IMG/VR virus record: IMGVR_UViG_2706795806_000001
Location: 1-64,000 of that record
Source of the DNA: a virus
Lineage: Duplodnaviria > Caudoviricetes
Strand: one strand, 5' to 3'
Length of the DNA stretch: 64,000 bases
Under the pieces are notes generated by a model. The model was not told where the DNA came from. It saw only the letters and a program-made list of their open reading frames with translations, and did not search any database. Of this stretch, positions 1 to 64,000 are shown one piece after another. Positions within the stretch are counted from its first letter, which is position 1, and each line of letters opens with the position of its first letter. The translations under genes were made by a program, and so were the position numbers.

Positions 1-477
1 ATGGCTTGGGATGATTTGAGTAATAGATGGCAAGAGTATTTTATTAAAGAGCTTCACCTTATTGCATCAATGTCTAAAGATGTTGACACTAAGGTTGGAG
101 CTATTATTATTGATACGAAAGAAAAGGTTGTTGTAGCTAAAGGTTATAACGATTTGCCAAGAGGAGTATTTCACAAGGTTGAACGAAACAGTAGACCAAT
201 GAAGTATAAGTTCACAGTACATGCAGAGCAAAACGCTTTATATAATGCACTATATAGTGGGACTAAGGTTAAAGGTCTTTCTATGTTGTGTACATTGTTC
301 TCATGCTCTACTTGTTGTGGTGGTGTTATTCAGAGTGGGATACAAGAGTTTATCTGCCCTACACCAGATTGGGAGTATCCATCATTAAAAGATGATTTCC
401 CTGTAACAAAGGCAATGTATAGTGAGTCTGGTGTCAGAATTCTACATGATGAGAGGTTAGTATATGAAGGTAGATAA
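1..477 (+). CDS. dCMP deaminase
   Basis: HAEQNA and CSTC zinc motifs; SKD..TKVGA and GYN motifs of the dCMP deaminase family. Confidence 0.9.
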   Translation: MAWDDLSNRWQEYFIKELHLIASMSKDVDTKVGAIIIDTKEKVVVAKGYNDLPRGVFHKVERNSRPMKYKFTVHAEQNALYNALYSGTKVKGLSMLCTLFSCSTCCGGVIQSGIQEFICPTPDWEYPSLKDDFPVTKAMYSESGVRILHDERLVYEGR

Positions 478-2548
478 GTTCCCAACCAACATGATTTGGA
501 AGAAGGTAAAAGGTGAGTGGACTGTACCACGACATAATGGTGTGAGTTGGGAGTCTATTGAGTGGGACTTAGAAGGGAAGCAACAATGCCCTCATTGTGT
601 ATCACTAGGACATGACAACTCAGGAAATAACTTCCACTGTTATGGTTTAGACGAGCGTGGACTTCCTCTTGGTGGTAAGTGTTATAAAGAAGAGATGGTT
701 GTAGTCTCAATGCAACAAGCTATAGACGATGCCAATAAAGAAGCTGGAGAGAAAGCCAGTGACTATGTTAAGAAATTTGATGGAGGTAATTCAAGAATGT
801 CTGAAGTAGATTTAAAGAAAGAGAGTAAAGAAAAACTGAAGCTGAAGAAAGAGCGAATGAGTGATGAAGAACTTCAAGAAGTAATTGAAGCGACTGGCTC
901 TGATCCTAAGCGACTTCGTGGTATGGATAAAGATACATCTGAAAAGTATGGTATTCGATATCAATATAATGAAAGTACAGGTAAACCAGAAGTTATGATG
1001 ATCCCTGCTTATATTGAAGAGGATGGAACATTTAAGATTACAGGTTATAAATGCCGAAACTTCCGTAAGAAGAAAGAAGAGACAGGTCACTTCTATTCTG
1101 TTGGATATGTAGGTAAGTTGAACTGCTTCATGGGGCAGAACCTTAAACGTGGTGAGAATCATGTCCTTATCGTTGGTGGTGAGATTGATGCTGTAGTTGC
1201 TGACACAATGATTCGAGAGCATTCAGATTTAGCAAAGTACCACAAGAATTATTTAGTGGTTTCTAGTCTAGTTGGAGAGCCAGCAACATTTGAAGTGTGT
1301 AAGCGTAACTATGAATTCATCACTTCATTCTCTCAAATGGTTCTTGCACTAGATAAAGATAGTGCTGGTAAAGATGCGACAGATGCTGTGAAGGGTGTTC
1401 TTCCAAACGAGAATCTATTCACAACAAACTTGACATATAAAGATGCTTGGGTTTATTGGGAGAAGTTCAAAAAGTTTAAAGATCAAGAAGCATTGAAGTT
1501 GTTTGTAAATGATGTCCATTGGTCTAAACAAGTTGTTAAGAGTTTTGGTCTTGTTGGTTCTAAGTCACTTCTTGCTAAAGCAATTGAGCATGTGGTTCGA
1601 CCAAAGATTCCTTTGCCAGCATTCTTACAAGACTTGGGTGACTTCTTTACAGATGGTATTGGACTTGGAGAAATCTTTAACATCATTTCAAACACATCAA
1701 CAGGTAAATCTGTATATGTAAATGAGATGATCAGTGACTGGGTTGTAAATGCGCCATATAAGATGTGTATCTTCTCGTTAGAGGATGGTTCAGGTTCTTA
1801 TGGTACTAAGATTGCTTCTCGACTGATTGGACGCTCTATTCACCGTATTAAGGGTGCTGAGAATCGACGTAAAATTCTTGAAGAAAACTCTGAGAAGATT
1901 ATGGACTTTTTAACTGATCCTGAGACTGGTGAAGATAGTTTCTACTTGATTGAGGAAGCCTTCAGTGATTTAGATCAAGTGAAGCAAGCAATCCTACAGG
2001 CTATTAAGGTACATGATTGTAAGATCATTGTTATTGATCCACTGGTAAACTTGATTTCACACAAATCCAATGAAGAGCAAATTGCCTTTATGGTATTTGA
2101 GGAAGAATGCCGACGGATTTATGATGTAACATTCATTAACGTATGTCACACTCGTAAAGTTGGTGGTGGTGGTTCTAAAGGTGCTTCTCAAGGTGGTGAT
2201 ATTTCTGAGGAAGATGTAAAAGGTACTTCACAGATTACTGGTAGTGCTACAATCAACTTGATTATTCGTCGTGACAAAACAGCGTCATGTGATATTAAGC
2301 GTAACACAACAGAAATTGACATTACCAAGAACCGTACTGACGGAACAACAGGTAAATGTGTTGCTAAGATTTTCTATCACGGTGATACACATACACTGAT
2401 TCCATTCTCAATTGCTGAAGAGAATAACTTCTACCAAGATGGTGAAAAGGTAGATTTCAACCGTAAGGGTATTACTCCTGTAACAACTCAGGATGATGCT
2501 GAAGATGATGCTGAAGTTGTTGATCCAGATAAAATGGATTTCACTTAA
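464..2548 (+). CDS. DNA primase-helicase (T7 gp4-like)
   Basis: N-terminal CPHC zinc finger, TOPRIM (GGEIDA, DKDSAG), SF4 helicase motifs (STGKS, SLE, IDP, CHTRK, ITKNR), acidic tail. Confidence 0.92.
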   Translation: MKVDKFPTNMIWKKVKGEWTVPRHNGVSWESIEWDLEGKQQCPHCVSLGHDNSGNNFHCYGLDERGLPLGGKCYKEEMVVVSMQQAIDDANKEAGEKASDYVKKFDGGNSRMSEVDLKKESKEKLKLKKERMSDEELQEVIEATGSDPKRLRGMDKDTSEKYGIRYQYNESTGKPEVMMIPAYIEEDGTFKITGYKCRNFRKKKEETGHFYSVGYVGKLNCFMGQNLKRGENHVLIVGGEIDAVVADTMIREHSDLAKYHKNYLVVSSLVGEPATFEVCKRNYEFITSFSQMVLALDKDSAGKDATDAVKGVLPNENLFTTNLTYKDAWVYWEKFKKFKDQEALKLFVNDVHWSKQVVKSFGLVGSKSLLAKAIEHVVRPKIPLPAFLQDLGDFFTDGIGLGEIFNIISNTSTGKSVYVNEMISDWVVNAPYKMCIFSLEDGSGSYGTKIASRLIGRSIHRIKGAENRRKILEENSEKIMDFLTDPETGEDSFYLIEEAFSDLDQVKQAILQAIKVHDCKIIVIDPLVNLISHKSNEEQIAFMVFEEECRRIYDVTFINVCHTRKVGGGGSKGASQGGDISEEDVKGTSQITGSATINLIIRRDKTASCDIKRNTTEIDITKNRTDGTTGKCVAKIFYHGDTHTLIPFSIAEENNFYQDGEKVDFNRKGITPVTTQDDAEDDAEVVDPDKMDFT

Positions 2549-2551
2549 CAG

Positions 2552-2600
2552 TTGATTAACGTAGCTGGTGTGTGTATAATACATGCACTGGCTATTTTTA
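2552..2600 (+). promoter_or_regulatory. Sigma70-like promoter embedded in a terminator-like hairpin
   Basis: TTGATT-17-TATAAT; 16-bp wobble hairpin 2562-2594 with apex in the -10 box, followed by a T-tract. Confidence 0.65.
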
Positions 2601-2613
2601 TTTGGAGATTATA

Positions 2614-3012
2614 ATGTTTGGAAAGGCATTACTTAAAAAGTTCAGTGAACCGCCTATGATTATAAATGGTGTGTTCAATGGAGTTGATTATTCAGGATTT
2701 AATCAGTACCTGACTGTTGGTAGATTAAATTTTTATAATAATTTAATTGGAGAAACTACATTCCTTACAGCTAAGGTTGATGACTTTACTGTAAGTATTT
2801 TGGTTGATGGGAAGTCATTTATGAAGGGACAAGAGCCTGTGACTTCTTTTCACGTAGAAGTTTTATTAAAAGATTTCTACAGATCAAGTACAGTCTTAAC
2901 AGATGCTGTCTTAGATGACGAGCGTTTTGGGTGTTTGCACTTTACGGATGTATTAAAGCGTTTGTTTGGAGAGGTGAACTACTTGGAGACATTAAACATA
3001 CTGGAGGTATAG
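2614..3012 (+). CDS. Hypothetical protein
   Basis: ORF with GGAG RBS before ATG 2614. Confidence 0.6.
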   Translation: MFGKALLKKFSEPPMIINGVFNGVDYSGFNQYLTVGRLNFYNNLIGETTFLTAKVDDFTVSILVDGKSFMKGQEPVTSFHVEVLLKDFYRSSTVLTDAVLDDERFGCLHFTDVLKRLFGEVNYLETLNILEV

Positions 3013-5070
3013 ATGAGTGATTTGAAGTTAAGGTTTTGGGCTAGTGACTTGGAGGCAACAGGTCTTGTCTGGGATTTAGTACAGCAAGGAGATGAGGCTA
3101 AAATGCACAACTTCTGCTCTATTGAAATCAAAGACAAGAAGTTTGAAGATGTCCAAATGATTTACCCACACAATAGAAAAGGGTTAAAAGAGTTACAGGC
3201 TTGGATTGATGATCCTGAAAATGTATTCATCATCCACAATGCTTATACATACGATCTACATGCTCTCGAACATTTCGGTATCAATACAGATAAGATGCAA
3301 GTGATCGACACTTTGCCACTTTCATGGTATTTAGCTAATCAGAAAGAGCGTCATGGTCTTGCTTGGTGGGGTGAGGATTTTGGAATCCCTAAACCTGTTG
3401 TTGATGACTGGGAGAATTTGACACAGGAAGAGTATGACCATCGTGTTATTGAAGACTGTAAGATTCAACGATCTTTGTGGATGAAGTTCTGTACAGAGTT
3501 TGGATTGATGTATGGTTGTAAAACTCAGACAGATGTATTCAAGCACCCTGCATTTAAATATTTAATGTTTAAGCAGAAGCAGTTAGCAGAACAGATGCGT
3601 AACAAGTGGAAGTTTGATGTTGAAGGTGGTAAAGCACTGTATGATGAGCTTCAGGAAGAGATTGTAAAGCGACGAGACATGCTTAAATCAGCAATGCCTA
3701 CCGTACCTAAGTTTGCTAAAAGAAAACCTCCTGCAAAGCCTTTCAAGGCAAATGGTGAGTTATCAGCAACAGGAGAAAATTGGAAGAAGCTGACAGAAGA
3801 GAAAGGTTTGCCGTTCACATACAAAGGTGAGATTCAAGTTATCACTAAGTATGAAGAGCCAAACCCTGCATCATCAAAACAGGTGAAAGATTGGTTGGAT
3901 TCATTAGGTTGGATTCCTGAGACTTTTGAGTATAAACGTGAGCCAGATGGAAGCACTCGTGCTATCCCTCAAGTAAACAAGAAAAACTCAGGAGGCTTGG
4001 TATGTAAATCAGTAGAACGTCTGATTGAAGATGCTCCAGAAGTTGAGGCATTGAAAGGGTTAGGGATTGTCAATCACCGATTTAGTTTGGTTAAAGGTTG
4101 GTTAGAGAATCATGAAGATGGAGAGTTAATTGCACAAGCTGGTGGGTTTACTAACACCTTGCGATTAAAGCACCGTATTTTAGTTAATATGCCTTCTGGT
4201 CGTGTTCCTTATGGTATGCAGATTCGAGGTTTGTTGAAAGCTCGTGAAGGTTGTACATTAACAGGGTCGGATTTAAGTTCTCTTGAGAACCGTTGGAAGT
4301 TCCATCATCAATACCCACTTGATCCTGATTTTGTTGAGAGTCAGATGTCAGATGACTTTGATCCACACATGGCACTAGCTGTAGCTGGTGGATTGATGAC
4401 TGAAGATGACATGAACTTCTATAAGATTTATGAGGCAAAGAAAGAGTGTAAGGAAGAGTGGAAAACTGAAGAGCTTTTGAATCGGATTAAGAACGCTGAA
4501 GTCAATGCTGATTGGATGCACAGTGAGATTGCTCGTATTGGTAAGATTCGTGCTGTAGGTAAGCAAGGTAACTATGCACTACAATATGGTTCTGGTGTTG
4601 AGACACTAGCACGTACAGCGAAGATCACAAAGAAAGAAGCAACCAAGTTAAAATCTGGTTACGACAAACTGAATTGGTCTATTCCTGTGATTGCACAATC
4701 TCAGAAAGTTAAGGCATTTAAGAATGGTAAGTATTTATTTAATCCAGTAAATAAATTATACTACCCACTTAAAGCTGAGAAGGATAGATTCTCTACTTTG
4801 ATTCAAGGTAGTGGTTCTTACACACTTGATTTGTGGATTATGAAGTTCTTTAGCATTCGTAAGAAAGCTATTGCTTCAGGCAGAATTAAGTTTGCAAAAC
4901 TTCTTGGGACATTCCACGATGAGTTGATTATTGAGCATCTTACTGAAGATTCAGAGGAAGTCGCTAAAATGTTGTTGGAAGCTATTGATTTAGTTAATAA
5001 ATCTTTAAAACTTTCTGTAGATATTGCTTGTGATATTAAACAGGGTTCTTCATACGCTGAGATTCACTGA
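3013..5070 (+). CDS. DNA polymerase, family A (T7-like) with 3'-5' exonuclease
   Basis: ExoI DLEA, ExoII HN..YD, motif A DLSSLE, motif B K..NYALQYG, motif C FHDE. Confidence 0.95.
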   Translation: MSDLKLRFWASDLEATGLVWDLVQQGDEAKMHNFCSIEIKDKKFEDVQMIYPHNRKGLKELQAWIDDPENVFIIHNAYTYDLHALEHFGINTDKMQVIDTLPLSWYLANQKERHGLAWWGEDFGIPKPVVDDWENLTQEEYDHRVIEDCKIQRSLWMKFCTEFGLMYGCKTQTDVFKHPAFKYLMFKQKQLAEQMRNKWKFDVEGGKALYDELQEEIVKRRDMLKSAMPTVPKFAKRKPPAKPFKANGELSATGENWKKLTEEKGLPFTYKGEIQVITKYEEPNPASSKQVKDWLDSLGWIPETFEYKREPDGSTRAIPQVNKKNSGGLVCKSVERLIEDAPEVEALKGLGIVNHRFSLVKGWLENHEDGELIAQAGGFTNTLRLKHRILVNMPSGRVPYGMQIRGLLKAREGCTLTGSDLSSLENRWKFHHQYPLDPDFVESQMSDDFDPHMALAVAGGLMTEDDMNFYKIYEAKKECKEEWKTEELLNRIKNAEVNADWMHSEIARIGKIRAVGKQGNYALQYGSGVETLARTAKITKKEATKLKSGYDKLNWSIPVIAQSQKVKAFKNGKYLFNPVNKLYYPLKAEKDRFSTLIQGSGSYTLDLWIMKFFSIRKKAIASGRIKFAKLLGTFHDELIIEHLTEDSEEVAKMLLEAIDLVNKSLKLSVDIACDIKQGSSYAEIH

Positions 5071-5109
5071 TCAAAATGCCTCTTCGGAGGCAACTATTTA
5101 GGAGAAATT

Positions 5110-5712
5110 ATGAAAAAGTTACAATTACTTGTTGACATAGATGAAAGTTGTGGTAATATAGCTACACAAACAAACGAAGAGGTAGTTAATATGATCGGTT
5201 CAGGAAGTAAGACAGTAGACATCGAACGTGCAAAACGTGGTCTTGAGTTTAATGCAAAGAAACTTCTTGTTGCTCGTGGTATTGATGTAAATGCTTTAGA
5301 AAATTATCATTTTGGAAAGTCAATGTCATTTGCTTTATGTTACGGTGCTTCAGAGCAACGAGCTAAATCTGTTGCTTTGCAATCAGTGAAACGAATTAAC
5401 TTTTCAGGAATTGCTTCTAATGAATTCTTGGTTCGATCATTCATTACTGATCCTACGAAGTATACGATGTATGATGGTGTTGTGAAGGCTGTGTATTCTG
5501 GTAAGGTTGAGAAAGCACGAAAAATTGCTGTTGATTCTTGGAAGAAGCGTTTAGCTAAATCTTTGGTAGAGGATTCAGAAACACTTAAAAAACTTGTTGT
5601 AAATGGTTGCATTCCACGAAATAGTGGTGTACAATCTACATCACAACGAGGGACTACAGAAGTTACACTAGAGTTCATTGAACAAGTTGTAGAAGTAGTT
5701 AATCAAATTTAA
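5110..5712 (+). CDS. Hypothetical protein carrying a PolA motif-B-like peptide
   Basis: AGGAG RBS; contains GKSMSFALCYGA. Confidence 0.65.
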   Translation: MKKLQLLVDIDESCGNIATQTNEEVVNMIGSGSKTVDIERAKRGLEFNAKKLLVARGIDVNALENYHFGKSMSFALCYGASEQRAKSVALQSVKRINFSGIASNEFLVRSFITDPTKYTMYDGVVKAVYSGKVEKARKIAVDSWKKRLAKSLVEDSETLKKLVVNGCIPRNSGVQSTSQRGTTEVTLEFIEQVVEVVNQI

Positions 5713-5742
5713 TCTGAAATAGTTGTTGATTGGTGGTATGAT

Positions 5743-5961
5743 ATGCTGTATAATCTAGTTCTAGTTATCTTTTTATCGAATGGAGTGGAGCATAGAGTTC
5801 CACTAATCAATAAAGTTACAGATAATACCTGTATTGATCTTCGTGATCAAGTTAGAGGTCAAGTAAGTAGTCTCAATGATTTAGAAACACCTGTTGAATA
5901 TGATGGTGCTGTCATTGAGTTTGTAGATGCTGAGTGTGTTGCTCGGAGAAATTTTTATTAA
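5743..5961 (+). CDS. Hypothetical protein
   Basis: ORF in operon, hydrophobic N-terminus. Confidence 0.5.
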   Translation: MLYNLVLVIFLSNGVEHRVPLINKVTDNTCIDLRDQVRGQVSSLNDLETPVEYDGAVIEFVDAECVARRNFY

Positions 5962-5979
5962 GTTAAGAGGAAATTAATT

Positions 5980-7125
5980 ATGGCTAAAGGTTTTAAAGCT
6001 CGTGGTTTAAAAGGTGGTAATTCAAATGCACAATCTAATGTTGATTGGAAAGCGATCCATGATCAAGTAGATGAAGGTACTCAAGGCGCACGTATTTCAG
6101 TAATTGTTGACTTAGGTATGCACAAAGAATCTATGGCTCTTGGTGATAAAGGTCAGACAGGTTTCTTAACTCAGGAAGATGCAGAACAATGGATCGAAGA
6201 GATGAAGAAAACTTATGGCGAAAAACATGCAGTGTTCAAAAACGGTGATCCTGATATTGAAGATGCTGAAGATGTTGATGTTGGTAAGTATACGAAAACC
6301 ATTCAACTTGAAGCAGATGGAACTTGGGAAGTTGTAGATGAATCTCCTGAGTATATCATTGAGGCAAATGAGTATGGTGGTGAGCGTGAGTATCAAGAAC
6401 TTGCAATGTTTGCTGACTTAACTGAAAACCCTGTTGATTACGGTGAAGAGATTGGTACTAAAGCTTTCCGTACAATGTTGAATCGTCGTTGGATGGGTGA
6501 AGTGAATGGTTTCCAATTAAAGAAATCTAAACCAGCTCAGAAAGATGGTGTTTGGACTATCAAGGGTAATACAAAGCTTGCAGAGTTAGCATCTGCCACT
6601 GGTCACAAAGATTTACTTGAGTGTGATCTTGAAGATGCAGACTGGTCAGAAATGTTAGGTGAGGCATTCAACATCACAATTGAGAAATCAGGTGATGAAG
6701 GTCAATACCTTAATATTGGTAAGTGTGTAGCCTTGAAGAAAAAGAAAGGTGTTCTTGAAGATGTTGAAGAGTTAGAGCAAGAAGCTATCCTCATCACTTT
6801 TGATGATGTTACTGTTGAAGAGCTTGAGAAAGCACATATTCGTGGTGATATTATCAAGAAGATTAAGAAAGCGAGTGACTATAAAGGTTCACAAATGCAG
6901 AAAGCTATTGAAGAGTTTGAAGCTCGTCAAAAAGCTAAAGCAAAGACATCTAAAGATTCAGACGATACAGCATCGGACGATGATGAAGATGAAGATGAAA
7001 AGCCTAACCGTAAGGTAAACAAGGTGAATAAAACATCTAAAGGTAAAACTACTAAGAAAGAAGTTGAGCCAGAAGATGATGGTGAAGGTCAAGCAGATTC
7101 AAATGAAGAGTCTTGGGAAGACTAA
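5980..7125 (+). CDS. Putative ssDNA-binding/annealing replication protein
   Basis: Lies between polymerase and exonuclease; very acidic with disordered acidic C-tail ending SWED. Confidence 0.5.
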   Translation: MAKGFKARGLKGGNSNAQSNVDWKAIHDQVDEGTQGARISVIVDLGMHKESMALGDKGQTGFLTQEDAEQWIEEMKKTYGEKHAVFKNGDPDIEDAEDVDVGKYTKTIQLEADGTWEVVDESPEYIIEANEYGGEREYQELAMFADLTENPVDYGEEIGTKAFRTMLNRRWMGEVNGFQLKKSKPAQKDGVWTIKGNTKLAELASATGHKDLLECDLEDADWSEMLGEAFNITIEKSGDEGQYLNIGKCVALKKKKGVLEDVEELEQEAILITFDDVTVEELEKAHIRGDIIKKIKKASDYKGSQMQKAIEEFEARQKAKAKTSKDSDDTASDDDEDEDEKPNRKVNKVNKTSKGKTTKKEVEPEDDGEGQADSNEESWED

Positions 7126-7130
7126 GAGCC

Positions 7131-7382
7131 ATGAAAGCAAGCGTAACAATTCCTTCAAATGAGTTGAAACGCTTGTTCCTCAAAGCAATTAACGGTAAGG
7201 ATTTCTCTCAAAGAGTTATTTCAGAGATCACTTACCGTTTAATTGATCGCATTGAAAGGGATTACCCTGATATGCTCAAAGGTATATACCAAACAGCTCA
7301 TAGGAAATATCAGAATGAGCTGGCTTTGAGGTTGAAGCGTCAACGTGAACACAATTTAAGAAATATCTATGGAGATAAGTAA
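7131..7382 (+). CDS. Hypothetical protein
   Basis: ORF with stop/start coupling to next gene. Confidence 0.55.
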   Translation: MKASVTIPSNELKRLFLKAINGKDFSQRVISEITYRLIDRIERDYPDMLKGIYQTAHRKYQNELALRLKRQREHNLRNIYGDK

Positions 7383-7753
7383 TGACAGAACATTTTAATG
7401 AGGTTAATGCAAAGAAAGGTGCTGGTCGTCCACAAGTGGATAATGAGCAAATTATTAACGATCTTCTAGCAAAGCCTGATACTCGTGAACAGTTAATCAA
7501 GCAAATTCAATACCTTGCTACTGAGAAGCGTAAAATCGTAAACCTCCAAGACATTTACAAAGATGATGTGAAAGCTACAAAAGAGGCTTTTGGTTTATCT
7601 GGTGGGTATATTACCAAACTTGTAGATGCCCTTGTCAAAGATGATGTAAACAAGAAAGTGACAGAAGCGACATTACTGTCTGACCTACTTTCAATCTTCG
7701 CACCTAAAGAGGATGATGAAGATCAAGAGCTAGATGAAGACTTCGAAGGCTAA
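7382..7753 (+). CDS. dsDNA-binding protein, T4 DsbA/GapR-like
   Basis: Helical pattern KIVNLQDIYKDDVKATKEAFGLSGGYITKLV resembles T4 DsbA; AT-hook-like GRP; acidic tail. Confidence 0.5.
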   Translation: MTEHFNEVNAKKGAGRPQVDNEQIINDLLAKPDTREQLIKQIQYLATEKRKIVNLQDIYKDDVKATKEAFGLSGGYITKLVDALVKDDVNKKVTEATLLSDLLSIFAPKEDDEDQELDEDFEG

Positions 7754-7956
7754 TGGCTCAGTATAAACTATACAACGATGGGGATGGTCATGAGTACCTA
7801 ATCCCCTACGGAATATGGAGTCTGTTCTTAGCAAAGCTTGAGAGATTGGGTGATGATGAGGATGAAGTAGCAAATTACTTAGATAATTTTCAAACTCTTG
7901 AGGGTCGAGAGTATGTAATTTTTCTGGAGGAAGATTTAGCAAAGCAATACAAATAA
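7753..7956 (+). CDS. Hypothetical protein
   Basis: Coupled ORF followed by terminator. Confidence 0.55.
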   Translation: MAQYKLYNDGDGHEYLIPYGIWSLFLAKLERLGDDEDEVANYLDNFQTLEGREYVIFLEEDLAKQYK

Positions 7957-7982
7957 GCCTAGCCTTGAGCTAGGTTTTTTAA
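7957..7982 (+). terminator. Intrinsic terminator
   Basis: GCCTAGC-CTTGA-GCTAGGT then T6. Confidence 0.7.
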
Positions 7983-7994
7983 TAGGAGGTTTAA

Positions 7995-9281
7995 ATGGCT
8001 AAAGGATTTAAAATGCGTAAGGCTGGTGTTCCCCAGTATTATGCCAGTGAGATTGATTTCCCAAAGTATAGAAAGGGCGAGACAGTTGTACTATTCGATG
8101 CAGATATTTTAGCATTTAAAGTTTCATCTGTTTGTGAGACAAAATACCGATTTACACACAAAGAGAATGGTGATCAGTATGATGCCAAGTCAATAACAGA
8201 GTTCAAGGACTTCTTGACAGATGAGAAGGCATCATTAAGCCGTAAGATTATGAAGTTAGCACAACGTAAGCAAGAGGATGGGAAGTTATCAGATACAAAT
8301 GAGAAGCGTATGGCTAGACTTCGTAAGGAGTTGTTAGAGTGTCCTGAGTTTGAAGATTTTGAACGAGAAGATTTTCAGGTAGCTGATCCTTTTGAGTATT
8401 GTGCAAAAACTTTGAATGATGCTTATGATCGTGTAATGAAGCGATTGAAGGCTAAGAAATCTGAGCTTTACATTGGTGGTGATGAGAACTTCCGTTCTGA
8501 AATTCCACTGAAAGAAGAGTATAAGGTTTCTGTTCGTAAGGATGGAGTGAGACCTATCCACTTGACAGCTTCTAAAGAGTATCTGATTAAATCAAAGGGT
8601 GCTTGGAAGATTAAAGGTATTGAGGCAGATGATATCATTCAGATGAGAGCTTATCAGCTTGCACTACAGGGAGTTAAGGTATATGTATACTCTAACGATA
8701 AAGACCGACTACAAGCTTGGTATGCGAATTGGTACAATCCTGACAATGATGAGATTCTTACTTTAGATTCATTGCTTGGAGAGATTACAGCCAAGAAGAA
8801 AGGTTCAGGCTTAAAGTGGTTAATGTTCCAATGCTCTCAAGGTGATCCGACAGATGGATATTCACCAAAGGCTTGGTATGCTAAACGATATGGTCAGGTT
8901 GGTTTTTACAACGACTTCAATGAGTGTGATACAGTAAAAGGGTTCTTAGAAAAGTTTATTGAAGTCCATCGTGACAGACTTTTACCAGAACCACTATATG
9001 AGTGGGACACTTGGGATGGTCGCCATGTTAAATCAAACTGGCTAGGTATCATTGAAATGATGTTCTCTTGTGCTTACATGAAGCTGGAGATTGATGATAA
9101 ACGAACATTCAGCTCACTGTGCCAAGAGCATGGGGTAGATGCTGGAGAGCTTGTTTGGGAGGTCTACTATGACTGGGATTGTCCAAATGAGGAGCTTGGT
9201 TGTGTAAGAAATGTTGGCTCTGATGGAGCTGTTGCAATAAAAGTTTTAGAAGAATTGGAAAAAGGAGATGAAAATGCTTAA
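7995..9281 (+). CDS. 5'-3' exonuclease (T7 gp6/FEN-like)
   Basis: DAD, NFR, EADD, NDKD and GDPTDG motifs. Confidence 0.88.
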   Translation: MAKGFKMRKAGVPQYYASEIDFPKYRKGETVVLFDADILAFKVSSVCETKYRFTHKENGDQYDAKSITEFKDFLTDEKASLSRKIMKLAQRKQEDGKLSDTNEKRMARLRKELLECPEFEDFEREDFQVADPFEYCAKTLNDAYDRVMKRLKAKKSELYIGGDENFRSEIPLKEEYKVSVRKDGVRPIHLTASKEYLIKSKGAWKIKGIEADDIIQMRAYQLALQGVKVYVYSNDKDRLQAWYANWYNPDNDEILTLDSLLGEITAKKKGSGLKWLMFQCSQGDPTDGYSPKAWYAKRYGQVGFYNDFNECDTVKGFLEKFIEVHRDRLLPEPLYEWDTWDGRHVKSNWLGIIEMMFSCAYMKLEIDDKRTFSSLCQEHGVDAGELVWEVYYDWDCPNEELGCVRNVGSDGAVAIKVLEELEKGDENA

Positions 9282-9591
9282 TGGTGTACATGCAGTTATT
9301 AGTTCGCAAGGTAATATCTTAGGATTTACTGATAATTTTAGTATCACAATAGGTTCTCAGAAGGAAAAAGATTACAGCTATCGTATTGATTTAAGAAGTA
9401 ATTTAGCATTCTTGAAGCGTGGACAGGAGCTAGTAAACCTTAAATTTAAAGGTAATGTGAATATCAAAAAATCTAAAGTTGTGTTTACTGAAGATGGTGA
9501 TTTTGTATTTTCTATCAAAGGTGTTGTTTTTAAACAAACTAAGTCTCTAAAAGAGATGACTACACACCTTTCTGGTCTACTGGAACTGTAA
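9274..9591 (+). CDS. Hypothetical protein
   Basis: GGAG RBS, overlapping the upstream stop. Confidence 0.55.
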   Translation: MLNGVHAVISSQGNILGFTDNFSITIGSQKEKDYSYRIDLRSNLAFLKRGQELVNLKFKGNVNIKKSKVVFTEDGDFVFSIKGVVFKQTKSLKEMTTHLSGLLEL

Positions 9592-10205
9592 TGGATTTTG
9601 GTATGGAGGAGTTGGAGAGCTTAGGAAAACTCCCTCATGAAGACCTTAAAGTATTTCTGACTTGCACAAGCCACATATTCCCTACAGAGGCGAAGTTCAT
9701 GGCTTGGGTTCGTTCAGGATTACGACAAGGGCTTTGGAATAAGCATCCAGTAAAGATGGAGACATTGAAAGAAAGTCGTAGGAAGATTAAGAACCCTAAC
9801 CCAAATCCAAGAAAAGGAGCTGAGTTAGTTTGGGGATTTGATTGTGCTTGCTGTGGCAATTCATTCAAGCAGACAGATGTTGAGGTTGACCACAAATCAG
9901 GCGAAAACTCATTAAAGAGTATTGATGATCTTGTCGTGTTTTTCAAAAAACTTGTGTTTGTAACTCCCCAAGATTTACAGATTTTGTGTAAGGGTTGTCA
10001 TAGCATCAAGACATATTCGGAACGGTATGGAGTCTCGTTGGTTACAGCAGAGGCTACAAAGAAGGCTATTGAGGTTTTAAAGACAGATAAGTATAAGAAA
10101 GAGTTGGTTAGACTTGGAGTTACAAAATTGATTCCAAAGAACAAAGCTCGTGAAATTCTTGTAAATCTGTACGAACAGGAGATTACAGAAGGAGTAAAAG
10201 ATTGA
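9591..10205 (+). CDS. HNH endonuclease
   Basis: CACC...VDH...LQILCKGCH..KT pattern. Confidence 0.8.
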   Translation: MDFGMEELESLGKLPHEDLKVFLTCTSHIFPTEAKFMAWVRSGLRQGLWNKHPVKMETLKESRRKIKNPNPNPRKGAELVWGFDCACCGNSFKQTDVEVDHKSGENSLKSIDDLVVFFKKLVFVTPQDLQILCKGCHSIKTYSERYGVSLVTAEATKKAIEVLKTDKYKKELVRLGVTKLIPKNKAREILVNLYEQEITEGVKD

Positions 10206-11170
10206 AAAAATTTGAGGATTTAAAAACTTGGAAAAAGAAAGCGTTGTATATGGCAACGTACAGAGGCTTATCAGGAGCTGAAATCGCTAGACAGTTAAAC
10301 ATACCAGAGCGTACTGTACAAGACAACCTGAAGCGTCTGAAGGGCATGTACGACATCAAGAAGGTTCAAGCCTTTAGTGATGCTGGAGGTTTTGCTAAAA
10401 AGACCAGTGCTAAGATTCTTTTCCATGATATCGAAACATCTTTGGCAGTGTCTTTCCACTTTGGTCAGTGGCAACAGAACTTGGGTATCAAACAGCAAGT
10501 ACATGAAAGTCACTTACTGTCACACTCTTGGGCTTGGAATGATGGAGAGGTTAAAGGCTCTATCTTGACTAAAGATGAGGTACTGGCACGAGATGATCAA
10601 CGTCTTGTATTAGAGATTTGGCAACTTCTTGATGAGTGTGATATTTATGTTGCACACAATGGTAAGAAGTTTGATGTACGAAAGATTAATGGTTTCTTCT
10701 TGAAACATGGTCTTCCACCTCCATCTCCATATAAAGTTGTAGATACTTTGTTGATCTCTCGACGTAAGTTTGGATTACCTTTCCATAACCTAGCTTACTT
10801 AGCTAAGTTCTTGGATGTCACTCGTAAGATTGATAACTCAGGAATTGACTTATGGATTGATTGTGCTTATGGTAAACAGGAAGCATTAGATGAGATGCTG
10901 GACTACAACTTAGGTGATATCGTAACTCTGCGTGAGATTTACTACCGCCTGATTATGTGGGACAACGAAGCTGTAAATATGGCTTTGTATGAGTCTGTCG
11001 AAGGTCTTGTGTGTCCTCACTGTGCCTCTACTGAGATTTCAAAACTTGGTGGGAAGTACGCTTTCACAGCACAAAGAAAATACCATGTGTACCGTTGTAC
11101 TTCATGTACAGCAACCCTACGAGGTGGTACTATGGATGGTGAAGATACTAAGTTATACCGAATCATCTAA
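10202..11170 (+). CDS. HTH + RNase H-like (DEDD) exonuclease with C-terminal Zn ribbon
   Basis: AEIARQLNIPERTV HTH; DIET, HNGKKFD, YNLGD; CPHC/CTSC; TTG start. Confidence 0.8.
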   Translation: MKKFEDLKTWKKKALYMATYRGLSGAEIARQLNIPERTVQDNLKRLKGMYDIKKVQAFSDAGGFAKKTSAKILFHDIETSLAVSFHFGQWQQNLGIKQQVHESHLLSHSWAWNDGEVKGSILTKDEVLARDDQRLVLEIWQLLDECDIYVAHNGKKFDVRKINGFFLKHGLPPPSPYKVVDTLLISRRKFGLPFHNLAYLAKFLDVTRKIDNSGIDLWIDCAYGKQEALDEMLDYNLGDIVTLREIYYRLIMWDNEAVNMALYESVEGLVCPHCASTEISKLGGKYAFTAQRKYHVYRCTSCTATLRGGTMDGEDTKLYRII

Positions 11171-11252
11171 GTGATGGTTTAGTATACAGAAACAAGTTGT
11201 AAAATTGGGAAGTTGTGTTATACTTCCCTCACTATTTAAAGAGGTGTTTATT

Positions 11253-11891
11253 ATGAAAATTGCTGAAGTTGTTGATGTAAAAGAATTTAATCGTTTTATG
11301 TCAGAAGAGTTTAAGACTGCTGTTGTAACTTTTAATGGTGCTTGTGGTAAGTCTCCAGAACATGTTGATGATGTATCAATTGCTGTTGATATGATTTTCA
11401 ATGAGTGTAAGCGTGTTATTGAAGAGTGTGATGAAACAATCAAAGCGTACAAAGAAACGGATCGTAAAGAACGTCTTGATGGTATTGTTGATATCTACTG
11501 GACTAACACACAGTTGACAAATCTTTTTGAAGTATTCTCTGCTAAGTTTGGATCAGAGCTTTCAAAAGAGATTGCACATCGAGCTTATGATGACCAACTA
11601 CAAATTGTACATGCTCGTGATTTAGTCCCACTTGCAATCCAACTTGGTACTGGTACAATCATTACTGGTAAGGCTATTGTAGCTTCAGCAATTCGAATCA
11701 TGAAGAACAATGAACAGAAGTACACAACTGATCTTGATAAAGCACTTGATTGGGCTGAACGTCTTGAAGAGGGTCAATCAATGATGGGTTACATCTTCAA
11801 TGGTGTTAAGTATTTCTGTTTGAAACGTGACTCTGACGACTACATTGTTAAGCCTTACGACTTCAAGGCTGTGAACTTGGAGGATATTTAA
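11253..11891 (+). CDS. All-alpha NTP pyrophosphohydrolase (MazG/PRA-PH-like)
   Basis: EECDE...ERLDGIVD motif; N..K and C-terminal KP. Confidence 0.65.
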   Translation: MKIAEVVDVKEFNRFMSEEFKTAVVTFNGACGKSPEHVDDVSIAVDMIFNECKRVIEECDETIKAYKETDRKERLDGIVDIYWTNTQLTNLFEVFSAKFGSELSKEIAHRAYDDQLQIVHARDLVPLAIQLGTGTIITGKAIVASAIRIMKNNEQKYTTDLDKALDWAERLEEGQSMMGYIFNGVKYFCLKRDSDDYIVKPYDFKAVNLEDI

Positions 11892-12265
11892 TGGGTGTAA
11901 AAGGTACAGATAAAATCTCAGCTCCTGACGTTTTCGTCAGTGAGTGTGAGTTAGCAGTTGGTGATCCAACTATCCAAGCGGTACTCAATAAAATGGGTAT
12001 TGAATATGTCTTATTTAATTTATGGGGTTTCGATAAAGATCATGTCTACGATTCCACTGGGAAGTTTTATGAAATTTCTGAATGTACTCACCGAACTCGT
12101 AGTGGTAAGGTTGTGACAGGCAAACGATTTACAGGTCGTGAGCGAATAGACGATGCTTGGATTGAAGAAGGGAATCCATCTGACAATGCTAAGGTTATTG
12201 CACGACAAGATATGTCATATATCCGTGAGATTTCCAACTTAGGCAGACAGATGAAGTCACTTTAA
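11891..12265 (+). CDS. Hypothetical phage protein
   Basis: Coupled ORF followed by terminator. Confidence 0.6.
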   Translation: MGVKGTDKISAPDVFVSECELAVGDPTIQAVLNKMGIEYVLFNLWGFDKDHVYDSTGKFYEISECTHRTRSGKVVTGKRFTGRERIDDAWIEEGNPSDNAKVIARQDMSYIREISNLGRQMKSL

Positions 12266-12269
12266 TTTT

Positions 12270-12294
12270 AATCCAGCTTCGGCTGGATTTTTTA
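12270..12294 (+). terminator. Intrinsic terminator
   Basis: AATCCAGC-TTCG-GCTGGATT plus T-tract. Confidence 0.8.
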
Positions 12295-12312
12295 GTTTAT
12301 AGGAGAAAAGAA

Positions 12313-15243
12313 TTGGCAGAAAAAGTGTATACATCAATTATGATGGAAGAGACAAACTCTTACGTCGAAAAGTTTCCAGAGTTTATTGAGGCTATCAAGT
12401 TTCAAAAAGAGGATTTATTTTGGACGCATGAAGAGATTAAGATTGAGAAAGATGAAGCAGACTTAAAAGAAAATATCCATGAGGCTGGTAAACATGGTTT
12501 AATGTTCAACCAACGACTTTTTACAAAGTATGAAGATGTCATCGGTAATGACTATTGGATTGGTGTTGTACATAAGAGATACAAAAACTCAGAGATTCGT
12601 CGTCTGGCTATTTGTTTTGCTGATGTAGAGAACAACATTCACTTCCCATTCTACCGTAAAGTAAATGAGGTTATGGGAACACATACAGACGAGTTCTATG
12701 ACGCATTTGAGACTGATCCTGTACTAATTGAACGTGTTAAGTTTATGGGTGATCTTGTAGGCTCTAAAGACACACTGGCATCAATGGGTGGATTTGCATT
12801 CATGGAAGGGGCTGTACTATTCACTGCTTTTGCTTTCATTAAATCTTTTGGTGTAAATGGTCAGACATTTATCCCTAACTTGATTGCTGGTATCAACATG
12901 TCAATCCTTGATGAAAACTTCCACATGCAAACAGCTTGTGAGATTTTCAAGAAGCAGTTGGAGTTAGAGGGTCGTAGTGATGCAGATTTACGAGAACTGA
13001 AGCGTAAGATTTTTGCACATGCTGAAAATGTAGTGGCACATGAAGATTTAATCGTAGATGCTATGTTGGCTAAAGGTGATGTACCTTATGCTTCTAAAGT
13101 GGAACTTAAAGCTTTTGCTAGACATCGTGTGAATAAAGTTCTTGTGAATCTTGGATTCCCTGAGTTAGCTACATTCGACGAGACTGGAGACACAATCTCT
13201 GAGTGGTTCTATAAATTCATGGAAGCATTTACTCACAATGATAACTTCTATGCTCGTGGTCGAAACTACAAGAAAGAGTTCTCAGCTATTGATTTTGATA
13301 TCTTCTCTGATAAAGAGTATGAGGATGTCTTAGCTATGATCCCTGACGAGTATCTGGATCAAATGGGTATTGACCTGAACAAGAGTTATGAAAAGAATCT
13401 TGATGAGGTATTGAAGGATGAAATCAAGGCTTCTCAAGGTAGCTTAGGTTTGACTTTGGAAGAGGAAGAGCAGAGAGTTGATCCTCTATATGTTCCTGAC
13501 TTCAGTAAAGAGCGTAAAGAGTTGCAAGAGAAAGGGTTAGCACCTGAATGGATGGCAACGGCTGGATGGCAGTTAATGAAGAAGAAATACTTGAATGCTG
13601 GATCAAAAACTCCATTTGACCAATATGATCGTATTGCTAAAACATTGGCTCAGTATGCACCAGATGTCTACCCTGATTGGTGGAATGAGATTGATTACTG
13701 GAAGGGATTAACTTGGGAACAAGCATTCTTTAAAGTAATGTGGGATGGCTTCTTGAGTCCTTCAACCCCTGTCTTGTCAAACACTGGTACGAATTTAGGT
13801 ATGTCTGTATCTTGTTCTGGTGGTGTAACAGAGGATAGTGTTGCTGGATTCTACGACCAACGTAAGATCAATGCCTTGCTAAGTAAAGAAGGTTTTGGAA
13901 CTACAATTGACCTCTCAGAAGTTCGTGGTCGTGGTATGCAGATGAAGGGTGGTATTGCAAATGGTGCGAAGCCTGTAGCTGAGATGTTTGTAGATGATGC
14001 CTTAAAGATTAGTCAAGGATCACAACGTCGAGGTGCTGGAGCTTGGTACTACCATGCAACTGGACAAGACTTCCATGAATTGATTCACTTCTTAGAGTAT
14101 GATACAGATGGAAATAATGGTGGTTGGAAGATTCCTAATGAGTTGATCAACCGAGCAATGTGTGGAGATATGGAAGCTGTTTTACGTCTTTGTAAGATTG
14201 TTACTACTCGTCACCACGTAGGTCTTGGTTACATGTTGTTTGAAGATAAGATTAATGTCTTACGTCCTCAAATGTATGTTGATCATGGCTTGATGGTTAA
14301 ATCTTCAAACTTGTGTACTGAGATTACATTATTCAGTGACAAAGACCACACATTTACTTGTGTACTTTCAAGTGAGAACTTGACACGATTTGATGAACGT
14401 CCTGAAATGCTTGCTTTCGTTGGTACTGTATTCCTTGACTGTGTTGCTGAAGACTTTATTCAGAAAGGTCGTAAGGTAGCAGGGCTAGAGAACGCTGTAC
14501 GCTTCACAGAGAAAGGAAGAGCGTTAGGGTATGGAACTATGGGCTTTGCATCTTATCTCATGGAGAAGGGCATTGAGTACGGTTCTATGGAGTCTATGTG
14601 GAGAAACGAGGAAATCTATAAAACGATTAACCGTGAATCTAAGGAAGCTTCTCGTTGGATGGCTGTTGTACTTGGTGAGCCAGAATGGTGTGTAGGTTAT
14701 GGAGTTCGTAACACACATACAATGGCAATTGCACCAACTAAGTCTACTGGGTTGTTAATGGGTGGAGATTCTGAAGGTATTAACGTACCGCCAGCATTTG
14801 TATTTGCTCAAGATACTCCAGCAGGGACTGTATATCGTATTGATCCAACATTCTTACGATTGTTGAAACGTAAAGGGTTATATGTCATTGGAGAGGATAA
14901 ACGAATCACAGATGAGACAGATGCGTTACTTAAACGTATTTCAGATCAACTTGGTAGTGTTCAGACTCTTACAGATGTATTGACCGATGAAGAACGTGCT
15001 GTGTTTAAAACAGCTTACGAGATCAACCAGTTCAAGCATATTGATCTGTGCGCTCAACGTCAGAAGTATATTGATCAGGCTCAGTCTATCAACGTATTTA
15101 TTGCGAACATGGAAGCTAAGGATATTATGCGTTTGTACTTGTACGCTATGCTAAATCCAATGATTCTTTCTTTGTATTACCACACTGGAATCCGTGATTC
15201 TCGTATTGGTGAAAACAAGAATGAGTGCGAATCTTGCATGTGA
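12313..15243 (+). CDS. nrdBA: Class I ribonucleotide reductase, beta (NrdB) and alpha (NrdA) subunits fused in one ORF
   Basis: N-terminal ferritin-like part (FW..EI, E74, E106/H110, Y114, E165, E201/H204); C-terminal alpha part (SPSTP, SC, NLCTE, APT, YY, CESC); no stop between; TTG start with AGGAG RBS. Confidence 0.9.
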   Translation: MAEKVYTSIMMEETNSYVEKFPEFIEAIKFQKEDLFWTHEEIKIEKDEADLKENIHEAGKHGLMFNQRLFTKYEDVIGNDYWIGVVHKRYKNSEIRRLAICFADVENNIHFPFYRKVNEVMGTHTDEFYDAFETDPVLIERVKFMGDLVGSKDTLASMGGFAFMEGAVLFTAFAFIKSFGVNGQTFIPNLIAGINMSILDENFHMQTACEIFKKQLELEGRSDADLRELKRKIFAHAENVVAHEDLIVDAMLAKGDVPYASKVELKAFARHRVNKVLVNLGFPELATFDETGDTISEWFYKFMEAFTHNDNFYARGRNYKKEFSAIDFDIFSDKEYEDVLAMIPDEYLDQMGIDLNKSYEKNLDEVLKDEIKASQGSLGLTLEEEEQRVDPLYVPDFSKERKELQEKGLAPEWMATAGWQLMKKKYLNAGSKTPFDQYDRIAKTLAQYAPDVYPDWWNEIDYWKGLTWEQAFFKVMWDGFLSPSTPVLSNTGTNLGMSVSCSGGVTEDSVAGFYDQRKINALLSKEGFGTTIDLSEVRGRGMQMKGGIANGAKPVAEMFVDDALKISQGSQRRGAGAWYYHATGQDFHELIHFLEYDTDGNNGGWKIPNELINRAMCGDMEAVLRLCKIVTTRHHVGLGYMLFEDKINVLRPQMYVDHGLMVKSSNLCTEITLFSDKDHTFTCVLSSENLTRFDERPEMLAFVGTVFLDCVAEDFIQKGRKVAGLENAVRFTEKGRALGYGTMGFASYLMEKGIEYGSMESMWRNEEIYKTINRESKEASRWMAVVLGEPEWCVGYGVRNTHTMAIAPTKSTGLLMGGDSEGINVPPAFVFAQDTPAGTVYRIDPTFLRLLKRKGLYVIGEDKRITDETDALLKRISDQLGSVQTLTDVLTDEERAVFKTAYEINQFKHIDLCAQRQKYIDQAQSINVFIANMEAKDIMRLYLYAMLNPMILSLYYHTGIRDSRIGENKNECESCM

Positions 15244-15294
15244 TTAATTAAATATTAAATTAATTGTTGACATTAGATTGATTTAATATAAACT

Positions 15295-15326
15295 AGGGAC
15301 ATATCCGAAAGGGTGTGTCCCTTTTC
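15295..15326 (+). terminator. Intrinsic terminator overlapping the start site of an upstream promoter
   Basis: AGGGACATATCC-GAAA-GGGTGTGTCCCT-TTT; TTGACA-17-TAAACT lies immediately upstream. Confidence 0.7.
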
Positions 15327-15345
15327 TGTTTTTGGAGAGTTTAAT

Positions 15346-16032
15346 ATGATTGACAATATCTACATTTTAAGAAAGGCTAACCGTAATCCGTGGCAGTTAA
15401 GTTCTTTTGACGGAGTTCCAGTAAAAGAAGGTTCAAAGATAAAAGTTTTAGAGTCTGTAGTATGTTACTTTGATCCTAGAATAACTGGTGTTGTTGAAAT
15501 TGAAGTTGATGGTGTAGCGTACAAGATTCCAGAAAATCACCCGATAAGTTGGGCATATTTCACAGATGATATGGTAGATTGTGTTGAAGAGTACGGTATT
15601 CAACGACTTGAGGATTTTAACTCTTCAGGAGTTGTAGGTGTAAGTATGTGTGAAACTGAATATTTAAATCAAGGTGAAAATGGAAAGCGTCTACAAGAAT
15701 CTGTAGATCGTATTCGAAAGAATGTTAGTCTTGTTGTGACTAAACCACTTGAAGATCGTTACAATGATTGGATTTTAGAAAACATTCATGTATACGAACT
15801 GTTTTGTAAGTTCACATTACAGGCTATTGAGTCTGGGAAGAAAAAGATTTCTCATTGGCTTATCGTAAACCGATTGCGTTGGGAAGTTGAGATTGAAACA
15901 AATGGCATGTGTGAAGAGGATAAGGATTATAAGATCAGTAATGATTACATTGCATTCCTTGCACGAGATTTCATTAAGGATTATCCTCAACACAGTGAAA
16001 TATTTAACTTGAAACAAATGAAGCGTGTGTAG
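15346..16032 (+). CDS. Hypothetical protein
   Basis: GGAG RBS, 228 aa. Confidence 0.6.
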   Translation: MIDNIYILRKANRNPWQLSSFDGVPVKEGSKIKVLESVVCYFDPRITGVVEIEVDGVAYKIPENHPISWAYFTDDMVDCVEEYGIQRLEDFNSSGVVGVSMCETEYLNQGENGKRLQESVDRIRKNVSLVVTKPLEDRYNDWILENIHVYELFCKFTLQAIESGKKKISHWLIVNRLRWEVEIETNGMCEEDKDYKISNDYIAFLARDFIKDYPQHSEIFNLKQMKRV

Positions 16033-16040
16033 GAGGTAGT

Positions 16041-17090
16041 ATGATTTTATTGGGAGTGCTGATACTTATTGTATTAGTCGTAGTTCTGTTCTTGTGGTGG
16101 GACAAGTTTAGTGGATTGGAATTAGCATTCCCTGTTGTAATCTCCACATTGATTTGTTGTGCAATCTTAATACCAACCAACATGGGAGCTAAAGATTCTC
16201 TTGGTGATGACAGGATGATCCTGAATGGGTATGTTGTTAAGAAGGAAAAGAGGTTGACATCTTGCAGTCATAGTTACACATGCAACTGTCGTACAACTAC
16301 TACAGGTAAGGTAACATCAACGACTTGTCAAACCTGTTATGAACACTCGCATGATTATGATTGGCTTGTGAGAAGTACGGTAGGTGGTGTCTATATTGAT
16401 CGTGTTGATAGACAAGGTGTTAAAGAGCCTAAACGGTTCACAGATGTTGTAGTTGGAGAGCCATTCTCAATAGAGAAGAGTTATTTCAATTATATAAAAG
16501 CTTCACCAATTAGTGTATTTAAAGATTATAACGCTTATAAGGATGTACCTATTCCTTCATATCCAAAAATCTTTGATTACTACAATGTAAAGCATGTGGT
16601 TTTCTGGAAGAGTCAGTATACTGAGGGTATAGAGGATATCAATAGTATGTTGACAGAGAAGCTAAAAGTTTCTTCTTCAAAAGCGAAAGCAAATGTTGTT
16701 GTTATTTTCTATGGTGGAAGTGATGACCTGATTGAAGCAACAAAGGTTAAGCAGTATGGTGGGCGAATAAATGACCTAACAGTTATGATTCGTGCTGAAA
16801 AAGATGGACAGATTAAGAAAGTAGGTGTATTCTCTTGGTCTAAGAACGATATGGTTAATGTGTTGTTGAGAGATGAGATTCTGAATTTAGGTACACTAAA
16901 TGAAGAAAACAATAAAAAACTTGTTGACATACTCAATACAACATTGGTAAAATACTACCAACACAGAGACAACGAAGAGTTTAAATACTTGGAGAGTAAC
17001 ATACAGTTGCCAACTTGGGTTTATGTAGTAGATGTCTTGGTTGTGTTATTAATCTTAGGTGCAAATATTTTTATTCGTAAAGAAATGTGA
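16041..17090 (+). CDS. Membrane protein with Cys-rich periplasmic segment
   Basis: Two N-terminal and one C-terminal TM segments; CSHSYTCNC...CQTCYEH. Confidence 0.7.
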   Translation: MILLGVLILIVLVVVLFLWWDKFSGLELAFPVVISTLICCAILIPTNMGAKDSLGDDRMILNGYVVKKEKRLTSCSHSYTCNCRTTTTGKVTSTTCQTCYEHSHDYDWLVRSTVGGVYIDRVDRQGVKEPKRFTDVVVGEPFSIEKSYFNYIKASPISVFKDYNAYKDVPIPSYPKIFDYYNVKHVVFWKSQYTEGIEDINSMLTEKLKVSSSKAKANVVVIFYGGSDDLIEATKVKQYGGRINDLTVMIRAEKDGQIKKVGVFSWSKNDMVNVLLRDEILNLGTLNEENNKKLVDILNTTLVKYYQHRDNEEFKYLESNIQLPTWVYVVDVLVVLLILGANIFIRKEM

Positions 17091-17098
17091 GGTAAATT

Positions 17099-17656
17099 AT
17101 GAACAAGTTGGTAGGTATTTTGGTAGCAGTTGTGATTGGTCTAGCTGTATTGTTTGGATCAACATATTTTAAGTATTATAATTTAGGTGTGACCTATGAG
17201 CGACAGGTAAAGACTGTACATGAGAATAACAAAGTAGTTCTCAACTCATACACAACTAAGGTACAGGAAGTGGCTCAAGTGCCAGCAATGTATAAGAATG
17301 ATCTTCAGGATGTAATTAAAGGTACTTTTGAAGGACGTTATGGTGATAAGGGATCACAAGCTGTATTCCAAATGATCCAAGAGCAAAATTTGAATCTTGA
17401 TCCTAAGATGTATCAGCAGATTCAACAGGTGATGGAGTCAGGACGTAATGAGTTTAAGACATCACAACAACAACTTGTTGATGTAACTCAGAATTATCAA
17501 GCTTCACTTGATTATGCTTGGTCTGGTTTCTGGTTAGGTGTTGCTGGTTATCCTAAGATTAATATGGCTGACTACAAAATCCTTGTGACAGATGATGTAG
17601 ACAACAAGTTTAAATCTGGTAAAGATGAAGTTATCCAACTTGGAGGATCAAAATGA
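17099..17656 (+). CDS. LemA-like membrane-anchored coiled-coil protein
   Basis: N-terminal TM, YN after TM, helical bundle, R..F...Q..L.D....Y pattern. Confidence 0.55.
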   Translation: MNKLVGILVAVVIGLAVLFGSTYFKYYNLGVTYERQVKTVHENNKVVLNSYTTKVQEVAQVPAMYKNDLQDVIKGTFEGRYGDKGSQAVFQMIQEQNLNLDPKMYQQIQQVMESGRNEFKTSQQQLVDVTQNYQASLDYAWSGFWLGVAGYPKINMADYKILVTDDVDNKFKSGKDEVIQLGGSK

Positions 17657-17838
17657 AAGGGTATTTAGCAGTAGGGTTTTTCTACTTGATGATGGTAATC
17701 ACTTGGATCAGTAACATTATTCAATTGGTATTCTTTACAGATGGTGGGTTTACAGTGTTGGTTGTATTGAAGATTATCGGTATCTTCCTTGCACCTCTTG
17801 GAATGTTCTTAGGTTTCTTAGGTTTCTTCGGAATTTAA
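17653..17838 (+). CDS. Small membrane protein
   Basis: Two hydrophobic segments. Confidence 0.6.
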   Translation: MKGYLAVGFFYLMMVITWISNIIQLVFFTDGGFTVLVVLKIIGIFLAPLGMFLGFLGFFGI

Positions 17839-17840
17839 AC

Positions 17841-17895
17841 AAAAGGCAATTATCTTTAATTAGGTAGTTGCCTTTTTTATTGTCTATGATATACT
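17841..17895 (+). promoter_or_regulatory. Fused terminator-promoter
   Basis: AAGGCAATTATCT/AGGTAGTTGCCTT stem plus T-tract; TTGCCT-16-TATACT. Confidence 0.65.
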
Positions 17896-17921
17896 CTAAT
17901 CTATCGAAATAGGAGGTAGTT

Positions 17922-19368
17922 ATGGAACACAGAATGATTGGAGGGTTGTCAGCTAATGTCATTATTATTGATGAATTGTTTCACAATGATAATAACTTTG
18001 ATGGAGTCCCTAAAGTAGAAAACTTCAGGAATCTGGAAATGGCAAAGTATAAGTCTGAACGAAAGCAGAACAATGATTGGCGTAGAAGAAATAAACACTT
18101 TCAAGGTTTGTTTGAAACAGGAGTGTAGTATGGATTTGGTTTTCATGTTTTTATGGATTTTTCCTTATATCTTGTTGGTTAGACTTACAACAAAAGATAC
18201 TTTGGGATTTTTAACATTAGTCCTGTTGGGATTGATTACTTGGGCTTTATGCCTGTCAGAATTTTTGAAGGTGTCATGATGAAGTTTAAGGTAAATTATT
18301 CACTTATCTCTTGGGCTAGTACAGGTGGTAAAGTCTCAAGGACTAAAAAGATTATCAATGCTGAAAATGCTGAAGAGGCTAAACTCAAGGTGTTGAAAGC
18401 TACAGGTAATAAAGCATTTAATTTTGTTGTTCAGACAATATTGGAGGAATGAAATGTCTAAAGGTAATCGCATTAAGAAGCAACGTAAGGCTCGTACAGA
18501 GCTTTTATCTCAGAAAGGTACAATCACACCAATTGAGTTGAAAAACACGAAGGATCACCATTCCTATTGGATTTGTGGGTACTATTGGAATCATGATGTA
18601 ATTCTTGTAGAACCTTTCTGTGCTGTCAAGAGATTCCACACTTGGGAGATAACAAACCTCAGTGCAAATGAATTTGAGTTCCATCAAGCCTGTCAGTTGT
18701 TGGAAGGTAATGGAACGATGTTAATATTCGAAGATCGTGTAATGGCTTTAGATGCTTGTGAAGCTATTGAAAATCAAAACATACTATTAGAGAGCTTTGC
18801 ATCATATATGAATGAGGAGCAACTAATTGAGTATTTAAATGGTAAGGAGATGAAATGAGAGAGCAAGAGTTAGAGAAGCGTGTACTGAAAGGTGAAAAAG
18901 TTCCTGTACTAATGAAGGGTGTTATACACTATGCTTGGTACATGCCGAAAGAAGATTTTGGGTTCAAGCATACTTTAACGTACAGCCCTATGGTGACAAA
19001 CAGGATATGCAGATCGTTTAATGATTTACTGTATCGAATGTCAGAGGTTGATCCTAATTGGGTTATAACAGAGGTTAAGGAGGAAGAGATTGATGAGTGA
19101 TATTAATTTAAGAGCAACGATACGAATCTTAGGGTTCAAGTCAGATAAGCGTACAAAGGCTGAAATGTTTAAAGATGTAAATGTTGGAGATATTATCTCT
19201 ATGGTAGTTACACTTCAAAGAACTACAGGTCGTCGTGGCACTTATGCAACATACATAAATTGTTTAAATCGTCGTACAGATGCTTTGACTTTGAAAAGCC
19301 AAACAGATATAATGAACATATTAGAGAAATATTTCATATATGAACAAGGAGATTTTTATGTTGTTTAA
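17922..19368 (+). other. Cluster of six small hypothetical genes
   Basis: Tightly packed ORFs with RBSs (17922, 18130, 18276, 18454, 18855, 19090). Confidence 0.5.
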
Positions 19369-20368
19369 CTTTCAAGAGAATCAATATTTAGATGTGTTGA
19401 AGAAACTTGACTACCAGATTGAATTAAATAAGATTCGTGGTGGGACTGGGTATGATGTCGATGATCGTACTGGTGTAGGTACTCAAAACACTTTTGGAGT
19501 TCAGATGAGATTTGACCTTCGTTATGGTTTTCCTTTGTTTACACACAAGCAAGTGTTTATGCGAGGAATCTTTGAGGAGTTGATGTGGTTCTTACGTGGT
19601 GAGACAAACATTAAAACTCTTGTTGAGAAGAATGTGAAAATTTGGAATGAGTGGCGTTACAAGGCATATATCAATGAAACATTCAAAGAGCCGATTTCAA
19701 AGGGTCATTGTTGTGCATTCCCTACAATGGAACACTTCATTGAAAAGATTAAGACAGATGAAGAGTTTGCTGAAAAGTGGGGTAGTATTGGTAAGGGTTA
19801 TGGCTATCAGTGGCGTAAGTTTGGTGAAGTTGTAAACTATAAAGATTATGGCATTGCTAATCCTTTCCTCCCTGAAGGTCATAAAATTGTTACTGGGTTT
19901 GATCAGATTGAGTGGGTTATTAATGAGATTAAAACAAACCCAACATCACGAAGATTAATTGTATCAGGTTGGAATCCTCATGATGTTGCAGATGTAGATT
20001 TACCACCTTGCCATACACTATTTCAATTCTTTGTGAAAGATGGTAAATTATCTTGCCAGTTGTATCAACGAAGTGCTGACTTATTACTTGGTGTTCCATT
20101 TAATATTGCATCTTATGCTTTACTTACACACTTAGTTGCATTAGAATGTGGGCTTAATGTTGGTGAGTTTGTTTGGGTTGGTGGTGATTGCCACATTTAC
20201 TCAAATCAAGAGCATGGACTGAAAGAGATTGTGAATAACCGTATTGCTTTTGAAGCACCAAGCATCAAGATTAACAAGCGTGATAGTATTTATGACTATA
20301 CGTGGGAAGACATCGAGATTGTTGGCTATAAGCATCAAGGTAAAGTAGAGATGCCAGTTGCCGTTTAG
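19358..20368 (+). CDS. thyA: Thymidylate synthase
   Basis: DRTGVGT, SRR, LPPCH, YQRSADLLLGVPFNIASY, HIY. Confidence 0.96.
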   Translation: MLFNFQENQYLDVLKKLDYQIELNKIRGGTGYDVDDRTGVGTQNTFGVQMRFDLRYGFPLFTHKQVFMRGIFEELMWFLRGETNIKTLVEKNVKIWNEWRYKAYINETFKEPISKGHCCAFPTMEHFIEKIKTDEEFAEKWGSIGKGYGYQWRKFGEVVNYKDYGIANPFLPEGHKIVTGFDQIEWVINEIKTNPTSRRLIVSGWNPHDVADVDLPPCHTLFQFFVKDGKLSCQLYQRSADLLLGVPFNIASYALLTHLVALECGLNVGEFVWVGGDCHIYSNQEHGLKEIVNNRIAFEAPSIKINKRDSIYDYTWEDIEIVGYKHQGKVEMPVAV

Positions 20369-20389
20369 GTAGCTGGTTCTGGAGGTAGA

Positions 20390-20683
20390 ATGAAAACTTT
20401 TGTTGAGAAATACACGCTGATTGCACAAATTAAAGATGCTATGCAATGGTATGAAGCTTTACTGAAAAAGGCTGAGAGTGAACTAAAGTGGTATCACACA
20501 TGGTTTGCTCCATTCAGTAAGAAAATGAATGCTTGTAACAGAGCAGAGTGGAGAATTTCTATTCTCGAAACTCTTCTACAACAAGCTGGGTTGACTGCAA
20601 TGCCAACTGTGAAATTAGATTGGTATGAAACTGATTTAATTTACAACCTAAAACCTTATGACAAATTCTTGGAGGAATCTTAA
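20390..20683 (+). CDS. Hypothetical protein
   Basis: GGAGG RBS. Confidence 0.55.
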   Translation: MKTFVEKYTLIAQIKDAMQWYEALLKKAESELKWYHTWFAPFSKKMNACNRAEWRISILETLLQQAGLTAMPTVKLDWYETDLIYNLKPYDKFLEES

Positions 20684-21210
20684 TGATTTTTAAGTGTAAA
20701 GTTGCACACATTGTAGCTGTTGGAAGAAATGGTGAGATTGGCAAAGACGATAAAATGTTGTGGCATATTCCTGAAGACTTTAAATACTTTAAAGAGATGA
20801 CCATCGGACATGCTATGATTATGGGTCGTAAGACTTGGGATGGATTGCCAGCACCACTAACTCGTCGATGTGTTCATGTTGTCAGTAAGGATAACTGCAA
20901 CCCTACATGGAAGAATCCTCTATTGAGTGCATTGGGTAGAGCTAAAGATGCTTGCTTCCATTTAAGGACAAACATTATTTGGGTGGCTGGTGGTCAACGA
21001 GTTTATGAGACAACCAGTGATATCGTAGATGAGGTATTCTTAACAAGAGTACATGCAGATTTTGAAGATGCAGATACCTTTTATAAAGTACCTGAAGGTT
21101 TTGTATTTGGTGGGTATGTTCAGAAGTCTATCAAGACTAAAGAAGGTTGGGATGTAACATTTGAAAAATGGGTGCGAAAAGATGTTGACAAGAGTTTAAA
21201 TCTTTTATAG
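20683..21210 (+). CDS. folA: Dihydrofolate reductase
   Basis: IG....LW.IPED..YF, IMGRKTW, GG..VY, DTF. Confidence 0.93.
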   Translation: MIFKCKVAHIVAVGRNGEIGKDDKMLWHIPEDFKYFKEMTIGHAMIMGRKTWDGLPAPLTRRCVHVVSKDNCNPTWKNPLLSALGRAKDACFHLRTNIIWVAGGQRVYETTSDIVDEVFLTRVHADFEDADTFYKVPEGFVFGGYVQKSIKTKEGWDVTFEKWVRKDVDKSLNLL

Positions 21211-21237
21211 AATACTCACATCAACTGGAGAAACATC

Positions 21238-21984
21238 ATGTTCAACTACAAACAAATTGGATACATCTACAAGAACAATAAAGGTCAATACCTTGTTCGT
21301 GTAATCAATCGTGGTTTCTATGACAGAACTCACTATGCTTTACATTTTGTTGATAATATTCAAGATGCTATGTTGTTTGAGCATGAGATTGTTTACTCTG
21401 AATCAGAGATTCAATACAGAACATTATTTTCTGAAGAGATTATTTTGGGGTGTGAGAAGATTAAAGTTGAGAGACACACACAGTATTTGAAGCCTCATGA
21501 ATATAAAATTTTGGAGGATTAATGGCTAAGTTACACAAGCAGTTGGATAAAGACTATCTGGTCTTGTCTGGTTCACACTATTCAGGTTGTGTTGGGTATT
21601 GCAGTGAAGTGATCCAATCTAAGCGACATGGTATTATGTTGAAGTTGGAGTTATCAGAAGCAACAATGTGGTTCAATGAAAAAGAGTTAAAGGAGTTTTA
21701 AAATGCAAGTAGGTATTATTGGTGCTGGTTCTCCTAGCATAGCTGGATTGTTAGCTTCTATGGCTTTGTCTGGCAACTCATCAAGTGGTCGTGGGTTTCG
21801 TTTTGTTTATCGAAATCGACAAGATAATGAATTTCATGCTCAAGTATTTAATGAAGATTCATTAACAAATCGTGCTGATTTCTTGCACTCACTTCGCCTT
21901 CGAGATTTTAATTTTGATGAGCAGTGTGCTATCCAATTCTCTCAGTTCAAAGAAACTGAACAAATTTTTAAAGAGGTGATTTAA
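21238..21984 (+). other. Three small hypothetical genes (21238-21522, 21522-21701, 21703-21984)
   Basis: RBS-preceded ORFs after a TTGACA..TAGAAT promoter at about 21185; the middle 59-aa ORF is absent from the ORF track. Confidence 0.5.
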
Positions 21985-21985
21985 T

Positions 21986-23047
21986 ATGACTAAACAATTT
22001 AAACCTATGAAAACTGTAAATGAAGCAATGTCTTTTGAAGATGTTACTTACCCTAAACTAATCTCTGTAAAGTTTGATGGTGTCTATGCCTTAAATCTTG
22101 CGAGTAAGTTACTAGGACGTTCTTTAAAAGCAATGAAGAATGTGTGGGTTACTAACCTTTTAAGTAAGGAGAAGTTCACAGGGATTTGTGGTGAGATCAT
22201 GAACACATCACTTGATGAAGAAGCTCCAGAAGAGTTGAAGATCAACCGTCAAGATTTGTGTCGAAATACTACATCATTTACAGGTGCAATCAAGAAAGAG
22301 GATTGGGATTTTGTAATCGCTGTATTTGACTATATTGGTGATGGAAGTGAAGAGTATTGTAAAAAGCCTTACAATCAACGTATGGCAGACTTAGGGCAAA
22401 AGTTCACTGATATGGACAATTGCCAATTTATCACAAAGCATGTGTTTGCTGGCATTGTATATCAAGAGTTCATGGCAGATGGTGTTCAGTTTATTTTCCC
22501 TGAACCGAAGATTGTGCAAGATGCAATTGATGCTGAATACATTTACAACCTTGCAATTGATGAAGGTCACGAAGGTATTATCCTACGAGAGATTGAAGGT
22601 ATTTATAAGTTCGGACGAGCTACCAAGAAGTCTCAAGAGATGATTCGATTCAAGCCAAGTGATGACAGTGAGATCATCATCACTCATTTAGAGCCTATGT
22701 TTGAAAACAACAATGAGGCTAAGATTAATGAGCTTGGACATACAGAGCGATCATCTCATAAAGAGAATAAAGTTCAACTTGAAATGGTTGGTGCTTTAGT
22801 TGGTTATGATATTAATACAGGTGAAGAGGTTCGTATTGGAGCTGGTAAGCTTACCCATGCAGAGCGATCTGAAGTCTGGTTATGTCGAAGTGATTATGTT
22901 GGTCGTCTGGCTAAATACCGATTTATGGCTACAGGGATTAAAACGAAGCCACGACATCCACGATTCATCTCTTGGCGAAATGTTGAAGACTTGGATCAGA
23001 CGGTGATTGATTTTGCATCTGAGAAGCGAATCTTCTTGAAAGAGTAA
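21986..23047 (+). CDS. ATP-dependent DNA ligase
   Basis: KFDG, GE, FD, EG.ILR, Y..GR, C-terminal OB fold with PRHPRF. Confidence 0.92.
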   Translation: MTKQFKPMKTVNEAMSFEDVTYPKLISVKFDGVYALNLASKLLGRSLKAMKNVWVTNLLSKEKFTGICGEIMNTSLDEEAPEELKINRQDLCRNTTSFTGAIKKEDWDFVIAVFDYIGDGSEEYCKKPYNQRMADLGQKFTDMDNCQFITKHVFAGIVYQEFMADGVQFIFPEPKIVQDAIDAEYIYNLAIDEGHEGIILREIEGIYKFGRATKKSQEMIRFKPSDDSEIIITHLEPMFENNNEAKINELGHTERSSHKENKVQLEMVGALVGYDINTGEEVRIGAGKLTHAERSEVWLCRSDYVGRLAKYRFMATGIKTKPRHPRFISWRNVEDLDQTVIDFASEKRIFLKE

Positions 23048-23120
23048 AAACTTTCATAAAGTTGTTGACCTGTTATATGCTTGTGTATATAATGGGTCTA
23101 TTCCGTTAGAGGTATAAAGA

Positions 23121-23465
23121 ATGAAGATTAATGTATTAACTCCAGTGGATGTATCATTCATTGCAGATAAAGCTAAGGTTATGGTTGAATCATTTAGAGC
23201 AAAACTAATTGCTGAGATTAAATCAATTATGCCTTTAGGATATTCTTTGTGTGGTGATGGCAGTTGGATTGTAGTATGCTCAACAGAAGGTGCTAGACCA
23301 GAGCATCCTATACTTAGTTCAAATGTTATTGCATATAAACACAATGGCAGAATCTCTTATGAGAGTAAAGCTACACCTAATGAGATTTATCGTATTAGTG
23401 GTATGCTACAAATTATAGCTGGCGTTGACTTAACAATTCTTGGCAACTTTTCAATTTTAAACTGA
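23121..23465 (+). CDS. Hypothetical protein
   Basis: Follows the promoter at 23065-23093; GAGG RBS. Confidence 0.55.
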   Translation: MKINVLTPVDVSFIADKAKVMVESFRAKLIAEIKSIMPLGYSLCGDGSWIVVCSTEGARPEHPILSSNVIAYKHNGRISYESKATPNEIYRISGMLQIIAGVDLTILGNFSILN

Positions 23466-23475
23466 GGTAAATTAA

Positions 23476-25200
23476 ATGACTCTTACACCTACTCCTGAAC
23501 AATCTAAAGTAATTGAGTTGGCTTTGGATTACGAAGACCTAAAGATTAATGCTTTTGCTGGTGCTTCAAAGACAACAACGCTGACAATGATTGCAAATGC
23601 AAAACATGAAGAGGGTGGTAATGTTGGTATGTATCTTGCATTCAACAAAGTCACAGCTCTTGAGGCTGAGAACCGATTCCCAAACTCTGTAGAGTGTAAG
23701 ACTGTACATAGCTTGGCTTACCGACACACACCAAAAGATTTAATTTCAAAATTGAATCTACAGAAAGTCTTCCCAAAAGACTTGGGGCTTATGTACAAGT
23801 TTAATGGTACATTTGTTGAGAATGCTGTTGGTGATCGACGTTATATCAGTGTTGGTGCAAAGGTTAGTATGATGAATCGTACAATCTCACGTTTCTGTAA
23901 TAGTGCTGATGATGAAGTATCACGAGATCATTTGGTTCGTATGGATTGGATGAGAACTCCTGTAGGTAAGGAATACGATTTAGAGGCTATCTATAGCGAA
24001 GTTGTTGAACTGGCTAAGATACACTGGCAAGAAGTGATTAACCCTTCTAGCATCATCCCATTGACACATGAAGCATATCTGAAGTTGTACTCAATGAGTG
24101 GGCGAAAGATTATTGCTGACTACATTATGATTGACGAGAATCAAGATTCTTCTCCTGTAATTCTGAAGATTGTAGAGTCTCAGAAAAAAGCTCAGAAGAT
24201 TTATGTGGGTGATCGTTACCAAGCAATCTACGGATGGCGTGGTGCTATTAATGCAATGGATATTGTGACTGGGACAGATGTATACTTAACAAAATCTTTC
24301 CGATTTGGGAATAATGTTGAGAAACTTGCTAACCTACTTCTTGATCATGTGGGTAATGAAGTTCCTCTACATGGTAATGGTAGCTCTGAAGGAATTACAT
24401 ATAATGGCAATATGTCAGTACATCCTGACGCTGTTATCTGTCGGACAAATACAGGTGTCATTAAGAATATTTTTGAGTATAGTGATCGCTACCCACACTT
24501 AGCTATTGGTGCTAGTTGTGACTTACGAGAGATTGAAAAGTTTGTCTATGCTTATACAGATTTATCAATGGGTAAGAAGGTTGAACATCAATTATTGTTT
24601 GCTTTCAATACCGTGAGTGAGTTAAGAGACTATTGTGAAGAGAATCCAGAGGATATGGAAATCTCAGGTCTTGTTAAGTTGATTGACAAGTTTACACCAA
24701 AAGGGTTGTTATCAGCCATTAAGAAATGTGATGCAATCAAGAAGCCAGATATTATGGTGACTACTGCACACAAATCAAAAGGGTTGGAGTGGGATAATGT
24801 ATTGATCTACAACGACTTCTTTTATGATGTTGGTGAAGATAATATTACTATCGACAATGAAGAGTTGAACTTACTTTATGTGGCTTGTACTCGTGCCAAG
24901 AAGCATATTGACATTATTGGTATCAGTGACCTGATTTATCAATTGCTGAAGAACAAGGGTGATAAAGCAGAGCTTACACGACTTGGATTCCATAGTGAAG
25001 ATGATGAGTTCTGTGGTGATGAAGTTGCTCAGGCAACAGGTGGAGTTCTTGTTGGTATTAAGGGTTTGGATGTGTTTAGTCCTCATGAACTAAATGTAGA
25101 GGCAAAGTTAAAAGGTTTTATTGATCGAACTTGTTCTGTAGATCATAAGATGGATGCTGAGTTACAGGAAAATGGGATGGGCTTATCAGATTTTAGTTAG
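23476..25200 (+). CDS. Superfamily 1 (UvrD/Rep-like) DNA helicase
   Basis: AFAGASKTT, DENQD, GD.YQAIYGWRG, SFRF, TAHKSKGLEW, YVACTRA. Confidence 0.88.
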   Translation: MTLTPTPEQSKVIELALDYEDLKINAFAGASKTTTLTMIANAKHEEGGNVGMYLAFNKVTALEAENRFPNSVECKTVHSLAYRHTPKDLISKLNLQKVFPKDLGLMYKFNGTFVENAVGDRRYISVGAKVSMMNRTISRFCNSADDEVSRDHLVRMDWMRTPVGKEYDLEAIYSEVVELAKIHWQEVINPSSIIPLTHEAYLKLYSMSGRKIIADYIMIDENQDSSPVILKIVESQKKAQKIYVGDRYQAIYGWRGAINAMDIVTGTDVYLTKSFRFGNNVEKLANLLLDHVGNEVPLHGNGSSEGITYNGNMSVHPDAVICRTNTGVIKNIFEYSDRYPHLAIGASCDLREIEKFVYAYTDLSMGKKVEHQLLFAFNTVSELRDYCEENPEDMEISGLVKLIDKFTPKGLLSAIKKCDAIKKPDIMVTTAHKSKGLEWDNVLIYNDFFYDVGEDNITIDNEELNLLYVACTRAKKHIDIIGISDLIYQLLKNKGDKAELTRLGFHSEDDEFCGDEVAQATGGVLVGIKGLDVFSPHELNVEAKLKGFIDRTCSVDHKMDAELQENGMGLSDFS

Positions 25201-25208
25201 GAGGTGTT

Positions 25209-25753
25209 GTGAGTAAAGAAGTTCAGGTGATTATGGGAGTCTGTCAAACAGACTTCTACAATCATAAATTATTTGAGAGTATTGAGGATGGGCTACATGA
25301 AGGCTTAAAACTTTATCGAGAAGGTCGGTATGAGTATGTAGGTGTTGCAGTTGAGCAAAAAGAAGATGGTAGGGTTACACCAGAATTTATCTCTGAAGCT
25401 TACCAGAAGTTCATGGCAGTCTCATTTGGAGCATTGGCGTTAGTTCGCCCTAAATTATTTCAGTTAGGAGTTTAATTATGTATTTACATATTCGTGCAGA
25501 TTTTGATGAAAACGGTTTAAGTTCAAAGGTTTGGACTAGCTTAGATGATTTTGTTGCAGATAAACTCTGTGGTGATTTTGATAACTATGTCGAGCTTGAG
25601 AACTACCTTAATGAGTGTAAGGAGTCAGGAGAAGAGCCTGAATATTATCCTAAGTATATTTATGACCTCATTAACAATGGTGAGGCAGAAGGTGAATGGG
25701 ATGCAGAAGAGTTCTATGAAATTAAAGGTACAGCATCACAGGGGATTGTCTAA
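25209..25753 (+). other. Two small hypothetical genes
   Basis: ORFs 25209-25475 and 25478-25753 with RBS. Confidence 0.55.
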
Positions 25754-25906
25754 TGTATACATGTTTTGATAGTTGGTTTGAGGAAGTAAAGGAAGTTGCT
25801 GACGAATGTGGTAAGTATATTGACAACGCCAGTGACTTTGAACATTTTTATAAACAAGGTTTAAGCCCAGATGATGCTTACAACCAGTGGATTTTGGAGG
25901 AAGGTA

Positions 25907-26566
25907 ATGAGTAAGAAGGTTATTTTATTTAATGGTGCGCCTAATTCGGGTAAGGATGCTTCAGCATTAATCATGAAAGAGTTGTTCGGGTTTGGTTCGA
26001 TTCATGCTTTTAAAGATGAATTATACAAGGCAACAGCAAAACACTTTGACGTTGATCTTGACAAGTTTATTGTGATGGCTCGTGATCGGGTACTGAAAGA
26101 GACCAAGACACGAATCTTAAACCACAAGAAGGGTATGAGCTTAATTCAACGTATTAAATTCTTTGTGAAGAGTTTGTTTACAATGGTTGGTCTTACACCA
26201 CGAGAGGCTTTGATATTCGTTTCTGAGAAGATTATTAAACCACAACACGGTAATGATTTCTTTGGTAAGCAATTATCAAACACAATCAACCTAAGTAAAG
26301 GTGACATGTTCTTTATCCCTGACTCTGGTTTTGTTGATGAGTTACGTCCTTTAGTGGAAGCTGGGTATGATGTCCATGTAGTTCGAATCCACCGTGATGG
26401 AACAAGTTTTGAGAATGATTCTCGTACAGAAATGACAGATGAAATCTTAAAAGAGTTTGGCATCAAGGGTTATGATTTGTATAACAACGGAACGATGGGA
26501 GACTTACGAGATGGGTTACTCTCAATCGCTACTAATCAAATTGCTTTAGGGAAGAATAAACTATGA
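25907..26566 (+). CDS. Deoxynucleoside monophosphate kinase
   Basis: GAPNSGKD P-loop, FKD.L, TPRE.L, D.GF.DE. Confidence 0.8.
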   Translation: MSKKVILFNGAPNSGKDASALIMKELFGFGSIHAFKDELYKATAKHFDVDLDKFIVMARDRVLKETKTRILNHKKGMSLIQRIKFFVKSLFTMVGLTPREALIFVSEKIIKPQHGNDFFGKQLSNTINLSKGDMFFIPDSGFVDELRPLVEAGYDVHVVRIHRDGTSFENDSRTEMTDEILKEFGIKGYDLYNNGTMGDLRDGLLSIATNQIALGKNKL

Positions 26567-26865
26567 TGAAATTTTTAAAATCTAACCCAATCAAGGTTAT
26601 CATCCTTGCAGTGTTGGCTCTGCTTACACTTACGAGTTGTGTACCTCAAAAGGCTCACAGTGCTGTTGCAATGGCTCGTAGTCCTGTTGTTTCAGTTCGC
26701 CCTAGTGTTAGTGTGCCAAAGGTAAATAGTCCAGTAGTGAAGCCCACAAAGCCAACTACGAAGGGTGTGGTGAATCATACTGCTACGGCAGTTATCGCAT
26801 CACAATTAATCCCAACTGTATGTACAGAGAAGGGTAAAGAAAAGAACCGTTGTGTGAGGAAATAA
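26563..26865 (+). CDS. Putative lipoprotein
   Basis: Signal peptide ending LTSC (lipobox); Pro/Val-rich linker. Confidence 0.45.
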   Translation: MMKFLKSNPIKVIILAVLALLTLTSCVPQKAHSAVAMARSPVVSVRPSVSVPKVNSPVVKPTKPTTKGVVNHTATAVIASQLIPTVCTEKGKEKNRCVRK

Positions 26866-27265
26866 TGAAATTAAGTCGTCACTTTGTTTGTTACGATGGT
26901 GTAAGGATACATCGTCGTCTATTCTCTTGCAGGGAGTGTGGGAAGCCTTGTTCACCAAGTCGCTATAAACCATATAACAAAAGCCCTGTATTGAAGATAG
27001 CCACCAGTTATGGATGTGGTGAGTGTGATGTAAATTTTGTGACGACAAGCTAAAGGAGAATGGCTATGTCGTTTAGGAATGTAATTATTGCTACTATCTT
27101 ATTGATTATTATATTAAATAAATCTTTGGATGATTTTGATGAAATATTAATTGGAGAAAAGAGCAATAAAAATGAAATTAGTTATTGACAGAATTTAAAA
27201 CTGTTATATAATGACTGCACAAAGTAACCAATACTGGTTAAGTAAATTATCTTGGAGATTGAATT

Positions 27266-27802
27266 ATGAATACTGTTATCACTGCTACTAACGCTACTGC
27301 ACCTATCATTAAAACTTTTGTTGAGCCTGAAGTAATTAAACAATTCCGTAAAGATTTGAATGTACATCTTGGTTCTTTCCGTGAAAGTATTAAGCTTGAC
27401 ATTGCTTCAATGTTTGATGCTTGTCTATGTGTTGAGTTATCAGATGCTGTTAAGGCTACACCGTTAATCACTTCAGTTAATGCTGATAAGTTCTTACTTC
27501 TTGTACGTTCGAAATATAATTTTGGTTCTACGTTCTCTTTGAATCTTGCTAATGCAATTACTCAGTTGAACCTAGCTCTAGTAGCTAAGAAACCTGTAGC
27601 ACAGTTTGCTAATGTTCCAGCAGAACAAGCACACTTACTACCTTTATATATTTCAGGCAACTCTAATGAAGTTGACTATGAAGCAATTGCTGGTATGTGT
27701 TCACATGTTAGCTTTGAAAGTGCAATGAATTGCTTGGTGTTCTTCTACGGTCTACGTGTTGAACATGCTAAGAAAATCTTCAGCACTTTTAACGAAATTT
27801 AA
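27266..27802 (+). CDS. Hypothetical protein, monocistronic
   Basis: Own promoter TTGACA-17-TATAAT (about 27186), GGAG RBS, downstream terminator. Confidence 0.7.
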   Translation: MNTVITATNATAPIIKTFVEPEVIKQFRKDLNVHLGSFRESIKLDIASMFDACLCVELSDAVKATPLITSVNADKFLLLVRSKYNFGSTFSLNLANAITQLNLALVAKKPVAQFANVPAEQAHLLPLYISGNSNEVDYEAIAGMCSHVSFESAMNCLVFFYGLRVEHAKKIFSTFNEI

Positions 27803-27807
27803 TTCTC

Positions 27808-27836
27808 AAGGGAGGGCTTCGGCTCTCCCTTTTTTA
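27808..27836 (+). terminator. Intrinsic terminator
   Basis: GGGAGGGC-TTCG-GCTCTCCC plus T7. Confidence 0.85.
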
Positions 27837-27916
27837 TTGCTTAAAATATTTGTTGACAACCAATTAATTTAATATATAATTAAATCCATACAGACAAACC
27901 TTTGAAGGAAAGGATC

Positions 27917-28924
27917 ATGAAAAAGTACAACTCACTACAACTTATCTTAGAAGCTTTTGGTATTGATAAATCTACACGACCTATTGGTCATGGAAACTAT
28001 TCAAGAGCTTATGTGACTAAGCGTGGGACTATCTTAAAGTTCACCATTGATGAAACATATATGGCTTATATTGATGCTGTTACAGCTAAACCTAATGAAT
28101 TAGCCCCAGAGATTCTTAATAACTTTGGTGAGGTTGCTAAAGTGTTGTGTGAAGACTGGGATGGTCGTGCCAATGTATTTAAGGAAGTGCCACTCTTTGC
28201 TGTAGAGTTACCAAAGTACAAGCATGTTTGGACAAGTGAAGATGTACCTAATGTTGATGCTTTGCATGAGGCTATGGGAAGCCTAGAGTACCTTTGCTCT
28301 TACAATATGATGAATGATGGTTGGTCATTTGAAGAGAATATTGCGAATATGGAAGAGAATTTTGCACCTATTATTCGTGCTGGGGTTGACTCATTACAGA
28401 TGTTTGACTTCATACATTTAGTACATAAGCTACAGGATGATCACAACGCATTTAACGATATGCACTCAGACAATTTCATGTGGGATTCAGAGAACAGTCG
28501 TCTTGTCGTGACTGATCCTATTGGAAGTCGTTCACACCGATCTTCATTAAACACGATGTCTACTAAAGCTTCTCGTAGTGAGGTGTACAGTCGGTTGGAT
28601 ATGGACAAGATTACACAAATATGTGACTTACTTTCATACAAGAAGGTTGACACACTATTTATTAAATTTGCTGGAGGTTTAGCTAAACAGGAATCACTTG
28701 AAAATAAACGTGTAAACAGCTTCAATATTGAGGTTGTCAAGAGTCCTATGTTCCGTCATGTCAGAAAGAGAATTGAGAAAGAGTGTATTGAAAATGGCTT
28801 GGCAAAGAATAATGTTGTTTGTAGACTTTTAAACCTTGATTGGAGAGATACAACTGAAATAATGGTTGAAATTCGAAATCAACGTGCTATAATGGGTTTA
28901 TCTTTAAAAGGAGAAGATGAGTAA
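27917..28924 (+). CDS. Ser/Thr protein kinase-like protein (T7 gp0.7-like)
   Basis: IGHGNYSRAY Gly-loop, LKF Lys, DMHSDN catalytic loop, VTDP. Confidence 0.72.
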   Translation: MKKYNSLQLILEAFGIDKSTRPIGHGNYSRAYVTKRGTILKFTIDETYMAYIDAVTAKPNELAPEILNNFGEVAKVLCEDWDGRANVFKEVPLFAVELPKYKHVWTSEDVPNVDALHEAMGSLEYLCSYNMMNDGWSFEENIANMEENFAPIIRAGVDSLQMFDFIHLVHKLQDDHNAFNDMHSDNFMWDSENSRLVVTDPIGSRSHRSSLNTMSTKASRSEVYSRLDMDKITQICDLLSYKKVDTLFIKFAGGLAKQESLENKRVNSFNIEVVKSPMFRHVRKRIEKECIENGLAKNNVVCRLLNLDWRDTTEIMVEIRNQRAIMGLSLKGEDE

Positions 28925-29823
28925 TGAACTTAATTAAATCTAAATTCAAAAATCAAGTAGATCGTAACGGTAAGGTTGTAGAGATCGAAGTTCGTAAATA
29001 TCAGCGAAGTGTGTTTTATAACAACCTTTGGGATAAAGACCCAGCTTTAGTTAAGAGTCGTGGGGCAGTGTTTATCGGTGGTGAACAGGTTGTTTACCCT
29101 ATGGACAAGTGCTTCAACTTTGGTGAGAATAATACTGGTGTAGATTTACCAAAAGATAAGAAGGTCTTAGCATTTAAGAAGTTGAATGGATACATGTTGA
29201 ACTTAACTCATGTTCCTAATGTTGGTTGGATTGTTTCAACTACAGGTGATGCTTCGATCATTGGTAATGAGTCTACAAATGATTTCATTAATATGGGTAT
29301 TGAGTATATAGATAAGTTTGAAGCATTCTCATACTACATGGACTTGTTACATAGTCAAGAAGATTTGCTTGGATCAGATATGCTTACGGTAACTTTTGAA
29401 GTGTGTCACCCAAATGATCCTCACATCGTCGTAGAGGAGTTTGGACTACATCCTATATGTTACCAGTTCAATGGCAAAACTTACCCATTAGAGGTCGAAG
29501 GAGAGCCAATTGAGACTACTATTCAAGGAATCCTTGATATTGTGAAAGGTGTGAAGCATGAAGGCTTTATGGTGTATAATACTGAAGGGAATTTGATCTT
29601 TAAGTTAAAGTCTCCTTTCTATCTTTCAAAGAAATGGATTCAGCGTGGTGGCTCTAAGAAAGTTTGGTCTGGTGCTTATAAAGAAAGACTTGACGAAGAA
29701 TACTACCCTATTGTACAATACATTCGAGTTAATTATAAGAAGCTTGAGTGGGATGAGATGGGAGAGGATGATAAGTCTGAAGCATTCTTGAAAGCTTATC
29801 AATATTGTTATGGAGGGAGTTAA
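28924..29823 (+). CDS. RNA ligase, Rnl1 family
   Basis: RG, K.FN.GE, KLNG, FE, EGF, KLKS. Confidence 0.8.
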   Translation: MNLIKSKFKNQVDRNGKVVEIEVRKYQRSVFYNNLWDKDPALVKSRGAVFIGGEQVVYPMDKCFNFGENNTGVDLPKDKKVLAFKKLNGYMLNLTHVPNVGWIVSTTGDASIIGNESTNDFINMGIEYIDKFEAFSYYMDLLHSQEDLLGSDMLTVTFEVCHPNDPHIVVEEFGLHPICYQFNGKTYPLEVEGEPIETTIQGILDIVKGVKHEGFMVYNTEGNLIFKLKSPFYLSKKWIQRGGSKKVWSGAYKERLDEEYYPIVQYIRVNYKKLEWDEMGEDDKSEAFLKAYQYCYGGS

Positions 29824-30253
29824 ATTGAATAAACCTAACGGCTTTAAAACACTTTGGTTAGTGCGTGGAGTGTCAGGTGCTGGGAAATCTACTGTGGCAG
29901 AGATGTTGGGTTATTACCTACCATCTGCTGTCATGGCAGAGGCTGATCAGTTTCGATATGTTGATGGTGAATATGCTTGGGATAAAGTACCAAACCATGT
30001 TGCACATTCTGGTTGCCGTAAGGCTGTCAAGAAAGCAGTAGAGGAAGATGGTATGCACAATGTTGTTGTTGCTAACACATCTACTCGAAGCAAGGATGTT
30101 AATTGGTACAAGAACTATGCACAACGTAATGGATATCGTTTTATTTCCATCATTGTGGAGAATCATCATGAGACAGGAAATGTTCATGGTGTACCTGAAG
30201 AAACCTTATGTCGTATGGAACAAGAGATTTTAGGGAGTATTAAGCTAAAATGA
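29810..30253 (+). CDS. Polynucleotide kinase-like P-loop protein (AAA_33)
   Basis: RGVSGAGKST, AD, NT, NVHGVP. Confidence 0.8.
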   Translation: MEGVKLNKPNGFKTLWLVRGVSGAGKSTVAEMLGYYLPSAVMAEADQFRYVDGEYAWDKVPNHVAHSGCRKAVKKAVEEDGMHNVVVANTSTRSKDVNWYKNYAQRNGYRFISIIVENHHETGNVHGVPEETLCRMEQEILGSIKLK

Positions 30254-30874
30254 GTAAGGTTCATACCATTGTTGTTATTCGGAATGGATCGTTCAACACC
30301 TCCTTTACAGCAAAGTCTGTAGAGGAGCTGGAAGACTATCTACCAACCTCTATGAAAAGTAATTTGAAAAATGCAATTTACTATGGACAAGAGAAGTTTT
30401 ATCAAGGTGAGACTAAGTATAACTTACTTTACTCATGTTGGGATGTAATGATTTAGGAGGATGTGATGGGTATTTACGACTACAGTGTAAATGCAACTGA
30501 CGATGAATTCGTTCAGATTGATATAAAAGAGAAGGATTGGGAGCTTATCCAAGAGAAATTAGATTTCCTGAATGCTTTAGAGGCTCATGGAGTTGACAAT
30601 TGGGATGGTTACTCAGAAGCTCATCGTGAAGTTTATGGAGGTGATGATGAAGATTAGTAAAAGCTTACGAAAGGTTATTGTCTATAAGACAATGAATCGA
30701 CGAATTTCAAGTATTATCAAGGACTTGGAAAGCAAGAAAGAGAACTTTTACTTTAAGTCAGGAAGCCAATATAGTAATTGGACAGTGACTGAATTAAAAG
30801 CACAGATGGCTATAAACAGCAATCGAATTTTATTTATCCGTAGTAAGATGTTGGAGGTGAAACGTGGGACGTAA
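30250..30874 (+). other. Three small hypothetical genes
   Basis: Packed ORFs at 30250, 30463 and about 30644. Confidence 0.5.
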
Positions 30875-31484
30875 ATTAGGTACTTCAGATTTACATTTAG
30901 GGCATACAAACATTGTAAAGTTTACAAATCGTATTGAGGCTATGGATCGTGATGGATTTATTGTGCCTAACGAACTTCGAGTGCCTTACTTTAACGGTAC
31001 TTTGAGTGACGAACTTCGTCGTAAGGTTACAGACATTCACGATGCTTGGTTAGTACATACATTGTACACTCAAATTGAAGATGGTGATGTGGTGTATCAT
31101 TTAGGTGATTTATCTTTCACTAAGGATAAAGATAAGTTAAAACGGTTTATAGATGGATTGAAAGGTGATTGGTTATTCATTCTTGGTAATCATGATAATG
31201 AATCCCATATTCGTGAAGCTTGCAAAGGTACTCGTCATAAGGTGCTTGGACACTACCACGAGGTTTCCATTAACAAGACTAAGGTTTGCTTGTTCCATTT
31301 CCCTATAGCTGAATGGCATCAAATCCATCGTGGCTCATGGCATTTACATGGTCATCTGCATGGTATGAAAGGTCACGGAGATTTCATCCTCCCTGACATG
31401 GCTAGACGTTTAGATATAGGTATTGATGCTCACCCTTCACACAGAATCTTTGATCTTGAGGAGTTGGTAGGTGAAAAAGCATAG
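30864..31484 (+). CDS. Calcineurin-like metallophosphoesterase
   Basis: DLH, GD, GNHD, HGHLH. Confidence 0.9.
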   Translation: MGRKLGTSDLHLGHTNIVKFTNRIEAMDRDGFIVPNELRVPYFNGTLSDELRRKVTDIHDAWLVHTLYTQIEDGDVVYHLGDLSFTKDKDKLKRFIDGLKGDWLFILGNHDNESHIREACKGTRHKVLGHYHEVSINKTKVCLFHFPIAEWHQIHRGSWHLHGHLHGMKGHGDFILPDMARRLDIGIDAHPSHRIFDLEELVGEKA

Positions 31485-31634
31485 ACCTCTAAACGGCAAC
31501 TGTAATGACTGTGGTGGTATTGGTACGGTTGTGGCTGGGTATTGGCACTCTGGCTCTTACATCATCGTGGATGGTCGAAAGAAGTTAGACACTAAAGGGC
31601 ATTGGGTTACTAGCTGTACTAAGTGTGGTGTACG

Positions 31635-32006
31635 ATGAATGCTGAGTATTATGCAAGACTGAGGTACGAGGAGAATAGGAATTATAAGTCTCCACGTATT
31701 TACTTTCTCAGGCAGATTCCTACACCATTAATATCTAAAGGTAAGGTTGAGTACAGGAACTTCAGTAGTTTGCAACACAGAGTCACTTTGCATGAAACTA
31801 TTGGCACACCTAGATATTGTGAATGGGGTGCTGACATTCAAAACTGTAAGGTAGTTTATACTTATTTCTGTTTGGATGTAGTTGTACTGTGTACACCTAG
31901 AGGTATTTACAGGCTCTATTACTACTATGAAAGTGGAACTCATGATGAAAGTCAAAAAGTTGCCAGAGATATATTATGGAAAAGATTATTTAGTTTAAAA
32001 AATTAA
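31635..32006 (+). CDS. Hypothetical protein
   Basis: ORF ending before a terminator. Confidence 0.5.
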   Translation: MNAEYYARLRYEENRNYKSPRIYFLRQIPTPLISKGKVEYRNFSSLQHRVTLHETIGTPRYCEWGADIQNCKVVYTYFCLDVVVLCTPRGIYRLYYYYESGTHDESQKVARDILWKRLFSLKN

Positions 32007-32008
32007 TT

Positions 32009-32057
32009 AAAGGAGTTGAGCGAAAGTGCTTGACTCCTTTTTTATTGTCTGTATAAT
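32009..32057 (+). promoter_or_regulatory. Fused terminator-promoter
   Basis: AGGAGTTGAGC/GCTTGACTCCT stem plus T-tract; TTGACT-16-TATAAT. Confidence 0.7.
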
Positions 32058-32094
32058 CGTACTCATAGACAAACAAACTAACTCGGAGAAAGAG

Positions 32095-32862
32095 ATGATT
32101 CACACAGAAGCAGTTATTCACAGTGTACTTACAGCTAAAGGAACACAGGCTTTGGTAGATGGAAAGACGCTTGGTAGCTTATACACATTGGATGAATCTA
32201 ATGTTGGGTTGAAGGGTTTAAGTCCAGCCTATGCAAGAAAACTGCACAATCGTACTTTGAAAGGATATCTTCAGACTTGCTACCAAATCAACGGACAAGT
32301 TAATACCATCCTAATGAAGATGGTTCACAACTTTGCCATGATTACAGGATTGATTGAGGTTGGTATTATTGACAGTGATAAATTTATGGAGGTATTCCCT
32401 AAGTTTGTGGCTAAAATGTATGCTACAGAGAAGACAGCAAAAGAGTTTGAAAACATAGAATCTTTTGAGGAGCTTGAAGAGTATTATGTAGTTTATTATA
32501 ATGACCAATTTGGTGTAATTAACCGTGATAAGTTCACCGATCTTGTTCCAGATGTTAAATCAGGTTGTTGGGAAGGTGGGTGTGATAAAGAGAAACTGAA
32601 AGAGTTACGAGCAACTAAACAGGCAAAGAAGCAATTGTTTTACACTAAGTCTTGTAAAGTTGATAAAAAGATTGTAGTTGTTTGTAAGGTTACAGGTGAA
32701 ATTTTCACAGTATTCCCTAGCACAAACTTCAATCACCGTAAGTTTTCGGATCAACATCGTGGTATGTCATTCGATGAAATTAAAAATCTTGTAGAGTTGA
32801 AGTTCTATAAAGAGAAAGATTTAGAATGGTTTAAACAATTTGAAACAGAGGTTAAAGTATAA
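32095..32862 (+). CDS. Hypothetical protein
   Basis: Promoter, AAACAAAC leader, GGAG RBS. Confidence 0.6.
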   Translation: MIHTEAVIHSVLTAKGTQALVDGKTLGSLYTLDESNVGLKGLSPAYARKLHNRTLKGYLQTCYQINGQVNTILMKMVHNFAMITGLIEVGIIDSDKFMEVFPKFVAKMYATEKTAKEFENIESFEELEEYYVVYYNDQFGVINRDKFTDLVPDVKSGCWEGGCDKEKLKELRATKQAKKQLFYTKSCKVDKKIVVVCKVTGEIFTVFPSTNFNHRKFSDQHRGMSFDEIKNLVELKFYKEKDLEWFKQFETEVKV

Positions 32863-33278
32863 TGGCTAAGTTCCTTAAACAAAATCAAGTGAAAGTCGGC
32901 ACTACAATGTATGTGACACACCCAAAGTTCAATGGGATTGAATGTAAGGTAGTTACCTCTCGCCCTGTACTTGATACATCGAATAGTTGGGCTTTCACAA
33001 AGTTTAAATACAAAACTGTAAGCCACCATTCAATTGAAAATGGTAAAGCTGTACCATTGGAGGCATTCTTTAAAATTCGGGGAGAATGGAAAGAGCGTGA
33101 TGGTTATTGTGGAGATGATGGCATTCCAGATAAGGATGGGGTGTTTAACTATAAGCAAGAGCGTCGAGCCTTCCCTACACTCAACAAAGCTTTAGAGTAT
33201 TGGGTGTCACAACAAACACCTGAGAACAAAAAGCGTTGGAAAGAGGAAGATGCAAGAAATTCTGATTGGGATTGGTAA
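32862..33278 (+). CDS. Hypothetical protein
   Basis: Coupled ORF. Confidence 0.6.
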   Translation: MAKFLKQNQVKVGTTMYVTHPKFNGIECKVVTSRPVLDTSNSWAFTKFKYKTVSHHSIENGKAVPLEAFFKIRGEWKERDGYCGDDGIPDKDGVFNYKQERRAFPTLNKALEYWVSQQTPENKKRWKEEDARNSDWDW

Positions 33279-33552
33279 ATAGTTGTTGACAACATGCCTT
33301 GAGGGTGGCATAATACCCTCATCAAGACAAACAAACTATCTGGAGATTGAAGTGAAGAAAATGAATGCACCACGTATTGAAGCTGACACACATAAAGATG
33401 TACTTGAACAGCGAGAGCGTCGAAAGTTAAATGGTCGTAAGAAGCATAGTGGTGGAGCTGGTAAATCTAAACAGAACACAAAATGGTATGATCACTGGGA
33501 TTAATCTCTCAGTGCAGTTAAAACCTTTTAAATTATTTGGAGTGTAAACAAT

Positions 33553-34692
33553 ATGAAATTCATTAAATTCCCAAGCCTAAACAATGTTTCAAGTGCTATG
33601 TCTGTCAACCGTGTAGAAAATGCAGGGCTTACAGCTCCTAATGTACAGTGGATGGTTACTGAAAAGATTCATGGTGCTAACTTTGGTATCTACAGTGATG
33701 GGGTTCAGATAAAATCAGCTAAACGTACAGGTTTTGTTGAAGATGGTGAGAACTTCTTTGATAGTCGTCGAGTGGTTGAAGATCATTCACCGATCATCAA
33801 GAACCTTGCAAAGACAATCCTTGAATCACTTCGTAGTGCTGTACGTGTTTCAATCAACAAAGATATTGTTGGAAGCCCTTATGCTATTGTGTATGGTGAG
33901 TTGTTTGGTGGTAGTATTCAAAAGAATATGCCATATCAAGAGAAACAAGATTTTTGTATCTTTGATTTTGTTATTGTCCTAGATGATGTAAATAAAGATA
34001 TCGTAGAGGAAATGTTTGAAACTGGAGTGATTAGTGGCATCAACCATGTTGAAGATAAGTTGATCCTTGCACCATCAAACAAGTTATTTATGTTTGAGGA
34101 TATGAAGCGTCACGGATTGCTGACAGCACCATTGTTGAAGGTTGGAACATTTGCTGAGTGTATGGCTGTATCAAACGATTTTGAATCAGTATTCACAGAC
34201 AATGCTCGTGTCAATAACTTACAGTTGAGTGAAGAGTTCCGTAACCTTCGTTGTAAGTCTGAAGGTTTGGTTATCGAGCCAGTAGTAGGATTGTACATCT
34301 CTCAACAGCGTGTATACCTGAAGAATCGTTCTGTTAAGTTTGAAGAAAAGAAGAGTGAGCCGAAAAAGAATGTAACTCAAATGCAGTTAGATACTCTTTC
34401 ACCCAAAGCTATCTTTGTTCTTGAACACATTGAAGATCGAATCTGTGAAAACCGATACAACTCTGTAGTGAGTAAAATTGGTGAGGTTAGCATCAAGGAC
34501 TTTAACATGGTATCTGGATTATTACTTCAGGATGCTTTGGAAGACTTTGAAAAGGATGAGCTTTATGATATGGATACAGACACTGTAGGTAAAACCTCTG
34601 TGTACTTAGATAAGGCTGAATATAAAGCAGTATCAAAAATTGCATTATTTTCTATCGGAAACCTAATTCGCCCATTGCTTTTAGTAAAATAA
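33553..34692 (+). CDS. RNA ligase, Rnl2 family
   Basis: EKIHGANF, KR, YGELFG, FD, EGLVI, LK.RS..F.E. Confidence 0.9.
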   Translation: MKFIKFPSLNNVSSAMSVNRVENAGLTAPNVQWMVTEKIHGANFGIYSDGVQIKSAKRTGFVEDGENFFDSRRVVEDHSPIIKNLAKTILESLRSAVRVSINKDIVGSPYAIVYGELFGGSIQKNMPYQEKQDFCIFDFVIVLDDVNKDIVEEMFETGVISGINHVEDKLILAPSNKLFMFEDMKRHGLLTAPLLKVGTFAECMAVSNDFESVFTDNARVNNLQLSEEFRNLRCKSEGLVIEPVVGLYISQQRVYLKNRSVKFEEKKSEPKKNVTQMQLDTLSPKAIFVLEHIEDRICENRYNSVVSKIGEVSIKDFNMVSGLLLQDALEDFEKDELYDMDTDTVGKTSVYLDKAEYKAVSKIALFSIGNLIRPLLLVK

Positions 34693-34755
34693 GGTAGTAC
34701 AATACTCTCATGGTGTTCGGGAATAGTCTTGGACACCAACATCAAGGAAATTGAA

Positions 34756-35067
34756 ATGAACAAGTTAAAAGATATTATCAAGAACTCAAACTCTCGTATG
34801 ATGGTTGTAACATTTGTGAAAGCAGATGGAACTATTCGTACAATGTATTGCAAGAAGGGTGTTAAGCGTTTTAAACCTCAGACATCTAAACGTACATACA
34901 TTAAGGTTGCAAGCCGTAAAGGTGTAAAGATTCGTGGGTATAAGGTAAAGGATTTGGATATTGTTCGTGTTTTTGATTGTGAGAAGAAAGAGTACCGTTG
35001 CTTTAAGATGTCAACTGTGGTACGATTAACTTGTGGTAATAAACTGTGGAGTGTTGAAAATGCTTAG
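34756..35067 (+). CDS. WYL_2/DUF2693-like SH3-barrel protein
   Basis: VTFVKADGTIRTM...FD.EKK.YR.F pattern. Confidence 0.6.
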   Translation: MNKLKDIIKNSNSRMMVVTFVKADGTIRTMYCKKGVKRFKPQTSKRTYIKVASRKGVKIRGYKVKDLDIVRVFDCEKKEYRCFKMSTVVRLTCGNKLWSVENA

Positions 35068-35608
35068 TGTAATCAAAGCTAAAGGTGATGTACTTGTACC
35101 TGAAACATATCTAAATCAAGCTGATGCAGATCGTGATGTGTTTGTTGTTCAAGGTTGTAATGCTCAAGGGGTTATGGGTTCAGGACTTGCTAAACAAGTA
35201 AAGTCTAAATTTATTCGGGCATTTGAGGCTTATCGAAAAGATTTTAATAAACCTCTGACTGATGTTGAGAAGAAAGAGCTTCTTGGAAAAGTCTCTGTTG
35301 CTAGGTATGACAGACCAAATGGTTTAAGTAACTTGATTATTTGTAATGCAATTACACAGTTTACTTACGGATTTGATAAGCGAGTTCGTTATACAAGTTA
35401 TGATGCTGTTGACTTGGCTGTGGTAAATTTAATTAAGCGTATTTCAGCAATTAAAAATCGTAACTCAAGTGTTGTTATTGCAATCCCTAAATTGTTTGCA
35501 TCTGATCGTGGTAATGCTGACTGGGGTGTTGTTAAAAAGATTATTAAGAGTCGTTTAGAGGATTCAAGCCTTTATGTAACCCTTTATATTGTGGAGCATG
35601 ACGTATGA
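35060..35608 (+). CDS. Macrodomain (ADP-ribose binding/hydrolase)
   Basis: GD, QGCNAQGVMGSGLAKQ, N..TQ, IP....G...W. Confidence 0.85.
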   Translation: MLSVIKAKGDVLVPETYLNQADADRDVFVVQGCNAQGVMGSGLAKQVKSKFIRAFEAYRKDFNKPLTDVEKKELLGKVSVARYDRPNGLSNLIICNAITQFTYGFDKRVRYTSYDAVDLAVVNLIKRISAIKNRNSSVVIAIPKLFASDRGNADWGVVKKIIKSRLEDSSLYVTLYIVEHDV

Positions 35609-35999
35609 GTAAGAAAAAATTCAACCGTGTAGAGTTAGAGTTCCCAAACAACCTACATGATGGTAAGCTATTGGCTACAGCATACAGTGAGTTTGGACAA
35701 GGTTGGCAAATACCATTGCGTAACATGACACCAAATGATCTTCGTCGTATTGCTGATGAGATGGAATTGCTTGGAATCGAACCTGATGAATTTGGAGGTG
35801 CAAGAAAAATATGTCAATGAGTATATACAAGAACACCATTAAGGGTGTAGTATATGAGATTCGTGAATACAACTGGGGTCGTAATGAATATGACCTCATT
35901 GTTGACGGAAGTATGAAGTTAGACAGCAAATGTAAAGATGAATGCTTTATGAAAATTTTGGAGATGGCTGGAGATGACAATGACAATGGCAAAAAATAA
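35605..35999 (+). other. Two small hypothetical genes
   Basis: Coupled ORFs 35605-35820 and 35811-35999. Confidence 0.5.
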
Positions 36000-36930
36000 A
36001 ATTACTTTGAATGTTAAAGGTGTTCGAGGTGATCGTAGTATCCCTTTTGTAGTTCATCATTTCAATGATGGCACATACCAAGTTCGAGTTCCTAGTATCT
36101 CTCGTGAAGAGCTTACACCAGTATTTAAAATCAGTTGTTTTGTGGATACTTTAGATGACCTGATTATTGTAGGTATGTTGACAGATATCATAAAACGTAA
36201 TACTCGTCTTGATCGTGCTTGGGTTGAGTTAGAATTAACATCTCCAGCATACACACGTTATGATCGTGTAATGCACGAAGATCGCTCAGATGCTCTTGGT
36301 TTGCTTGTGTTTGCCAATATGGTTAAGGCAACTGGTGTTGATGATGTAATCCTGAATGATCCTCACAGTGAGGTTACAGTACGTGTACTGAAGGCTTTAG
36401 GTTTGTGTGTTGATGTTAAACACCAGAAGGATTGTCTACTTGAAGTTATGTTCCCGAATGAATATGATCGTAAGAGTAAGACCTTTGACAACATCAAAGA
36501 GAATTACATCATCTTCTGTCCTGATGCTGGAGCTAAAAAGAAACTTGGAGATGTTGCAGACTTTACTTGCTATAAGGATCGTGATCCAAAGACAGGTAAG
36601 ATTCGAGGTTTTGGTATTGAACACTATGATGACCTATCATTCTTAAATGAATCTCGTCAATCAATTTTAATTATTGATGACATTTGTGAGAAAGGTGGAA
36701 CATTCTTAGGTACTGTTCAGGCTATTAGAGATGCTGGTTGTACTTTGCCTGTTAGTCTTTATGTGACTCATGGAATCTTTCCTGAAGGCACACCGTTTGA
36801 AGATTTAACAAAAGCTCTTGATGCTATTTATGTACACAGTATGCCAGAAGATGCTCACTACCGTTGTGCTTTAAACATATCTCGTGATGGTGGAACTTTT
36901 AATTGTGTAAATATTTATAAAAGTTTCTAA
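35980..36930 (+). CDS. Ribose-phosphate pyrophosphokinase homologue (probable ADPR-PP synthetase, NARP1 Adps)
   Basis: F.DG, Y.RYDR, DPHS, PDAGA, K.R, IIDDICEKGGTF, THGIF. Confidence 0.85.
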   Translation: MTMAKNKITLNVKGVRGDRSIPFVVHHFNDGTYQVRVPSISREELTPVFKISCFVDTLDDLIIVGMLTDIIKRNTRLDRAWVELELTSPAYTRYDRVMHEDRSDALGLLVFANMVKATGVDDVILNDPHSEVTVRVLKALGLCVDVKHQKDCLLEVMFPNEYDRKSKTFDNIKENYIIFCPDAGAKKKLGDVADFTCYKDRDPKTGKIRGFGIEHYDDLSFLNESRQSILIIDDICEKGGTFLGTVQAIRDAGCTLPVSLYVTHGIFPEGTPFEDLTKALDAIYVHSMPEDAHYRCALNISRDGGTFNCVNIYKSF

Positions 36931-37006
36931 AAGTATTTGACAAACAGTGTTGAGGGTGTAATAATACCCTCATTGAAACAACAAACCAACTCGGAGAAAT
37001 ATATAC

Positions 37007-38857
37007 ATGAACTTCAATCAATTCTTTGAAAAATTTGAAGGTGCTACATCAACTTTAGCTAAACAGGCTATTATGGAAGAGTATCTGTCAAATCAAGTAC
37101 CAGCTTTAAACCCATTCCTGTATTGGACTGACTCTTACAAGATTTCACACATCACTTTTGAAACAAAAGGTGTTGAGAATATCTACTCGAATGCTACAGC
37201 TCGTTTCTGTAAATATATGCGAGAGCTTCTTGGTGAGCATTATGATGATACATTTGTTGTGTTTGGTATCCAATGGATGATGATTCGTTTTCACTTGATG
37301 GCTAAGAATGGTTTCTTTGCTCGTGATAAAGATGAAGTTATGGATGAAATGCGTGATGTCCTTACACCTTATATTGGTCAGGATCGCTTCAAGCATTTTG
37401 AAGACCTACATGATATGCAGTATGTGCCTTTGATTGTTAAATCAATTGACGAAGGTTCTGTGATGCCTATCGGTATGCCTTTCTACACTTGTGAAAACAC
37501 TGTGAAAGAGTTTGAGTGGTTAGCAAACTTCCTTGAGTCTGGTATGTCTACAGATACATGGAAACAAATGACAGTTGCAACTATTGCTTATGCTTTCCGT
37601 AAGATTAGCAATCAATTTGCAATGGAGACACAAGGTAATTTGGATGGTGTAGATTTCCAAAACCATGACTTCCATACTCGTGGAGCTAGTGGTATGGAAT
37701 CTGGAGCTGTAGCTGGTGTGGCGTTCTCTTTATCTTCTTTAGGTACAGATAACCTACCATCATTGTGGGCTTCTCGACACTTTTACTTTTCACGTAACAC
37801 TAAAGAACGTCAGTTCCAAGCGTCAGTCCCTGCTGGTGAACACTCAGTTACTACTTTGGGTATTCTAACAGAACAACGTCGAGCTGAAGCACGAGGAGAG
37901 GAGATTTCATTATCTGAAGCAGAGCGTCGATATACTCAGTGGATTATGAAAGAGCAGTTCCCAACAGGTATTGTATCTTTTGTAGCTGACAGTTTTGATT
38001 ACTGGAACTTCATTACTGAGATTGTGCCTTCGTTGTATGATGATATCATGGCTCGTGATGGCAAGTTTGTAGTACGTGGTGATAGTGGTGATCCTGTACA
38101 TATTATTGCTGGGTACAAGATTCTTGATCTTGACTCTAAAGATAGTGTACGTGGACGATTCCGTACTATTGAGCAGTTGAAATACAACACTCATTTATGG
38201 TGGGAAAATGGCATTGAGGTTATTAAGTTCAATGGTGAATATTACAAACTCAACTCAAAATTCTATGAAAATGGTATTTTAGAGACAATCAATGAAGAGA
38301 AGATTTCTCGTGAAGAGGCTCTTGGGACAATCGAATGTCTTTGGAATATCTTTGGTGGTGAGGTAAATGATCTAGGATTCAAACACTTAGACTCACACAT
38401 TGGGATGATTTATGGTGATGGTATTACTGTTCATCGTTCTGTTGATATCTTAACTCGTCTTCGTGACAAAGGTTTTGCATCAACAAATATTGTTTTTGGT
38501 GTAGGTAGTTATTCATTGAACATGCTTTCTCGTGACCATCTTGGTATGGCTATTAAAGCAACCAACGCCATCGTAGATATTGAAGGAACTTTGACAGATA
38601 CACCAATCTACAAAGAACCGAAAACAGATATGAGTAAGAAGTCTGATCGTGGTTACTTAGTTGTCCTGAAAGATGATGAAGGTAATTACACCAAGAAAGA
38701 TTTACAATCTCGTAAAGCAATGCTTGAGATTGGAGAGCTAACAACTTTGTATATGAATGGTCAATTCCATAAGTTTACAAATCTTGGGAAAATCCAAGAC
38801 CGACTGTGGGCTGAAAAGCCTGAACCAAAAGAGGTGGTTGAGGAGACTGTAGTATAA
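37007..38857 (+). CDS. Nicotinamide phosphoribosyltransferase homologue (probable NARP1 Namat)
   Basis: TDSYK.SH, HDF..RG, GTD, SVPAGEHS, VADS, R.DSGDP, IYGDGI, FGVGS, KKS.RG. Confidence 0.88.
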   Translation: MNFNQFFEKFEGATSTLAKQAIMEEYLSNQVPALNPFLYWTDSYKISHITFETKGVENIYSNATARFCKYMRELLGEHYDDTFVVFGIQWMMIRFHLMAKNGFFARDKDEVMDEMRDVLTPYIGQDRFKHFEDLHDMQYVPLIVKSIDEGSVMPIGMPFYTCENTVKEFEWLANFLESGMSTDTWKQMTVATIAYAFRKISNQFAMETQGNLDGVDFQNHDFHTRGASGMESGAVAGVAFSLSSLGTDNLPSLWASRHFYFSRNTKERQFQASVPAGEHSVTTLGILTEQRRAEARGEEISLSEAERRYTQWIMKEQFPTGIVSFVADSFDYWNFITEIVPSLYDDIMARDGKFVVRGDSGDPVHIIAGYKILDLDSKDSVRGRFRTIEQLKYNTHLWWENGIEVIKFNGEYYKLNSKFYENGILETINEEKISREEALGTIECLWNIFGGEVNDLGFKHLDSHIGMIYGDGITVHRSVDILTRLRDKGFASTNIVFGVGSYSLNMLSRDHLGMAIKATNAIVDIEGTLTDTPIYKEPKTDMSKKSDRGYLVVLKDDEGNYTKKDLQSRKAMLEIGELTTLYMNGQFHKFTNLGKIQDRLWAEKPEPKEVVEETVV

Positions 38858-38862
38858 TATTG

Positions 38863-38910
38863 AAGGGAGGTGAGCTTAGGCTTGCTTCCCTTTTTTGTTT
38901 CTGGTACAAT
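38863..38910 (+). promoter_or_regulatory. Fused terminator-promoter
   Basis: AGGGAGGTGAGC/GCTTGCTTCCCT stem plus T-tract; TTGCTT-17-TACAAT. Confidence 0.65.
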
Positions 38911-38934
38911 TTATTTTTATTTGGAGGATTTATT

Positions 38935-39459
38935 ATGGATGTTGTAAAATATTTAACACTACAGGAAGTGGCTCATGAAGACAAGGCTCTGAGATTACCT
39001 AGCTCATTTGGCTTTGTAGTACACCCAGACGGACGTTTGTTTCATCTGGTACGTCAGTATTATCATGGTGTAGCAATAGCCCTCCTAGAGCCTAAGAAGG
39101 CTGAAGAGTATGGTATTGGTTTACCTCTTCGTGATTATGTTGATGTCTATAAGTATCAAGACTTCATGTTTGATGTTGCAGATGATCTTGGGTATATTAC
39201 TGTTGGTCTCGGTATGTTTAATCGCATCTCTTATGATCGTAGTCAGAATATTTCAAAAGAACAGGTTGACACTATGAAGAAATACTTCTACAATACAGGA
39301 ATGTTAGAGGATACATTCATGACAAATCAGGGTGATGTATCTGGAGCAGAAGCTGTAAGAAACCTTGATGCACAGTATGCCAAAATTAAATTGAATGGTG
39401 GCTTGCACAAAGAGGTTGATGATGTTAAACTAATTGAACCAGATGAATTATTTAATTAA
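38935..39459 (+). CDS. Hypothetical protein
   Basis: GGAGG RBS. Confidence 0.6.
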   Translation: MDVVKYLTLQEVAHEDKALRLPSSFGFVVHPDGRLFHLVRQYYHGVAIALLEPKKAEEYGIGLPLRDYVDVYKYQDFMFDVADDLGYITVGLGMFNRISYDRSQNISKEQVDTMKKYFYNTGMLEDTFMTNQGDVSGAEAVRNLDAQYAKIKLNGGLHKEVDDVKLIEPDELFN

Positions 39460-39470
39460 GGTGAAATGTT

Positions 39471-39956
39471 ATGATGTTACCACACGGAATTTTCTTTAAA
39501 CCAAATGCTAAATTTCTAAACACTATGGCAAGTGAGTATAAGGATGTTGGAATCCTTGAAGCTGGTTCTGGTGTTGGTCATGTGCTAAAGGTTGTTAAGG
39601 AGTATGGGAAGAATTACGGTATCTCTGCAATGAGTAATATTCGTGGTTTTGATATTCATCGTCGAACTGAGTATGAAGTACCTGAGTTTGAAATCTTTAT
39701 GGCAGATGCACTAGATTTAACTGTGTACCATCAAAGACTTCAGGTTCTTGTGTGTCGTCCTGATCATGGTGGTTGGGTTAGTGAGCTACTGGAACAATTC
39801 CTATTAGGTGAAAAAGTGTGTAAGCGTTTCATTTATGTTGGGAAGCCTGAGAATATTGAAATTGATTTTGATGAAGATCAATTACTGCATGTACATAAAA
39901 AGGTAGAGGGTGTTGGTGAAGACAACGAAACAATGTTGGTTTGGGAGATTGTGTAA
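39471..39956 (+). CDS. Class I SAM-dependent methyltransferase-like protein
   Basis: ILEAGSGVGH motif I, GFD motif II, DA motif III. Confidence 0.5.
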   Translation: MMLPHGIFFKPNAKFLNTMASEYKDVGILEAGSGVGHVLKVVKEYGKNYGISAMSNIRGFDIHRRTEYEVPEFEIFMADALDLTVYHQRLQVLVCRPDHGGWVSELLEQFLLGEKVCKRFIYVGKPENIEIDFDEDQLLHVHKKVEGVGEDNETMLVWEIV

Positions 39957-40486
39957 TGAGTGGATTTTTGATGTCCTTGTGTATCTTGGCATTCCTGTTA
40001 TTATTGGTATTTCTTTTCTTTTTGATTAAAGGTGCTAATGATGAAGAGATAGCGAAGATGCCAGTAAGTGTCAATCGTGGTGAATTAATAAGCTCTGTCA
40101 AGATGAAGTATATTCATGCTTATGAGTGGGCTGTAAAACATCTTAGTGTTGATACCAACGCTTTGAATGAATGGAAGGCATATTCCGAAGAGAAGAAGCA
40201 TGAACGGTTTGAATACAACCTCTGCTATCAAGTATCTCGGTACAGTCATTATCGTCCGAAGAACTTCCCGAAGATGAAAAATGAAGTTACAAATGGAAGT
40301 CTGTATGATTGCTATAATGCCAGAAACTTTATGATTGAATTCATTGGTATTGTAGAAGATTTGAAGAAAGACCATGAGCTTGTAGACCTTTGTGATCAAT
40401 ATAAAGTTCCTGTAGATTTTGGTGTAATTGGATCAAAACGTAAGTATGATTCTCGTTACTCTAGTTATGAAGGGAGATGGCTTTAG
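39956..40486 (+). CDS. Membrane-anchored hypothetical protein
   Basis: N-terminal TM helix. Confidence 0.55.
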   Translation: MSGFLMSLCILAFLLLLVFLFFLIKGANDEEIAKMPVSVNRGELISSVKMKYIHAYEWAVKHLSVDTNALNEWKAYSEEKKHERFEYNLCYQVSRYSHYRPKNFPKMKNEVTNGSLYDCYNARNFMIEFIGIVEDLKKDHELVDLCDQYKVPVDFGVIGSKRKYDSRYSSYEGRWL

Positions 40487-40755
40487 ATACGCCAGCGAGA
40501 CAAGGGATGAGACAAAGACTTCAGAGGGACTTCTTGGGGTAAGCTCCAGAAGAGATAGGATGAGAGCCAGATGCTCTGCAATAACAGAGTTGAGTAACAC
40601 TATTAGAGATACTGAATCCGTGTTAAATGAGCAAAGTAGAATCCTTGAGATGGCTGTTAAAAATATTTAAATTATTTTGAAATAAGGGTTGACATACAGC
40701 CCTTGTCTCTATAAAATGAACCACATAGACAAACAAACCAATCGGAGTAAACACT

Positions 40756-41439
40756 ATGAACTTTTTAAAGAAACTTTTCACTATCGGTACTAACGTAGTA
40801 ACAGAAGCTGGTGAGAAAACTGTAGATAATTTAGTTGATATTCGTCGTGAAGGCAACGGCATTATCCGTAAACTTGATTCAAACATTAAAGCAATTGAAT
40901 CTCGTGTGGAGGATGCACAAGTTAGTGTGAACTTAGCTAAGTTAGAAATTAAAGAGAGTGAGCCACGTATTACTGCAATGAACAAAGTAGCTAAACGTGC
41001 TGTTAAATCTGGAAATGATGGAGATGCTTTAAATGCACTATCTCAGGTTGAAAGTATGGAAATGATGAACACAAGCCATCAATCAACTATTGAAACTTTA
41101 GAACCTATCATTAAAGAGCAATTGGCAAATGTTCGTACATTAAAGACTGAACGAAATCAACTGCAAAGTGAGATCACTCGTCTTGATATCGAAGAGAAAG
41201 CTTACAAAGCTAAATTACAATTACTTGGTGGAGGTGCTGGTGATATGGCGTTTAATGTTGATGAACTTCGTAACCGTGTGAAGCGTGTTAAAGCTCAAGT
41301 TGATGCAAAACAAGTTATCAAGAATAACTCTGTAGAAAACCTTGAACAGAAATACAATGTTTCTGGAAGTAGTGTAACAGCTACAGCTCAAGAGCGTTTG
41401 GAAGCTTTGAAAGCTAAGAACTCTGAAAAAGAAGATTAA
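40756..41439 (+). CDS. PspA/IM30 (ESCRT-III-like) family protein
   Basis: N-terminal amphipathic FLKKLF helix, long coiled coil, A..AV.SG.D..A, C-terminal ERLEALKAK; own promoter and terminator. Confidence 0.75.
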   Translation: MNFLKKLFTIGTNVVTEAGEKTVDNLVDIRREGNGIIRKLDSNIKAIESRVEDAQVSVNLAKLEIKESEPRITAMNKVAKRAVKSGNDGDALNALSQVESMEMMNTSHQSTIETLEPIIKEQLANVRTLKTERNQLQSEITRLDIEEKAYKAKLQLLGGGAGDMAFNVDELRNRVKRVKAQVDAKQVIKNNSVENLEQKYNVSGSSVTATAQERLEALKAKNSEKED

Positions 41440-41444
41440 TTAAT

Positions 41445-41493
41445 AAGGCAATCATCATAAGGTGGTTGCCTTTTTTATTGCCTATGTTATAAT
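41445..41493 (+). promoter_or_regulatory. Fused terminator-promoter
   Basis: AAGGCAATCATC/GGTGGTTGCCTT stem plus T-tract; TTGCCT-16-TATAAT. Confidence 0.7.
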
Positions 41494-41514
41494 AAATTAA
41501 ATTAGGAGGTGTAT

Positions 41515-43271
41515 ATGTTTGGGTATTGGTGGAATGTTTTGTTTTGCAAGCATGAATTAGAAACTGTAAACAAAGTGAGACACACATGGGAGCTAGGGTA
41601 TCTGTACACTGTATATCATTGCCGTTGTACTAAGTGTGGTTATATCAAAGGAGTAAAAGTGAAGTGAATACAATTGATTTGACGAAGAAGAAGGTGGAGA
41701 AGTTTGGAGGTATTTCAGGTCTTAGAAATATTCTAAGTTTTGCACCTACATCACCAGATGCTGTGTACTATGTTCACAAGGTTTCTCGTGTTACTGGTCA
41801 CATGGGTTTCTTTACAGATAAATTCATTGTTGGTGTTGACAATCCAGCAGATTGCTGTAAGATTAAAGACATGAGAGATTATGTTCGAGACTTCCATAAG
41901 ACAAAGGTGCTATGATGAAAGAAGTTTTTAAGTGGTTGTTGTTAGTGGGTTCTATTTCTTGTGTTGTCATCACATTATTACAGATGAAGGATTCAGGTTG
42001 TAATGGTTTAGATTGCTCTGAGGTGGTGCATGAGTGAAGAGTATCAAGTAGGTGTTAAAGTTATCCTACATACTGGTAAGAATGAATATGAATACCCTTA
42101 TGAGATAACAGAACGACACGGTGAACACTTTCGATTGAAGTCGAAACATGGTATCAGGTTTTGTAGGTTGTGGAGAATCAAACGACTTGCAACTCAAAAT
42201 GAAATAGCAGTAGACAGTTGGAGTACATAGAATGGATCGTAATTTAGTTGAGTATATTGGTGGGCTTGAGGCATCTATTAAAGCATTGGATGTAATGAGA
42301 CAACACAAGATTTGCTGTGGAGAATACCAGTGGGATATGTTGGAAGTCTTTGGTAAAGGTAGAGCAAGCCGAAAGGTTGTTGATCGTAAGCTGGAAGCTT
42401 TAATATCTTATGACAGTAAAACCTCATTCAGCCTAGATGAGCTTGAGAGAGCCGTAGAGCAAGAGTTGAAGAGACACCTAACAACCATAGATGAGAGCTT
42501 TAAAGTCGTCTATAACGAGCCTACAGTGCTTCCAAGACGATTGTTTGGTGCTAGTCGTTCTGATTACTGGGAGGCATCTCCTAAACTCCTATTGAAGTAT
42601 GAGAAAGGTGGAGAGACTTACTATGTAACTGGTGAGTATCACTTTAAAACTTATGAAGGTGGTATTGACGAATTCCGATTAGATGGTCATAATGGTAATT
42701 GGTCTCAGTTTGTTACAGGATGGGCTTATGTCTGATAATGTAAAAGCATTCTTAATTGTTATGGTCTTTATTGTATTGTGCATATTTGCAGGTAATACAA
42801 CAAGAGATAGACATCGAGAAGAGGTATGTAGTATTAAAGGTAAGTCCACATATATCTATGGAGGATTTGAATACAGTTGTTTAAATGGAGGGAGGTTGAA
42901 ATGAAAAAGATTCCTAAACCTAAAGTAGTTCCAATTAGTTCCAGTAAATTGGTTAAGTTATTTCCACCTATCAAGGTGTATACAATCTGGCAGTTATTTA
43001 AAGGAGAACACAAATGTCACACGGCAACATGACTATGGAACAAGCTAAAGAACTTCAGAGACAATATGGAGGTCGGGTAATCTCAACAGGTTTGACTGGA
43101 GAACAACGTGTAACTCATCACAAGCCGACAGATAGAATGGAAGACTTTAACTTAGCGTTGCACAGAAATGGTGATCACAATGCAAACATACAAGCAACTG
43201 TAGTTGTAATGAAAAGCCGTAAGACTCGTACAGGTGTTGAGTCTCATGTGATCCAGAAGTTTGAGCTGTAG
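41515..43271 (+). other. Operon of about eight small hypothetical genes
   Basis: Overlapping start/stop codons and RBSs throughout. Confidence 0.5.
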
Positions 43272-44059
43272 ATATTCCCAGATATTCCTGAGAATCTGAA
43301 CAAAAAGGCAAAACTTTTTGAAAGTTTTTGGATTATTTAGGGTGGTGTGGTTGACATAGGTTAGCCATCCACTATATAATAGAACTCTTATGTAGTTTTA
43401 AACTTTAATTATTTACACATCAATCAGTCGTAGGAGCATTTGCTATGAAGTTTTAATCTTTGGCTATATAGGTGGGAAGCTTCAGAAATAACTGGAACAA
43501 AGTGTCTAAGTGTTTCACCATCTTGATCGAGTTCATTGCATGGCTTCTGCTTTGAACAAGGAAGGCTTTCTATTGCTGATTGTCTTCCTCCTTTCCTCTC
43601 TTCCACTCTCCCTGAAAAATTTTTGCAAGGCATGATGGATTTGAAATCTGAAACCATATACACCGTTTGTAGGTTTTTACAATCTTCACAAGAAATTACA
43701 ATTAATCTGGAAGCAATTCATAAAAGTTAGAGAATTGCAATAGGAAATTACAAAAGATAATTATTTATTTTAATTGATTTTTATTTTTATTGTGGTATTC
43801 ACACACGCCCACATATTAGAAAGAACAATAAACCTTGTCCGTTTCAGTGATTGCTATTATCTCAAGCCTTAAAAACATTGCATTAAAAAAGATTTCCTGA
43901 AAATTTTCCGAAAATTTAACATACAATTATTTTAAAAAACAAAGACTTAACCAAAAGTTAAATATTATTTTTAATTATTTTTATCTAAGGTATTGCAAAA
44001 ATAATTTATTCCTATAGAATGGCATCCATACCAAGCAAACAACTTAAAAGGTTATTAAC

Positions 44060-44737
44060 ATGAAAGCATTTAACTTTAAACATTCTTTTGAATATGACAA
44101 CGACTTAGCACGTATTTACTTTGAAGACTTTGAACGTGAAACGTCTTTACTTCGATATGGTGTACGTGATTTTGATTATTATGTATTGTTCGCCACTGCT
44201 GAAGACAAGGACAAGAAATACTATAAAGTCTCTTCATTGCGTAAAATGAAGAAAACAGACCTATATGATCTTTGTGTGAACTTCGATCTAGTGGCATACT
44301 GGGAAGATGAAAAAGAGTATTTAAAGAAAGATTTTATTGAAATGTTATTGACAATAGATAATGAGGCGTTCTATAATGGTCACTATGAAAACGTACCTTA
44401 TCAAGATTTAGATAGCGATTTTGTAATTCGTGGGAACTGTCAAGGTGACTATGTAAAAATTAAATTAGTTGGAAAGTTTGAACCATACATGACAAGTCAG
44501 TATCTTGAACAAGTATTCTTTCAAACGCCTATCTATTGCCGTGTATCTGTATTAGATGGCAACTATGAAGAGATTGAAGGACAAGACGAATTATATATTG
44601 ATTCTTTTGTCAAAGACTTATATAATTTTGACAAGTCGGAAGTGTTGGAAATTGTAAAGGATCAATATAAAGATGAATTATTTTTTATTGACCTATGCAA
44701 CTATGTAGAAAACTGTTTTGCAAATGAACCAAAGTAA
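44060..44737 (+). CDS. Acidic early protein
   Basis: First cassette gene, D/E/Y-rich. Confidence 0.65.
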   Translation: MKAFNFKHSFEYDNDLARIYFEDFERETSLLRYGVRDFDYYVLFATAEDKDKKYYKVSSLRKMKKTDLYDLCVNFDLVAYWEDEKEYLKKDFIEMLLTIDNEAFYNGHYENVPYQDLDSDFVIRGNCQGDYVKIKLVGKFEPYMTSQYLEQVFFQTPIYCRVSVLDGNYEEIEGQDELYIDSFVKDLYNFDKSEVLEIVKDQYKDELFFIDLCNYVENCFANEPK

Positions 44738-44750
44738 GGAAAAAATTGAA

Positions 44751-44960
44751 ATGTCTTTAATTATTGTTACTCGTTACGCTCAAAAAAACAAAACTAGCAA
44801 GCTTTGTAAGCGTCACACTTTTAAACGTGGAAAGATTGACAGTGTTGATATTGAGCCAATCCCAGAAAGCACATTGAATGAATTATTGAAAGATAAAAAC
44901 AATATTCACTTTGTAAATGTTGAGAAGTTAAGCGATTTAGATTTAAAAAGTTTAGATTAA
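44751..44960 (+). CDS. Hypothetical early protein
   Basis: AGGA RBS; followed by terminator. Confidence 0.55.
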   Translation: MSLIIVTRYAQKNKTSKLCKRHTFKRGKIDSVDIEPIPESTLNELLKDKNNIHFVNVEKLSDLDLKSLD

Positions 44961-45068
44961 CAATGAAGAGGCGCAAGCCTCTTTTTTGTTGTCTTAATTT
45001 CCCTGAATGTCGCCCACCTCCTGCCCTTGAACTCCAGTATCAACCTATTAGGCTTCGTCCCTGCTATA
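44960..45068 (-). ncRNA. Candidate GGA-rich small RNA
   Basis: Minus-strand TTGTAT-16-TATAAT promoter at 45102-45075; GC-rich non-coding body with four GGA motifs; ends at the 44966 hairpin. Confidence 0.35.
44965..44988 (+). terminator. Intrinsic terminator
   Basis: AAGAGGC-GCAA-GCCTCTT plus T-tract. Confidence 0.8.
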
Positions 45069-45214
45069 CATACGATTATACAGACAAATAATATAAATAC
45101 AAGTAAATATTTAAATTAATTTATTTTAAAAATAATTATAAAAAGAGTTGACACAATAGAAAAACACGCCCATAATGCACCACATAGACAAACAACATAT
45201 AAAGAGTTAATCAA

Positions 45215-45523
45215 ATGATTAAGAAAGTAACTAAACATTTTATTGTTTACTTAAATGAAGCTTTTCAAATTGTCTTTGCTCGTTGCAGAAAGACAGGTAA
45301 ATTTGTCAAGCATTGCCTAGCATTGGCTGAACTTGAGTTAGACAACAAATACAGTTGCATGACAGCATTATATATTTGTTTTATGGCTTTCTTTAATGGA
45401 TGTGTTTTTATGTTAAATTCGTTTGACATTGAACAAATTGTATTGTTTAATATTGTGGCTTCACTAGCAATTTTATTCACTTTTTCTTTGTCGTTTATTA
45501 ACGATGAATTAATTGAAAAATAA
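45215..45523 (+). CDS. Early membrane protein
   Basis: Two C-terminal TM segments. Confidence 0.55.
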   Translation: MIKKVTKHFIVYLNEAFQIVFARCRKTGKFVKHCLALAELELDNKYSCMTALYICFMAFFNGCVFMLNSFDIEQIVLFNIVASLAILFTFSLSFINDELIEK

Positions 45524-45605
45524 ATTAATTAAACGCTTGACACATTAACTTAATATCTGTACTATGAACCACATAGACAGCAAACAACTTAAAAGGTATT
45601 ACACC

Positions 45606-45959
45606 ATGTTAAACATGAACGCATTGAACAAAGCTTTAAATAACGCTAACTTATCAACTATTATTACAGTTGAAAGTATTGGAATTGAAAACTTTACAAG
45701 TGACAGAGGCAACATTATTGCCAATCAGTTTGAAATACTTATCAATGGTACAGATACACGCTATCGAGTTTTTCAAAGTTATGAAACAATCATAGCCGTT
45801 AAATGTGCAGGGCATACCGTACTAGACGAAAAAGCTTTAGAGTACAGCGCAACAACTCTAAAATATTTAAAGCTTTTCTTAGGTACTTGTGCAACAAAGA
45901 AAGAGTTATACAAACGTATTGATCAAGGCGATTACTTGACAGCAGATTTAAACAAATAA
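45606..45959 (+). CDS. Early hypothetical protein
   Basis: Cassette leader; FQSY.T.IA and YS.TT.KY motifs. Confidence 0.65.
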   Translation: MLNMNALNKALNNANLSTIITVESIGIENFTSDRGNIIANQFEILINGTDTRYRVFQSYETIIAVKCAGHTVLDEKALEYSATTLKYLKLFLGTCATKKELYKRIDQGDYLTADLNK

Positions 45960-46050
45960 TTTTTGAATTAATTTAAATAAACACTTGACTAGGGTATCAA
46001 AAAGCTTTAATATTCTAGTCATACCAAGCAAACAACGAAAGGAAATAAAC

Positions 46051-46473
46051 ATGAACATTTTAAACGCTGTAAACACTGAATTAAACCTTGCTATGATCGA
46101 CTTTAGTGCTGTATTTACTTGCACACAAATTACAGATAAATGGGAGCATGACAACTTTGTATGTGTGTTTAAAAACCGTGCTACAGGTGAAGCTTTCCAA
46201 TTTGACTATAAAATGGGTATCGGGCATCGTCATAAGTTAGGTCGTATCATGTTGCCTAAAGTTGATAGTGTTTTGCATTCACTCATCATGGATTCATACA
46301 GTACAGATGAATGCTTTTCTGATTGGTGCGCTAACTATGGCTATGATGATGATTCAATCAAAGCTAAGGGCATCTATGAGGCTTGCATTGAGAATGCTAA
46401 GAAATTACAAGGCGTATTTTCAAAGCGTGAAAAGTCCCTTGAAAATATCAAAGAGCTTTTAGAAGATTTTTAA
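46051..46473 (+). CDS. Early hypothetical protein
   Basis: Cassette leader; F.DWC..YGYD.DS.KA motif. Confidence 0.65.
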   Translation: MNILNAVNTELNLAMIDFSAVFTCTQITDKWEHDNFVCVFKNRATGEAFQFDYKMGIGHRHKLGRIMLPKVDSVLHSLIMDSYSTDECFSDWCANYGYDDDSIKAKGIYEACIENAKKLQGVFSKREKSLENIKELLEDF

Positions 46474-46576
46474 AATTAATTTGAAATAAAGCTTGCTTTT
46501 AGTATGACTTTCTATATAATGGAGGTCATACAGTAAAGCAACCTTGCTTAACTTGAACCACATAGGAAATATTGAA

Positions 46577-47056
46577 ATGTCTTTAATCACTTTAGAATTT
46601 AACCATGCAAACATTATCGAAGCAAGTGCAATTGATTCTTTAGCCGATGAGGGTTTAGCTTTAATTGAAGACCTAGAAAATGAAATTGAAGAGCTGAAGG
46701 AAGAGAAAGAGGCTTTAGAGGAAGGCGAAGAGGAAAACGAGGAAGACAATAGCGAACGTCTCAAAGAAATTGATCAAGAAATTGAAGGCAAGGAAAAAGA
46801 GATTAAAGACCTAAAAAGTGACGTTGATCATTTACAAGGGGCTTACAATGAGTTATCATGCTATAATGATATGGCTATTGCAGACGACCACATAGAGGAT
46901 TACATCCGTTCAAGTATTGAAGAGTCAAACGCTGAAGAGCTGGAAAGCTTATCGGATTTGATTAAAAACAATATCAATTGGAGTGGTATTATTGAAGATG
47001 CAAAAACAGATTATTCTGAATTGACTTTAGACGGCTTTACATATCACTTTGCATAA
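46577..47056 (+). CDS. ArdA-like antirestriction DNA-mimic protein
   Basis: Extremely acidic; C-terminal L.D.I...INW..I..D...DY.....DG.TY resembles the ArdA C-domain. Confidence 0.55.
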   Translation: MSLITLEFNHANIIEASAIDSLADEGLALIEDLENEIEELKEEKEALEEGEEENEEDNSERLKEIDQEIEGKEKEIKDLKSDVDHLQGAYNELSCYNDMAIADDHIEDYIRSSIEESNAEELESLSDLIKNNINWSGIIEDAKTDYSELTLDGFTYHFA

Positions 47057-47135
47057 GTTTTATTTTAGCATGACTTTGTAGGAGGTCATGCACTAAATGA
47101 AATTTAAATCAACAAACAACGAAAGGCATAAGGCT

Positions 47136-50100
47136 ATGAACTTATCAGAAATTAAGCAAGCGTTAGACAATGGCGAATGTGTGAAGTATTTCAAAAGCAC
47201 AAACAAAGTTAGATTAGAGGGTGATAAGGTGCTTTCTAAGTGTATCAATACAGGCTTTGAAAAAGTTCTGAGCCAATCAGATTTAGAAGACTGCTTTATT
47301 TAAAGGGAAAAGGGCAATGAAAACTTTCATCAAAGCTTTTAATTTTGTACTCGATAAGTTTATCCGTTTATATTTATTTTTGTTTAAACTTTACATCTTA
47401 CAATTTTGTTTAGGCTTGTTATACGTCTTCATTGCCGTTCTAAGACACGTTTACCTATAAGGGCTACAACCATGCAACAAGCATATAAAAAGATCACACA
47501 AGACCAATGGAAGGCTTTAGGAGGCTTCGACAATCCTAGTCTATTCAGAAAATCGCTAGGTCGGTTCGGTTTTAAGTATTATCAATATATTTAAATTATT
47601 TTTAATTAAGGGCTTGACAGTATTGTACAAGTCCTTTAATATGGCACTCATACCAAGCAAACAACTTAAAAGGCTATTATCATGAACTTTAACGCTATTA
47701 TCTCAAAAGTAGAAGTTATCTATTTCGTTATCATTATGACATTATGTGCTGTATTATCTTTCAACTCTTTTATGATTGGTTAATATAATGGGAAAGGTTG
47801 ATATAATCAGAGCAAAGTTACAAGTTCAAAAGCATTATTTAGAAACTGCCAAGCAATTGGCTAATGATTTCGGTATTAACTTTGCTATTGAATTGTTAGA
47901 AAATGCAGAACATGAAGCAATGAACCTTTTAAATTCAATGGGTTATGATGTACACATAAATAACTTATATAAAGTGATTGAGATTGCTTATAATAAAGAG
48001 TTGTATTTAAATCGTTTTAAGTGTACTATTAACAGCAATGAGTTTTATATTATCTCCGATATCTATCATAATCAAATGATTATTAAGACTAAAAATTCTT
48101 GTATATTATGTGTTGTATTAGAAACTATTAACGGTTATAATGCAGTTACTTTCGAAATGGATTGATTTATTATGTTATATGTTATTGCTTTTCTATTTAT
48201 TAATGTGAATGGTGATGAGTATTTAAATGTTATCGAAGAGCCATATTTTAAGACAGAAAAAGAGTGTAATATATTTGTTAAGAAAAACTATGTACAGCGT
48301 AAAGATTTAAAATTTTCTTGTGTACGTGAAGATTTAGTTAAAAAATCTTTTCAATAAAAGCTTGCTTTTAGCATGAATTTAAAGTTATAATGAGTTCATG
48401 CAATAAAGCAAACAAACAACTTAAAAGGCTTGCACCATGTTAAACAATCGCTACCGTGTAGAAATTCAAAAACTAGACCTATTAATCTCTAATTGGTCAC
48501 TCTTAGCAGAAAGTGACACACGCTATTTTAAACTAGGTTCAATTGACTTAGATTTAGAAATGGGCTTGTGTCACAATGCAGGGCTTTACAATGTGCCTTC
48601 TAATGTACTTCATGAAAGTTATTCTAATTGGTCGGGCTTCAGTGGATCGTTGGGCTACCCTGTAGAGGGAAAGAAAGCTTTCTATGATCACACAAACAAA
48701 TTTACAGTGGAACGTCTAAGACTTGCTAAACATTTACGGACTGATTTATTTATCAAAGGTTCACCAAAGCAGACATTCAGCCAAAAGGTAGATAAAGCTT
48801 TAGATAATAAATTTATATCAGTTCCTTTATGCTTTCTTATGTTCTTTGCATTGGCTTATACTTTTGTAAAATTAATCTAATAAGGTATTGCAGAATGATT
48901 AAATTTCTTGCTATACTTTGCCTGTCGTTTATTGATGGAAGTTACACAATAGACACTCACAACTATTCTTTTATTCGTGAATGCTTTCACAATTTCTCTA
49001 TTCACACAATAGAAAATAGAGAAAATTTAATAAAGAATTTACTTGACACTATAGATTTATTTCTTTAGAATGTAACACATACCAAGCAAACAACATACAA
49101 GGTTTTAAAGATGGAAAAGCAACTTGAATTATTTGATACTCGTTTTAATCACAATGACTTTGAATACGAAATGTGGTATGATCGTTCGGCAGAAATGGCT
49201 GAAGATGAAGACGGAAATGCCATTGACTTCGATTGTGACACTGTTTACGCTCGTACTGAATTTGCAAAGGCTTATATTGATTGGATCAATGAAGAGTTAG
49301 GAACTAGCATTCTTTTTTCTAGTATGTTCTTTCCGAAAGAATACAACTTCATGACCGATGCAATTAATGTGCAGTTTACCAATGAAGACTATGAAAAGGT
49401 TAAACAGTGGTTTAAAAGTGATGTATCTAACAAAGCTATCCTATTGAACAAGATAGAAGGCTATGCAACTTCATGCAGTGGATATATAGCTTTTCACTCT
49501 AAGGATGAAATATGGAGCAATAAAGGCTTGTTAATGGGTATTTTATTAGAAGTATTTGCAGAAGTTCAAAACGATGAATTTACAGCATACTTTGATAGAC
49601 AATGTGTTTATGACCGTTTATTTAAAGAGGTGTAACAATGAGATTTAATGTTAATGATATCCTATGCTTATCATCGGAAGGCGTAAACAGTTATCAAGTA
49701 ATCCAACGAGATGGGGACTATTTAAAACTATTGTGTACTGACTTTGAACAAGTTGAACAAATAACCTATGATTTGACAGTATACAACCATAATACAGAGT
49801 TTTGGATTGATCGAAATAATTTTCATTTATTTGAATTAATCGCATAAATTCACTTGACAAGGAAGTCAAACAAAGCCATAATAGGCACATACCAAACAAC
49901 ATACAAGGTTAAACACCATGACAAACGAACATATCAATTTTAACGCCTTTGTTTCATGCAAAAAGACACGAAATAAGGAAGAGTATACAATGACAGCTAA
50001 CCTATACTTTAACAGCACTGAGGAAGGTAAAAAGCTAGATAGAAAGACTTTCATTGTCAAGGGTGAAAACACTCAAGAAATTGAAAAGACTTTGATTGAT

Positions 50101-51679
50101 CAAGTTGATAAATTTATTTTCAGTCACCCATTGACAAAAGGCGTTGCAATGTCTAGTCTAGTATTGAAAAATGTATCATATAGAGGATTTAAGGTTTTAT
50201 CTCAAATTACAACTTGGAATACAATTAAATCAAAAAAGGCTTGAAAATGGAATCAACTGGGTATATAATCGAAGTCATAACATTTGACACGGACATAGAC
50301 CATGATCTATGGGTAAAGAACAATGACAGATTGACCGATGAGCTTTTAAGGGTTAGGCTTTTAAAAGAAAATCTAAAATTTATTGATCATGACAACTATT
50401 TAAAACCTGAGTTATATTACAGTGTAAACAATGTGGATTGTTCGCACGGCTCATTTGAAATTGAATTACCCAACGTCACCGAAGAAACAAACATGAGGGA
50501 GTTTTTTAAGGTACGAAATAAGCTTTTAAGTAGAACTAGAAGTCTAGTAAACAAATACTTTAAAAGTGAACCAAAATAAAGCTTGTTTTTAGCATAACTT
50601 TCTGTATAATGGAGGTTATGCAATAAAGCAATCAAACAACTTAAAAGGGCGTGTTATGAAATTTGCATTTAATGATGAAGACCAATTGTATTGGTTCAAT
50701 GTATTTTTAGATTTGTGTTTTGATCAATGCGGTACTAATTGTGACCGTGATGCCCTTGTGTTAGGTGCTTTTAAGGCATTCACCTATTCAGAGAATCTTT
50801 TAGCAATGGCAAGAAAACGCCCTATCACATTCACCTTTTCAGAGGCTGAAGAAACTCTTTTAACAGTGTGTTATGAAAATGATTTGAATAGTTATTACTA
50901 TGGAGTAATTAAGCATTTAACGCCTAGTAAGATCATTCAGTATGGTTATACAAACGAGCAATTTAAACCTAAAATTAAAATGATTTAGGGCTTGCAATTA
51001 CTTTAAACGTCTATATAATGAAAGACACAAACAACATAGAAGGCAATGCAATGAAACAAGATTATAGCTTTTTCCTATTCTGTCAATTGGTTAATGATGA
51101 TTTAATCAATGTGAATAACTTATCAATTCCTTATGATCAACTTTTTCCAATAATGACAGAGCATTTCGAAGTATTTAAAAACTTTGATAGTAATATGGAA
51201 ATATCAGAGTATGAGGCTATAGAGCTGTATTTTGAGAATTCAGGAACTCTTTTAGCTGAATTGATGCGATTAGATGAGGAAAACGAGTGGGAACGACCAA
51301 AGCCAAAAGGCTATTCATTTTTGTTTGACAAGTGAGGCATAGAGCTATGAAAAGTAATTTAAACAAACTGATTGACAAGTTAATCAAACTAAGAAACAAT
51401 TGTGCTATCCCTGTTAGCTCACTAAATGAATTAAATCAGGTAGCAATTGCTTTAAAACGTGCAGGGTATAAAGGACAGTTTAGCAGTGATTACGATAGCA
51501 AGCGATTTAGAAATCATATAGGTGATGCAAAGTATTTTTGTTATAGCTCGAATGACGGAAAACAAAGGCATCCTATAGGCATATCTGTCTACAATGTACA
51601 AGGTGAAGACAAAGAGTATATGATAGTAAATTGGGATGTAACAGAGCCTTGTTATAGTAACAAATTACTAAGACTTTAA
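47136..51679 (+). other. About 14 small early hypothetical genes
   Basis: ORFs at 47136, 47472, 47682, 47788, 48172, 48437, 49111, 49638, 49918, 50247, 50656, 51051, 51347 and others, most behind their own promoter. Confidence 0.55.
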
Positions 51680-51705
51680 CAACTGATTTAATGTAAACTT
51701 ATGTA

Positions 51706-51735
51706 AACGGTGGCACTTTTCAAGTGTTGCCGTTA
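51706..51735 (+). terminator. Hairpin, possible terminator
   Basis: AACGGTGGCACTT-TTC-AAGTGTTGCCGTT. Confidence 0.55.
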
Positions 51736-52661
51736 TCTCATTTCATGAGAATTAATATTTAAATAAGAATCAATACTTTACGGCAGTAAAGCAATGTATC
51801 TAAAATAAGAACAAACAACATAGAGAAAAACAACAAAATGAAGGTTAATAATAGCTTTCACTATCGTTCAAAGGCTATTAGAAGGACAAACAAAGACAAT
51901 GGATAACATAACTCATCTATAACAAACTATCGTTTATATACGCTCTAAGCGAAGCTTAAAAGCTTTCTTGCACTATCTTGTTTATTCTTCATTGTTCTTT
52001 GTTGTTCCTTATGTTTAAAGGCTTTGCAGGGCAAAGAGTTCTAATAATTGAATGTTTAAAAGGCTTGAATTAATTTCTTGAAGTATGAACATTGAAGCAA
52101 TTTCTTGAAGTATAAGTCTTGAAAGCTTATTTCTAAATGTACTCTAATTTACTTAGATTGTACACCAATTGTCAGGCATGACCCTATGTCTTTTGTCAAG
52201 AATTATTTTAAATTAATTTTGTTTAGAAATGAATCAGAAAAGTTAGAGTTTGTCAAGCACTTTATTCAGTTAAATTTCAGGATCACACATTCAATTAAAT
52301 GTCAAGAAGAATTCAAATAAACGATAAAAGGAATAAATTAATTAGAAAATTAAATAAAGAAATGTATTGCATTGAGAGGATAATTCAAGTATAATACTTT
52401 AGACTATGGCTGGAGTCTTTCACCACGAGGTTCGTAAACAAGTTACTGAGTATATCATATAAATGTCGATTTGTCAAGTCTTTTTTATATGAATTATTCT
52501 TATAAGGATGTGCAGGACTTATCACTAAAAGTTATAAGACTTAAAGTTATGAAACCTTTAGTAATGTATAACAAAAAAGAATGAATAAATAAATTGACAC
52601 GGCGTATGGAAATAGGCATAATAAGCACATACCAAGCAAACAACATATTAAAGGTTAAGAG

Positions 52662-53078
52662 ATGATTACACCATACAAGGGCAGAGAGATAGACTTTACA
52701 AAGACTGTAATGATTTACAAGAATCTTACAAATGGTCTATGGAGCATTAAACAAGGTGGAAAGGTTGTAGGTCATGCCAATTGCTTTCTATTGCGCTCTA
52801 CTGAATTTAAAGTATCTGAAGCAACTAGACAAAGAGTTATAGCAGAACGTAAAAAGTATGTACACGCTTTTGTTATTGGTTATCTTGATCCTAAATGTCC
52901 TTTGGATTTAGAAGTATTAGAGCTTGACAAACGTATAACATACAACCCATTTAAATCAGGATCATTTCTATTTGTTACAAATGAATACTTGACACCAATA
53001 AAGAATGATGGTTCAATGTATTATATTCATGGCGGTAATGGCTTAGGTCATTTACATTTAGTTAAATATTCAGCTTAA
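52662..53078 (+). CDS. Early hypothetical protein
   Basis: Cassette leader; Y.NL....WS, VSEA.RQRV..E.KK.VHAFV, TYNP motifs typical of a widespread phage family. Confidence 0.7.
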   Translation: MITPYKGREIDFTKTVMIYKNLTNGLWSIKQGGKVVGHANCFLLRSTEFKVSEATRQRVIAERKKYVHAFVIGYLDPKCPLDLEVLELDKRITYNPFKSGSFLFVTNEYLTPIKNDGSMYYIHGGNGLGHLHLVKYSA

Positions 53079-53106
53079 TTCATCAACTCAACAAAAGGCT
53101 ATCAAC

Positions 53107-53292
53107 ATGCTAAACAATCCACTATTAAACGACCATCAAACTATCTTGCTAAACTCCAAAGGCTATGAGCTTGTACAGTCAAACCTAGACGGACAATACA
53201 ACCTAGTGGACAATAGAAATGGCTTAGTTATACATAGCACTCATAAGCTTTCTATCATGGTCAAATACCTATCAGGAATGAGCTACATATAA
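53107..53292 (+). CDS. Small early protein
   Basis: AAGG RBS; last plus-strand gene of the region. Confidence 0.55.
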   Translation: MLNNPLLNDHQTILLNSKGYELVQSNLDGQYNLVDNRNGLVIHSTHKLSIMVKYLSGMSYI

Positions 53293-53802
53293 CAATTAGT
53301 TAGGTGTAAGCCTTCTATTCATAACATGTAGTTATAATTAACTACTCATTAGTAGCCTACTGTCATGCAGTGGGCTTTCTGTCGTCTGTAATCACAGCAC
53401 ACACATATCTAACACAGCCATAGGCACTATGTCCACTCTAAATGGCTATGTAAGCTCGTTTAAGCTCATGTAAGGGCTATGGGTATGTCATTGTACCACT
53501 CATATATAAACAACGCTTAAAACGCATTAGAGAAGCTTACAGAGCTGATGCCATCCCATACCACGATATTAGATAAAAGTCAAAAGTTAAATCGTTAGAT
53601 ATTTGTAAAGTTTTGTAGATATTTCAATTCTTCAGTTGACTTTATTTCAGGGGTGTGGTAGGGTCTGTTAAAGCCATAATCTGATAATACCTCAAGAATA
53701 AAACTCTGTAGATATTTTGACCTATAGAAAAAGACCTCAAGAAATATAAACTCAAGGTCTAAAAATTTTAAAAATCGAAAATGCACCTAGAAATAAAATT
53801 CC

Positions 53803-54796
53803 CTAGTCACCATAAATTTTCTTGTATGCTTCTGATCCAACCCTCACTCCTTCTGCTGTAAATTCAGGAGGTGGATAGTTTTTATCATGATCCTCAACTA
53901 CCCAACCACACTCACAAACTCCATAGACATAGATACACTTATGAGGTCTACTTTCTTCTTCCACTGGAACTTTCCCAGCAAGAGCCGATCTTAGATCATA
54001 GTACAACTTCATCTCAAGGTTTCCCGAAGGAGTGAAGTCATCAAGAATTGCTTCTATCAGTTTTAATTTATCCGACATCTTCATTTGGAATCTTCTCCAG
54101 AATCTCTGCCAATGTTTTCAAAGTATCCCCTGATAAAACCACACGAGCTGTATTGTTGATACGACCTGATAGCAAATTTATCTGTTTTGATATGTTTAGA
54201 AAACTCTTCAGCTTTGATGCTATACGTGGCACTTCATCTTTAGCTCTTCGACCCATTCCGATATAAAAGTTCTTATCTTTCTCTGGATCATAGGCATTCA
54301 ATTTCTCAATCACTCTTTCTAGTTGATGAGTGTCCATCTCTATGGATAAGTCTGTCATAATTAATCTCCTCTTTTGGTTTGTGCATGACACAGTTCATAA
54401 CACTCTTGATCTGCTCCTTCTCATACTCTGTAAGTTTTGAGATGGCATCTAGGGCTTTATAGAAGTTCCTACTTCTGTTATTCAAGTCTAGCATTATATC
54501 ACAGCTATTAGCATGTAAGGTATCCATGTACAAAACGATAGATACCAAATAAATGCGACAAGACCTATCAGGATAATCCAGTCAATAATCTTGCCTACCA
54601 CCTATGCCACCACTGTAATAGCGAATGACTCATCATCCATAATCAACTTACCTTCAGTGAGTAGCAACTCGACATCACCACTGCACATATCAATTCCTTT
54701 TAAATATTGTCTTAGATATTCTTCAGTATCGAATACCTTTAAATCTACATCAATGTAATTTCTTGGTGTAGAAGCTACAGCTAAAACGTAACTCAT
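53803..54796 (-). other. Small hypothetical genes at the distal end of the minus-strand operon
   Basis: ORFs 53803, 54068, 54306 and 54602 with RBSs. Confidence 0.5.
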
Positions 54797-54805
54797 ATTT
54801 TCCTC

Positions 54806-55129
54806 CTATTGTACACAAGTCTTTTGTCCATCCGTTACAACTAAGACAGAACATTTACTGTAATCGAAATCACTGGATTTGTCTGTTTCAGCCTCTTTAG
54901 GGATACATACAACTTCATTCTTACTGTTCAGTTTGAAGTTCATCCCATTTAGTGTGCAAGTACGTCTGTCACGAGCTTGTTGATCTGGGAGGCTACGAGA
55001 GCCATCCTTATCTCTTACTGTACTGACATCTTCATCACTCTTTAATGCTGGGAAGATTATAGATGCCAAAATCCCAATAATAGCCACTACAATCATTAAC
55101 TCAATTAGAGTGAAACCTTTGTTTTTCAT
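54806..55129 (-). CDS. Type IV prepilin-like protein (class III signal peptide)
   Basis: MKNKG/FTLIELMIVVAIIGILASI; E at +5; two Cys pairs including a terminal C-x11-C; AGGTGG RBS. Confidence 0.85.
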   Translation of the reverse strand: MKNKGFTLIELMIVVAIIGILASIIFPALKSDEDVSTVRDKDGSRSLPDQQARDRRTCTLNGMNFKLNSKNEVVCIPKEAETDKSSDFDYSKCSVLVVTDGQKTCVQ

Positions 55130-56284
55130 AACACCACCTATGTAGTTTTTGTCCGTAGTATATTGACTCAGGACAATGTTCAAAATATCCGTAAGCCCAA
55201 TAACCTACGCACTTACCTCTAGCCCAATAAGACTTCTCAGAGGTACAAGGGCTTCCCCAAGCCTCCAAGCTATCTTCGACCCTTTCAGATATTCTACCGT
55301 ACCTGATTAGGAAGTACAAGGACTTTAAGAATAAAACAAGTTTAGTATATTGTTCTGTAACAAACATCCCTACCTCCTATTGGAAGAATGATATTGTCAA
55401 ACTTCCTTTCTCTGATCTTCCCACAATGCTTGCACTTACCAATATCGTATGAGAATAAGTACCAGCGATTAAATGCTTTAGGATAGTTTGGATGACCTCT
55501 TTTACATTCATGCTCCCAGTAATGAACCTCTTCGATTCGCTCAAATTCGCATGTGTGGAACAGCCTCCAGATTAAACCTTTCTTCCGTGTGTTGACGATA
55601 ATCGGCATGGTACACTCTCCAAAATTTTAAACTTAATACTTGCAGAGAACCAAGATGTAGAATCATTAAAGATTTGTCCATATTCAACTGCTTCGACCTT
55701 GAAACGACTAAAAGCTTTAGGCATCTTACTTGCTGGGTATGTGGTGCATTCCCTCTCCCACCCATTTAGGGAGTACAGTTGAGCATCTGCTGAGTATCCC
55801 TCTTGGTATCTACCAAAATCAACCACCTTATCTACAACTTGATGGTATTTTGAGATATCTTCAGCGACATAAAACTCTTTACCTAGTGGAATGTTTCTAT
55901 TCAGGTGGTCAATGGCATTGAATCCATTTTGACTACTAAACCTGAACTGCTTCATTAGTTCAAATTCATCACCTTCACTGAGTTTAATAATCTTCAGGAT
56001 TTCATCCTCCCAGAGATTCAACCTTTTAGCCATCAAACTTTCCTCCCATAAAATTTATAAAACACTGTATCTGGTAGCGTAAAGAATCTTCCATCAAGAG
56101 TGAGGTATGTGATCCTTACATCTTCATACTCTCGACCTGATATTGGCATCTTATGCTTAGACTTCCTAAGTTCAACTACATGGACATCTTCTCTATCATC
56201 TCCCCATATCCCAATATACTTTGGAGATAACAATCTTAATACAGATAGTGCAAACTTATTGATTATCAACATTCTCTCAAGCAT
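55101..56284 (-). other. Four small hypothetical genes
   Basis: Overlapping ORFs 55101, 55342, 55572 and 56033. Confidence 0.5.
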
Positions 56285-56292
56285 ACAACCTC

Positions 56293-56532
56293 CTAAATTG
56301 GGAAAACTTTTGTTGTGTCCACAGATTTAAATTTCTCTTGAAACTCTGCCAGAGGTCTTGAGTAGATAACTCCACCCTCACTAACATACACAACAGTTTG
56401 TGGGAAGCCAGCACGACCTGAATACTCATTAGAGATAAACAGAACTCGATACTTGTTACCTGTTTTTGTGTGGATATACTCTCTTGACATTTTTGCCAAC
56501 AACTTTAAAAGTAGAAGTTTCACCATTTCCAA
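56293..56532 (-). CDS. DUF1653-like protein
   Basis: Y.H.K.GN.Y.V...VVY......Y.RP..EF..KF. Confidence 0.7.
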   Translation of the reverse strand: MEMVKLLLLKLLAKMSREYIHTKTGNKYRVLFISNEYSGRAGFPQTVVYVSEGGVIYSRPLAEFQEKFKSVDTTKVFPI

Positions 56533-56686
56533 TATACTCCTTGATGACTATAGATGTCATAACATGCAAACATCAATAGTATTGCGAAAATTACACGACA
56601 CATTAATGTCGCTTGTGTTGTTGTGCAGAAACCCTCTACCCAAACAAAAAATGCCACCAATGCCGTGAGCATTGCTACTGCTAATA

Positions 56687-57055
56687 TCATCTGCTGTTCT
56701 CCAAATATGTCCGAATCACATCACCGTGACACTTCTCTGGTTTACAGAAGCAAACCAATGTCACAGGACTTTTACGACTTAACTCTAAAACCTTGTTTAG
56801 TGCAAGGTAAGAGTGTTCAGACAATCTCCTGTTGTATAGGTCAAATTCAAACTTCTCTATTGCACACTCCCTAGACTCAACTTTTACAACATCTTTGTAT
56901 CGTGAATCTTTGTGGGTGTAAATATTACCTAAAGGGCTTCCACGACCTATGTATACGTGTGACCCATTAATAAATCCAGTGTCAAACATATCAATATGCT
57001 CAACACCCATCTTTACCACAGATATCGGATTATCATCAAACATTTTATCCCTCAC
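56687..57055 (-). CDS. DUF4326-like protein
   Basis: YIGRGSPLGN and LVCFCKP..CHGDVI. Confidence 0.75.
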   Translation of the reverse strand: MRDKMFDDNPISVVKMGVEHIDMFDTGFINGSHVYIGRGSPLGNIYTHKDSRYKDVVKVESRECAIEKFEFDLYNRRLSEHSYLALNKVLELSRKSPVTLVCFCKPEKCHGDVIRTYLENSR

Positions 57056-57242
57056 AATGATCTTGTAGTGTCTTCAGTAGGTGATTGTAATCCTTCTCCA
57101 TACATTCGTCAAGAACTTTTACTATCTCACTGCTAGTGAATCCTGACTCTTTAGCACAAGATTCCCAATGTGCCATTAATACAAAAGCATTTCCATCTTT
57201 ACCTTCCAGATTACATACAGCTTTCTTATTTACAATACTCAT
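57045..57242 (-). CDS. Hypothetical protein
   Basis: L.G.DGNAF motif; AGGAG RBS. Confidence 0.6.
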   Translation of the reverse strand: MSIVNKKAVCNLEGKDGNAFVLMAHWESCAKESGFTSSEIVKVLDECMEKDYNHLLKTLQDHCEG

Positions 57243-57299
57243 ATTACTCTCCTAAATTAATTTCCCTCGATAGAGGGTACGAACCACGCCTGTCGGCAA

Positions 57300-57337
57300 C
57301 AAAAAAGACCTGCAAGCAGTCTAACGCTTCAGGTCTC
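57300..57337 (-). terminator. Intrinsic terminator
   Basis: AGACCTGAAGC...GCTTGCAGGTCT plus T6 on the minus strand. Confidence 0.7.
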
Positions 57338-57342
57338 TTGTG

Positions 57343-57624
57343 TCAAGTAACTTGTTCTAAAATTTTCTGGAAAAACAGCATTGCAAACAACTCATCATCA
57401 TCCATACCAAGAAACCCTGATTGGTCAATCTCTTTTGCAAGACCATCAACACATCCAGATGCACCTTCAAGTAGCTCACTAAGCTCTTGTAACTGCTCTT
57501 CAGAGCAATCAGATTTAATTCCATTGAACACATCACCAACTTTCTTCATGTCCTCTCTGAACCTAGTAGCGTTCTCAGGAGTCATATTACTTAAAGCATT
57601 CTTTGCAATATCGAAGCTAGTCAT
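57343..57624 (-). CDS. Hypothetical protein
   Basis: GGAG RBS before MTSFD. Confidence 0.55.
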   Translation of the reverse strand: MTSFDIAKNALSNMTPENATRFREDMKKVGDVFNGIKSDCSEEQLQELSELLEGASGCVDGLAKEIDQSGFLGMDDDELFAMLFFQKILEQVT

Positions 57625-58066
57625 AACTCCCTCCAGAACAACTTGAGCTTCCAGAGTCACTACCACTATCACTTGAATATGATGGTGTAGGTGAACTATA
57701 TCCACCAGAGCAACGATCATCATCTCTGTGGCTGTTTGAGCTGAGAGCCGATCCCACTACCATCCCTGTCATCATGTGGTCATTTGATGTATTGTGGTGT
57801 ATATGGTTAGATAACCCAGTGTGCCTACTTGAAGATACACTAGAACCAACAGAAGGCGACCTAGTTGGAATCTTAGCCTCTTGCACAATAGGTTTACTCT
57901 TCAGGCTACCAGAAACTGATACCGAACTCTTAATCACATTTATGTCAACAGGTTTCTGTGGTGAAACTTTCTTGGATTTCTTACTCATCTTTCTGAGGTA
58001 CAGACCACCAAGAATTGTTAGAGATAAGATAAATAAAATTAAAAATACTAAGCAAAATGTCGGCAT
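57617..58066 (-). CDS. Membrane-anchored protein with Ser/Gly-rich tail
   Basis: N-terminal TM; C-terminal SSDSGSDSGSSSCSGG. Confidence 0.65.
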   Translation of the reverse strand: MPTFCLVFLILFILSLTILGGLYLRKMSKKSKKVSPQKPVDINVIKSSVSVSGSLKSKPIVQEAKIPTRSPSVGSSVSSSRHTGLSNHIHHNTSNDHMMTGMVVGSALSSNSHRDDDRCSGGYSSPTPSYSSDSGSDSGSSSCSGGSYD

Positions 58067-58139
58067 AGTTTACTCCTTAAATTGTAGAAATGATAAGTTG
58101 CGAAATCGTATGAAACTCCCAACCAAAATAGTGTAACCA

Positions 58140-58751
58140 TTATAAATCCTCCCGAATAACCTTTGAGTTGACCCCATTCTTCATTAGGGCTGTTCTTAGG
58201 TTGTTTAACCTTTCCTCTGTAATCTCCTCTACGGACTGGTTTGTCATTCCGTATGGTTCAGACTCAAACTCATATAGAGTTATGTCTGAGAGCGTTACAG
58301 ACTTCCTTAATCTGTGGTTCTTGTCTCCAACAACCTTAAACTTTCTCGTAAGTACCTTAATAACTAAAATAGGCAATACCTCCTAAAACAACAACCAAGA
58401 AATTAGCATATCTAAACCAATTGAGGTCGAACCCATCCTCATAGAGTTCGTCCCCAATGTATTTAATTAAATATAAAATTAAAATGTAGTATAGCATCAA
58501 ACTTTGGAATTCACACGATATGCACCTTTTCCATATAACGCATCACAAGCTTTCTGTGCTTTGTCTCGTGTAGGGCATTTGAAGTATGTCTTCCATCCAA
58601 GAGCATTCATGATCCAGAACCCTGAAGCACACTCTACAACATCGTAGTTTCTCGGATTGTCGATATAAGTCCTTACACCAACAATATAAACAACACCACC
58701 AGATAATGTTGCCTTCTGAATATCCTGTTCTTTAGAATCTTTAATAGCCAT
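58140..58751 (-). other. Small hypothetical genes
   Basis: ORFs 58140-58376 and 58497-58751 with GGAGG RBS. Confidence 0.5.
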
Positions 58752-58806
58752 GTCTTCCTCCAATATTTGATAAGTTGGTGAGTTTCCTCACCGTCTATTA
58801 TACATA

Positions 58807-59043
58807 TTAATTCTGATTATTCAACCTTTGCTTTAGCTCTTGTATTTCGCTTTGGCTTTGAGTCAGGTTCGCTTGTAGCGTTACTTGGCTTGTTTCCAGT
58901 GTTGCTATTTTCGCTTCCAACTGAGATGCTGTCACCTTTAGTCTCTTCTTGCTCTTTAGCTTCTCCTGTACCAGACTCACTCCCGATTGTATCAGTGGCT
59001 TCAGTACCAGATTTATTACCAGTGGACTCTTCAGTATATTCAT
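58807..59043 (-). CDS. Coiled-coil small protein nested in the upstream gene
   Basis: AAGGAG RBS; heptad C-terminus. Confidence 0.55.
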   Translation of the reverse strand: MNILKSPLVINLVLKPLIQSGVSLVQEKLKSKKRLKVTASQLEAKIATLETSQVTLQANLTQSQSEIQELKQRLNNQN

Positions 59044-59212
59044 TATTTACTCCTTCATATAAAACCATAGTGATTACGATATTTCCAAATTGTCGATTAC
59101 ATTGTAGAGGTAGAGGTTCATACCCTTTATTTGTTAAATCGAATACAAATTTCGCTAGTGTAAAAGCATCTGCTGTACAAATAACTTTGTGATCTAAGAT
59201 CAAACGACTCAT
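58817..59212 (-). CDS. Hypothetical protein with disordered C-tail
   Basis: AAGGAG RBS; first gene after the promoter at 59270. Confidence 0.6.
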   Translation of the reverse strand: MSRLILDHKVICTADAFTLAKFVFDLTNKGYEPLPLQCNRQFGNIVITMVLYEGVNNEYTEESTGNKSGTEATDTIGSESGTGEAKEQEETKGDSISVGSENSNTGNKPSNATSEPDSKPKRNTRAKAKVE

Positions 59213-59242
59213 AATTAACTCCTTTCCGTTGAATGAGGTTGT

Positions 59243-59270
59243 ATTATACATGACATCATGTAGAAGTCAA
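59243..59270 (-). promoter_or_regulatory. Promoter of the minus-strand operon
   Basis: TTGACT-16-TATAAT with palindrome TACATGA-CA-TCATGTA in the spacer. Confidence 0.75.
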
Positions 59271-59566
59271 GACTTAATTTCATTATCTTGCACATTACAA
59301 AAGGTAACAATAATAAACTTGACAAATCAATATTTCATGGTACTATAACTTTAGTTATCATTCTTTACGGAGTAAATTATATATTCATTAAGTTATTATC
59401 ATTCTTTATTGTCTTTGTTTGTTCTTTAAGTTATTTTCTTTAAGAATAAACAAACAACTGTAATAATTATATAAATAAAATATTTAATTAATTACCAGTC
59501 AAATATATTTAATATAATAAATAATTAATTGTCAATACCTGTTTACATTTCTTTACACTAATTGTC

Positions 59567-59597
59567 TTGACTTTTCAGGAATCTGTGGTATAGTATT
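59567..59597 (+). promoter_or_regulatory. Promoter, copy 1 upstream of the tRNA cluster
   Basis: TTGACTTTTCAGGAATCTGTGGTATAGT, extended -10. Confidence 0.7.
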
Positions 59598-59643
59598 ATC
59601 ATGAATTAGGAAATTTGTCAACAACTAAATTGGAGAATGTAGT

Positions 59644-59817
59644 ATGAGATGTATCTGCTGTGATACTCCTCTACAATCTTTTGATGATCCTGATATGTGC
59701 AAGGTTTGTATTAAAGCAAGTGAGGATGATACAACAAAATATCGTGATCCACAACATGCACTTATCACTGATAAAGATTTTAGAGTAAAGTATAACCCAC
59801 ACAAACCATTACGGTGA
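59644..59817 (+). CDS. Small zinc-finger protein (absent from ORF track)
   Basis: MRCICCD...CKVC, 57 aa, GGAG upstream. Confidence 0.55.
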   Translation: MRCICCDTPLQSFDDPDMCKVCIKASEDDTTKYRDPQHALITDKDFRVKYNPHKPLR

Positions 59818-59842
59818 GTTACAAAACTTTACAATATAGTTC

Positions 59843-59873
59843 TTGACTTTTCAGAAAACTGTGGTATTATATT
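59843..59873 (+). promoter_or_regulatory. Promoter, copy 2 upstream of the tRNA cluster
   Basis: TTGACTTTTCAGAAAACTGTGGTATTAT, a near-duplicate of the 59567 promoter. Confidence 0.7.
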
Positions 59874-59972
59874 AGTATAGTTTGAAGTTATTCCAATAAT
59901 TAATTTAAAGTTACCTCCGATAACCAAAAACAATTAATTTAATATTTTAATTAATTATAGGATATCAGATTT

Positions 59973-60061
59973 GGTAGATAGCGTCAAGGTGACAAAGTGG
60001 ATTTGAAATCCATGCTATTGGTTAGTAGCCGATAAGGGTTCGATTCCTTTATCTACCTCCA
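59973..60061 (+). tRNA. tRNA-Ser(TGA)
   Basis: Cloverleaf, long variable arm, TTCGA, CCA. Confidence 0.85.
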
Positions 60062-60063
60062 AA

Positions 60064-60151
60064 GGGAGTTAGACGACTGTTGGTTGGTCGTAGCAGACTG
60101 TAAATCTGCCCTCACAAAGCATCATTGGTTCGATTCCAATAGCTCCCACCA
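60064..60151 (+). tRNA. tRNA-Tyr(GTA)
   Basis: GCAGA-CTGTAAA-TCTGC, CCA. Confidence 0.9.
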
Positions 60152-60158
60152 AGATTAT

Positions 60159-60247
60159 AGAGAATAAATAGCTTAGGTAGCTAGACTCCCTGCTAAGGAG
60201 ATCGACTGATTAAATCGGTTTCGTTTCGAGTACGATGTTCTCTGCCA
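60159..60247 (+). tRNA. tRNA-Ser(GCT)
   Basis: CTCC-CTGCTAA-GGAG, long variable arm, GCCA. Confidence 0.8.
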
Positions 60248-60350
60248 TACATGCTTCGAGGTATTTCGCTACCGAAGATGTTGGGTTTGCCAGTATGACT
60301 TTAGGAAACTGGAATTAATTTTTTTAAATAATTTAATTATGAGGTGTTAT

Positions 60351-60593
60351 ATGTTTGGTAAGAAAGTTACTTGTGCGAACAAGATTGCTAGTAAATCATT
60401 AGATGTTTTTGCTGGTGCTAAGGAACAGATTCAAAGTGGTATGGATGAGATTGTAGCCAATCGTGCTAATCGTGTTGTCTTGAAAGAAGAGTTACAAGCT
60501 CAGTTAGCTGAAGTTTGTGGCGAGATTGACAAAGATGATGAAAATCTTGCACTTTTGAAAGGTAAATTAGAAAGTATTGATAAACTGATTTAA
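60351..60593 (+). CDS. Small coiled-coil protein
   Basis: GAGGT RBS. Confidence 0.6.
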   Translation: MFGKKVTCANKIASKSLDVFAGAKEQIQSGMDEIVANRANRVVLKEELQAQLAEVCGEIDKDDENLALLKGKLESIDKLI

Positions 60594-60662
60594 TCGGTTT
60601 TGAGATAGGCGGTGAATAAGGAATTCTCGAATAATGGATATTACAAGAGACACCGCCACCTT

Positions 60663-60738
60663 ACGTCATTGGTCGAGCGGATTAGGCATCACACTTCTAA
60701 TGTGACTTACAGGGGTTCGAATCCTCTATGGCGTACCA
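60663..60738 (+). tRNA. tRNA-Arg(TCT)
   Basis: TCACA-CTTCTAA-TGTGA, CCA. Confidence 0.9.
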
Positions 60739-60825
60739 AGATTTATTATGGATGAATACAGATCATCGAAGCAGTTTAGCTACCCTGATTGGTTTGAGCA
60801 ATATTCATCACATAATAAATTTTAA

Positions 60826-60900
60826 GGGTTGGTAACTCAGTGGTAGAGTGACTGTCTGAAGAACAGTAGGTCGTAAGTTCGATTCTTACCCTTCCCACCA
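60826..60900 (+). tRNA. tRNA-Phe(GAA)
   Basis: ACTGT-CTGAAGA-ACAGT; two U-U pairs in the acceptor stem. Confidence 0.85.
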
Positions 60901-61017
60901 AATATAAACTGTGGAGATATAGTCCGATGTTTTGATGCAGTTCGTAACTGCCTAGCTACAGTGTTGTAGGTCATGTTAATCACGGATTGTGGTGGTTCGA
61001 CTCCACCTCTAAACAAT

Positions 61018-61092
61018 AGCGGTATAGTGTAATAGGTAGCACGAAAGGCTCATAACCTTTTAGTTCGGGTTCGATTCCCGATACCGCAACCA
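61018..61092 (+). tRNA. tRNA-Met(CAT), 1:72 mismatch (initiator-like)
   Basis: AAAGG-CTCATAA-CCTTT, CCA. Confidence 0.85.
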
Positions 61093-61098
61093 AACAAT

Positions 61099-61174
61099 GG
61101 TCGATTAGCTCAGTTGGTAGAGCAGTAGCCCGATAAGCTATTGGTCGCTGGTTCAAATCCAGCATCGACTACCA
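61099..61174 (+). tRNA. tRNA-Ile(GAT)
   Basis: GTAGC-CCGATAA-GCTAT, CCA. Confidence 0.85.
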
Positions 61175-61180
61175 TTTAAT

Positions 61181-61266
61181 TCTTGTGTAGACAAACTGGT
61201 AAAGTCAGTGGACTGTTAATCCACCGCTTAATTGCACTGTAGGTTCGAAGCCTACCACAAGAGCCA
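61181..61266 (+). tRNA. tRNA-Asn(GTT) with long variable arm
   Basis: GTGGA-CTGTTAA-TCCAC, GCCA. Confidence 0.85.
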
Positions 61267-61272
61267 AACAAT

Positions 61273-61349
61273 CAGGGTATAGGGCAGTCTGGTAGCCTAT
61301 TTCTTTTGGAAAGAAAATGTCGATGGTTCAAATCCATCTACCTTGACCA
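61273..61349 (+). tRNA. tRNA-Pro(TGG)
   Basis: TTTCT-TTTGGAA-AGAAA, CCA. Confidence 0.88.
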
Positions 61350-61354
61350 ATTAA

Positions 61355-61638
61355 GTTGTGTATCGTCGGCTGTCGTGAAAACGATAAAGGTTATACTCAA
61401 AAGTGACATGGTACTGGGACAGGCAATTGCTCCTCCTTTTATCAGTGGAATTATGATCGCCACGAAGGATCGTATTACCCAGTGAAATGATATCTAAGTA
61501 ACTGGCAAGATGATAAGGAGTTCTCGAATATCTCTTTGTAAAACGCTCGAAATCGAAATTATCATGTGGAAGTATTTACAGGAGATGCACTATCGGTTGG
61601 CGGTAGGTTAAGTTGGTTCGAATCCAACCCCATGACCA
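61355..61638 (+). ncRNA. Candidate structured RNA ending in T-arm + CCA
   Basis: GTTGG-TTCGAAT-CCAAC-CCCATGACCA 3' end; several complementary blocks; no D or anticodon arm. Confidence 0.45.
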
Positions 61639-61688
61639 AATTTAAATTTACCTACATGAGTGTAACTGATATGGTTGTAGGTAATTTT

Positions 61689-61764
61689 GGCTCTGTAGCA
61701 TAGCGGATTATGCGCCTCCCTGTCTAGGAGAAAAACGAGGGTTCGAGTCCCTTCAGAGTCGCCA
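61689..61764 (+). tRNA. tRNA-Asp(GTC)
   Basis: CTCC-CTGTCTA-GGAG, GCCA. Confidence 0.88.
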
Positions 61765-61812
61765 ATATAGGTTTTGGATTGCTGTCGAAAGACTCCCCCA
61801 GAGCCGACAAAT

Positions 61813-61906
61813 TCTGTAGCTGATGGACGTAAGGTATGGGCTTATAATCCAACCGACAAGGATAAGGTATGGTAAGCGAGTGATCATTAGCTTCCCTACA
61901 GAACCA
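61813..61906 (+). ncRNA. tRNA-like RNA: acceptor stem + ACCA without a canonical T-arm
   Basis: TCTGTAG/CTACAGA-ACCA. Confidence 0.4.
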
Positions 61907-61993
61907 ATTTAGGTAAAGAACCTTAAACACTCTGTTGAGATGTTAAGAGGACAACTGGAGCTGAGAACCTAACTCATTTAATAGCTCCTTTTC

Positions 61994-62067
61994 GCTGGTA
62001 TCGTATAATGGTATTACGCTTGTTTTGTAATCAAGTCATGGCAGTTCGATTCTGTCTACCAGCACCA
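61994..62067 (+). tRNA. tRNA-Thr(TGT)
   Basis: Loop TTTGTAA, CCA. Confidence 0.85.
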
Positions 62068-62098
62068 AGATTCGTTGTATATTAAGAGGTGTATTTTG

Positions 62099-62398
62099 AT
62101 GGAACATTTAGCTTTAGGTAAATATATTTTAGTTGAGTTGGCAAGTGATGAGAAAGTTTCAAAGGGTGGTATTTTACTTCCTGATGATCAAGTTCAAGCT
62201 GACTGTAAACGATCTCGTGTAGTCTCTGTATCAGAAGATTTACTTGAGATGTATTCACAAAAAAATCGTAAGTTCCCATTAAAGGTTGGTGATATTGTAT
62301 ATCATGCCTTCCATATTGGTACACCACTTACAACACATGATGACAAGAAGTTGACAGCGATTCATATCGACAACGTGTTATCTGTGGAAATCGGTTGA
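62099..62398 (+). CDS. groES: GroES-like co-chaperonin
   Basis: LG..ILVE....E.VSKGGILLP...VVSV...LKVGD.V. Confidence 0.85.
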   Translation: MEHLALGKYILVELASDEKVSKGGILLPDDQVQADCKRSRVVSVSEDLLEMYSQKNRKFPLKVGDIVYHAFHIGTPLTTHDDKKLTAIHIDNVLSVEIG

Positions 62399-62399
62399 T

Positions 62400-62474
62400 A
62401 GGTCGTTAGTGTAAAGGTTGCACAGTGGATTCCAAATCCTCTTGAATGGGTTCGATTCCTATACGATTCTGCCA
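62400..62474 (+). tRNA. tRNA-Trp(CCA)
   Basis: Loop TTCCAAA, GCCA end. Confidence 0.8.
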
Positions 62475-62533
62475 AATTAAGCGTTGCATCGTTTAATCAA
62501 ACTTAAAGTTTGAACCTTAATCAAACTGGCAAT

Positions 62534-62607
62534 TGTCGTATGGTGTAATGGTAGCACCTCAGAATTTGACTCTGATAGCGAAGGTTCGATCCCTTCTACG
62601 ACTTCCA
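62534..62607 (+). tRNA. tRNA-Gln(TTG)
   Basis: TCAGA-ATTTGAC-TCTGA, CCA. Confidence 0.85.
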
Positions 62608-62609
62608 AT

Positions 62610-62684
62610 GTAGTCTTAGGTTATATGGTAAACCCACAGGTTGTGACCCTGAAAAACATGGTTCGAGTCCATGAGATTGCACCA
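62610..62684 (+). tRNA. tRNA-His(GTG)
   Basis: CAGG-TTGTGAC-CCTG; A73 with T at -1. Confidence 0.85.
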
Positions 62685-62686
62685 AT

Positions 62687-62763
62687 TGATCGGAAGCTAA
62701 AGTGGAGGAAGCACTGGACTTTTAATCCAGATAAAGAGGGTTCAACTCCCTCCCGATCAACCA
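62687..62763 (+). tRNA. tRNA-Lys(TTT)
   Basis: CTGGA-CTTTTAA-TCCAG, CCA. Confidence 0.88.
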
Positions 62764-62764
62764 G

Positions 62765-62916
62765 ATTTATTACTGGGACAATTTAGATGATGAAGGCGTT
62801 CAGTCGCTCTTATGTCAATAGGTTAAGTGGGTTCGATTCCCTAGCTGTGGTCAGCACAACCGAAATTCTAGACTTCACATATTAGTGTTTGTGTTTAGAT
62901 TGTCCCAGTAATAAAT
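62765..62916 (+). ncRNA. Candidate long-stem RNA with internal T-loop
   Basis: 24-nt terminal inverted repeat enclosing GGG-TTCGATT-CCC. Confidence 0.45.
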
Positions 62917-62927
62917 TTGTTTTAGGA

Positions 62928-63003
62928 GAGCCATAATCTAAAGGCTCGAAGAGACGATCTGCAACATCGTTGTTAGTGAGTTGAAGTCTCACATGGTTCT
63001 CCA
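62928..63003 (+). tRNA. tRNA-Cys(GCA), atypical
   Basis: ACGAT-CTGCAAC-ATCGT; T-loop TTGAAGT; TCCA end. Confidence 0.7.
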
Positions 63004-63015
63004 AAGTAAATTAAA

Positions 63016-63090
63016 GCGTGTGTCGTATAGTGGCAATTATAGGTGGCTTCCAACCATCGGACGAGGGTTCGATTCCCTCCACCCGCACCA
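63016..63090 (+). tRNA. tRNA-Gly(TCC)
   Basis: Loop CTTCCAA, CCA. Confidence 0.88.
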
Positions 63091-63096
63091 AATTTT

Positions 63097-63172
63097 GTTC
63101 TCATCGTCTAACTGGTCAGGATGCCACACTCTCAATGTGGTGATTTGGGTTCGATCCCCAATGAGAATACCA
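63097..63172 (+). tRNA. tRNA-Glu(CTC)
   Basis: CCACA-CTCTCAA-TGTGG, CCA. Confidence 0.85.
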
Positions 63173-63178
63173 AACAAT

Positions 63179-63253
63179 GCTCTATTCGTCTAATGGCTAG
63201 GATTTCTCCCTTTCAAGGAGAAGAAGAGGGATCGAAACCCTCATAGAGTACCA
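63179..63253 (+). tRNA. tRNA-Glu(TTC)
   Basis: TCTCC-CTTTCAA-GGAGA; T-loop ATCGAAA. Confidence 0.85.
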
Positions 63254-63266
63254 AATTGGAGGTTGT

Positions 63267-63497
63267 ATGATTGAAGATGTTTTACTTTCAGATATTGATT
63301 GTGTTTCAAATTGTGGTTTAGGTAACTATATGTTCAAAACCATTACAAGATCATACACCTTAAACGTACCAAAGAAAACTCTCCTGAGATTCATTAAAAA
63401 GGAAGGTGGCTTTGGTATGACAGAAGATTGGTTTGATAAAACCATTGTTCTTAATGATGAAGAATTTAATAAGCTTAAACAAAAGCTTTGTATATAA
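63267..63497 (+). CDS. Hypothetical protein
   Basis: GGAGG RBS between tRNA genes. Confidence 0.55.
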   Translation: MIEDVLLSDIDCVSNCGLGNYMFKTITRSYTLNVPKKTLLRFIKKEGGFGMTEDWFDKTIVLNDEEFNKLKQKLCI

Positions 63498-63498
63498 T

Positions 63499-63575
63499 GC
63501 TCAGGTAAGAGAATTGGCATATCGCACAGTCTTAGAAACTGTGATTTGTGGGTTCGAGTCCCACCCTGAGTACCA
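63499..63575 (+). tRNA. tRNA-Leu(TAG), short variable loop
   Basis: ACAGT-CTTAGAA-ACTGT, CCA. Confidence 0.85.
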
Positions 63576-63581
63576 AATAAT

Positions 63582-63658
63582 GATCGGGTAGGCTAACTGG
63601 CAAAGCTGACAGACTTAAAATCTGTTGTTTGTGGGTTCGACTCCCACCCCGATTACCA
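63582..63658 (+). tRNA. tRNA-Leu(TAA), short variable loop
   Basis: ACAGA-CTTAAAA-TCTGT, CCA. Confidence 0.85.
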
Positions 63659-63672
63659 ATGGAGATTCTGAT

Positions 63673-63933
63673 ATGAAACTTAGAGATATTGTACTTCACG
63701 TTTGTATGAATAACAGTCATCGTGAAATGGTTATACACCAAAGACTCAGAGAGTTTGCTCTGGATGGTGCAGTTATTTTAAAGCGTTCAAAGACTATGGC
63801 TATAGTTGGAGAGGAAGAGCATATCTTTAAGACTGAAGAAGAGATTCAACAAGGACGTTGTTTAAGTTACAACATCACAAGAGTTGAAGGATTCGTACCA
63901 GAAAGTTTAAAGAGACAAATTCGAATTATTTAA
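63673..63933 (+). CDS. Hypothetical protein
   Basis: GGAG RBS. Confidence 0.55.
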   Translation: MKLRDIVLHVCMNNSHREMVIHQRLREFALDGAVILKRSKTMAIVGEEEHIFKTEEEIQQGRCLSYNITRVEGFVPESLKRQIRII

Positions 63934-63943
63934 GAGGTGTTTT

Positions 63944-64000
63944 ATGAAAGTGTTCCAAAATGTATTAGTTAAGTTTGGTGCTACGTGGTGTAACCCATGT
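63944..64000 (+). CDS. Thioredoxin (5' partial)
   Basis: MKVFQNVLVKFGATWCNPC with WCxPC motif; runs off the window. Confidence 0.8.
   Translation, partial: MKVFQNVLVKFGATWCNPC

Follow-up and report, generated by a model that had tools for sequence, protein, structure and literature searches.

A fused nrdB-nrdA gene encoding a putative single-chain class I ribonucleotide reductase in a Caudoviricetes virus

Introduction

Ribonucleotide reductase (RNR) makes the building blocks of DNA. In class I enzymes the subunits form an active alpha2beta2 complex that is both weak and transient, and their association gates the transfer of a radical over some 35 Å. Considerable work has been devoted to trapping this complex, by means of mutants, inhibitors and engineered tail fusions (PMC11067019; PDB 8vhu, 6w4x).

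The locus described here, from a 64,000-nucleotide stretch of DNA of an Acinetobacter-type phage (hereafter the window; positions 1 to 64,000 of IMG/VR record IMGVR_UViG_2706795806_000001), carries both subunits in one reading frame, beta before alpha. This raises the question of whether the fusion is genuine, whether its product would work as one chain, and what the join does to the enzyme. A natural, compact, cone-less one-chain enzyme of 976 residues would be a simple system for structural and kinetic study of subunit docking. It would also test the need for free subunit exchange in turnover, and serve as an example of an obligate hetero-oligomer turning into a single gene.

Gene and domain organization

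The gene is a single open reading frame of 976 codons plus a stop, with zero internal stops in the open reading frame list and the translation (Table 1). Pfam identifies three RNR families only, namely Ribonuc_red_sm (PF00268; residues 23-285, 9e-30), Ribonuc_red_lgN (PF00317; residues 417-496) and Ribonuc_red_lgC (PF02867; barrel to residue 945, 9e-65), with no match to the ATP cone (PF03477) and no intein, HNH or LAGLIDADG domain. Residues 2-976 align to positions 2-977 of the PHROG 30939 profile. The translation, the Pfam domains and the catalytic residues described below thus bear out the initial annotation, which had reported one uninterrupted frame holding a full NrdB and a compact NrdA. 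The start codon is TTG in four of the five compared copies and ATG in the other. In the 99.7-kb genome, which CheckV rates as complete, the fused gene is the only RNR gene. Its surroundings include genes for a MazG-like enzyme and a thymidylate-synthase-like protein, and none of its neighbours is a defence-related gene.

Table 1. Features of the fused RNR locus, with positions in the window
Feature	Position	Strand	Evidence or remark
Terminator-like hairpin with T run	12270..12289	+	Between upstream neighbour gene and RNR gene
Shine-Dalgarno AGGAG	12301..12305	+	7 nt upstream of TTG start codon
Fused nrdB-nrdA gene	12313..15243	+	Open reading frame and translation; Pfam; PHROG 30939 full-length match, 2231 bits
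NrdB (beta, ferritin-like) core, aa 1-307	12313..13233	+	PF00268; PDB beta alignments 9dws, 6sf4, 6cwo; motif table; AF2 pLDDT ~90
Flexible part of beta tail, aa 308-321, with invariant Y319	13234..13275	+	pLDDT <50 in both AF2 models; aligns to L. blandensis and F. johnsoniae beta tails
Canonical alpha-binding end of beta, aa 322-331 (EFSAIDFDIF)	13276..13305	+	Aligns with true C-terminus of L. blandensis NrdB
Conserved linker half (extension), aa 332-358	13306..13386	+	pLDDT 86-96 with or without beta core; alignments
Variable spacer, aa 359-392	13387..13488	+	Lys/Glu-rich; 25-36 aa among relatives; 29% pairwise identity
NrdA (alpha) catalytic domain, aa 393-960, no ATP cone	13489..15192	+	Pfam; Foldseek; VIA; residue motifs
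Flexible alpha C-terminal tail with redox-shuttle pair C972/C975 (CESC)	15193..15240	+	C-x-x-C nearly invariant in alignment
Terminator-like hairpin, 12-bp stem and T run	15295..15322	+	Downstream of RNR gene
Start of thioredoxin-like gene (87 aa, WCNPC)	63944..64000	+	Genome 63944-64207, cut by window end; Pfam glutaredoxin 21.6 bits, just under cut-off

Features of the two subunits

All the features that define an NrdB are found in the N-terminal part: six metal ligands (E74, E106, H110, E165, E201 and H204), a tyrosine at the radical position (Y114), the pathway tyrosine Y319 and the EFSAIDFDIF motif. The one departure is the E106-x3-H110 spacing, in place of the usual E-x-x-H. Since this spacing is clade-wide and common to the unfused relatives too, it is relevant to the cofactor rather than to the fusion. 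In class Id, a Mn2(IV/III) cofactor initiates the radical directly, without forming a stable tyrosyl radical; for a cofactor of this kind, the sole fitting feature is the glutamate at the first ligand position (E74). The closest solved beta subunits, as ranked by a PDB search, are 9dws (4e-18), followed by Leeuwenhoekiella blandensis NrdBi at 5e-15 and the Flavobacterium johnsoniae subunit at 8e-11.

The tail region (residues 300-331) shows 84% pairwise identity across the fused protein clusters. The equivalent of E. coli Y356 had been placed within DNFYARGRNY; it is indeed present, but the assignment needs a correction, as Y319 is the invariant residue and aligns to the class Id tail tyrosine, while Y313 is Y or F in relatives.

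The alpha domain starts at LYVPDFSKERK, whose counterpart in the alignment with unfused alphas is MSKVRDFSKERK. The ten-stranded barrel, the N-x-C-x-E finger loop (N666/C668/E670, in NLCTE), two further active-site cysteines (C501 in VSCSG and C683 in FTCVLSS), the tyrosine pair of the radical pathway (Y955-Y956, in SLYYH) and the redox pair of cysteines at the C-terminus are all found, in agreement with the first description of a compact NrdA lacking the cone and ending in CESC. Inteins are found in relatives, at the NLC|TE site (P0025). As a short and cone-less alpha, the domain resembles class Id: its best PDB matches are 6dqx and 6dqw (the F. johnsoniae and Actinobacillus ureae alphas being nearest), with a phmmer E-value of 2.5e-76 to class Id structures, Foldseek TM-scores of 0.92-0.95 to 6dqw/6dqx, and a VIA Z-score of 47.1 to 6dqx (rmsd 2.0 Å over 512 residues).

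The linker

The two subunits are separated by 61 residues (332-392), divided into a conserved extension and a variable spacer. The first ~10 of these residues (SDKEYEDVL) already follow DFDIF in the C-terminal extensions of the clade's unfused betas; the IPDEYL..GIDLN part of the extension is restricted to the fused clade, and no matches to the linker were found outside that clade. The extension shows 55% pairwise identity among the fused clusters. An origin of the linker from an intein or a homing endonuclease was rejected on the Pfam result, with linker matches confined to the fused clade.

Indels change the length of the linker while the frame is always kept, both in five diverged copies at the DNA level and in seven protein clusters. 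Its dN/dS is 0.06-0.34 overall, 0.08-0.19 for the extension (two measurable pairs) and 0.28-0.47 for the spacer. With the frame kept, one half conserved and dN/dS below 1, the linker represents evolved coding sequence rather than a read-through product, as had been proposed from the single sequence. The accompanying description of an acidic linker of about 60 residues holds for this protein (18 D/E against 6 K/R), but acidity is not a conserved property, the spacer half being mixed or basic in Saclayvirus.

Conservation and origin of the fusion

The initial annotation had proposed checking whether relatives keep the fusion, and they do: it is retained in ~21 GenBank Acinetobacter phages (Saclayvirus) and in seven protein clusters, at 72-86% identity. 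With tblastn, a single piece spans residues 6-976 in both P1 and Acba_22, and a search of IMG/VR with the junction peptide returned two loci. Both domains are under strong purifying selection (dN/dS 0.04-0.09), and synonymous sites between fused copies are saturated, the fusion having persisted meanwhile. The fusion is therefore real. The contrary explanation, that the gene is a pseudogene in decay or an artefact of sequencing or assembly, could point to the metagenomic source of the record and to one clearly chimeric relative (P0127), but is extremely improbable given that isolated, independently sequenced phages (vB_AbaM_P1, TAC1, phiAbaA1, B09_Aci01-1 and others) and a full-length PHROG family share the architecture, and that purifying selection is strong and every catalytic residue intact. 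P0127 itself (829 residues) was considered as a third architecture and rejected; its first 218 residues are 93% identical to the beta part and are followed by unrelated sequence, so that it is probably an assembly chimera or a recombinant.

On the alpha tree, the fused clade occupies a single branch (SH-aLRT 100) with unfused phage alphas as its sister. Another fused clade, metagenomic and of the order ATP-cone-NrdB-NrdA, is placed elsewhere, adjoining haloarchaeal alphas, and two fusion changes are therefore needed. Judged by this tree, the ATP-cone-NrdB-NrdA lineage is an independent fusion. Both events lie on virus-like contigs.

In the nearest unfused relatives, nrdB and nrdA overlap (ATGA-type or by 8 nt) or lie 13 nt apart, within the same MazG and thymidylate-synthase-like neighbourhood. 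The fusion arose in the common ancestor of the present phage and the Saclayvirus phages, from such an overlapping or adjacent pair, by loss of the stop and start signals and gain of ~50 new residues.

Structural model

The AlphaFold2 (AF2) model of the whole chain has a mean pLDDT of 89.6 and a pTM of 0.69, the relative placement of the two domains being uncertain; for residues 300-976, with the beta core removed, pTM is 0.88. Three segments have pLDDT below 50 (residues 308-321, 374-394 and 961-976). Residues 322-370 reach 81-96 in the whole chain and 78-92 without the beta core. Within the spacer, residues 359-369 are at ~85, and residues 370-392 are predicted disordered (31-45 for residues 370-390). 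Because residues 322-369 are modelled with confidence even when the beta core is absent, the confidence values by themselves suggest that the beta tail motif and the extension are docked on alpha. In VIA and Foldseek comparisons no solved chain covers the region below about residue 390 (model residue ~91), which is expected and uninformative on the fold of the extension. In the alignment used for folding, a few terminal residues of the single-subunit rows may sit at the wrong end.

Interpretation of the fusion

Taken together, these features make it quite likely that the gene specifies a functional aerobic RNR (class I, class Id-like), in which NrdB (residues 1-331) and NrdA (residues 393-976) are parts of one polypeptide. 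It would be expressed as a single chain of ~110 kDa. Using the customary alpha2 and beta2 interfaces, two such chains would form a (beta-alpha)2 dimer that corresponds to the alpha2beta2 holoenzyme, presumably with docking in cis. EFSAIDFDIF and the extension would be docked on the alpha body, and the disordered spacer (residues 370-394) would serve only to bring the chain round to the N-terminus of alpha. The Y319 segment (residues 308-321) would be flexible, as in two-subunit enzymes, and the beta core would then still need to move onto alpha before a radical could pass to Y955/Y956 and C668. By such a mechanism the tether would hold the stoichiometry at 1:1 and keep the partner at a very high local concentration, without locking the active state.

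It is possible, if doubtful, that the tether and the docked extension go further and alter the mechanism. The beta tail would then be permanently bound and the holoenzyme always assembled 1:1, a natural stable form of the transient alpha2beta2 complex, selected at least twice in viruses needing a fast, unregulated dNTP supply. A neutral origin deserves a similarly guarded place: a small deletion or indel at an overlapping stop and start would have joined two genes with products that bind one another in any case, leaving an enzyme that behaves as the two-subunit form, with the linker as tolerated filler that alters neither regulation nor fitness. The overlaps seen in unfused relatives mean that one small event could join the frames, the spacer is poorly conserved and variable in length, fused and unfused forms both occur among related Acinetobacter phages, and the sequence would look identical had the fusion been purely neutral. 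However, the linker has gained ~50 residues, and its first half is conserved, with the low dN/dS given above, and is modelled as ordered and docked; the fusion has outlasted the saturation of synonymous sites; and a second, independent fusion exists.

That the locus yields two proteins after all, through internal initiation before the alpha part or proteolysis in the spacer, is improbable. The spacer is predicted disordered and would be open to proteases, and the codons for EEEE produce a purine-rich stretch at about 13456-13475. Against this, among residues 383-403 no in-frame start codon (ATG, GTG or TTG) has a Shine-Dalgarno motif, and starting at the first ATG (M414) would cost ~20 conserved alpha residues (DFSKERKELQ...), which are retained in unfused alphas. 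A two-protein design would also have no need of the frame that is conserved across the linker.

The initial annotation had further proposed an adaptive role, with the tether making the RNR constitutive, preventing exchange of subunits with the host and letting the enzyme outrun defences that deplete dNTPs. This speculative role finds some agreement in the missing ATP cone, without which dATP cannot switch the enzyme off, in the self-contained nucleotide-supply module formed with the MazG-like and thymidylate-synthase-like genes, and in the occurrence of both fusions on virus-like contigs; further nucleotide-supply enzymes are listed for Saclayvirus (PMC12893723). It is nonetheless unlikely, as a cone-less alpha is a general trait of class Id-type enzymes, fused or unfused, and the closest unfused phage relatives share the host type and genomic neighbourhood. 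No defence-related neighbour is linked to the gene and no comparative signal ties the fusion to a defence system, while so different a beta tail already makes mixing with host subunits unlikely.

Comparison with known systems

The closest counterparts of the putative single-chain enzyme are the fused RNRs of Saclayvirus (vB_AbaM_P1 UJE34710.1, TAC1, phiAbaA1, B09_Aci01-1; PHROG 30939), which have the same beta-linker-alpha order in 968 residues, at 72-77% identity. Their locus shares the exonuclease, HNH endonuclease, DNA polymerase exonuclease subunit, MazG-like and thymidylate-synthase-like genes. The present protein is 8 residues longer and its spacer is acidic, whereas that of Saclayvirus is Lys/Arg-rich. 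Database names for the Saclayvirus gene are "ribonucleotide reductase", "large subunit", "alpha subunit", "deoxynucleoside kinase" and "hypothetical", and "fusion" appears in none. As more than 20 deposited phage genomes label the fused gene as alpha subunit, large subunit, kinase or hypothetical protein, automatic surveys would score these phages as lacking nrdB.

The closest separate subunits are those of Acinetobacter phages Phab24, Ab3-TPeters and MD-2021a and of Edwardsiella phage vB_EtaM_ET-ABTNL-9 (beta 61-66% and alpha ~58-61% identical). These nrdB-nrdA-grx phages share the beta-then-alpha order, E74, the E-x3-H spacing, the DFDIF tail and a short extension after DFDIF, but have two genes, no 50-residue linker, and a glutaredoxin/thioredoxin gene directly behind. 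No glutaredoxin gene follows the fused RNR. A thioredoxin-like protein encoded 49 kb from it (Table 1) is a candidate reductant.

Class Id RNRs (F. johnsoniae, A. ureae and L. blandensis; PDB 6dqw, 6dqx, 6cwo, 6sf4/5olk) share the minimal cone-less alpha of ~570 residues, the glutamate as first ligand, a short beta tail reaching ~12 residues beyond the pathway tyrosine, and the beta-then-alpha gene order, which is common in NrdAi (PMC9669993). They differ in having two separate subunits, and the present beta, with its E-x3-H spacing, is only distantly similar to theirs (E-values from 5e-15 to 8e-11).

Other RNR fusions have been reported: Grx-ATP-cone-NrdB in Facklamia ignava (PMC6187632), ATP-cone-NrdB in L. 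blandensis (bioRxiv 10.1101/190033) and NrdD-NrdG in eukaryotes (PMC3019208). In an engineered E. coli alpha bearing beta's C-terminal tail, the tethered tail still inserts into alpha (PMC11067019; PDB 8vhu); these constructs carry only the last 35 beta residues, on the alpha C-terminus, the opposite order to the fusion described here. None of the four unites a complete natural class I beta with a complete alpha, and no description of a natural NrdB-NrdA fusion was found in the searchable literature.

The metagenomic ATP-cone-NrdB-NrdA proteins (P0201 and P0373-P0376; 1019-1398 residues) also place beta before alpha, with a linker of ~30-35 residues after the beta tail, and are ~31% identical to the present protein. 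With two fusions of independent origin, the beta-then-alpha order of class Id-type operons is suggested to predispose these genes to fusion.

Gene structure and genomic context

The initial annotation described one uninterrupted 976-aa reading frame, and the ORF listing and translation of the window bear this out, with zero internal stops. Ahead of the alpha part, inspection of the gene sequence found no further start codon equipped with a ribosome-binding site. The GC content of the gene (38-39%) is uniform with that of the flanking DNA. The source genome (IMG/VR virus record, 99,730 bp) is rated complete by CheckV, and the fused gene is its sole ribonucleotide reductase (RNR) gene.

Features of the fused RNR gene and its surroundings
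Feature	Position	Strand	Remark
HNH endonuclease gene	9591-10205		phrog_1985
124-aa ORF	11891-12265		phrog_3506, 1.4e-34
Terminator-like hairpin	12270-12289		before fused RNR gene
Shine-Dalgarno AGGAG	12301-12305	+	7 nt upstream of start codon TTG
Fused RNR gene	12313-15243	+	976 codons
Beta metal site, aa 72-110	12526-12642
Terminator-like hairpin	15295-15322		after fused RNR gene
ORF with listed GTG start	15313-16032
Thioredoxin-like ORF	63944-64000		87 aa, WCNPC motif; runs on to genome position 64207 (L009:1471-1734)

Several neighbouring genes deserve comment. The second hairpin, a strong one, overlaps the listed GTG of the following ORF; that gene probably starts further downstream. The PHROG matched by the 124-aa ORF is labelled 'thymidylate synthase', a doubtful-looking label, since ThyA and ThyX are both much longer than 124 aa. 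The HNH gene, flanked by an unassigned 107-aa ORF behind the exonuclease gene and, on its other side, by the DNA polymerase exonuclease-subunit gene, occupies the same place in Acinetobacter phage vB_AbaM_P1. The thioredoxin-like gene, the only candidate RNR reductant found, lies 49 kb from the RNR gene, whereas in unfused relatives a glutaredoxin or thioredoxin gene directly follows nrdA.

Alpha and beta domains

A full NrdB followed by a compact NrdA without ATP cone had been proposed, and both parts were recovered. Pfam places Ribonuc_red_sm at residues 23-285, Ribonuc_red_lgN at 417-496 and the Ribonuc_red_lgC barrel up to residue 945, with no match to an ATP cone, and the 977-position profile phrog_30939 matches the whole chain (2231 bits). 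All six beta metal ligands are present (E74, E106, H110, E165, E201 and H204), with Y114 four residues past H110. Glu as the first ligand and the E-x3-H spacing (V-E-x-N-I-H) are common to fused and unfused phage relatives, and on this comparison they are clade features unrelated to the fusion; the cofactor may be Mn2 or Fe2.

The alpha part retains N666/C668/E670, C501, C683, Y955/Y956 and the terminal C972-x-x-C975 (CESC). Among solved structures it comes closest to the Actinobacillus ureae and Flavobacterium johnsoniae alphas of class Id (phmmer E-values 2.5e-76 and 1.3e-69), with Foldseek TM scores of 0.92-0.95 against class Id alphas and, in a VIA comparison with one, a Z of 47.1 and an rmsd of 2.0 Å over 512 residues.

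Conservation of the fusion

The same single gene is found in about 21 GenBank Acinetobacter phages of the genus Saclayvirus (about 100 kb; e.g. vB_AbaM_P1, TAC1, phiAbaA1, B09_Aci01-1), at 72-77% protein identity, and in a large protein collection the fused proteins form seven clusters of 959-976 aa. Mean pairwise identity among these clusters is 79% in the beta core, 84% in the beta tail (residues 300-331), 55% and 29% in the two halves of the linker (332-358, hereafter the extension, and 359-392, the spacer), and 80% in alpha. Length changes amount to 10-12 aa, every one in frame. Nei-Gojobori dN/dS values from five DNA copies lie at 0.04-0.09 in the beta core and 0.03-0.09 in alpha; in the linker they are 0.06-0.34, considering only comparisons with unsaturated synonymous sites. 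The in-frame length changes, the conserved single gene and the low dN/dS exclude accidental read-through as well as misassembly; as first suggested, the linker is evolved coding sequence.

One metagenomic relative, P0127 (829 aa), is 93% identical to the NrdB part over its residues 1-218. The remaining stretch of about 600 aa is unrelated and lacks any Pfam match, and P0127 probably represents an assembly chimera or a recombinant.

Origin from an unfused gene pair

A maximum-likelihood tree built from 56 alpha domains unites the fused proteins in a single clade (SH-aLRT 100) whose sister group consists of unfused phage alphas. The nearest unfused relatives, Acinetobacter phages Phab24 and Ab3-TPeters and Edwardsiella phage ET-ABTNL-9, instead encode an nrdB of 341-351 aa directly followed by an nrdA of 579-581 aa, the two genes sharing 8 nt or 1 nt or lying 13 nt apart, with a glutaredoxin/thioredoxin gene after nrdA. 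The unfused alpha N-terminus (MSKVRDFSKERK) aligns with LYVPDFSKERK, residues 391-402 of the fused protein. Other unfused alphas of 718 aa, P0025 among them, carry about 140 additional residues, intein-like in appearance, right behind the active-site N-L-C.

In the beta tail, the invariant Y319, counterpart of E. coli Y356, lines up with the tail tyrosine in the L. blandensis and F. johnsoniae betas, Y313 is Tyr or Phe among relatives, and EFSAIDFDIF (residues 322-331) finishes where L. blandensis NrdB finishes. The unfused betas run 13-36 residues past DFDIF, and the first ~10 of these (S/T-D/N-x-x-Y-x-D-V-L) match residues 332-340 of the fused protein. The alpha-binding motif was thus internal even before the genes fused, and a free C-terminal carboxylate of beta cannot be a requirement in this clade. 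The IPDEYL..GIDLN segment and the Lys/Glu-rich spacer occur only in the fused proteins.

Structure prediction and proposed mechanism

The whole chain was predicted by AF2 from an 84-row alignment, with a mean pLDDT of 89.6 and a pTM of 0.69. Low confidence is confined to residues 308-321, 374-394 and 961-976, and residues 322-370 score 81-96. Upon refolding residues 300-976, with the beta core removed, residues 320-369 score 78-92, at a pTM of 0.88. These confidence values suggest that the tail motif and extension pack on the alpha body, and that the Y319 segment and spacer stay flexible.

The protein is most likely a functional single-chain RNR. Fused chains would dimerise, giving a (beta-alpha)2 counterpart of alpha2beta2, in which the tether would secure stoichiometry and a high local concentration, and the beta core would still need transient docking for radical transfer. 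The proposed ties of the fusion to defence evasion, host-subunit avoidance or constitutive activity are not supported; lack of an ATP cone is a general property of alphas of this type.

A second fusion lineage and comparison with known fusions

Among the best 150 matches of an exhaustive profile search, one further beta-alpha chain was identified, P0201 (1019 aa), with the domain order ATP cone, NrdB, NrdA. Four fused relatives of P0201 measure 1023-1398 aa, and one of them contains an intein; P0374, of this lineage, carries the intein-type domain PF14528. The nearest unfused alphas to this lineage are haloarchaeal, and its linker, of about 30-35 aa, has no sequence relation to that described here. 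Because several well-supported branches of the alpha tree separate the two fused clades from each other, two fusion events are needed. P0201 is encoded on an 85-kb Logan contig whose gene content is phage-like and which is likely a large phage; a CsrA homologue and a protein of >1478 aa combining Rpb2 and Rpb1 RNA-polymerase domains are encoded there as well.

No natural NrdB-NrdA fusion was found in the open literature searched, which covered the class Id papers in part. In a 2026 survey of Acinetobacter phages, the RNR of Saclayvirus is entered as a single gene family, with no comment on the fusion. The fusions described in the open literature are Grx-NrdB, ATP-cone-NrdB, NrdD-NrdG and engineered alpha/beta-tail chimeras.

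Follow-up and report, generated by a model that had tools for sequence, protein, structure and literature searches.

The stretch of DNA that was analysed (the window, 64,000 nucleotides) is the first 64 kb of the genome of Acinetobacter phage vB_AbaM_Acibel004 (99,730 bp, KJ473422), an assignment made because the coordinates of ORF097, the gene with which this report is concerned, coincide with those listed in Table S2 of the genome paper. Acibel004 infects A. baumannii and was described as lytic, with a genome of 99,730 bp, 37.3% G+C, 22 tRNAs, a latent period of 27 min and a burst of 125 (PMC4128745). The earlier note, made from the sequence alone, had also called the phage lytic, and this is borne out by the absence of an integrase in the genome as well as by the published description with its 27-min latent period (PMC4128745). 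The genes for replication and metabolism include a primase-helicase, a DNA polymerase, a fused ribonucleotide reductase, a thymidylate synthase, a ligase and a nicotinamide phosphoribosyltransferase (NAMPT), and the structural genes include those for the terminase, portal, capsid, tape measure, baseplate and fibres, so that our own annotation agrees with a virulent myovirus. Among cultured phages, phiAbaA1 and the Saclayvirus phages are the nearest, at 74% terminase identity.

Several genes elsewhere in the genome were recorded during the annotation. A 976-aa ORF at 12313-15243 (+) covers the ribonucleotide reductase small subunit with residues 7-368 and the large subunit with residues 415-975; its matches are to PHROGs 86 and 84, with a full-length match to PHROG 30939, and these matches suggest a fusion of NrdB and NrdA in which the alpha part is short. 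The nicotinamide phosphoribosyltransferase (37007-38857, +; PHROG 448) has 616 aa, and NAD-salvage genes of this kind have been linked to the countering of NAD-depleting defences. Beyond the window, at G000 70759-77406 (+) (L119:6759-13406), a 2215-aa ORF lies directly after the major head protein and has numerous recurring matches among the tail, adsorption and Ig-like PHROGs; the literature lists it as the tail fibre gp123 with unique domains.

The features of the ORF097 locus are collected in Table 1.

Table 1. Features at and around ORF097 in the Acibel004 window (positions in the window; the basis of each assignment is given under remarks)
Feature	Position	Strand	Remarks
ORF097 CDS	54806..55129	-	107 aa + stop, prepilin-like protein; translation, Table S2 of PMC4128745, purifying selection
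Shine-Dalgarno AGGTGG	55134..55139	-	4 nt before the ATG at 55129; direct sequence reading
Leader peptide MKNKG, residues 1-5	55115..55129	-	N_methyl/TIGR02532 match; ends in Gly-1, predicted prepilin peptidase site
Hydrophobic alpha1-N helix, residues 6-30	55040..55114	-	mature F1, E5, G14, P22; PilA identity, hhalign, hydropathy
Charged linker, residues 31-42	55004..55039	-	stands where true pilins have the amphipathic alpha1-C; pLDDT <50 for 31-43
Conserved head, residues 43-107	54809..55003	-	one helix, two beta-hairpins; Cys58/75/93/105 predicted as two disulfides
ORF098, upstream neighbour	55101..55367	-	88 aa, Trp/Tyr/Cys-rich; last 29 nt shared with the start of ORF097
ORF096, downstream neighbour	54602..54796	-	64 aa, without family; homologue downstream in L001, L002, L005, L008
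Sigma-70-like promoter candidate	59243..59270	-	TTGACT-16-TATAAT, 11/12; consensus scan only; heads the leftward block

The 107-aa ORF starting MKNKG|FTLIELMIVVAIIGILASIIFPALK that the earlier note had picked out is present on the reverse strand. The coordinates that it gave, 54806-55129, are correct as positions; the gene's strand is the minus strand, and the plus-strand frame is full of stops. A longer, TTG-initiated form called by the ORF finder (54806-55183) would have an unusually long leader and lacks a Shine-Dalgarno sequence. ORF097 is a genuine gene, not an open frame due to chance, as seen from purifying selection (eight DNA-level homologues compared) and from the position of its variants: in three wastewater contigs the gene is intact, and 10/12 substitutions fall at third codon positions, the other two being K41R and I24L. 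The pilin-like label is not new and dates from 2014, when the gene was listed in Table S2 as 'PilE-like', 54806-55129, minus strand, 107 aa (PMC4128745), although ORF097 is mentioned neither in the text of that paper nor in two later comparative papers. The product gp097 is not named as a virion protein in the text or supplements of PMC4128745, which is weak evidence against its being a virion component, and a 107-residue viral protein in BFVD (A0A075DXH6) is 100% identical to it.

ORF097 belongs to a leftward block, running from 59251 to 53595, of approximately 20 small minus-strand genes, almost none of which has a family, in what the genome paper terms 'presumably the early genes region' (PMC4128745). 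The promoter candidate at the head of this block should be read with the observation that promoter-like sites in the region are in total not above those in shuffled sequences; the zone at 59.2-59.9 kb is rich in divergent promoter-like sites. Between the early block and the packaging genes lie 21 tRNA genes (59973-63658, +) as found by ARAGORN, where the genome paper gives 22. The upstream neighbour, ORF098, has no Pfam or PHROG match; in the related contigs L001 and L002 and the distant L003 the pilin gene is preceded by an ORF098 homologue, which is not the case in L006, and ORF098 may be a functional partner of ORF097. The same block encodes a 56-aa membrane protein with two hydrophobic segments (56520-56690, -), another membrane protein, of 149 aa, in which a transmembrane segment at the N-terminus precedes a long tail rich in Ser (57617-58066, -) and a DUF4326/DUF488-like protein (56687-57055, -) that occupies the same place in L001 and L002. 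A role for ORF097 as a lysis protein, either holin or spanin, was considered and rejected: the endolysin gene (96245-96865) is on the opposite strand at a distance of 41 kb, and there is no match to a lysis PHROG.

A class III prepilin signal had been claimed for the N-terminus of ORF097, and two curated models are exceeded there: Pfam N_methyl (PF07963) matches with 38.7 bits against a cut-off of 21.2 (E 5.9e-10), at the N-terminus only, and TIGR02532 matches, likewise at the N-terminus, with 38.6 bits against a cut-off of 16.3. The sequence has the short basic leader ending in Gly-1, the hydrophobic residue at +1, the Glu at +5 and the hydrophobic helix of ~20 residues of such signals (Kyte-Doolittle maximum of alpha1-N, 2.89), and both G-1 and E+5 are invariant in 9/9 members of the family described below. 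It is by these two residues that processing of prepilins and the registration of one pilin with another are defined. From this signal we infer that PilD would cleave after Gly5 and methylate Phe6, and a protein so cut would have 102 residues when mature. Models of full-length pilins and pseudopilins match residues 1 to ~39 only and far under their cut-offs; GspG (34 bits against 88.85) and GspH (33.5 against 80) match at residues 4-39 only, and thus ORF097 does not qualify as a full-length pseudopilin or FimU/GspH-like protein. No match to PF00114 was found in Pfam, and six PHROG families with the same N-terminus match ORF097, one of which is named 'pilin'.

When alpha1-N was compared with all prepilin-type genes of five Acinetobacter genomes, 19-20/26 residues were identical to PilA, with the first 17 mature residues the same, against 12-17/26 for the other, minor-pilin-like prepilin-type genes and 13/26 for the GspG-type pseudopilins. 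The helix is therefore of the PilA type and not GspG-like, which upholds the earlier reading of it as close to a major pilin. In hhalign, a profile of 74 Moraxellaceae and Pseudomonas PilA proteins was matched with 99.5% probability, at residues 3-32 only. There is no sign of a recent capture of a host pilA, because the nucleotide identity of the helix is at most 52/66 despite 19/22 amino acids being identical. The phage carries no other pilus genes, as had been stated: the 99,730-bp genome has this single N_methyl match and lacks Peptidase_A24, T2SSE and T2SSF. As the phage has no prepilin peptidase, motor or platform of its own, ORF097 would depend on the PilD of its host, and exactly one prepilin peptidase per genome was found in 5/5 Acinetobacter genomes.

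The remainder of the protein is of another kind. The AF2 model consists of a helix at residues 8-30, a low-confidence gap at 31-43 and a second helix at 47-60, and the head is modelled as one helix and two hairpins (pLDDT 65.7 for the whole model and 70.3 for the head-only model). The two Cys pairs and the terminal C-x11-C described in the earlier note are present as C58, C75, C93 and C105, all four of which are invariant in nine homologues, and C93-x11-C105 ends two residues from the C-terminus. This spacing resembles the C-x12/13-C-x1-3-end of many Moraxellaceae and Pseudomonas PilA proteins, as a pattern only. The four invariant Cys fit an oxidising compartment, and the head is probably exported and held by two disulfides. 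The body, called non-pilin in the earlier note, has no detectable similarity to pilins, as shown by the 0.2% probability that hhalign gave against PilA heads and by a shuffle test of the body against PilA, in which z was ~0 (2.0 for the distant homologue P0047).

No usable fold match was obtained for either model, the pLDDT of both being no higher than 66-70. With the whole model, Foldseek found nothing in the PDB at E <= 0.001, VIA-align wide returned single-helix matches only (Z <= 3.6), and the BFVD search returned A0A075DXH6, the protein itself, and weak rows only. With the head-only model, Foldseek gave only weak helix-hairpin toxin-like rows in the PDB (E ~1), VIA-align wide reached Z 2.3 and the Atlas TM <= 0.48. 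The ESM Atlas feature search gave no match, and a PDB profile search with the head sequence found none, the best having E 0.43.

A survey of phage homologues had been proposed as a check, and searches of 5.8 billion and 1.84 billion proteins returned nine family members in all, 46-99% identical to ORF097, each with the prepilin N-terminus and each from wastewater or sewage assemblies or Logan contigs. An exhaustive phmmer search for the head gave only P0002 and P0047 beyond the N-terminus, a head-only profile search gave eight family members and nothing else, and a scan of IMG/VR gave no further loci of the family. All loci are syntenic relatives of the same leftward small-gene block of Acibel004, and the family therefore belongs to one phage lineage. 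Phages of the Acibel004 type are present in public runs of at least 10 studies, mostly of wastewater; for expression, no RNA run was found among the public runs with the gene, those labelled RNA-Seq being probably DNA. No Acinetobacter phage in the phage collection has this pilin-like gene, and a tblastn search of that collection with the neighbouring gene at 55572-56036, in which the syntenic locus in cultured relatives was sought, gave no match. Since Saclayvirus and phiAbaA1 do not have ORF097, it is dispensable for this type of phage. Signs of mosaicism were seen within the locus: between 54806-55129 and L005:207-530 the helix has pS 0.05, with near-identical synonymous sites, and the head pS 0.36, and in one wastewater contig (run X15, 54504-54856) 740 unrelated bases stand in place of the last 17 codons and the gene downstream.

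Across the nine members, G-1, mature L3, E5, the four Cys and the block QA-DRRTC-NGMNF are invariant. Within the phage family dN/dS is about 0.15-0.6 for residues 1-34 and 0.02-0.10 for residues 43-78, the value for the head being measured at a synonymous divergence of pS 0.5-0.7. Mean pairwise identity in the phage family is 58% for alpha1-N and 74-82% for the head, against 92% and 20% respectively in a host-type PilA set, of which the 92% is inflated as the set was chosen on the first 14 mature residues. Conservation is thus inverted relative to real pilins, with the head conserved and the helix variable, and the lower conservation of the helix weakens the case that it packs in a filament core. 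In the most distant member, P0047, the stretch that corresponds to the linker still reads IPAYQQY, as in PilA, and the alignment with PilA extends to about residue 47, which suggests that the family descended from a true pilin, the signal past mature residue 25 being marginal.

Set beside PilA, the major type IVa pilin of Acinetobacter, ORF097 has the same short basic leader to Gly, Phe+1, Glu+5, G14 and P22. It differs in length (102 mature residues, where PilA has ~135-165 residues), in having a charged linker of predicted low order in place of the amphipathic alpha1-C that makes the PilA alpha1 a continuous helix of ~53 residues, and in a head with no significant similarity to that of PilA; unlike PilA, it is encoded by a virulent phage without genes for the machinery.

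Phage-encoded pilins have been described previously. P-FimU of Pseudomonas prophages is incorporated into pili and blocks tip-binding phages (Sztanko et al., Cell Rep 2026, PMC12952977), and the same study lists PilA-like genes in non-temperate phages, some truncated to 60 residues, for which incorporation or a block of assembly was proposed (PMC12952977); Acinetobacter is not mentioned in its main text. These proteins are like ORF097 in being phage-encoded, in having a pilin N-terminus and in their proposed role in exclusion via the host pilus. They differ in that P-FimU and P-PilA have full-length folds which overlay the host FimU and PilA and are highly diverse, whereas the head of ORF097 is non-pilin, unique and conserved. 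Also known are small genes of virulent T4-like phages that start with a prepilin signal, namely Aeromonas PX29p038 (31 aa) and Vibrio CZ01_309 (60 aa), and the members of PHROGs 13280, 10597, 11263 and 3433 ('pilin'), which start in the same way in virulent phages. As early as 2010, the annotation of one T4-like helix-only ORF noted its likeness to the N-terminal region of pilin. The helix-only and PHROG proteins end soon after the helix or have unrelated tails, and in the sequence searches the head of the ORF097 family turned up in no other protein.

Inhibitors of type IV pili that are not pilins are also known in phages. With Tip, Aqs1, PfsE, PIT4 and CpiA, ORF097 shares a proposed outcome, the loss of pilus function for exclusion; these inhibitors are located in the cytoplasm or the membrane and have PilB, PilC, PilZ or histidine kinases as their binding partners, and to our knowledge none of them has a prepilin signal. 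PIT4 is an early protein of the lytic phage LSL4 and abolishes twitching (PMC10714779). In Acinetobacter, competitors that depend on the pilus include the ssRNA phage AP205 (PMC10980823) and the dsRNA phage CAP3 (PMC8402811).

Taken with the evidence above, we put at about an even chance the reading that ORF097 interferes with the host type IV pilus machinery as an early, chimeric miniature pilin. The leftward block of small genes would be transcribed by the host RNA polymerase, and the prepilin would insert in the inner membrane, where host PilD would cut it after Gly5 and methylate Phe6; so far the scheme is drawn from the sequence, and we infer what would come after. The mature 102-residue protein would join the membrane pool of PilA with its two-disulfide head in the periplasm. 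The PilA-type alpha1-N with its E5 would act as an address label to the type IV pilus assembly platform, and the conserved non-pilin head would block or derail the machine. It might do so as a subunit onto which no more pilin can be added, or through contact with a conserved component in the periplasm, for example the secretin, the alignment complex or the minor-pilin/PilY1 primer. Functional pili would then be lost rapidly, pilus-dependent competitors would be excluded, and twitching and DNA uptake would stop. The dominant-negative or decoy pilin of the earlier note is thus plausible. Against it stand a head with neither detectable pilin similarity nor a fold match, which may not be able to pack in a filament, and the absence of the gene from the cultured relatives. 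A benefit against superinfection by Acibel004 itself is unsupported.

The main new argument in weighing the readings is the inverted conservation. The pilin-like segment could instead be a plain N-in/C-out anchor for a periplasmic effector whose head acts on a target other than the pilus, for example by stopping superinfecting phages from injecting their DNA or by blocking their tail lysozyme, and we hold this to be possible but doubtful. Exclusion proteins of the T4 Sp/Imm type do consist of an N-terminal transmembrane segment and a small periplasmic domain. An anchor of this sort is in keeping with a head that is conserved and not detectably pilin-like on a helix that drifts, with a small gene in an early block, a position typical of exclusion genes, and with the other small membrane proteins in that block (56520-56690 and 57617-58066). 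It leaves unexplained, however, why G-1 and the buried E+5 should be invariant in 9/9 members, and an invariant membrane-buried Glu together with Gly-1 is hard to explain for a mere membrane anchor; the helix is moreover specifically PilA-like, and ORF097 matches no PHROG exclusion family, only pilin-like PHROGs. A further reading keeps the pilin address and gives it another use: the helix would be a delivery tag, by which the host prepilin pathway (PilD, platform and motor) serves as a secretion route for a disulfide-locked 'warhead' that is inserted in the pilus machine or leaves by the secretin and reaches the pilus tip or cell surface. We consider this unlikely.

We give less weight to the remaining readings. 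Substitution of the P-FimU type, in which the protein joins working pili at the tip or in the shaft without harm to them and masks or replaces the site used by a competitor phage, has a tested precedent in Pseudomonas prophages (PMC12952977), and a PilA-like alpha1-N with E5 would permit incorporation. We nevertheless judge it improbable. The heads of P-FimU proteins are full pilin folds and highly diverse, while that of ORF097 is tiny, non-pilin and strongly conserved, the opposite of an arms-race surface; a head that is not diversifying, unlike those of pilins and P-FimU, more likely recognises a conserved partner than presents an altered surface. The pairing of a conserved head with a variable helix thus argues against receptor masking and favours a pilin-addressed inhibitor with a conserved target. 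A subunit without the alpha1-C and beta-sheet contacts would be unlikely to spare the fibre, and there is little point in lasting masking within a lytic cycle of 27 min. Entry into the pseudopilus of the type II secretion system and a block of secretion is a very remote prospect. Pseudopilins are processed by the same peptidase (PilD) as the pilus system, and the N-terminus of ORF097 is matched by pseudopilin models as well, GspG and GspH among them, but these matches are N-terminal only and far under the cut-offs, the 13/26 identity of alpha1-N with GspG compares with 19-20/26 for PilA, and a lytic phage has no obvious gain from it.

Equally improbable is a decoy in which the helix alone titrates PilD or mimics an excess of PilA to PilS so that pilA is shut down, an idea that the earlier note had raised. 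PilS does sense PilA via its conserved N-terminal segment (PMC10714779), and helix-only pilin ORFs occur in other virulent phages (Vibrio CZ01, 60 aa; Aeromonas PX29, 31 aa). The idea fits poorly because neither PilD titration nor signalling through PilS explains the conservation of the head: the helix alone would suffice for either, and it is the head that is the most conserved (dN/dS 0.02-0.10). The helix also drifts from the PilA consensus in several members, and repression of pilA transcription would be slow against a latent period of 27 min.

The novelty of the gene was overestimated in the earlier note, as both the occurrence of pilin-like genes in virulent phages and these hypotheses had been discussed before (PMC12952977) and the gene itself was annotated in 2014. 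ORF097 is distinct in that a PilA-type helix is fused to a private, conserved head, predicted to be Cys-bonded, in a cultured virulent phage of Acinetobacter. Acibel004 is available in culture, infects a priority pathogen lytically, is used in therapy and has been included in the Belgian phage cocktail BFC2, and the role of ORF097 is answerable at the bench with existing strains. The gene offers a functional test case for the pilin-like genes of virulent phages, which have so far only been listed in genome tables. The inverted conservation points to a defined binding target, and the 65-residue head is accordingly a candidate for probing or inhibiting the pilus machine. Were the helix a delivery tag, ORF097 would define a class of phage effectors that are chimeric, addressed as pilins and equipped with a conserved head for a specific target in the host or in a competitor phage. 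If ORF097 disables type IV pili, then twitching, DNA uptake and sensitivity to pilus phages would be altered in a treated population, which would bear on cocktail design.
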